A stretch of 64,000 nucleotides of DNA, from NCBI RefSeq assembly GCF_001194135.2, contig NC_068990.1, positions 84,840,687-84,904,686 of the forward strand. The letters run 5' to 3'. The position numbers and the translations under genes were made by a program. This DNA is from Octopus bimaculoides (taxonomy: Eukaryota). The notes beneath the pieces were generated by a model that was not told the origin of the DNA, made no database searches, and saw nothing but the letters and a program-made list of their open reading frames with translations. The number at the start of each line of letters is the position of its first letter. The first letter of the stretch is position 1. Shown here in pieces: positions 1 through 64,000 of the stretch.

Positions 1-308
1 CTACTATAGCCTCGGGCCGACCAAAGCCTTGTGAGTGGATTTGGTAGACGGAAACTGAAAGAAGCCCGTCGTATATATGTATATATATATGTATGTTTGT
101 GTGTTTGTGTTTGTCCCCCCAACATCGCTTGACAACCGATGCTGATGTGTTTACATCCCCGTAACTTAGCGGTTCGGCAAAAGAGACCGATAGAATAAAT
201 ACTAGGCTTCCAAAGAATAAGTCCTGGGATCGATTCACTCGACTAAAGGCGGTGCTCCAGCATGGCCACAGTCAAAAGACTGAAACAAGTAAAAGAGAGT
301 AAAAGAGT
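1..308 (+). mobile_element. SINE family A (tRNA-like head, central TA/CA microsatellite, GAGTAAAA tail); cut by the window start
   Basis: Near-identical to copies at 19336, 23820, 28298, 29385 and 44427. Confidence 0.9.
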
Positions 309-338
309 GTTATTGCTATGTCATTGTGGTGAACTTAC

Positions 339-35529
<35,191 letters not shown>

Positions 35530-37499
35530 TAGGACAGAGAAGTACACAGCCACAAACTCTTATTTTTATGTTTAAATCCACGAAATGAAATGTAAATATT
35601 GTATATATACGTATATATTTACATATATATACTTGCGTCAGTCCGTGTGTGGTGTGTATAATTTCACAGGTGTTTTGCTTCTCAATCAGGAAGGTGGAAT
35701 AAATCAAGCACACGAAAAATAAAACGTTTGTACGATGTTTGATCCATAATGGGGCATTTGTAGAAGGATTAATTTATAACGATGAATGTATAAACATATG
35801 AATGAATGAACCAAAAGAAGAGAAAGAGAGGGGGGAGAATTAATAAAAGGAGATCAATTCATCTTGTTTTTAGGAGACGATTAAAAATATTAGCTTAATT
35901 AGACGAGTGTATATGTACATGTGATGAATATATATATAAATAACTTTATATGCACTCTGTATACTGTAAATAGTGGTTAATACAACTGGCGCTGTGGTGA
36001 CTATATGGTGAAAGAGACTGCTGCTTCTGCTATCTTAATACTGCTGCAACAACTGTTGAAGCTAAAGCTGTTGTTATCGATTATTGTAGTAGCAGCAGCA
36101 GTTGTTGTTGTTATTGCTGTCGCTGCTGCTTATTTACTTCTGCGGTTGATGCCAGCGCTTCTTGTTCAGTAACTGTTCTTACTGTTGGTGATGATGAAGT
36201 CATTGCCGCTGCTGCTGCAACAGTGTGCAACCCATTTGTTTTTCTCGTTTAATTCCCGATCAGATGTGTAGGAAATAATAAGAGATTTAAGAAAAAAAAT
36301 GTTTAGGAAGAAAGAGAAAAGGAGAGAGAGACAGAGAGGAATATAGTGAGAAATAGAAAATGGAAAAGAAAATGAAGGAGAGAGTAAAATGATTGAATAA
36401 GGTGAAAGATAAAATTGAAAAAACGGGAGAAGAGGATGAAAACGAGAAACTTAAAGAATTAAGAAACTTTTTTTTTTTTTTAGAAGAAAGGAATAAAGAA
36501 TCGGTGGGGAAAAGAAAAAGGGAGAGGGAGACTACGTGGTGTAAGAGAATATTTGGAGATAAAAAGGGAAAATAAGAGAGATAAACAGAGGGGTAACAGA
36601 AATGAGAAAATTAAAGGGAGAAATAGGCGGAAAGAGGGAATATATAAAATGTGGGAAAGGAAGAGGAGAGAAATGTAAGCGAATCAGTTAAGGCAGTTTT
36701 ATTTGAGGTAAGTTTGTCTGCTATTTTTAGCAGATAACTCTAACCATTTGTTTCAAAATAGGGAAGAGGTAAACAGCAAGGTTCCCTCATTGACATATCT
36801 AGGACTATATTATTCAATATGTCCTTTTTAAGACTGTACGATATGATTTGTGGGAAATTTAGCTGCCATAGCTAGCAGGTCAAGTGACTATGTTGACAGT
36901 GAATCTAAAAATACATTCCATTGTGTCCTTCCCATTTTAAGGCAATAAGGTGTAATTTGAAGGAGATTTCGCTGCTGTTTCTAGCGGATTGAGTTATCCT
37001 TCATTGATTTAGGGGATTGCGGACAGAGAAGAGAAAGAAAGGGAATGAGAATAAAATAATTTTTTTTAAATGAGAAACTCGCAGAAATAAGGAAACTTTT
37101 TTTAATCAAAATCCTTCCAAAATCAAGTGACTAAAATAAAACCGTTATCGATATGGAGTAACTTCAGATTTAAAAAAAAAAAGGTTTGATTCCTGCAATT
37201 AAATGGCGTTGGTAATAAAACCTTAAAATTAATACCAAAAAGAAAGAAGCAGAAGAATGGGGTGGATATCCTAAAGATAAGGGAAACCAGAAAATATTGA
37301 AGGTGGACAAAGAAGTGACCTGTCTAAAAAAAAATTGATATGTTTTCATTATCGAATACTTTCGAATGGACACAAAAACACTTACATTGTTAAATAGGTT
37401 TTTTTTTTTACTCTACTGTGGTGAGATTACGGTGCTCCAGAAATTCACTAGAATTAAGGATTGGGCATATTTGGAGATACCTCTGCAAAAACTGAAGAA

Positions 37500-37930
37500 C
37501 ATTAAGTTAGGTTTCATCCTTTTGGGGTCGGTAAAATAAATTGCCAATCAAATACTATAAATTTCGATTTAATATTGATTTCAAATTTTGGCAAAAGGCC
37601 AGCGATTTCGGGGGAGGTGCAAGTCGATTACGCTCAACTAGTACTTATTTCATCGACCTCGAAAGAATAAAAGGCAAAGTTGACCTCAGCGGAATTTGAA
37701 CTCAGAACGTCAAGGTAGACGAAATGCCGCCAAGCATTTTGACCGGCATGCTGACGATTCTGCCAGCTCGCCGCCTGAAGCCTCGATTTAATATTGATTT
37801 CAAATTTTGGCGCAAGGCCAGCAATTTCGACTCCAGCGCTCAACTTGGTCCTTATTTAATCGACCCTACGAAAAGGATGAAAGGCAGAATGGATCTCAGC
37901 AGAATTTGAACACAGAATGTAAAAGGCTTC
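37500..37930 (-). mobile_element. Serial copies of SINE family D (others at ~6370, 22550, 31300, 31870, 52240, 61827-62210)
   Basis: Shared TTACGTTCTGAGTTCAAATTCCGCCGAGGTCGACTTTGCCTTTCATCCTTTCGGGGTCGATAAA. Confidence 0.85.
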
Positions 37931-38559
37931 GATTTAATGTTTCTATAATGCATCTGAGATGTCAAATCAATCATAATAAAGGCTGAAGTTTTCCTCACAA
38001 AGGATTGATTAGCCATCGGAAAGAATTGATAATAGCCAAAGTAAATTAAATTGATCGATGACTGTGTAGACATTGGTTGGACTTCCCCACAACAACATTA
38101 ATAATTTTGGCATGTTTTAAAACCAATATTGTGAGATTTCATTTATGAAACAAATCCATTAAGTATTATGTCTGTTCAAAAGCATTCAAAGATGAAATTA
38201 TGTTCGTTAAATCGCAAGAAAATTAAGAACAACGTAACTTTTAAAGAGTATTACTTATTTACAAACCTGATAATAAAAGATTCGACAAATGTTATGTTGT
38301 ATAAATCCTGTATAACCTCTGATTGAAATGATAGTCCTATGTTCCAGCCATTAAAAGCGTTCGAACTTTCGAAGGCGTTCTATGCTGTCTTTTTCAGACA
38401 TAACATTAAAAGGAGATTGGAGAAGCATGTTACGATGGAAGGCCAAAAGAACGACCATTCCTTAGGTGCTTCAATGTCTCTCGGTACATCTCGAGGGGAA
38501 CAATATCGTTCGGAAAGGGCTGAAAAGTCATTGTAATTTCCAGCCAATAGCTGAGGAAA

Positions 38560-40770
38560 GGAGTAGAACTACATTGCACATGTTCTGGAATATTGATCTG
38601 TTTCTAGCCTACATTTATCTCCTGTTCTTTGGGTCAAACTATTTAGGCTCACCAAGCCCAACGTTGACCTCCGCCCCATAGCAGTTGGTTGTACTTTGCG
38701 ACGGCTCACAGCAAAAGTGTGTCTGTCCTTAGTTTCTAACTGCCTGACTGAGGAATTTTCACCTATTCAGCTAGGAATGGGTACAAAGCTAGGTTGTGAG
38801 GCTACTGCTCATGCCATCAGGGCTTTCACCAACTTGCCCTCTTAGTCCCCAAAGGTCATCCTCTAACTTGACCTTAACAATGATTTTAACTCCATCAGTT
38901 GAGACGTCATCCTCCGCGCAGTAAGGGAGAATTCCCCACCACTTTATCACTTTGTTTGGCAAGCCTATTGGGAGCCCTCCTACCTCTCGTTTGGTGAACA
39001 CCTCATCCCATCTGCTTCTGGCGTCCAACAGAGTGATCCACTTGGTCCTGCCCTATTTGCACTGGGTTCTGAGGATGTTGCCAAGATGGGAACCGACCTA
39101 GACCTAAATGTCTGGTAACTCGATGATGCTTGTTTGGGAGGCCCTCCTGACAAGGTGCTTGCAACTGCGAAGACGATGAACGAGGAACTTAGTCGTAGAG
39201 GTCTTAGCATCAACAGCTCCAAATACGAGCTCTGGCTCCTCAGTCAACCAGCTTCGAATGAGCAGACGACTAAACTACTTGTTGACTCCCTCCCCTCAGT
39301 CACGATTCCTCCTTCATCAGCATGGTTCTCCCTTGGAGCCCAAACTACTGACCCAGCTTTCGAATCCATCTTTAGATCCAAAATGGCTAACCTCGAATAA
39401 CTTTTTAAAAACTTTGAAGTAATTGAGCCCCAACAAGGTCTTTTTTTATACTTAAGAATTACTTGTCAATTCCTAACCTATTGTATTTTCTGAGAGTTAG
39501 TTCCTCTTACAGATTCCTGTCGTCCCACCAATACTGTGACTACCCAATCTTCATTGCTTGGTCAATGTCAAAGTTTCCCCAGACGTCCGCGACCAAGCTG
39601 CTTTGCCCAACCGGTTTGGGGGTTTAGGTCTGCGCAAGTGCTCGTCTTTATCTCTTCCCTGTCACCCATTTCACACCCGATAAAGACGGTATACATTCGC
39701 AAAAGTTGACCACATTGTTATCTTGAAAATAACATGTTAGTGCAAGTATAAATTTATTGATTAACATCTGTCACACACAGCCACTGGCGAAACCTGTCAC
39801 TTGAAGCAAATTGTGACTGCAAACTGACCACCCGCCAGTATTTCAGTTATGGACTCAGTCATTTTGTAACACATGTGAATGACGTTAACAAATATAATTA
39901 TCAAGATGTTAAATTTAAAATTGATTTTAAACAGTATTTGAATTTTTTTCTTTGAATTTACGAAGAAAATATTTTAAAATATTAACAAATATAACTCATT
40001 TTTTGTATTTTATGAACTTAGTAATTCTTTTCTTACCTCCATCCACTCTTATTTCCCTTCCGTACTATCAACTAGTTCTGACGGGAGATGGATGAATCTT
40101 TGCTACAGCAGAGAGAACTGGGTTTGTCAGTTCCTGATACAGTTGAAGATAGACAGAAGCAGAGAGTTGGAACAATATGTGCTCAGGTGCTACTTTTAAC
40201 TCTCTCTTTGATCAATCTGTTCGTTTTTAAAGGTATCGTCTACTTATTGCAAGTATGAAATTCTCGGGGTACTGTACTGATACCCTACCTATGATCAATA
40301 TTGGTGGTCTGCTCAGTCTGGATGAGCTCCGCATCTCCATTGAACTCCATTAAGTGGGTGACTGAAATGTCGACGTAGTGGAACCGTCGACTCCATAGGC
40401 CTTCATGATTTGTCTTGCAACCTAAATGCTTAGTCGTTTCGCTCGTCACACCTAGTTAAACTTCATCATTAAGTGGGTCCTGGCTTGGGTTAATATTCCC
40501 TCAATTCTGGAGCTGGCGGGGTTAACCAGACATGAAAGGAAGAGACCAGATGGTCTTACTCTTTGTCTCTGTGTAAGAGGTAGTTGCCTCATTTGGGACG
40601 CCACAGTCTGTGACTCATTTGCTCTATCTGACATCCTGGATGCTGCGGTAAATGGAAGAATCACTGCTTCCGTAGCCGAACGGAACAAAATCCTCTGGTA
40701 TCGGGACTTGTCAGTGAACCATTTTTTTAATTGGCAGCCCAATCTGTCAACCATGGTAAGACTACATAGC
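38560..40770 (+). mobile_element. Decayed CRE-clade non-LTR retrotransposon (RT plus restriction-like endonuclease)
   Basis: Conceptual translation LRPIAVGCTLRRLTAK, QLGMGTKLGCEA, SGVQQSDPLGP, W*LDD, LPNRFGGLGLR, then ELRISI, RH, KRPDG, IWDAT; many stops and frameshifts; ~360-bp unrelated insert at ~39662-40025. Confidence 0.85.
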
Positions 40771-43354
40771 ATGAAAGATCGTTGGTGCAGTTTCTCCTTC
40801 GTTATTTCTGTTGCGTTTGTACGATAGTAACCAAAAGTAAACTACAGAGTGAACATTTTCTGTTCTTCAGAATTTAGTTTCGTAACCTCAGCAATCTCGC
40901 GCTTAAGTAAGACCTCTTTCCATATCAATCCTGGCAACTAGGGACACTAAATACAAGCATATTCTTATTAAGGGAGTATGTCCCAAAATGAGTTCCTTGA
41001 AATTTAAAAAAGATTTTTTAGGGTTCTGGGAAATAAGGTGTCTTTTAATGAAAAAAAATCACAGAATATTGTATCGTCATTGTCTACAAGTCATTTGTAA
41101 TGACTTAAATATGTTTAATTACCTCAACTATATATAGATTTATTAATTAATGATTTAATTTACAAGAGTAACGGGATATTAACATACTATTTAAATGGAA
41201 AGTGAGATTTCTCCAATTACTTTTTCTTAACCAAAACTGTATCTGCTTTCCTGTAACTTTTTCCTACTTAAAATTGATGCTGTTTTCTAGTCACCGAAAA
41301 ATAATATCCAATTTATATTATATTTTATAGATATGATTAATAGATCTCAAAGAAATTGGCGAAAAGGAATACCCATGAAAGAATATCGCTAAAATCTTTG
41401 GACAAAGCATGCATCTTACACCTTCCTTCCACCACTGTAAATTCAATACTTTCAGCCTACGTCAGAAAGAAATCAATATCTCTAAATATAGATTCTTAAC
41501 CAATTTTATCCAGTAATGTTTCTAAATATAGAAACACAAGTCCAAAATGGATAACCGTTAGTTTTATTTCATGGATATTGTGAGTGCATGTGTTTATGTG
41601 TAATTTTTTAATGTTAACGTGTTTGATTCTGTTTTAATATGTAGTTTATAGAATTTCACATGCCACTATCTTGGTGTTTGTATATGTGGATGTATATCTA
41701 CGTTTGTGTGTAATTCTTTGGGTTCATGTGCTTTGTCTGTGAGTGCGGCCTGTGATCTGTGTAATCATATGTACCAGTCTTATGTGTTAGTGTAACGTTC
41801 ATTACTTTACAGTGTCATCCATTTATGGCCTCCTAAAGTTTGTTCACAAACAATCCTCCTCACAGTTTTACTGCAAAATTAGAAACGTTTTCCGTAACAC
41901 ATTGCTCTTCCAAATCCTTCGTAGTTTAACATATGACAAATCACTAAGTGCACTGGACATACGTGGACACTCCCACGTGCGTAACAATGGTGGCCATAAT
42001 GGTAAAATTTGTGTAGTACAATGTAACTCATAAGAGTGATGGTCAAGCTCATCAATTGCAAGCATGTTGCGCTAGCTAGTTGGCGCACCGTTTCAAAAGT
42101 CCATTTTCTTTTCGGACAGACCATTCGTGTGTTTTCGTATTTTACTTTCAAATATTCCTTTGTTTCGCGACCACACTTCTTACAAAAGCATCTTTCCCTA
42201 CCTTGTTTTTGCTATTCCGTGTGCTTTACCATGGTTTCTATGGCTGGATGCCCTTCCTAATGCCAACCACTCCAAGAGTGTAGTGGATGCTTTTTACATG
42301 CCACTGACATTGGTCACGACTATGATCTCACTTGGCTTGACGGGTCTTCTCAAGCTGCTGACATCATCATCAACATCATCATTGTTTAACGTCCGTTTTC
42401 CATGCTGGCATGGGTAGGATGGTTTGACTGAGGTCTGGGGAGTCAGTGGCTGCACCAGGCTCCAATCTGATCTGGCAATGTTTCTACAGCTGGATGCTCT
42501 TCCTAATGCTAACCACTCTGAGAGTGTGGTGGGTGCTTGTTACGTGCCACCAGCACAGGAGCCAGTCAAACGGGCCTGGCATCGATCATGTTTGGATAGT
42601 GCTTTTTACGTGCTACTGGTATGGAAGCCAGTCAAGGGGTACTGGCATCAGCCATGTTCAGATGGTGCTTTTTATGTGCCACTGGCACAGGGGCCAGTCG
42701 GGCGGTCCTGGCATCAATCGTATTTGGATAGTGCTTTTTACATGCCACCAGCACAAGAACCAGTCAGGGGGTACTCGCATCAGCTACGTTCGGATAGTGC
42801 ATGGCAGATTTTCAGTACTGTTGAAGGAAATGAGTTTGTCATATACCCAGATATTGTTTAGGTCTTTTTCATGGAAGTAGAGTTTATTTGACACAAGGTG
42901 TATAGTTAGCTTATATCTATGTGCAAAATGTTTTTGAGAAGCAATGGATATCATCAATTCAAGGATTAATTACTATATTAAACAACAAATGAACACCATA
43001 ATAGATAAGAAAGCTAATCTACAGTCTTCATATTACTAATTGGTGATATTAAAATACATAAAATGCAGTTATTCTTTTAATTTAAAATGAAGACTATAGA
43101 TTAGAGCAGTGGTTTTAAATCTTTTTGATTTTGTGGTACATTGGGATTCAGATAAATCTGTTTTCACATTGTAAGTTTAAAAAGAAAAGTTTTAATTGAA
43201 AGATTTTATTTAGCCTGTTTCATTAATTCTCTTGATACCAACCCACTTGAGGATGCCCTAGTTTCATCCATCCATTGGTCCCTCTTCTCCACCCACTATT
43301 TCTAGCAATATCATGTCAGGATATCACTGAGGGTTCCTTAAAATGGTCGTTCAA

Positions 43355-43930
43355 TTTGCTAGAAATAGCAGTTAAATCTTTCTCAAATTACACCCTTTGA
43401 TCATAAAATAGGAAACGACACAGTTAAAGTAGAACATAAATACCCATGTAATGACAGGATGGTCATTGTTGGAATGCTTTTGATCATAGCTCTGCTGGAT
43501 CAAGGTTGGTCTGGTGCTAAGCAATAATGTTTAATTTTCAAGCCAACAAGGAAGTTGCTAGACTGCTACAAAGAGCAGCCAAGTCTCTTTCAAATTACAA
43601 CCTACCATCTTAAAATAACAAAATTCCATATTTGGTAATGTATCCTTAGATACCTTTTGCTTCTGATCATAAACCTCTGTTTGATCTAGTGTTAAACAAC
43701 AAGAATCAAAAGGTTTGACAAAAATCTTTGGAGAACAGAGAGATAGATAGATAGATATATATAGAGAGAGATGGGTTGCAAGAAACAGCATTCCAAATTT
43801 GCCCCAAATAACACCTTACTATCTTAAAACAAGAGGGCTCACATAGGATAATGTATTCTTGTATAAAAGATGCAATGGACATGACAAAAACTACTTTGAT
43901 TTTGCTCATAGGTCTATTCAATCATGACTG
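43355..43930 (+). mobile_element. Cluster of old repeat family E (others at ~4840, 7610, 27040, 50040, 57650, 58790)
   Basis: Shared CTAGAAATAGCAGCCAAATCT...GGATGGTCATGGCTGGAATG...GATCATAGGTCT. Confidence 0.7.
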
Positions 43931-44426
43931 GCCTGAGTTAAATGACAATAACCTTATAATATTTAGCACATCTTGTTTGTTCCAATACCAACAATACACT
44001 GTTGGTTTAAGGATACAACAAGACATGTAAATCCTACTTTTGGATTAGCTTCATGTTAATGATACATGTATTAGTGTTTAGCACCACCACTTCAATCTCT
44101 TTAACAGATTTGATGAACAGAAAAGGAGTTTAAAACAGAGGATTTCATCACCACCATCTAGTCAGTTGACAAAACATGATGGGATATCTATTAGTTAATC
44201 TAAGTTAATCCCTTGTAATATATGTTGGCAGGCAAGAGATGTAATAACTACTAAAAATATCTAAGTCAGTTAATTCATACTAGGGATAAAAAGATAAAAC
44301 AGCAACATTATCATGGAAATGTTAAGTAATGTGACATTTAATCACACATTTATTTCAAGACCAATTAGGTCATCTCAACAAGCCATCAAACAGGGAGGAA
44401 AAGGAGGAGAGAGGAAAAAAAAATAT

Positions 44427-44816
44427 AAGTAGCTTGCTTACCAACCACATGGTCCCGGGTTCAGTCCCACTGCGTGGCATCTTGGGCAAGTGTCTTCTAC
44501 TATAGCCTCGGGCCGACCAAAGCCTTGTGAGTGGATTTGGTAGACGGAAACTGAAAGAAGCCTGTCGTATATATGTATATATATATATGTGTGTGTGTGT
44601 GTATGTGTTTGTATGTCTGTGTTTGTCCCCCAACATCGCTTGACAACCGATGCTGGTGTGTTCATGTCCCCGTAACTTAGCGGTTCGGCAAAAGAGACCG
44701 ATAGAATAAGTACTAGGTTTCCAAAGAATAAGTCCTGGGGTCGATTTGCTCGACTAAAGGCGGTGCTCCAGCATGGCCACAGTCAAAAGACTGAAACAAG
44801 TAAAAGAGTAAAAGAA
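44427..44816 (+). mobile_element. SINE family A (diverged partial copies also at ~8646, 15497, 58020, 59329, 59660, 63540)
   Basis: Matches the other copies. Confidence 0.9.
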
Positions 44817-46716
44817 TATATATATATAAAGATAAAAATCAGTTTTTCCTTTAACTCAAAATGGCAACAAATTTCATTTCACTGAAACTATACACACAGC
44901 TCTAAAAGTTCTCATCAAATATATATGTTCCTTTAACATGGACAGTCAAGTCAATATTGGGCACAGATCAACTAATGGCCTAATGTAGTTCTGCTGTAGA
45001 AAAACTGGGTGGATAGTTTGAAAAAAATTGCTTCCTGTATTATCAATGAATTTTCTCTTCATGGAGTTAAATAGGGTGTGGTGAATCCTATAACTTACTG
45101 ATCTATTGGGACATCGCTGCAGTTTTTGTCTCTGCATCGTGTGTCTAGGGAAGATACTTTCCTTACTGAAATTATCTACTATAATAATACTCTTGTGTTT
45201 TTCTCCGTCACAGCATATGAATGAGAAAGAAGGGGTGATAGATGAATAAGGAAGGAAGGGGTGATGTCAAACTGGTAGTGGGATGATGGGAATTCTATGG
45301 TGAAAAGAAATTCAAACAGTGTTTCAACTCTGTGTGAGTATATGTGTGTGTGTAAAGAGGTGATGGGGAAGTAGAGGGAGACTTAACAGCGACATAGAGC
45401 AAGAGACCTACAGGTAGATATATTGTATTTACCTGCTTTATCACTACCATTATTTTAATGTTATTTTTGTTTTGTTTTTTTGACATGTTGACATGGGTAG
45501 ATAGGTAGGTGTTCTTAAGCGCTGAATGTCATCAATCATTAGGTTCTTTGTCATTTCCTTTGAGAAGCTCAGCATCCTGAAATTAATTTTCACTACTTCA
45601 CCATAGTTCTTTTGTCTTCTATATTCTAGGTCATTTCCTTTGTAACATCTGCCACCTCAGTGATATAAACTATTACTGGTGCAACAAAAGAAGTAGTATC
45701 ATAGGTTTCAAAAATGCTGAAACTAAGCTGATTCTGGCCTCCATTGCTGATGAGGGATGTTTCATGTCTAATTGTCCTTTTCTTTTAGTTGTTTCCATAT
45801 TCCACTTCATTTTTCCATTAGAGACACACACACATATTATTCAAATATGTTTGTATTTATATAACATCATTTATAAGTGATATAACGTTGTTTATAAGTG
45901 CTCGCCCATTTATATATATATATATATGAATTCGATGACTGGCACCTGTGCCAGTGGAGCGCTAACAGCACCATCGAAGCAGGATCATTGCCAGAGCAGC
46001 TGTCTGGCTTCCGTGCTGGTGGTATGTAAAAAGCACCATTTGAGCGAGGTCGTTGCCAGTGCCGCTGGACTAACTCTCTTTGTTGTTCCTTTCAGTAAAC
46101 ACATTATCACTCTCTCTTTTTACTTCTTTCAAATATACATCTCCCCTGTGTTCAATTTTCTCTTTGCCATCTACCTCTTTCTTCAACTATTTAACCACAT
46201 ACCATAATAGCAATTGAGCCTTTCCTCCAAGCTCTCACCACTGACCACTTTCTACTCTCTCTCTTTCTCTCACTCCCACCTCTTCTCCCTTCAACTAACC
46301 ACAGCATCTAACATTTTCCTCCAGCATATCAATATATATATATATATAACAGTAGTGGTAATAGTAGTAGTAGTAACAATAATAAAAGCCAAAAAAAACT
46401 GTTTATGTTTTTAAAAATTTTAATCTATGATATGCAAAACAAAACTTTGAAATGTATGAGAAACAAAACCTGATAATTTCAGGTTCTTTTTGAATGATAG
46501 TTTATAGCAACTTTCAAATACTGTTTATGTATTCAAGATTCCGTGTTATATTTGTGTTGCAACCTTTACATAACACCTCCTATGTTACACATGTTCCATA
46601 TTATGTTAAGTCGTCAGTTACACATTTTCTGTCAGAAGCTTTACATAGCACTGTTTGTATTACTTGCTACATGCTATGCAAAGTATAGTTACATAACATG
46701 TTACATTTTCTATGTT

Positions 46717-46754
<38 letters not shown>

Positions 46755-46848
46755 GTATGAAACATATATGAATATCTTCAGTAAATCATAAATCCAAAAG
46801 AGAAGCACAGTCTCAGTTATAGAGCAGCAGAGTATATAAATAAAGATA

Positions 46849-47067
46849 GATATGGCTTTGTATATGGGGTTAGCCTATGTTTCACGTCCATAAAGTGCTC
46901 AGCTTTACAGAATTTCTTCAGACCCTAAAACTGTTAGCCTATGGCCTCTCTAGCAAGACTTGCTAGAGAGGCCATAGGCAAATAGGTTTTAGGGTCTGAA
47001 GAAATGCTGTAAAGCTGAGCACTTTATGGACGTGAAACCCAGGATAACCCCATAGACTGGCCATATC
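46849..47067. repeat. ~220-bp near-perfect inverted repeat
   Basis: Central 21-bp perfect arms around A46958; outer blocks of 18 and 32 bp pair perfectly. Confidence 0.92.
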
Positions 47068-47261
47068 TTTACCCATATATATATATATACACACACACAT
47101 ATAGAGCCTTACTCATTATGTCTGTTATGTTGTACTGGTTATATATTGTACAGTATGTCTTATGTAGCATTCCATGTAGCAAATCTGTTACATATTTTAT
47201 GTAAGGAACCTGTGACACAGGTTATATGTTACACTTACCATGTTACAAGTGTCATCTTTTG

Positions 47262-47267
47262 TTTATT
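47262..47267 (-). terminator. Candidate proximal polyadenylation signal (AATAAA)
   Basis: AATAAA on the minus strand ~175 nt after the ARM-Schlafen stop codon; AT-rich context makes a chance match likely. Confidence 0.3.
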
Positions 47268-47442
47268 ATGTTACAGGATTCATTTAATGACCGTCATGTT
47301 ACAACTTTCGTCTTACATATTAAATCTTACACGTCTTATCTTGTTATGCATTCAAGCCCTCAATATCACAAATTCTGTCACATTTTTCTTGTTAATTTGT
47401 GCATGTAAGTCCTTACAATGAGAGTCCTTCTAGTTCCAGCAG

Positions 47443-47577
47443 TCAAACTGGGGACATTGGGTTTTTATAATTTGTCCTCGCTTGAATAGCGGTTAATCTA
47501 TCAAGCTCATCCTTCCATTTCTTTTCCTCAAGTTTCCATTTCTCTAACTCAGCACCAATAACCATTAGTCGCAGCAT
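47443..47577 (-). CDS. Terminal coding exon: MLRLMVIGAELEKWKLEEKKWKDELDRLTAIQARTNYKNPMSPV*
   Basis: GACTACAG acceptor, phase 0, charged helical/coiled-coil tail, TGA at 47445-47443. Confidence 0.85.
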   Translation of the reverse strand: MLRLMVIGAELEKWKLEEKKWKDELDRLTAIQARTNYKNPMSPV

Positions 47578-50500
47578 CTGTAGTCGAGTTTAACAATAAA
47601 TCAAATTTACATGAAGCTTCAATATTGTTTTAAGTTTATTCAAGATTTAAACTTTAACATGCAAAACCTACATCAAATAAACAACGAAATGAAATTCAAA
47701 TAGGAATCACACTTGCGTTTTTGCACAATTCTCTCTCATGTGTAGATAGATTCCCTCATCTCCCTGCAGACATTAACTTACAGCTGTTTAAGCTGAATTT
47801 AAACCACGTCATCCCACTAGGACTAGTAAATGTCATAGCTACAGCTCTTTCTTATGATTAAGTCATAAAATAAATTTCAGTTGACTAGCAACTGTTACTG
47901 TGGTCAAAGAGGATGAATAATTGTTTCTTGTTTCAAACAAAAGTGTTTTAATAGAACTGAAATATTGACAGTTTCTGTTACCTAGGTGAATAAATTTCTA
48001 TGGAGGAAAATGTTATGAAAGCATAATAGTCAGAGTGGAAAAAAATCACGGAGTTATTACTTCTGGTTTCAAAGGGCAGATTGTGTGGTGCTTGTGTACA
48101 AAGTACAATGTTGTATGGAAGCGAAACATGGGCACTGAATATAGAGGATGTATGAATGCTGGAAAGAAACTGGGTGAGTAATTTCCTTTCCTTTACTCCC
48201 CATGATTGTAAATCAGTGAACAACCTGAAGTAGGATGTATTCCGACAGGCTCACTTGCCCACAACACTGTATGAAGAAGAATGTCTTTTAATGGTCGTCC
48301 AATAACCCAGTAACCAATTTGTTATTATATTTTTGTTGAAATACACTGCCTTTGTTTGAATGAATTTTTAAAAATAATAAACGACCGTGAGGTTGTGAGT
48401 TTGAATCTTGGACCGGGCTGCGTGTTGTGTTCTTGAGCAAAACACTTATTTCATGTTGTTCCAGTTCACTCAGCTGTAGAAATGGCGTGGAGAGGGGAGG
48501 CTGGTATGCATGGGCGACTGCTGGTCTCCCATAAACAACCTTGCCTGGACTTGTGCCTCGGAGGGGAACTTTCTAGGTGCAAACCCATGGTCAGTCATGA
48601 CCGAAGGGGGTCTCAGCAGCTCAGTAGCTATTGTTACTACATTAGACTTTGCTTTTCTAAATTTGCCAACTTTGTACAACCCTCATCCAAACCTACATGA
48701 TGCAGTTGCCTCCCATCAACTTGTTTCACTGAATTTCAACCTCATAGATTTTGTATTCAATACCTTCTCAATCCTTTCTATTTAAAATGGGTCTGGAATT
48801 TTCATACCTTCTCCATGTCTCCCTATAAAACACCAACTATAGCAGCTCAAGCTGAACATTAATTACATGACCCCACTAATTTATCCCTTTCTCTCAGTCT
48901 AGATGCACCAAATTCTTAGATTTATCATGAATCGAGTTTCAATTGAATAGATGCTGTAACTCACCTCAGCTCCAACAAGCTGGGTTTCACCATTGTGCCG
49001 AAAATAACTCTTGCCTTTAAAAGAATAGAAACTTTCCTGTGCAAACGTGGAGATTTCTGTCATAAAAGAAAAATAACAATTCTATGGTTATTACATTTGA
49101 AAGCTGGTAGCAAATGATGCAAACTTTTAGGAGTATTAACCTTAACTTAGGAGTTGAGACAACTTTTCAATATTCATATAACATTGTCATGGCCGATGCC
49201 AGTACTAACTGACTGGCACTTATACCGGTGGCACATAAGCACCATTTGAGGTGGTTGATGCTAGTGCTACCTGACTGGTCCTGTGCTGGTGGCATGTAAA
49301 AAGCACCATTTCAGCGTAGTCGTTACCAGTGCCGCCTGACTGGCTCCTGTGATGGTGGCATGTAAAAAGCACCATTCAGGTGTGGTTGAAGCCAGTACCA
49401 CCTGACTGACCCTCATGCCGGTGGCACATAAAAAGCACCCACTACACTCTTGGAGTGGTTGGCATTAGGAAGGGCATCCAGCTGTAGAAACCTCGCCACA
49501 TCAGACTGGAGCATGGAAAGGGATGTGAAATGATGATGATGATTTTGAACTTGGAATGTTATCAGCATTTAAAGCCTATATTCCATACTGGCATGGGTTG
49601 GATGTTTTGACAGGAGCTGGTATGTCAGAGAGCTGCACCAGGCTTCAACTGTCTGTTTTGGTGTCGTTTCTACAGCTGGATGCTTTTTCTAATGCCAACC
49701 ACTTTACAAAATGTACTGCATGCTTTTTATGTGGCATTGGTATGGGAGCTTTTTACATTGTACAAGCATAAGTGCTTTATACATGAAACCAGCACAGGTG
49801 TTTCTTAAGTGACGTCAGCACACGTAAGGCAATTTGTCAGATGCTCAAAAAATTCTAACAATCCACTGAACCAAATAATTACCTGTTTGAGAACTCTCAA
49901 GAGCAAAAACAACTTCCCACTACATTCATATTCTATCCAGAGAGAGAGAGAGAGAAATATATATCACTCAATTGCTTAATGCAGAGAGAAGTTCATTATA
50001 CAGCTCACATCCTCTCCTAATGAGCCAATGTGAGCCAATATGCAACCATTTGATCTGTTAGAAGTAGCAGACAAATTCCCTCAGATCACATCCCATTTCT
50101 TTAAAAAAGGAAGGCCACATTGAACAATGAAGTCCCAGAAATACAAACAAACAGGATGGTCACAGTTGGAATGTTTTTGACCACTGAGAAGATCAAAGGT
50201 TTACTCAATCAGAACTGACTCCAGACAAAACAACAAGTCATCAACTTCTACACAAGAAACCTCTAAGATGAAGATAACCCAATCACATAAGAATCTGTAG
50301 TGGTGACAGATCATTCTCAAATGAGGATAAATCAACTGTCTCTCTTCTCAATGCTCTGGACTGTCACAACTTTTCAGAGAGGATTGTCATGGTTGAAATG
50401 CATTTGATTATAGGTCTGGTGGTTCAAAGTTGACCTGGTGTTAAAACAACATCAACAAGTGTCAAATCAATGAAGGAACCTATATTCAGTCGCTTGATGC

Positions 50501-53500
50501 ACTAGAAGTAGCAACTAGTTTCCCTACATTACAACTTAATATAGATAATATAGTATGAAGTACATTACGGCTAAAAAGGGGAAAAACTGACTGGAATATT
50601 TTTATTATTGGTCAGATCATTCAGGATTACCTTGAGTGTATAAACAACAACAACAGCAGCAGCAACAATATACATACGTACCAATAATATGCAAATCTGA
50701 AGACATTTTCTTAGCATTAAGAACTGGTTTGAAGTCTACAGTTATATTTGATATGATCAAAGGTTTTATCATCTGAGTGAATATCTGATCACAGTGTAGG
50801 CGAAATTTGTCTTTTTCTTCTCTAGATAAATGCACACCAACAACTTTATAAGCATCACTGATTCCAAAATACAATGTACAATTTCTTCCTGTAAGGAATA
50901 TACACAAACACACACACATATATATATATATCAGAAAAGCATTGTGGTACAGAACTAAAATAACAAGACAAAGAAGACGGAGAGTTTCATACAATGCAAA
51001 AAGGGAAGAGTTTAGTAACCTTTATATATTTCGGGCACAAAGGCCCATCATCAGAAGTAAAACGGAGTCAAGAAATGTGAGTCTATACAAATCTTGCTCG
51101 TTGTTTGTTGTGCTACACAACAATCAACATGTATAGACTCATTACCTCCGCCTTAGCAAAGGTGGAAGTATTGTTTGTTTGTATGTGGACAAGATATCTC
51201 AAGAACCGCCAGATGGATTCAGATGCAACTTTCAAGGATATTTGACCTCGTGACTGGCACGAACTGATTAGATTTTGGGATCAATCCAGTACCAGACAAG
51301 GATTCTGGATTATTTTTCCTGTTTTTTTTTTTTTTACTTAATTTTTGAGAGCGGTCGGGTTCATTTTTAGTATTCTCGTTTGTGAGAGCAGTTGAGTTTA
51401 TTTCAGATATTCTCATTTTAAAAATCATCTCTGGTTAATTGTTGAGAGGACATTGGTGTTGCCTTGGTGGAGGTTTGTGCTCTCTGAGTGCTCTTGTCGG
51501 CTCGTAAAATACACCATTTTGAGCGTGGCCGTTGCCAGTACTGCCTGACTGGCCTTCGTGCCGGTGGCACGTAAAAGCACCCACTACACTCTCGGAGTGG
51601 TTGGTGTTAGGAAGGGCATCCAGCTGTAGAAACTCTGCCAAATCAGATTGGAGCCTGGTGTAGCCATCTGGTTCACCAGTCCTCAGTCAAATCGTCCAAC
51701 CCATGCTAGCATGGAAAGCGGACATTAAACGATGATGATGATGATGATGATGTTAAATGGTGATGATGATGATGAAGACGGTACATGTAAACACACATAC
51801 ACAAATTTGTTTAGAAAGAGGGAGAGGAGAGATAGAGTTGTGGGGAGGATAAGAGAAAAAAAGAAAAGAAGAAATAAACAAACGTAAAAGCTTACGAGAA
51901 TTTAACATTCCACAGACAGTTTGACCTACTTCATTCATCCAATTTGTTTTGTTTGCTCGTAGAATTGCATGAGTTGTATCTTCGATGAAAGGCACTTCAG
52001 CACCTGGAATTGTGATGAAAATTATTACAAGACATGCATTGATACAAGAACACATAAATATATAAGACAGCAGGAATGGGGCAATTTACTGAAATGATGT
52101 TCAGCACATGCTTTGTATTTATCTAATTAACCACCACAAAAAAAAAAAAAGGCAACCCAGTAAATGGTTAGTATTCATTTAACCAATCACAGAAGACTGA
52201 AAGTCAATCAGTGAATGCCTGATGTTTATTTAATGAGCTATGGGAAAAATGAAAGTAAAGACTGACCTTGGCAGTTTTTCAACTCAGAGTGCCTTGAGAC
52301 ATTAGTAAATGCTAAAAGTCATTTAGCCATTATGTCTGCTATTTATGCTGTTCTGCCATCCTTTGAATCATCATCATCATCATCATCATTTAACGTCCGC
52401 TTTCCATGCTAGCATGGGTTGGATGATTTGACTGAGGACTGGTGAACCAGATGGCTACACCAGGCTCCAATCTGATCTGGCAGAGTTTCTACAGCTGGAT
52501 GCCCTTCTTAACGCCAACCACTCAGAGAGTGTAGTGGGTGCTTTTACGTGCCACCGGCACGAAGGTCAGTCAGGCGGTACTGGCAACGGCCACGCTCAAA
52601 ATGGTGTGTTCTATGTGCCATCCGCACAAGAGCCAGTCCAGGGGCACTGGCAACGATCTCGCTTGAAAATCCTTAAACATGTCACGGGCACAAGTGCCAG
52701 AAAGGCGATGCTGGGCACAGGTGCTATCCCGATTTCGCTTTTACTTGCCCCAATAAGTCTTCAACAAATATAAAAAGACATTGTGTCTTTTACTTGAAAT
52801 ACAGTTAAATAGAGTATAGCTGGAAAATAGCCATAAACAAAGGGGTACAGTTGACTGAAATGATTTTTTTTTTGTGCCTTAGTTCCATTTTTATCAGGTC
52901 TCCCTTTCTTCTGTTTATCCTCTTGGTCATGTTGCCTTGAATGAATAGAGACAACGTAGAGTAGTGAAGACTCTTTAGTACTGCAGAGTGCAAGACAACC
53001 TTATTAGAGCTGGTGCTATGATAAAATGCATCTGGTACACTGAGTAAAATGGTTTGAGAATGAATGGAAACAATGCAAGATCAAGAGAACATGAAAGTTT
53101 CTATCGTGATGGTGTCATGATACAATGCAGCCAATGCACTCTGTATCGAGTTCGGTGTCAGGAAGGGTGTGCAACCATAGAAACCTTACCAAAAATGGAA
53201 TGTATGAGATGTAAACTTCGAATTCTTCTAGGTGAATAGTAACCCTCAATAAGAACCAACATGGACCAAGATAACCTGTCCAACCCATCCTGACAAGTAA
53301 AATATAAATTAATGATGATGATGATGATGATGATGAATGTGCTTTAAATCCTAATCCTCATAAAATACAATTTCTTTGATAAATTGGAAGATGTGGTGTA
53401 GTCACTATCGCCATTCCAACTTCTAGGAATAGCTGGGTAGATGTGATGGTGTGGTTAGATATTCAGTCTGAGCTTCCACAGAATGTTATTTTGGGGAATG

Positions 53501-55480
53501 AATAACACAGAGAAGGTAGTGCAAGAGAGATGACTCTCTGAGGAGAGAACTGCCTTTCTTGGTAATTCCCACATCTTTCTTCCATACAACCAATGACCAG
53601 CAATTATTCAGATGGAACACTAACATTGACTTCAGTGTCTTCATCTAGTTTTCTCTTAGTCTGAGAAGATCTAAAAAAGGTTGTGGATATTTTTTTCCAC
53701 TTCCCCTAATTAGCAATTAAAGCAAAAACAGGAAAAAAATTTATCATTTGGACAAAACATGGTGTAATTGGATGAGTGACTGATATGCTGAAATTTTAGA
53801 CTACAAATCAACGAGTCAGAAGTTCAAATCTTGGTATAAGTACTGTATTGTGAACTCTAATCCACTCTTGACTAGACATAACTCTAGTTGTCCTAAATAG
53901 ACATGGTTATAAAACACAAATATGTAAATATGTACGACTTAAATGACACGTGTGATAAATATGAGTGATGAGATGTATTTGCATGTAAAAGATCAGATAC
54001 CCACAATTCATACTAATGTCGAAATTGTCCATGAAAAACAATACAGGCAAAGAAACTATATAAAAGCAGACAATATACAGAAAAAAATGTATTAAATATA
54101 TAAAATGTGCACATACCATATTGATAACATCCATCCTGTAGTTTAAAAGGCTTCTCCCTTAAATCATATCTGTCTTAATAAAAATAAAAACAATAATAAT
54201 TGGAGCATTGGGCATGATAAAAAACAAACAAAAGCTATACCTGGATCCTCAACACTACACACTATCCAAAAAATAGCCCTGCTAGGAACAGCCCACAGTC
54301 TACATAAGACACTATCAATTCAATAGTATAACCTAAACAAAACAGGTCACAAACACAAGCCACACTCTATACCGCAATTACCCAGTGAAATAAACTTCCA
54401 CCAGCAAGTTAGATAACCAATGCATTGCACACTTAACACACAATACAAGCAGTAATACAACAAAAGACTGCAGCACACCTCAAGAGAAAAAAACAAACAG
54501 CAACTTAAAGGGATGAAAAGCTAACCCATCTTCAATTTGTCATAGATGGATACAGCACAGTGCTGATAAGAAAAATCAAAACCACTGGTTCCTAAGCTGG
54601 TTATCCATTACTCTACAGACTAAGTTATGTGTGGTTCTTTAAGAAGTTGTTGATAAAAACAAGCCAATTATAAATTACTTGATTTCTTCAGAGAGTTTGT
54701 ACATTTCATTTCAGGGTCTTCACCACAGCCATCCTACAAGGAACAGACATGAAAACCAGGCTATAACAAATAACAAATAACAAATAGGTAGTTGATATAA
54801 AATGGTAAGAATATTTAGCTTGAAATCATCATCATCATTACATCATGATTAAATGTCTGGATTCCATGCTGGCATAGGTTGGACATTTTGGCAGAATCTG
54901 AGAAGTTGGAGGACTGCATCATGCTCTAATAGCTACTTTGGCATGGTTTCTTCAATTGGATGTCCTTCCTAACACCAACGACTTTTCAGAGTATACTGGG
55001 TGCAGTTTTTGTGAAGATCACTTCATAACTTACAAGGCTAAGGGCCTAAAGTGACCCCTATAACTGAGAGAGAATTGAAGTGAGATGGTTCTAAGTAGGG
55101 GATGAGGGAGGAAAGTAAGTTGAGAGGAACAAATTTAAGTTACTATTGGATGGTGGCGGAGAGGGTTTAAATATAAGTACTAGGTTTGATTTGATTGACT
55201 AAGTCCATCAAAGCGGAGCCTCATCATGGCCAGTCTAAGGACGGAAACAAATAAGAAGGTAAAAAGAGAAAGATGGTAGATTTGAAGGTCCTAAAAATAA
55301 AAGGGATTCATGCTGGTGGCACGTAAAAGCACCCACTACACTCTCAGAGTGGTTGGTGTTAGGAAGGGCATCCAGCTGTAGAAACTCTGCCAAATCAGAT
55401 TGGAGCCTGGTGTAGCCACCTGGTTCACCAGTCCTCAGTCAAATCGTCCAACCCATGCTAGCATGGAAAGCGGACGTTAA

Positions 55481-55511
<31 letters not shown>

Positions 55512-58500
55512 CTTTGTAAAACTTTGAACATGAATTAAACTTTGTATCCGCTCATATAAAAAAAGGTGAAGTCAACCCCAGAAGGATTCAAACTGAAAAT
55601 CATAAAAATCATATTTCACATATCGAGCCTTCCTTTATTTGTAACACTTTCATAGGCCATTAGGATGAAAAAGGTAGACAAAGTATAACTTACGTATAGT
55701 CTAAAATCAGCTAAATTTTCTTCCACAGTTTTTAATGCAGGAAGATAAGTTTTGGTATACTGATGTCTGAAAATATATAATAGGATAGCTCTATATTTTA
55801 TATTTCTGTTGACAGTTGATGACGAAACAAATATAAGTACAAGTTTTCAAGGCATATATCAGTTCTCTGTAACAGAAAGAATCAATTCTGTGAGAGCCGA
55901 TCAGAAATAGTTAATTTAGTGGGAGGTGGTGGCGGGGGGAGGCAAATAGGGAAGGGACTGAATGTAATAGTGTGCCAGTGCTGTAATAGTATGTGAGCTG
56001 AGTTACCAAGTCATCACTGCCCAATCACCATCCTCAGTATAGCAAGAAACCATGATGGAGATGACAGAAAGAAGAGGCAGTAGCAGTTGTAGCAAGCTTA
56101 CATCACTGAGGTTGACTTTGGTTTTCATCATTTCATGATCAATACATCGTTAACCTGTTCGCCCTCCAAAATATGAAGGTATTTTTTATGTTAGTGGTCA
56201 TTCTTCGGCTTCCTCTTCTCTTTGCATGTATCTGGGACAATTATTTAGTGATTGACATCATTAACAATTTCATATAAAAACTTCTATTCAACTCTCTCTA
56301 CTGACTTGACAGGCTTGGCTGTGTGTCTAAGAAGTTCACTTTTCAGCCCTATGGTTTTCAAGTTTAATCCAAAGTGCAGCACATTGCACAAGTGTCTTCT
56401 TAAAAAACAATAGAAAATAAAAATATACAAAAAAAAACTTTAAAAACTGTACAATCATAAAGTGATTGATGAAACAAAGTATATTTACACTTTTTCTTTT
56501 TGTATATTTTGACTAGAGTCCGTTTTCTTCAAGTATATCAAATGCTTCACCACATGTTGTATGAATGGTCTACAAAGCATAGAAGCTGGGCACAAATAAA
56601 GAAGTCTGGCAATCATCTTCGTGCCTTCAGAATGGAAAGAAAGAAATAGAAACTTCAGTCAAGAAATGGCTTAAAACTCACATAATAAATGTTCTTGTAG
56701 TTTTTAACTGGTTTCAGTCATTGAACTTAGGATCATCTGCAAGTGTTTAGTCAATTACACAGACCTTCGTTCATTAACGTGCAAGTGGCTGAGCACTCCA
56801 CAGACACGTGTACCCTTAATGTAGTTCTCGGGGATATTCAGCGTGACACAGTGTGACAAGGCTGACCCTTTGAATTACAGGCACAACAGAAACAGGAAGT
56901 AAGAGTGAGAGAAAGTTGTGGTGAAAGAGTACAGCAGGGTTCGCCACCATCCCCTGCCGGAGCCTCGTGGAGCTTTAGGTGTTTTCGCTCAATAAACACT
57001 CACAACACCCAGTCTGGGAATCCAAACCGCGAGTCCGCTGCCCTAACCACTGGGCCATTGTGCCTCCACCATACATATAATAGTCTCTGTCAAAATGAGA
57101 TGATTGTGCCCTTTCCGTTTGTTTTTAGGACAGTAGGGGGTAATTTAAGGAATATCTGCTGTTGTGTGCAGCAGAATAGGGAACCATATAGAAGCTACCT
57201 TCCCTCATCATCATCATCCTTTTTCAAAGTTTGTTTTCAATACTTGCATGGGTTGGACAGTTTGATAGGAACTAGCAAGCCAAAGAACTGCACCAATTCT
57301 CTTTGTCTGCTTTGGCATTGTTTCTATGGCTGGATGCCCTTCTTAATGCCAACCACCTTACAAAGTGTACTGGGTACTTTTTACATGGCATCAGCACTGG
57401 TAGGGTCAACAAGTAGCTTGCAAGACAAAGATTCCTTGACTGGAAGGGGGAGTTGTATTGAGGGAGGTGGCTTTGTACCAAATTTCATTCATAGTCCACG
57501 TATACATTGACACTGTATTGTCAATGTATATTGTTAATGTATTAGTATAGAGAAGCAGTTGCCAGTAGCAAATGATGAAAATGACAATGCATGTATACAC
57601 ATGCACATAACAAAATGAACTAATGAGGGAGCCTCTATGAGGTTGCTTGATCAGCTAGAAATAGCAACCAAATATCACTGCTTGAAAAAAGGGAGGATGC
57701 ACTGTGCAATGTAGTCCCTAGTAGAACAAGAAAAAGAGGGGACGATCATACCTTGAACACTTTTGATGACAGGTCTCGTCAGTGCTGACTTGGAGCTTAA
57801 CCATCACAACACAGACAGAATTTGCTGAGACAGATATTCTATGAATGGAGGCCCTTCTTGTCACTAATCTCACATGTTTCTAAACAAGATAATAGTTCCC
57901 TTTGGCCGGACATGTTTTCACGGAAGACTGGAAACAAAATATCTCACTTGTATGATGTGACACTCACAGCTATCACATGATGTCAAGACAAGGAGAGAAA
58001 AACACACACACACACACATTTTAGGCTTCTTTTAGTTTCCATTTAAAGTATCCACCCACTAGGCTTGGGTCAGCCTGGGGCTACAGTAGAAGACACTTGC
58101 CAAGGTGCCAAGCAGTGGCAACGAACCTAAAACCATGAGGTTGGGAAGCAAAACTCTTAACCATACAAAATGGTTTAGAAAAGTAAGACAAATAAAATAG
58201 AATGAAGCAAAATTAAAATTAAATATAATTACCTCCAAGTATATAGAAGTGTTTCTTGATACTTTTGTTTTTGAAAATAGCATTGCTCAAATAGAGCATA
58301 CAATATTTTAGTAAACTGTCCACCTTATTGCCAAAGTGGAGTTTGTTTTCCAAATATTCATTGCAAATCTCTAAAAATAAGACGACAATAAACTTAGTGC
58401 AACTTCTGACATCAGGAATTTGTAAATAGCAAGTTTGTATGTAATCAAATACAGTTACCATTAGTAATTGACTGTTTTTCATACACTGTGCCATCAAGAC

Positions 58501-60596
58501 ACACACAGTAATAAGACAAAATAAACACTAGTATCTTGTAAACACTATGTCAACAGACACAACACTGAAACAAAATAACAATCAGCAATTGTCTCATTGT
58601 TTCTGAAACACTATGTTATCAAATTCTTACCTTAATCAAATTGTTAGGTAAACATTGACATTGTATTGTCAATGTATATTGTTAATGCTAATATGGAGAA
58701 TCAATTGCAAATAGTAAACGATGAAAATGACAATGAACGTATACACATGCACATAACAAACTGAACTAATGAGGGAGCCTCTATGAGGTTGCTTGATCAC
58801 CTAGAAATAGCAATCAAATATCTATCAAATCATTGCTTGAAAAAAGGGAGGGTACATTGTGCAATGTAGTCCCCCAGTACAACAAGCACCCATTACACTC
58901 TTGGAGTGGTTGGTATTAGGAAGGGCATCCAGCTTTAGAAAACCACGCCAAATCAGACTGGAGTCTGATGCGGCCTTCCAATTTACTAGCCCTGGTCAAA
59001 CTGTCCAACCCATGCAAGCATGGACAATGGACATATAATGATGATGATGATGATGAAGTTAAAAGGAAACAACACAAATCTACTTACCAATTATAAACTT
59101 TAAAATGTCGGCATTATTTATTACACTGTGTTTGATTAAGTTAGTCTCCAAACAAAAATTACTGAAAATTTTGAGAACATCAATCTTCACAAGTTGAGAT
59201 GAAGCTTTTGCAGTTTTTAAAAGAATTTCACTTCCCGAAAGTTTATCAAACAATAAACCTAGTATAAGAAAAAAAATTAATTATAATTTAAAAAAAAAAT
59301 GTAAGTAAAAATAAATAAATAAATAAATAGGCGCAGAAGTGGCTGTGTGGTAAGTAGCTTGCTTACCAACCACATGGTTCCGGAAATGCTAATAAAATGT
59401 CACTGCCTACAGTTCAGTGATTTTTAAGGCAAGTGCAAATGTAAACATTCACAAAGACAAACAAAAATGACAAGATTAGTACAGTTTCTGTCTACCAAAT
59501 CACTCATTTTGGTCTGGCCTCTCATGTCTACCCTACAATGTCATTCTAAAAACAAACAATTACACTATCAAAATCTTGAAGCTACAACATAATTCAGAGT
59601 AATCTGAATGCTAAAGGGTTAATTCTTGCATCAAACCTATTTACATTAGTTTTCCATCAGTAAGTGCAGGTGCAACTGTGTGGTAAGAAATTTGCTTTCC
59701 GACCACATGGCCTTGGGTTTGGATCTATTGTGTACCACCTAAGGTAAGTATCTTGTACTATCGACCTAGGTTGATCGAAATTTGAGTAGATATGATAGAC
59801 AGAAACTGAAAGAAGCCTGTTGTATACATGCGAATATATAGACATGTATATGTGTGTGAATGTGTGTGCATGTTACTGTCTTTTTGCCTTAACTTCTTGT
59901 GATTGTCGTAAACAAATGTCACCACCATGCAAACAGCGTCTGTTGTTTCCAATTTTCCATTAAAACTTGTTTGGTCATGGTGGATATTACTTTGTTTAGA
60001 AACAGGTAGGAGTTGGTGACAAGAAGGGCATCTGACTGAAGAAAATCTACCTCAACGAATTCTGTCTGTCTCATGCAAAAATGGAAAAGTGGATGCTAAA
60101 TGATGATGATGATAATTTCATTTAAATTGTGTAACTTACATAGATCAGGATCAAACCAGGTGAAATTGCACAAGCAGCTCACTGCAAATTTGTTGGTATA
60201 GTCAGATTCATTCCTTTTAAGAGCCGAAAAGAGATGGTGAACAAAACTTTGATTAGCAGAAATTGCAGAACAGATTTTTGGCACAGTCGATAAATGGTAG
60301 AGAACACTTAGAGAAGCCATTGACAGGAGAGGAAACAGATGGCCATTGTGTTCTTCCAAATTGTCCAAAACTGATTCTATTTTTAATAGAATGCCATGTT
60401 TCATAAACAACGTTTTAATATCAGAACTTTGGTCAGCTATGAAAATTCTGTTAATGAAGTCCAAAATGGCTATTTCATTGACAATATTTTCTTCATTGCA
60501 TGTCATATCCTCATTAAACTGGTCAATCAAATTCTTCACAACAACATCATTTATTTCTGATGGTAATGGTGCCCCCTTCAGAAGCAAATAAGCCAT
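47443..60596 (-). CDS. ARM/HEAT-like repeat plus C-terminal Schlafen/AlbA_2-domain protein, ~542 aa, 11 coding exons
   Basis: Exons sum to 1629 nt (543 codons including TGA) with compatible phases throughout. The C-terminus YQYGAEVPFIEDTTH...VCGMLNSRRNCTLYFGISDAYKVVGVHLSREEKDKFRL...KPVLN...IIEIS...SYFRHNGET follows the AlbA_2 (PF04326) pattern. The N-terminus is Leu-rich with ARM-like helix motifs (AVSCLCNF, LSVLYHLS, LKIFSNF). One junction (54173) needs an AAG acceptor. Confidence 0.8.
48965..49056 (-). CDS. Schlafen/AlbA_2 domain exon 3: ISTFAQESFYSFKGKSYFRHNGETQLVGAE
   Basis: TTTATGACAG / GAG|GTGAGT, 92 nt; Y-x-R-x-x-G-x-T motif. Confidence 0.9.
50682..50888 (-). CDS. Schlafen/AlbA_2 domain exon 2: RNCTLYFGISDAYKVVGV...MSSDLHII(E)
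   Basis: TCCTTACAG / TTG|GTACGT, 207 nt; TLYFGISD..VVGV matches 'G.L.iGv.Ddg.v.Gv'. Confidence 0.92.
51020..51057 (-). ncRNA. Minimal hammerhead ribozyme core in an intron of the Schlafen-domain gene
   Basis: CUU-CUGAUGA-U-GGGC(CUUUGU)GCCC-GAAA-UAUAU-A-AAG: 3-bp stem I, 4-bp stem II, palindromic AUAUAU stem III. Confidence 0.7.
51141..51440 (+). mobile_element. Helentron/HINE (DINE-1-like) non-autonomous element
   Basis: Starts ATTACCTCCGCC-TTAGCAA-AGGTGGAAG (hairpin), then GTTT repeats and GGACAAGATATCTCAAGAAC...GATTTTGGGATC; family recognised from memory. Confidence 0.5.
51896..52003 (-). CDS. Schlafen/AlbA_2 domain exon 1: AEVPFIEDTTHAILRANKTNWMNEVGQTVCGMLNS(R)
   Basis: AATTCCAG / CTC|GTAAGC, 108 nt; VCGMLNS matches the AlbA_2 'vcAfaNs' motif. 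Confidence 0.9.
54117..54173 (-). CDS. ARM-Schlafen exon: (N)RYDLREKPFKLQDGCYQY(G)
   Basis: Donor ATG|GTATGT; joins in frame to give YQYGAEVPF. Acceptor ambiguous (AAG at 54174 versus CAG at 54170). Confidence 0.7.
54679..54733 (-). CDS. ARM-Schlafen linker exon: DGCGEDPEMKCTNSLKKS
   Basis: TTCCTTGTAG / CAA|GTAATT, 55 nt, phase 0 to 1; no homology support. Confidence 0.6.
55694..55766 (-). CDS. ARM-Schlafen exon: HQYTKTYLPALKTVEENLADFRLY
   Basis: ATTTTCAG / TAC|GTAAGT, 73 nt, phase 2 to 0. Confidence 0.8.
56489..56624 (-). CDS. ARM-Schlafen exon: (G)TKMIARLLYLCPASML...SSQNIQKEK(V)
   Basis: Pyrimidine tract plus AAG acceptor, donor GT|GTAAAT, 136 nt; only this frame is open. Confidence 0.75.
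56770..57068 (-). mobile_element. SINE family C, partial
   Basis: Matches the other C copies. Confidence 0.9.
58233..58370 (-). CDS. ARM-Schlafen exon: (E)ICNEYLENKLHFG...KKHFYILG
   Basis: Acceptor TCTTATTTTTAG, donor GAG|GTAATT, 138 nt, phase 1-1. Confidence 0.85.
59088..59258 (-). CDS. ARM-Schlafen exon: (C)LLFDKLSGSEILLKTAK...NNADILKFII
   Basis: TATACTAG / TTG|GTAAGT, 171 nt, phase 1-1, open. Confidence 0.88.
60140..60596 (-). CDS. ARM-Schlafen gene, first coding exon (MAYLLLKGAP...NFTWFDPDL)
   Basis: Acceptor TCTCTTACAG at 60610, ATG in strong context (AAC ATG G) after an in-frame TGA, 152 open codons, donor T|GTAAGT. Confidence 0.88.
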
Positions 60597-61133
60597 GTTT
60601 CACAATAATCTGTAAGAGAAATTAATGAGGGTAAGTACCATTATTTGTTTAATTATGATTGGTTGAAATGGTCAAATACTTCTCACTCACAATGTTTTCA
60701 TATTCATACAGAAAAAATGAAAAAGAAATTCTGATTTTCCCTGCAAGCTGTATTTAACTTTAACTTTTAAACATGGGAACTTAGGTGACTCAAGGCTTAT
60801 AGAAGTCCATGGTGCCATGCAAAACAAGCAAATCTGAATCCACACGATCATGGTTTTGAGTTTGCTCTCATGAACAAAATACAAAATTAAAGATTCACCA
60901 TTCTCTGAAGACCTTCCACTGCATGTTTAAATGTACTCTTTCGTGTATCATTATAATATCAGCTTCTGCTTCACTGAACTAGATGTCAGCATATCTTCTT
61001 CACCCAAATCCTATCATCTCTTCTCAGACCTCACAATAAGCACTTCGTCTGATCTTTCCACACTAGAACCATAAATCCACTTCCATCTCTATCCATATTT
61101 TCCCTAAATACATACATACAAATACAGACTTAC

Positions 61134-61225
61134 AGAACTTTTGAGCACTGATCACATAAATCTCACTAGCTGAGCCTCTCAAACTGCAAGAAATAGCAGC
61201 CAAATCTTCCTTTGCGCAAATTTTT
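61134..61225 (-). other. Probable non-coding first exon (5' UTR) of the ARM-Schlafen gene
   Basis: Strong donor TCT|GTAAGT at 61133 could splice to the acceptor at 60610; the 5' boundary is a guess. Confidence 0.45.
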
Positions 61226-62491
61226 TTCATATTCGTTTTCTACCCCCCCCCCCCTTTTTTTTGTTTTTCTTGTTTTCGTGACCGGAACTTAAACTGTATA
61301 TTGACCAAAATTGGTATTTCTTTGCTTGAAATTTTTCACAAATAACTTTCAGACGATGTAGATTATGTTTATATCGAAATTCAGAGTGGTCAAAAAATAA
61401 ATAAATAAATAAAAAAGGTGGGCACGCAAAAGTAAATGAAACTTGAAATTTTGATAAAAATTTGTGACGTGTGTCAGTATGCGTGTGCATGCANNNNNNN
61501 NNNNNNNNNNNNNNNNNNNNNNNNNNNNNNNNNNNNNNNNNNNNNNNNNNNNNNNNNNNNNNNNNNNNNNNNNNNNNNNNNNNNNNNNNNNNNNNNNNNN
61601 NNNNNNNNNNNNNNNNNNNNNNNNNNNNNNNNNNNNNNNNNNNNNNNNNNNNNNNNNNNNNNNNNNNNNNNNNNNNNNNNNNNNNNNNNNNNNNNNNNNN
61701 NNNNNNNNNNNNNNNNNNNNNNNNNNNNNNNNNNNNNNNNNNNNNNNNNNNNNNNNNNNNNNNNNNNNNNNNNNNNNNNNNNNNNNNNNNNNNNNNNNNN
61801 NNNNNNNNNNNNNNNNNNNNNNNNNNACACTGCGCGAAATGCTGATCGGGATTTCATCTGTTTTTTTATGTTCTGAGTTCAAATTCCGCCGGGGTCGACT
61901 TTGCTTTTCATCTTTTCGGGGTCGATAAATTAAGTACCAGTTACGCACTGGAGTCGATGTAATCGACTTAATCCCTTTGTTTGTCCTTGTTTGTCCCCTC
62001 TATGTTTATCCCCTTGTGGGAAATAAAGAAATAAGAAATGTTAGCACGTTGCGCGAAATGCTTAGCAGTATTTCATCTGTCTTTACGTTCTGAGTTCAAA
62101 TTACGCCGGGGTCGACTTTGCCTTTCATCCTTTCGGGGTCGATAAATTAAGAACTAGTTGAGTACTGACCCCCCACCCAGAAATTTCGGGCCTTGTGCCT
62201 AGAGTAGAGAACAATTTACTGAGAAATTTGGTTGTAATTTTTAGAAGGTCTGTCGTGAGGTAAGACAATAAAAGTTATTCAGTTAATGAAATATACCAAA
62301 TAATAAGTTTCTGGCATAGGGACAAGACCAATAATTTGAAGGAAAGGGGTTAGGTGCCTCGAAGTTATTTGGAAACCAACGAAACAGACTCCACATGGTT
62401 GGTATTCGGCCATGCTCGTTATGAAGCGTGGAGAAAATGTAATCATATTGTAATGTCGAGGAGAAAGACGCATTAGATAATGCTATAGATG

Positions 62492-62638
62492 TTGCACGAA
62501 CAAAAACATGAAGATAGTCAATACAGAAAGAAAAACAATAATAAACAAACAGTCCGATAGAAGATTGCAAGAACAAAAACACGAAGATAGTCAATACAGA
62601 AAGAAAAACAATAATAAACAAACAGTCCGATAGAAGAT
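62492..62638. repeat. 2 x 73-bp direct tandem duplication
   Basis: TTGCA(C/A)GAACAAAAACA(T/C)GAAGATAGTCAATACAG...CCGATAGAAGAT repeated. Confidence 0.9.
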
Positions 62639-63382
62639 CAATACGGAGTTTGGAAAGTTTTTTGGGTGCTTAAAACAAATGAAGAGAACAACCAAATAGT
62701 TTATCATCGAAAGAGGAAGTCGAGTAGATGGTAGAAGTACCTCAAAACAAAAATTCGCACGCAGAGAAATGGAAAACATTGGGAAAACATGTGAAACACA
62801 TTAATTTCTCACCCACCAAAATGAATCGACGAAGAGAGCGGCTTTGCTGTTGTTTCTGCTAGAAATAGCAGCCAAATCTCACTCAGCTAACATCTTAACG
62901 TCTTCATAAACGATTCATGGTTTAATATAATCTTAGATACACTATGTGTGAATAAAAAAGATGGGATAGTGACTTCTGGAATAACTTTAATCTAGGTCCG
63001 GTTAAATTTGGAGCTAAATAACAACAAGTGACAGTACAGAAAACCGGAAGTACGACCATTTTAGTTTCTTTAATGGATGAAAAAGCAAAACAAGTAAAAA
63101 AGGAGGGGCGAACCCAATTAGAAAGCTTCTCCGGGAACACTCAGCGTGCTAGAAATAGCAACCAAATATCCCTCGAATCATGATTTAGTCATACTCTACT
63201 GCATCGTGCGCAGTTAACCACTGCACATCAACAAATGCAACACTTAAATTGACAGAGGTATATATAGAATTAGGTGAAGGGAGAATAAGAGGGGATGTTT
63301 TTCGAATGTTATATAATATGATTGATAAAGAGAAACAACTTGCGTCACTTGAGTTTTGCTTTATACAGCCAGTAAAATATAG

Positions 63383-63506
63383 GGTAAATTTTCAGATTAA
63401 CACCGGCACGATTTTCACTAGGGTGTTAGGGTTAGAGAATTCCGTCCCTAACCCTGACCCTAACACCCTAGTGAAGATCGTGCGATTGTTAATCTGAAAA
63501 TTTACC
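63383..63506. mobile_element. 124-bp MITE-like palindrome with TTAGGG/CCCTAA-like core
   Basis: ~50-bp inverted arms GGTAAATTTTCAGATTAACA...GCACGATTTTCACTAGGGTGTTAGGGT. Confidence 0.75.
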
Positions 63507-64000
63507 ATCTGTCAATGAGGGAGTCGCTACTAATTTCCCTTTTATTTGTTTTAGTCATTGGACCGCAGCCATGCTGGGACATTGTTTTTGAAAGGTTTGG
63601 TCGAAGAAATCGGTTCCAGTCTGGTACTTGTTCTATCAGTCTGTTTTGCAGAATCGTTACGTTGCAGGGACATAATAAATAAACAAGCACCAGTTGTCAA
63701 GCGACGGTGGGGGACAAATATAAGCACAAAGGTACACACACACATACACATAACTGGATTCCACATAGTTTCCACCGACCAAATGAACTCACAAAGCATT
63801 GGTCGGCCCAGGGCTATAAAAGACGAATGCAGTGAGACCAAACCTAAAGGTACATGGCTGGAAAGCAAGCTTCACATAGCTATGTCTGTGCCAATGGTCC
63901 AGTGTTAGCCATGTATGGCACGGCATGCAATGAAGGGTTAACACATTTTGCATGGCAGCAACTTTGGCTTTGAAATATAGATATAACATCAGTTTCAAAC

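Follow-up and report, generated by a model that had tools for sequence, protein, structure and literature searches.

Nucleases with the AlbA_2/Schlafen fold serve as effectors in antiviral defence (SLFN11-14, SAMD9/9L and bacterial Avs9) and in piRNA processing (PUCH). To our knowledge, the characterised animal members come from vertebrates or nematodes only, and we know of PUCH only as a nematode-specific complex. Many Schlafens carry a helicase, and in those of group III an SF1 helicase follows a linker domain. SAMD9 is built as SAM - AlbA_2 - SIR2 - P-loop NTPase - TPR - OB (PMC12680541), and its tRNA-binding residues are K198, K214 and R221 (PMC10246899). The PUCH complex (TOFU-1/TOFU-2/SLFL-3/4) is the piRNA 5'-end nuclease of C. 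elegans. It is made from Schlafen-fold domains and includes a functional Schlafen-fold subunit, TOFU-1, which has no catalytic residues (PMC10567574).

Here we describe the gene LOC106871329 of Octopus bimaculoides. This locus reveals a conserved invertebrate family in which the AlbA_2 fold is combined with armadillo (ARM) repeats and, outside the cephalopods, with a Tudor domain.

Gene structure and annotation of LOC106871329

The exon model was rebuilt using splice sites and reading frames alone, in a window which comprises the whole 64-kb stretch of DNA analysed here. On the minus strand (60596..47443) 11 GT-AG exons join to 1629 nt encoding 542 aa and a stop (Table 1), and an in-frame TGA is located immediately 5' of the ATG. 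The intron phases agree (seven of phase 1, one of phase 2 and two of phase 0). The original prediction of 11 phase-matched exons giving one uninterrupted protein is confirmed, as the spliced product is letter for letter identical to XP_014773205/6/7.1 (isoform X1; UniRef A0A0L8HF02). The annotated span of 13,154 bp covers exactly 47443..60596.

RefSeq contains three isoforms of the gene. XP_014773205.1 is entitled "uncharacterized protein LOC106871329 isoform X1", X2 (496 aa) lacks exactly the residues of exon 3, and X3 (473 aa) lacks exon 9 with the AlbA_2 core. In UniProt the product is labelled 'Schlafen AlbA-2 domain-containing protein'. The gene had been called hidden, but it is absent only from a prokaryote-style ORF list; with regard to annotation it is already in RefSeq and is only without a name and a function. 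The statement that this is not a named gene holds, as our literature search found no paper naming LOC106871329 or describing the combination of ARM/Tudor with AlbA_2.

The number of exons visible as ORFs changes with the cut-off. The three exons mentioned earlier are seen at a length of at least 100 aa (exons 1, 8 and 9), whereas at least 110 aa leaves only exons 1 and 9 and at least 30 aa brings up most of them. The small exons escaped a codon-usage scan for which the obvious exons had served as training set, and were recovered by listing the splice sites together with their phases. A tblastn search of the window with the protein revealed no paralogue, and neither a tRNA scan nor an Rfam scan of this DNA gave a match.

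Table 1. Exons of LOC106871329 and selected codons, with positions in the window
Feature	Position	Strand	Residues	Content
Exon 1	60140..60596	-	1-153	start codon and ARM repeats 1-3; donor T/GTAAGT
Exon 2	59088..59258	-	153-210	ARM repeats; phase 1/1, GT-AG; 97.7% nt identity in O. vulgaris
Exon 3	58233..58370	-	210-256	ARM repeat; skipped in isoform X2
Exon 4	56489..56624	-	256-301	final ARM repeat and beginning of disordered linker
Exon 5	55694..55766	-	301-325	linker; 95.8% nt identity in O. vulgaris
Exon 6	54679..54733	-	326-344	linker
Exon 7	54117..54173	-	344-363	linker end and first strand of AlbA_2
Exon 8	51896..52003	-	363-399	AlbA_2 N-terminal motif YGAEVPFIEDTTHAIL
E370 codon (exon 8)	51983-51981	-	370	
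D371 codon (exon 8)	51980-51978	-	371	
Ala375 codon (exon 8)	51968-51966	-	375	GCA
Exon 9	50682..50888	-	399-468	AlbA_2 core; R421, D425, R428 and D432 family-invariant by conservation counts; skipped in isoform X3
D410 codon (exon 9)	50856-50854	-	410	
Exon 10	48965..49056	-	468-498	AlbA_2 C-terminal strands (E468, R487); phase 1 to 0, strong GTGAGT donor
Exon 11	47443..47577	-	499-542 and stop	long C-terminal helix, kept across the family (alignment)

Domain architecture and conservation in cephalopods

Single-sequence AlphaFold2 was uninformative for this protein (pLDDT 50). The prediction was therefore rerun with a 58-sequence alignment, which resulted in a mean pLDDT of 83.8. The protein begins with an ARM array of about six repeats (aa ~10-290), which is followed by a linker predicted to be disordered (291-350), the AlbA_2 domain (355-496) and a helix (497-536). 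In the model sixteen helices are found in aa 17-285, in agreement with the armadillo-repeat superfamily, which is defined by a right-handed superhelix of three-helix repeats of ~42 residues. In Foldseek the N-terminal part matches designed ARM proteins (TMt 0.76-0.80, rmsd 3.5-4.0, ~270 columns) as well as the ARM domain of APC. The Pfam Arm models do not match the octopus sequence itself, but Arm and ARM_ARMC5 match the corresponding regions of homologues. The ARM-type helical repeat proposed earlier for the N-terminus is thus supported. From aa 291, where the linker begins, the pLDDT is below 50; this disordered stretch of ~60 residues is coded by three tiny exons. Across aa 360-530 it is ~81-96, which includes the part of the helix from 500 to 530. 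According to the model, the helix encoded by exon 11 may form a coiled coil or serve in oligomerisation.

Pfam PF04326 (AlbA_2) matches aa 384-493 with 42.7 bits against a gathering cut-off of 25.3. The match covers profile positions 19-115 of 118, and it is the addition of exon 10 which lengthens it to position 115. The relatives from Argonauta and from Logan contigs are likewise above the cut-off. Searches of PDB sequences returned SAMD9 first, followed by SLFN11/13/12/5/14. Foldseek agrees, as for aa 355-536 the best match is the tRNase domain of rSAMD9 (9o0d, E=7e-6, TMt 0.60), then SLFN11/12/13/14 (probability 1.0). The AlbA_2/Schlafen domain expected at the C-terminus is therefore present, although its closest solved relative is the tRNase domain of SAMD9 and not a Schlafen. 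The Pfam scan of the protein found this single AlbA_2 stretch, no helicase, as had been stated earlier, and no other Pfam domain.

In the genome of O. vulgaris 11 of 11 exons are found at 91-98% nucleotide identity, with the AG/GT sites kept and one 3-nt indel. Between the two species the whole CDS has a dN/dS of 0.32, with values of 0.27 in AlbA_2 and 0.45 in the ARM part. Because exons and splice sites are kept at such a ratio, the model is not a chance chain of ORFs, and at the level of its coding sequence LOC106871329 is shown to be under purifying selection. Exon 1 has 89% amino acid identity and a dN/dS of 0.22 to Logan contig L001 from a third species. The orthologue from Argonauta hians has 529 aa and 53% identity. 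In addition, Logan contigs of 2.3 kb, assembled from several sequencing runs, encode in one uninterrupted ORF a 534-aa cephalopod relative, whose alignment covers aa 3-529 at 38% identity. The runs behind the Logan contigs are SRR11869384, SRR29271482, SRR25158136, SRR25097173 and SRR31864759. For exon 1 a word-indexed homologue search yielded a single Logan fragment and for the AlbA_2 exons no match, and the same kind of search with the family alignment as query yielded four proteins only.

These data bear on the question whether the gene is decaying into a lineage-specific pseudogene or is mis-joined, as an annotation artefact made of separate ARM and AlbA_2 genes. The eroding catalytic residues (see below), the RefSeq isoforms skipping exon 3 or exon 9, the disordered linker on three tiny exons and the moderate dN/dS of the ARM part would be in line with that. 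However, the frame is intact over 11 exons in two Octopus species at a dN/dS of 0.32, the Argonauta orthologue is full-length, the 534-aa ORF of another species is uninterrupted on intron-free contigs, and bivalve, gastropod, chiton and amphioxus proteins have the same N-to-C order. Due to this conservation and to the intron-free contigs we reject both versions as highly improbable.

The ARM-Tudor-ARM-AlbA_2 family

Judged by its alignments, LOC106871329 belongs, as the cephalopod branch, to an uncharacterised family whose architecture is ARM - Tudor - ARM - AlbA_2 - long helix and which is found in bivalves, gastropods and amphioxus. Using phmmer, proteins from Mercenaria, Mya, Haliotis and Patella were found which span ARM and AlbA_2 (E=5e-20 to 7e-8, query aa 133-526). 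Members are Mercenaria XP_053381499.1, Mya XP_052798037.1, Haliotis XP_067662362.1, Patella XP_050389478.1 and Branchiostoma XP_019632566.1. The sources name all of these relatives 'uncharacterized' or 'hypothetical', and a phmmer search of the PDB with the Mercenaria protein gave no match. Among 18 family members scanned with Pfam, AlbA_2 was found in 18 and TUDOR in 13, in addition to ARM families. The chiton relative scanned has an AlbA_2 match and no Tudor match. The earlier suggestion was that of a possible lophotrochozoan factor; the architecture did not arise by itself in lophotrochozoans but derives, with the Tudor lost, from a wider family which also occurs in amphioxus.

The Tudor domain of the relatives (PF00567, 29-34 bits) is above the gathering cut-off and is located between ARM blocks, whereas PF00567 was found in none of the four cephalopod sequences. 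In hhalign, aa 14-123 of the octopus protein align to the pre-Tudor N-termini of the mollusc relatives (probability 96.7%, E=3.9e-10). The break point of the Tudor insert lies inside exon 1, between RNESD and YTNKF (aa ~131/132, window ~60204). Therefore this is a true deletion and no Tudor exon was overlooked. As deduced from these alignments, an insert containing the Tudor domain was deleted in the cephalopod lineage from the central part of the armadillo array; its size in the different relatives is roughly 210-340 aa.

The combination of ARM, Tudor and AlbA_2 suggests a route by which an RNase could be recruited to methyl-arginine-marked partners, and the ancestral Tudor-bearing form would more probably have been an active RNase recruited via such marks. 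It is established that the Tudor domains in germline proteins recognise methyl-arginine of PIWI proteins. By analogy, the family could consist of Tudor-recruited nucleases of the PIWI pathway in germ granules, and in the octopus a partner would supply the lost Tudor domain and the catalysis. We regard this as decidedly unlikely. The relatives do pair an above-threshold Tudor with an AlbA_2 nuclease fold, and a Schlafen-fold trimer with non-catalytic subunits processes piRNA 5' ends in C. elegans (PMC10567574). However, the argument is purely one of domain analogy, Tudor domains read other marks too, the octopus protein is without a Tudor, and sequence-level orthology to TOFU or SLFL was not found. 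Slightly less doubtful, but still unlikely, appears the broader suggestion that the mollusc and amphioxus family is an unrecognised class of RNases which methyl-arginine guides in germ granules or in the PIWI pathway, an animal counterpart of nematode PUCH. The octopus gene would be a catalytically degenerate descendant of it without Tudor, now a pseudonuclease adaptor.

Active site and comparison with known systems

The active-site residues were mapped by sequence-profile alignment and not by structural superposition. We take the catalytic acidic clusters to be E209/E214/D252 in SLFN11 and E184/E196/E218/D241 in SAMD9. In the profile alignment to SLFN11 (7fex: LEYGEIVPFPESQSIEFK) E370 corresponds to E209 and A375 to E214. 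D410 is equivalent to SAMD9 D241 and SLFN11 D252, and E387 aligns with SAMD9 E218. In an ungapped extension of the SAMD9 alignment E196 pairs with E365 instead. A pair of E365 and E370 in the form E-x4-E was dropped as a candidate after profile alignment to SLFN11/13.

With Ala375 at the position equivalent to E214, the complete catalytic acidic cluster of active AlbA_2 RNases is not found in the octopus protein by this profile mapping, and its canonical acidic triad, as aligned, is shown to be incomplete. Of 58 relatives, 48 have Glu at position 375, where Octopus has Ala; Argonauta keeps the Glu. The triad positions 370/375/410 read E/A/D in O. bimaculoides, K/A/N in O. vulgaris and S/A/N in the 38%-identical cephalopod relative; E370K and D410N of O. 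vulgaris, seen in the protein, are borne out by genomic DNA. The GG of the N-x-GG motif is changed to N-C in the octopus protein. O. bimaculoides retains E370, D371 and D410 together with the family-invariant D425, D432 and E468, and a non-canonical active site may be possible in its AlbA_2 domain.

It is rather unlikely that the protein is an active single-domain RNase effector of the Schlafen/SAMD9 type with an armadillo sensor or adaptor, acting in innate immunity or small-RNA processing. In favour of such an effector are an AlbA_2 fold nearest to the SAMD9 tRNase domain, the acidic residues E370, D371, E387 and D410 retained in O. bimaculoides, purifying selection on the domain (dN/dS 0.27) and the D/E...E...D pattern which the majority of the family keeps. 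On the other hand, the E-F-K strand has Ala375 in place of the Glu seen in most relatives, the triads of O. vulgaris and of the 38% relative are degraded further and yet both genes are intact, the GG motif is lost, and nothing ties LOC106871329 to immunity. In SAMD9 one exchange of Glu or Asp for Ala at a site of this kind is enough to abolish activity (PMC10246899), and a single substitution likewise inactivates TOFU-2 in PUCH (PMC10567574).

The reading of the original prediction, a sensor or adaptor coupled to an RNase effector, is thus only partly supported: the ARM and AlbA_2 folds are there, but the effector part is weakened because the acidic triad is incomplete (Ala375, and K/A/N in O. 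vulgaris), and the protein is a Tudor-less offshoot of its family. A nuclease-impaired RNA-binding adaptor is more likely. On balance we hold it to be somewhat probable that the AlbA_2 domain is no longer a canonical RNase and has been kept for binding of RNA or of a partner, and judging from the aligned residues the protein probably binds RNA rather than cleaving it. According to this adaptor model the domain would not work as a canonical two-metal RNase and would be an RNA- or partner-binding module comparable to TOFU-1 of PUCH. From the folds, a protein or a peptide may be bound as partner in the armadillo groove, and the C-terminal helix may serve in oligomerisation. The octopus protein could then bring either RNA or a nuclease partner that is active to its protein target. 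With the Tudor domain and part of the catalytic centre lost, the octopus copy offers a natural experiment on the role of this fold.

Compared to PUCH, whose subunits are without ARM repeats, there is no sign of TOFU/SLFL orthology, as no PUCH sequence or structure was among the phmmer, PDB-sequence or Foldseek matches. The N-terminal domains of SLFN11/12/13/14 (7fex, 5yd0, 7lre, 9uie) share the AlbA_2 fold, and the octopus motif YG-x-x-VPF-x-E matches LEYGEIVPFPE of SLFN11, whereas the Foldseek TM against SLFN targets is just 0.13-0.33. The horseshoe of the Schlafens is composed of two AlbA_2-like lobes, and SLFN chains align with the family profile over two stretches. With a single lobe, the octopus protein lacks the two-lobed core of the Schlafen family proper (SLFN groups I-III); in addition it has ARM repeats and no helicase.

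The tRNase SA (AlbA_2) domain of SAMD9/SAMD9L (7ksp, 9o0d) is the best match in sequence and structure (aa ~355-540), and it is a single lobe as well, in which E218 and the catalytic D241 align with E387 and D410 of the octopus protein. However, only AlbA_2 is shared, the remainder being ARM repeats and linker, and SAMD9 has no ARM array, so that the architecture lies outside the SAMD9/SAMD9L family. In the octopus alignment SAMD9 K198, K214 and R221 have no counterpart, and the Glu of the strand bearing the E-x-K motif is missing. The ARM-Tudor-ARM-AlbA_2 relatives differ from the octopus protein in their length of 740-1000 aa, in their Tudor domain and mostly in a Glu at the position of Ala375. 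With them it shares collinear ARM blocks, AlbA_2 and the C-terminal helix, as expected for a member of that family, and N397, D425, R428, D432 and R487 are invariant in both.

Structure and surroundings of LOC106871329

The original prediction described an 11-exon minus-strand gene for a 542-aa protein, and this structure was recovered by a gene model rebuilt solely from open frames, GT-AG sites and matching intron phases. The exons add up to a CDS of 1629 nt (542 aa plus stop), an in-frame TGA lies directly upstream of the ATG, and an exact-sequence look-up revealed identity with XP_014773205/6/7.1 (isoform X1 of LOC106871329, Octopus bimaculoides). The annotated gene length of 13,154 bp is exactly that of the predicted interval (47443-60596). 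The gene had been called hidden, which is true for the bacterial-style ORF list but not for the annotation, as it is present in RefSeq and in UniProt (A0A0L8HF02, "Schlafen AlbA-2 domain-containing protein"). As a gene call it is therefore not new, since proteins with AlbA_2 domains are known and this one is already annotated.

Two further RefSeq isoforms each leave out one exon without a shift of the frame, exon 3 in X2 (496 aa) and exon 9 in X3 (473 aa); the X3 product would be without a functional AlbA_2 domain. A good splice acceptor (tctcttacag) precedes the start codon by ~14 nt. It is also conserved in L001, a contig of a related species matching exon 1, and points to a 5'-UTR exon that lies further upstream and is still unmapped. 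An assembly gap ~0.9 kb upstream of the start codon could conceal a 5'-UTR exon or promoter sequence.

The animal DNA of the window is AT-rich, is interrupted by assembly gaps and contains numerous copies of a ~200-bp SINE-like interspersed repeat (17 BLAST matches including the self-match, 72-97% identity); nine of the matches sit in introns of LOC106871329. Many spurious entries of the ORF list are translations of this repeat. Downstream of the gene no other gene is called for 10 kb (~37.4-47.4 kb), no paralogue was found within the window, and scans for tRNAs and Rfam families gave no matches there. The nearest same-strand upstream gene, encoding a TAF5-like protein (TFIID_NTD2 and WD40), ends ~6.5 kb upstream and beyond position 64000 (L007, a stretch of CM046610.1, 1-3517).

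Coordinates of the features in the window
Feature	Position	Strand	Remark
Exon 1	60596-60140	minus
Exon 2	59258-59088	minus
Exon 3	58370-58233	minus	one ARM repeat
Exon 4	56624-56489	minus
Exon 5	55766-55694	minus
Exon 6	54733-54679	minus
Exon 7	54173-54117	minus
Exon 8	52003-51896	minus
Exon 9	50888-50682	minus	AlbA_2 core
Exon 10	49056-48965	minus
Exon 11	47577-47443	minus
Splice acceptor	~60600-60625	minus
Repeat	10492-10692
Repeat	13545-13672
Repeat	15276-15426
Repeat	21650-21844
Repeat	25650-25831
Repeat	42234-42584
Repeat	49252-49703
Repeat	51380-51700
Repeat	52418-52619
Repeat	54914-55003
Repeat	55307-55452
Repeat	57306-57397
Repeat	58884-59009
N run	61494-61826		upstream of start codon
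N run	6682-7305
N run	10759-10869
N run	14293-15090
N run	16049-16524
N run	25927-26031
N run	32477-32881

Domains and conservation in cephalopods

Pfam assigns a single domain, PF04326 SLFN_AlbA_2 (aa 384-493, 42.7 bits, cut-off 25.3), which agrees with the predicted lack of a helicase; the N-terminal 350 residues are without any Pfam match. AlphaFold2 gave a poor model from the single sequence and two confident domains with an alignment of 58 sequences (mean pLDDT 83.8), namely sixteen predicted helices at aa ~10-290 and an alpha/beta domain with one long helix at aa ~355-536, separated by a disordered linker (291-350). The predicted armadillo-type N-terminus is borne out by Foldseek matches to designed armadillo-repeat proteins in the PDB (TMt 0.76-0.80, rmsd 3.5-4.0 over ~270 columns) as well as to the APC armadillo domain. 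The Schlafen fold of the C-terminus is likewise confirmed by Pfam, by PDB sequence searches, in which the AlbA_2/tRNase domains of rabbit and human SAMD9 match best, and by Foldseek (rSAMD9 tRNase, 9o0d, TMt 0.60; human SAMD9, 7ksp; SLFN12/14/13/11).

All 11 exons were found in the O. vulgaris genome with 91-98% nt identity; all AG/GT sites are kept and the sole indel comprises 3 nt. The orthologue extends over 28.7 kb (L002, the O. vulgaris locus on OX597823.1, 3001-31756) in comparison to 13.2 kb in the window, because its introns are about twice as long. Between both species dN/dS is 0.32 for the whole CDS (dS 0.108), 0.45 for the ARM part and 0.27 for the AlbA_2 part; exon 1 against L001, a Logan contig of a third species, gives 0.22 (89% aa identity). 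Argonauta hians contains an orthologue of 529 aa (53% identity). A 534-aa cephalopod relative from the Logan assemblies (38% identity, residues 3-529 aligned) is encoded by an unbroken ORF on ~2.3-kb contigs from several sequencing runs. These contigs look like spliced mRNA and show that one protein comprises both the ARM and the AlbA_2 part. That the gene is decaying or mis-fused is highly improbable, as this is contradicted by the conservation and the intron-free contigs.

The ARM-Tudor-ARM-AlbA_2 family

An exhaustive phmmer search revealed 95 matches, many of which share the AlbA_2 domain only. Relatives of 740-1000 aa, with E-values down to 5e-20, align over the second half of the armadillo region, the AlbA_2 domain and the C-terminal helix. 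The sources comprise, among others, bivalves (Mercenaria, Mya, Ylistrum, Mytilus, Solemya, Sinanodonta), gastropods (Haliotis, Patella, Batillaria, Babylonia), a chiton (Liolophura) and amphioxus (Branchiostoma). All are named "uncharacterized" or "hypothetical", and our literature search found no paper on LOC106871329 or on the ARM-Tudor-AlbA_2 combination.

In the multiple alignment the positions of octopus residues ~131 and 132 are separated in these proteins by an additional stretch, whose length varies among the relatives (~210-340 aa). Pfam finds a Tudor domain within it in 13 of 18 members (29-34 bits, cut-off 23), none in the chiton protein, and Arm, ARM_ARMC5 and CTNNBL repeats on both sides. 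Since cephalopod aa 14-123 are homologous to the pre-Tudor N-terminus of other molluscs (profile-profile probability 96.7%, E=3.9e-10), the family layout, as read from these profiles, is ARM - Tudor - ARM - AlbA_2 - helix. The Tudor segment is absent in all four cephalopod sequences. A missed exon is ruled out in octopus, for the junction falls within exon 1, which indicates a true deletion. As the domain is present in amphioxus, bivalves and gastropods, it was most parsimoniously lost in the cephalopod lineage. That the family belongs to the small-RNA machinery as a Tudor-guided RNase seems unlikely to us.

The same AlbA_2 subfamily is also joined to an RRM in a 373-aa Patella protein (P0013/P0115) and to a CCCH zinc finger in an 1836-aa protein from Logan (P0051); in invertebrates the fold is repeatedly coupled to RNA-binding modules.

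Active site and putative function

Three or four clustered acidic residues form the catalytic centre of AlbA_2-fold nucleases (PMC10246899, PMC10567574, PMC12680541). In SAMD9 E184, E196, E218 and D241 are each essential (PMC10246899); in PUCH the exchange E216A in TOFU-2 alone abolishes activity, and TOFU-1 is without any catalytic residues (PMC10567574). The same site is common to SLFN11-14 and bacterial Avs9 (PMC12680541).

Residue equivalences were derived from sequence profiles. Pig SLFN11 LEYGEIVPFPESQSIEFK...GVDDK is aligned to octopus YQYGAEVPFIEDTTHAIL...GISDA, by which E370, Ala375 and D410 correspond to E209, E214 and D252; in the sequence alignment with SAMD9, D410 and E387 correspond to D241 and E218. 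Positions 370/375/410 are E/A/D in O. bimaculoides, K/A/N in O. vulgaris (confirmed in genomic DNA), S/A/N in the Logan relative and R/E/D in A. hians, which has D at 371. At position 375 the 58 aligned relatives have Glu (48), Asp (three), His (two) or Ala (five); those with Ala include both Octopus species and the Logan relative. According to the profile alignment O. bimaculoides therefore has an incomplete canonical triad, and O. vulgaris lacks it. The octopus proteins keep the near-invariant residues N397, D425, R428, D432, E468 and R487, and position 371 is likewise Asp in 40 of the 58. Together with purifying selection, the simplest reading is that the conserved function of the domain would be independent of canonical two-metal catalysis; a non-canonical acidic cluster is possible.

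The original prediction regarded the protein as an active RNase effector with an ARM sensor. This reading is kept alive by the remaining acidic residues but weakened by the sequences from O. vulgaris and Logan, and we consider it rather unlikely. The best-supported reading, to which we incline slightly, is a nuclease-impaired adaptor: the AlbA_2 domain would bind either RNA or a partner with catalytic activity and the armadillo groove a partner protein, and oligomerisation may occur through the conserved C-terminal helix. These steps go beyond a present fold, an incomplete triad and a constrained sequence, and are suggested accordingly. A role in germ granules or the PIWI pathway, inherited from a Tudor-guided ancestor, would be compatible with either an adaptor or an active effector and appears distinctly unlikely.

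New are the assignment of the gene to an unstudied ARM-Tudor-ARM-AlbA_2 family, the cephalopod Tudor loss and the triad erosion within Octopus. The family-profile search of the PDB ranks SAMD9 before SLFN11, SLFN13 ("Schlafen 8"), SLFN12, SLFN5 and SLFN14; SAMD9 is the nearest solved relative of the octopus nuclease fold, ahead of any Schlafen. While the Schlafen core is two-lobed, the octopus protein comprises one AlbA_2 lobe without a helicase.

Follow-up and report, generated by a model that had tools for sequence, protein, structure and literature searches.

The SAMD9 and SAMD9L proteins carry their tRNase domain (7ksp, 9o0d) as a single AlbA_2 lobe in the order SAM, AlbA_2, SIR2, P-loop NTPase, TPR and OB, and the catalytic Schlafens SLFN11, 12, 13 and 14 form a two-lobe horseshoe. 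SLFN5 and mouse SLFN2, which are two-lobe vertebrate Schlafens, keep the fold and have lost at least one essential residue (in SLFN5 the motif is ESTHVEFV and the Lys has been replaced), and mouse SLFN2 shields tRNA against cleavage. In SLFN11, the substitutions E209A, E214A and K216A each abolish cleavage, D252 is not essential, as D252A slightly raises the activity, and SLFN5 and mouse SLFN2, each without one of the three essential residues, are nuclease-deficient (PMC9482658). Catalysis by SAMD9 needs E184, E196, E218 and D241, and tRNA binding needs K198, K214 and R221; the E196A protein still binds tRNA and does not cleave it (PMC10246899). Single SLFN folds also make up the C. elegans PUCH subunits TOFU-1, SLFL-3 and SLFL-4, and TOFU-1 has no recognisable catalytic residues within the active PUCH complex (PMC10567574). 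Nuclease-dead Schlafen folds are already known in SLFN5, mouse SLFN2 and TOFU-1, so that a pseudo-enzyme state is in itself unsurprising.

Here we analysed a window of 64 kb (the whole stretch of Octopus bimaculoides DNA under study), for which the outcome in terms of annotation is an ordinary one: it holds a single intact gene, the exon had been called correctly and the product is probably a pseudo-nuclease. What is new is the context, an unstudied family in which a single Schlafen fold is joined to armadillo (ARM) repeats and, in most cases, to a Tudor domain.

An intact gene of eleven coding exons

All introns of LOC106871329 are GT-AG, a unique GT-AG splice solution fits its 11 coding exons, and the frame is open with canonical sites at 10/10 introns (Table 1). 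The annotated product XP_014773208 and the spliced window sequence are 99% identical. Isoforms X1, X2 and X3 have 542, 496 and 473 aa, respectively; exon 9 is 207 nt long, so that skipping it keeps the frame, and the predicted isoform X3 is without it. The exon that carries the degenerate Schlafen motif has boundaries that coincide exactly with those proposed in the first-pass annotation, and its borders are canonical (acceptor ttccag/GT, donor C/gtaagc). Its peptide contains VPFIEDTTHAIL, and with the split flanking codons it reads (G)AEVPFIEDTTHAILRANKTNWMNEVGQTVCGMLNS(R). The remaining ARM solenoid (to approximately residue 285) and a disordered linker (residues 288-356) are encoded by exons 2-7. 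A direct splice from exon 1 to exon 8, whose phases are compatible, was dropped because the annotated product has six more exons between them. No tandem paralogue was found within the window, and retroelement-like ORFs near 38.5-40.8 kb had no Pfam match.

Table 1. Positions of the coding exons and motif codons of LOC106871329 within the window
Feature	Position	Strand	Residues and content
Coding span	47443..60596	-	11 coding exons
Exon 1	60140..60596	-	residues 1-153, from ATG; opens the armadillo-repeat region (full-length model, Foldseek ARM-repeat matches)
Exon 2	59258-59088	-	ARM solenoid/linker span (exons 2-7, 54117..59258)
Exon 3	58370-58233	-	ARM solenoid/linker span; absent from isoform X2
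Exon 4	56624-56489	-	ARM solenoid/linker span
Exon 5	55766-55694	-	ARM solenoid/linker span
Exon 6	54733-54679	-	ARM solenoid/linker span
Exon 7	54173-54117	-	ARM solenoid/linker span
Exon 8	52003..51896	-	108 nt; residues 364-399 of X1; first strand and first helix of AlbA_2; degenerate E-x4-E-x-K
Motif F-I-E-D-T-T-H-A-I-L	51989..51960	-	residues 368-377 of X1, in exon 8
E370 codon	51983-51981	-	GAA
A375 codon	51968-51966	-	GCA
L377 codon	51962-51960	-	CTA
Exon 9	50888..50682	-	residues 399-467; AlbA_2 core RNCTLYFGISD...KDKFRLHCDQIF
D410 codon	50856-50854	-	GAT; Asp of GISD, encoded by exon 9
Exon 10	48965..49056	-	residues 468-498; final AlbA_2 strands (EISTFAQESFYSFKGKSYFRHNGETQLVGAE)
Exon 11	47443..47577	-	residues 499-542 and stop; long C-terminal helix

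The domain is a single Schlafen/AlbA_2 fold

Pfam finds SLFN_AlbA_2 (PF04326) as the sole domain of the protein (496-542 aa), in a single match to the annotated product (E=8.6e-11, 42.9 bits at a cut-off of 25.3) that covers profile positions 19-115/118; the two-exon fragment alone matches at E=1.4e-8. Canonical outgroup proteins are aligned from profile position 1, octopus only from position 19. A family profile matches the active-site lobe of SLFN11 (7fex), SLFN13, SLFN14, SLFN5 and SLFN12 (E=6.6e-13 to 5e-9), and such a profile was required to reach these structures with the motif in register, as a single-sequence PDB search returned only marginal matches to SAMD9 (E=0.015), which was still the top PDB sequence match. 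The AlphaFold (AF2) model of the domain has a pLDDT of 90.4, and in a Foldseek comparison of this model with the PDB the SAMD9 tRNase domain was best (E ~1e-8, TM 0.65-0.70), followed by SLFN13, 5, 11, 12 and 14, with a probability of 1.00 for SAMD9 and each of the five Schlafens. The domain is a Schlafen/AlbA_2 domain and not a chance match. Among solved structures, the single-lobe SAMD9 tRNase domain is nearest to it, and not SLFN11 or SLFN13, which had been put forward as modelling references.

The full-length model comprises an ARM solenoid (1-285), a disordered linker, one AlbA_2 fold (~357-496) and a long C-terminal helix (497-536) that is possibly a coiled coil; Foldseek matches the N-terminal region of the model to ARM-repeat proteins. 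The octopus protein shares with SAMD9 and SAMD9L the single lobe and a C-x-x-L/M-N-S-R-x-N-x-T-x-x-F-G stretch, but has an ARM domain instead of the SAM, SIR2, P-loop, TPR and OB domains. It belongs to the same superfamily as the catalytic SLFN11, 12, 13 and 14, with its motif in register on their active-site lobe, but has one lobe and neither the SWADL nor the helicase region. With the PUCH subunits it shares the single SLFN fold, a likeness at the level of the fold, whereas the domain context differs in the ARM domain and the putative coiled-coil helix of the octopus protein. Octopod AlbA_2 domains are mildly basic (pI 8.5-9.3), and the spread of charge and pI across the family is uninformative.

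Essential catalytic residues are lost

Profile alignment to solved Schlafens and the family alignment A1 place E370, A375 and L377 of the octopus protein at E209, E214 and K216 of SLFN11, the family profile setting 'feedethelk' onto 'FPESQSIEFK' of SLFN11. The HMMER alignment itself leaves the D252-equivalent Asp as an insert, and D410 is the residue that we take to correspond to D252 on the basis of alignment A1 and the SLFN11 sequence. The first-pass annotation had proposed the same equivalences (first Glu kept, second Glu replaced by Ala, Lys replaced by Leu, Asp kept), and the two alignments together bear them out for O. bimaculoides. An ungapped SAMD9 extension that would place E196 onto E365 was rejected, because family members differ in the length of the loop between strand 1 and helix 1, and also because O. 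vulgaris has Q in place of E365.

Two of the three essential Schlafen residues are missing in O. bimaculoides and 3/3 in O. vulgaris. Canonical nuclease activity is very unlikely by analogy, because E214A or K216A alone abolishes cleavage by SLFN11, and the earlier suggestion that canonical nuclease chemistry is lost agrees with A375 and L377 when these are compared with the SLFN11 mutants (PMC9482658). The same suggestion had counted D252 as part of the nuclease centre; in SLFN11 this Asp is not essential, since D252A is active (PMC9482658). As in SLFN5 and mouse SLFN2, the fold is kept with the loss of essential residues, but the loss in octopus is more extensive and the architecture is different. 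Rescue by A-to-I RNA editing was rejected, as A-to-G changes cannot turn GCA (Ala) or CTA (Leu) into Glu or Lys codons.

Compared with SAMD9, the equivalents of E218 and D241 are present in octopus (E387 and D410), while those of E196, K198, K214 and R221 are A, L, N and Q, and for E184 no octopus residue could be aligned. Since the SAMD9 tRNA-binding residues K198, K214 and R221 align with L377, N383 and Q390, RNA binding in the SAMD9 mode is also doubtful; a protein, instead of RNA, could be the ligand.

Catalytic positions drift among cephalopods

Comparisons between four cephalopod or cephalopod-like sequences showed that none of the catalytic positions is conserved (0/4). O. bimaculoides reads FIEDTTHAIL and GISD (catalytic set E/A/L/D); O. 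vulgaris reads FIKDTTHAIL and GISN, with K at the first Glu, N at the Asp and all three essential residues lost; Argonauta reads FVRDSTHEIL and GISD (R/E/L/D); and P0003, a cephalopod-like sequence derived from intronless, transcript-like contigs of 2.3 kb, reads FVSDSTHAIM and GINYN (S/A/M/N). The first-Glu position E370 is thus E/K/R/S and the Asp position D410 is D/N/D/N. The first-pass annotation had described the motif as half-lost with the first Glu and the GISD Asp kept, which holds in O. bimaculoides and is not conserved even within Octopus; 'half-lost' is too mild, as the retained half is accidental to one species. Conservation of the substitutions, which the annotation had proposed to check by orthologue alignment, was found in part: A375 is Ala in O. 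vulgaris and P0003 but Glu in Argonauta, and L377 is Leu in O. vulgaris and Argonauta but Met in P0003. Other acids vary as well, with N at the E387 position in Argonauta. D371 and H374 occur in each of the four sequences, and in 22/26 and 20/26 non-cephalopod relatives, respectively. Their conservation on the motif strand would be compatible with a variant active site.

A family with an ARM-Tudor-ARM-AlbA_2 architecture

Word-indexed searches gave no match for the two-exon peptide and one contig of 910 nt for exon 1, and an exhaustive HMMER search found homologues. Molluscs, amphioxus, a hemichordate and ticks have proteins with an ARM-Tudor-ARM-AlbA_2 architecture, for example XP_060075083 (Ylistrum), XP_019632566 (Branchiostoma) and XP_005092617 (Aplysia), and all named members retrieved carry just the annotation 'uncharacterized' or 'hypothetical'. 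Neither an ARM-Tudor-Schlafen architecture nor the gene and protein accessions turned up in a literature search. The cephalopod profile gave ordered matches to these relatives at 13-121, 133-350 and 354-528, which flank their Tudor domain on both sides. The relatives are collinear with the octopus protein in the N-terminal ARM, the second ARM block, AlbA_2 and the C-terminal helix, and share with it the D-x-T-H motif and the missing Lys, but they carry the Tudor domain and the cephalopod members do not. When the cephalopod proteins, the window and the O. vulgaris locus were searched with a Tudor HMM built from 21 relatives, no match fell below E=0.3, and a hidden Tudor exon in the octopus gene was rejected on the empty result in the window. 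From these profile comparisons, the octopus gene is placed as a derived, Tudor-less branch of the ARM-Tudor-ARM-AlbA_2 family.

Among the 26 non-cephalopod relatives, the Lys is found in none, the first Glu in three and the Asp in one, and the second acid, at position 375, is kept in 23 (E in 20, D in three) and lost in Octopus and P0003. Canonical outgroup AlbA_2 proteins keep the set almost completely (E 9/9, E 9/9, K 9/9, D 8/9). Judged by these residue counts, most of the degeneration of the catalytic site is old and predates the cephalopods, the Lys being already gone in the family. The outgroup proteins with full E/E/K/D, the partly degenerate members and the fully degenerate cephalopods form a natural series, which could reveal what role a Schlafen fold takes after RNA cutting ends and whether single-fold Schlafens are generally heteromeric.

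Purifying selection maintains the gene

LOC106871329 is under purifying selection. Between O. bimaculoides and O. vulgaris, 540 codons give a dN/dS of 0.32 (Fisher p=3e-6), a whole-gene value built on only 77 substitutions, and the AlbA_2 region gives 0.27 (p=0.003); dS is 0.11, in line with the intron identity of 88-93%. The motif exon by itself has a dN/dS of 0.70, from seven changes. Full-length orthologues are found in O. vulgaris, Argonauta and the cephalopod-like P0003, and in 22 full-length family members C393, N397, G407, G416, D425, R428, D432 and P441 are invariant (alignment A2).

Interpretation of the degenerate domain

We consider it reasonably probable that in this intact, selectively maintained gene the AlbA_2 fold serves as a non-catalytic RNA- or protein-binding module, with the ARM domain as scaffold. 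The fold has retained its structural core, but two residues of Schlafen-type RNases, the metal-binding Glu and the essential Lys, are gone; the module would bind either RNA or a partner protein and would not cut, carried on the ARM scaffold, and the terminal helix may serve in oligomerisation. The gene descends from a bilaterian ARM-Tudor-ARM-AlbA_2 family whose canonical catalytic set had by then been eroded; the Tudor domain was then lost in cephalopods, and the last conserved Glu was further lost in Octopus and in the P0003 lineage. We infer the absence of nuclease activity by analogy with the SLFN11 and SAMD9 mutagenesis, and the binding and scaffold roles are put forward on a similarly inferential footing. 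The decoy and the heteromeric subunit, which the first-pass annotation had suggested as possible roles, both have genuine precedents.

A composite nuclease would give the domain another role, in which the dead AlbA_2 fold is the non-catalytic subunit of a PUCH-like Schlafen-fold enzyme with a competent single-fold paralogue, and supplies substrate binding or architecture (compare TOFU-1 and TOFU-2 in PUCH). The octopus domain is a single SLFN fold lacking catalytic residues, like the non-catalytic PUCH subunit, and mammalian Schlafens need two lobes. In PUCH, single folds come together, with TOFU-1 as a partner devoid of catalytic residues (PMC10567574). Single-fold AlbA_2 proteins with full E/E/K/D occur in molluscs (for example the RRM-AlbA_2 proteins P0018 of scallop and P0029 of limpet), and the presence of a Tudor domain in the non-cephalopod relatives points tentatively to a germline RNP setting. 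However, the window contains no AlbA_2 paralogue, the Tudor domain is lost in octopus and the resemblance to PUCH subunits is at the level of the fold only; we regard a composite enzyme as rather unlikely.

A broader proposal, that ARM-(Tudor)-ARM-AlbA_2 proteins are conserved bilaterian RNP or germline factors whose Schlafen fold works through a re-wired D-x-x-H-E site or as the non-catalytic half of a composite nuclease, and that the cephalopod branch, without Tudor domain and Glu, would be an obligate partner or regulator of a catalytic AlbA_2 paralogue, is drawn from the Tudor domain and from PUCH, in which Schlafen folds take part in piRNA processing; we give it a low probability. Similarly improbable, on the residues concerned, is a protein that is still a nuclease through a re-wired site made of D371-x-x-H374 and other acids (E370, E387, D410 or D425). 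The persistence of D371 and H374 in cephalopods and most relatives would fit such a site, as would the alignment of E387 with SAMD9 E218, which is essential there. Some mammalian SAMD9L proteins naturally have Asn at the D241-equivalent position and SLFN11 D252A is active, so that the Asp position says little either way. Yet besides D371 the cephalopod sequences share no conserved acid close to the motif, the sole acid conserved in the wider family (E375) is Ala in octopus, and Schlafen-fold catalysis without the second Glu has no known precedent.

A further reading, that the gene or domain is decaying and the residue losses are early pseudogenisation, is largely refuted and highly improbable: the free drift of catalytic positions among close species, the dN/dS of the motif exon alone and the omission of the domain core from predicted isoform X3 would suit it, but the reading frame is uninterrupted and its splice sites are canonical, full-length orthologues persist, the P0003 contigs look like transcripts, dN/dS is well under 1 and the structural core residues are invariant.

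Gene structure of the locus

The window DNA is AT-rich, repeat-rich and eukaryotic, with assembly gaps. When 1.8 billion representative proteins were searched exhaustively with HMMER, a protein of 496 aa with 99% identity to the spliced window sequence was recovered: XP_014773208.1, annotated as 'uncharacterized protein LOC106871329 isoform X2 [Octopus bimaculoides]'. Isoform X1, whose residue numbers are used here, maps to 11 coding exons with one GT-AG solution per junction, and a model joining exon 1 straight to the motif exon was rejected on this mapping. The first-pass annotation had described a half-lost Schlafen motif, F-I-E-D-T-T-H-A-I-L, in a stretch that coincides exactly with exon 8, and the quoted peptide is present in its product, (G)AEVPFIEDTTHAILRANKTNWMNEVGQTVCGMLNS(R). 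Exon 3 is absent from predicted isoform X2 and exon 9, the AlbA_2 core including GISD, from predicted isoform X3 (XP_014773209, 473 aa); the frame is kept in both.

Window coordinates of the gene and neighbouring features
Feature	Position	Strand	Details
LOC106871329, isoform X1	60596 to 47443	minus	11 coding exons, 542 aa
Exon 3	58233-58370	minus	138 nt, ARM
Exon 8 (motif exon)	52003..51896	minus	108 nt; canonical acceptor ttccag/GT, donor C/gtaagc
F368-L377 codons	51989..51960	minus	codon map
E/K difference from O. vulgaris	51981-51983	minus	GAA/AAA
Exon 9	50888..50682	minus	207 nt; continues reading as RNCTLYFGISDAYKVVGV...
D/N difference from O. vulgaris	50854-50856	minus	GAT/AAT
SINE-like repeat pair, inverted	51499-51751; 52367-52619		253 nt each
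Open frames, putative reverse transcriptase	about 38460-39470; about 40456-40824	plus	adjacent
Assembly gaps (n=7)	6682-7305; 10759-10869; 14293-15090; 16049-16524; 25927-26031; 32477-32881; 61494-61826		N runs, 105-798 nt

A Schlafen fold without two essential residues

Pfam SLFN_AlbA_2 matched the octopus protein (E=8.6e-11) starting only at profile position 19, whereas in canonical relatives the match begins at position 1. A profile built from 39 family domains matched the active-site lobe of pig SLFN11 (6.6e-13), rat SLFN13, SLFN14, SLFN5 and SLFN12, and SAMD9 more weakly. Because the family consensus 'f-e-e-d-e-t-h-e-l-k' aligns in register on SLFN11 'F-P-E-S-Q-S-I-E-F-K', E370, A375 and L377 correspond to E209, E214 and K216; GISD fits the canonical G-x-x-D (G-I-D-D, G-V-S-D), which equates D410 with D252. 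The profile and family alignments thus agree with the initial reading that the first Glu and the Asp are kept while the second Glu is Ala and the Lys is Leu.

In human SLFN11 the metal ion is held by E209 and E214, and tRNA cleavage is abolished by each of E209A, E214A and K216A, but slightly raised by D252A (PMC9482658), so that D252, placed in the nuclease centre by the initial reading, is not essential there. Two of the three essential residues are missing from the octopus domain; for comparison, nuclease activity is deficient in Schlafens that have lost one, SLFN5 and mouse SLFN2 among them (PMC9482658).

The domain model (pLDDT 90.4) best matched the rabbit and human SAMD9 tRNase domains (TM 0.65-0.70, rmsd about 3.5 A), followed by SLFN13, 5, 11, 12 and 14, which accords with the Schlafen assignment made from the motif. 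The full-length model (pLDDT 76) begins with an all-helical solenoid (residues 1-285), which matched designed and natural armadillo-repeat proteins. A disordered linker (288-356) connects it to the AlbA_2 domain, and a C-terminal helix of 40 residues closes the chain. The protein has a single Schlafen lobe, like SAMD9 and the PUCH subunits, in contrast to the two of mammalian Schlafens.

Degeneration largely predates cephalopods

Comparison of cephalopod orthologues showed that none of the four catalytic positions is conserved, so the half kept in O. bimaculoides is incidental. The Ala at the second Glu, whose conservation had been in question, is shared by Octopus and P0003, but Argonauta has Glu. 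P0003 is a 534-aa sequence encoded on 2.3-kb contigs that were assembled from sequencing runs, lack introns and look like transcripts; at 38% identity to the octopus protein, it may, at a guess, come from a squid or cuttlefish.

Residues at catalytic and family-specific positions in cephalopods, non-cephalopod relatives (n=26) and canonical AlbA_2 outgroups (n=9, including mollusc RRM-AlbA_2 proteins)
Position	O. bimaculoides	O. vulgaris (CAI9728745)	Argonauta hians	P0003	Relatives	Outgroups
E209	E	K	R	S	E 3/26	E 9/9
E214	A	A	E	A	E 20/26, D 3/26	E 9/9
K216	L	L	L	M	K 0/26, R 9/26	K 9/9
D252	D	N	D	N	D 1/26	D 8/9
D371	D	D	D	D	D 22/26	D 4/9
H374	H	H	H	H	H 20/26	H 3/9
Motifs		FIKDTTHAIL, GISN	FVRDSTHEIL, GISD	FVSDSTHAIM, GINYN		

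The search found 53 significant relatives, including 750-1000 aa proteins, from bivalves, gastropods, a chiton, amphioxus, a hemichordate and ticks; every named one is annotated as 'uncharacterized' or 'hypothetical'. Their Pfam domains are ARM, Tudor and a C-terminal AlbA_2. Both sides of the Tudor domain are collinear with the cephalopod profile, and no match to a Tudor HMM built on 21 relatives turned up in the cephalopod proteins or in the DNA of the window and the O. vulgaris locus, which indicates that cephalopods carry a Tudor-less derivative of an ARM-Tudor-ARM-AlbA_2 family. The residue counts further show that most of the degeneration is older than cephalopods, with the last canonical Glu additionally lost in Octopus and P0003. 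Dead Schlafen folds are already known; the ARM-(Tudor)-AlbA_2 context is the new part, and no description of this architecture was found in the searchable literature.

Two distant members from metagenome or transcriptome sources, P0041 (EDETHAFM) and P0036 (EDERHAFI), independently show an octopus-like pattern, with the first Glu kept, the second changed to Ala, and Lys to Met or Ile. P0018, P0029, P0054, P0030, P0028, P0038, P0047, P0052 and P0049 form another family, with lengths of about 220-560 aa and named members from a scallop and limpets; one source labels a member 'RRM domain-containing protein'. Their AlbA_2 domain is canonical (E-x4-E-F-K...D) and is accompanied by a coiled-coil tail and, at the C-terminus, a CaaX-like box (CAIL, CAVM, CLLL, CSVM). 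These proteins could be catalytic, possibly prenylated, single-fold Schlafens.

At the E/K and D/N differences O. bimaculoides has G where O. vulgaris has A. A-to-I editing is frequent in octopus, and in O. vulgaris it could in principle recode both sites to E and D; both may equally be ordinary transitions. By the codon map, editing cannot turn the O. bimaculoides GCA and CTA into Glu and Lys codons.

Constraint and function

The O. vulgaris locus is collinear with the window (intron identity 88-93%). Nei-Gojobori estimates between the two species gave dN/dS 0.32 for the whole gene (540 codons; 33 synonymous and 44 non-synonymous differences; Fisher p=3e-6), 0.27 for the AlbA_2 region (p=0.003), 0.39 for the ARM region (p=0.005), 0.12 for exon 9, on small counts, and 0.70 for the motif exon, where the 7 changes are too few to be read alone. 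Among 22 full-length family members, eight core positions do not vary: C393, N397, G407, G416, D425, R428, D432 and P441. Decay of the gene or domain into a pseudogene is essentially excluded by the whole-gene and AlbA_2 ratios and these invariant core residues.

The best-supported reading, and a reasonably likely one, is that the ARM domain serves as scaffold for a non-catalytic Schlafen fold, selected for binding rather than cutting. SAMD9 mutants E184A, E196A, E218A and D241A still bind tRNA but do not cleave it (PMC10246899), and binding requires the basic K198, K214 and R221 (PMC12331169). These correspond to L377, N383 and Q390 in octopus; at the R221 column, 9/9 canonical outgroups have K or R, and the four cephalopod sequences Q, Q, E and I. 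Since these basic residues are replaced, RNA binding in the manner of SAMD9 is also uncertain, which leaves RNA or protein as the ligand.

The domain might instead be one subunit of a composite nuclease. This has a real precedent in PUCH, where single SLFN folds assemble and TOFU-1 is without catalytic residues (PMC10567574), but no AlbA_2 paralogue was found within the 64-kb window. An active site re-wired around D371 and H374 is conceivable, as both are family-specific and kept in all four cephalopod sequences.

Other features of the window

Several adjacent open frames in the two plus-strand stretches resemble, by eye, non-LTR retrotransposon reverse transcriptase fragments (...GVQQSDPLGPALFAL..., ...KRPDGLTL...WDATV...); the four putative fragments tested had no Pfam match. 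The gap at 61494-61826 lies ~900 nt upstream of the LOC106871329 ATG, so the sequence of any promoter or 5' UTR exon at that point may be incomplete. The SINE-like copies, 95% complementary and spaced 615 nt, flank the motif exon. Both look O. bimaculoides-specific, because the O. vulgaris collinear alignment ends exactly at their edges (52368, 51752). The pair could form a long duplex in the pre-mRNA, a possible ADAR substrate or promoter of exon skipping or back-splicing.
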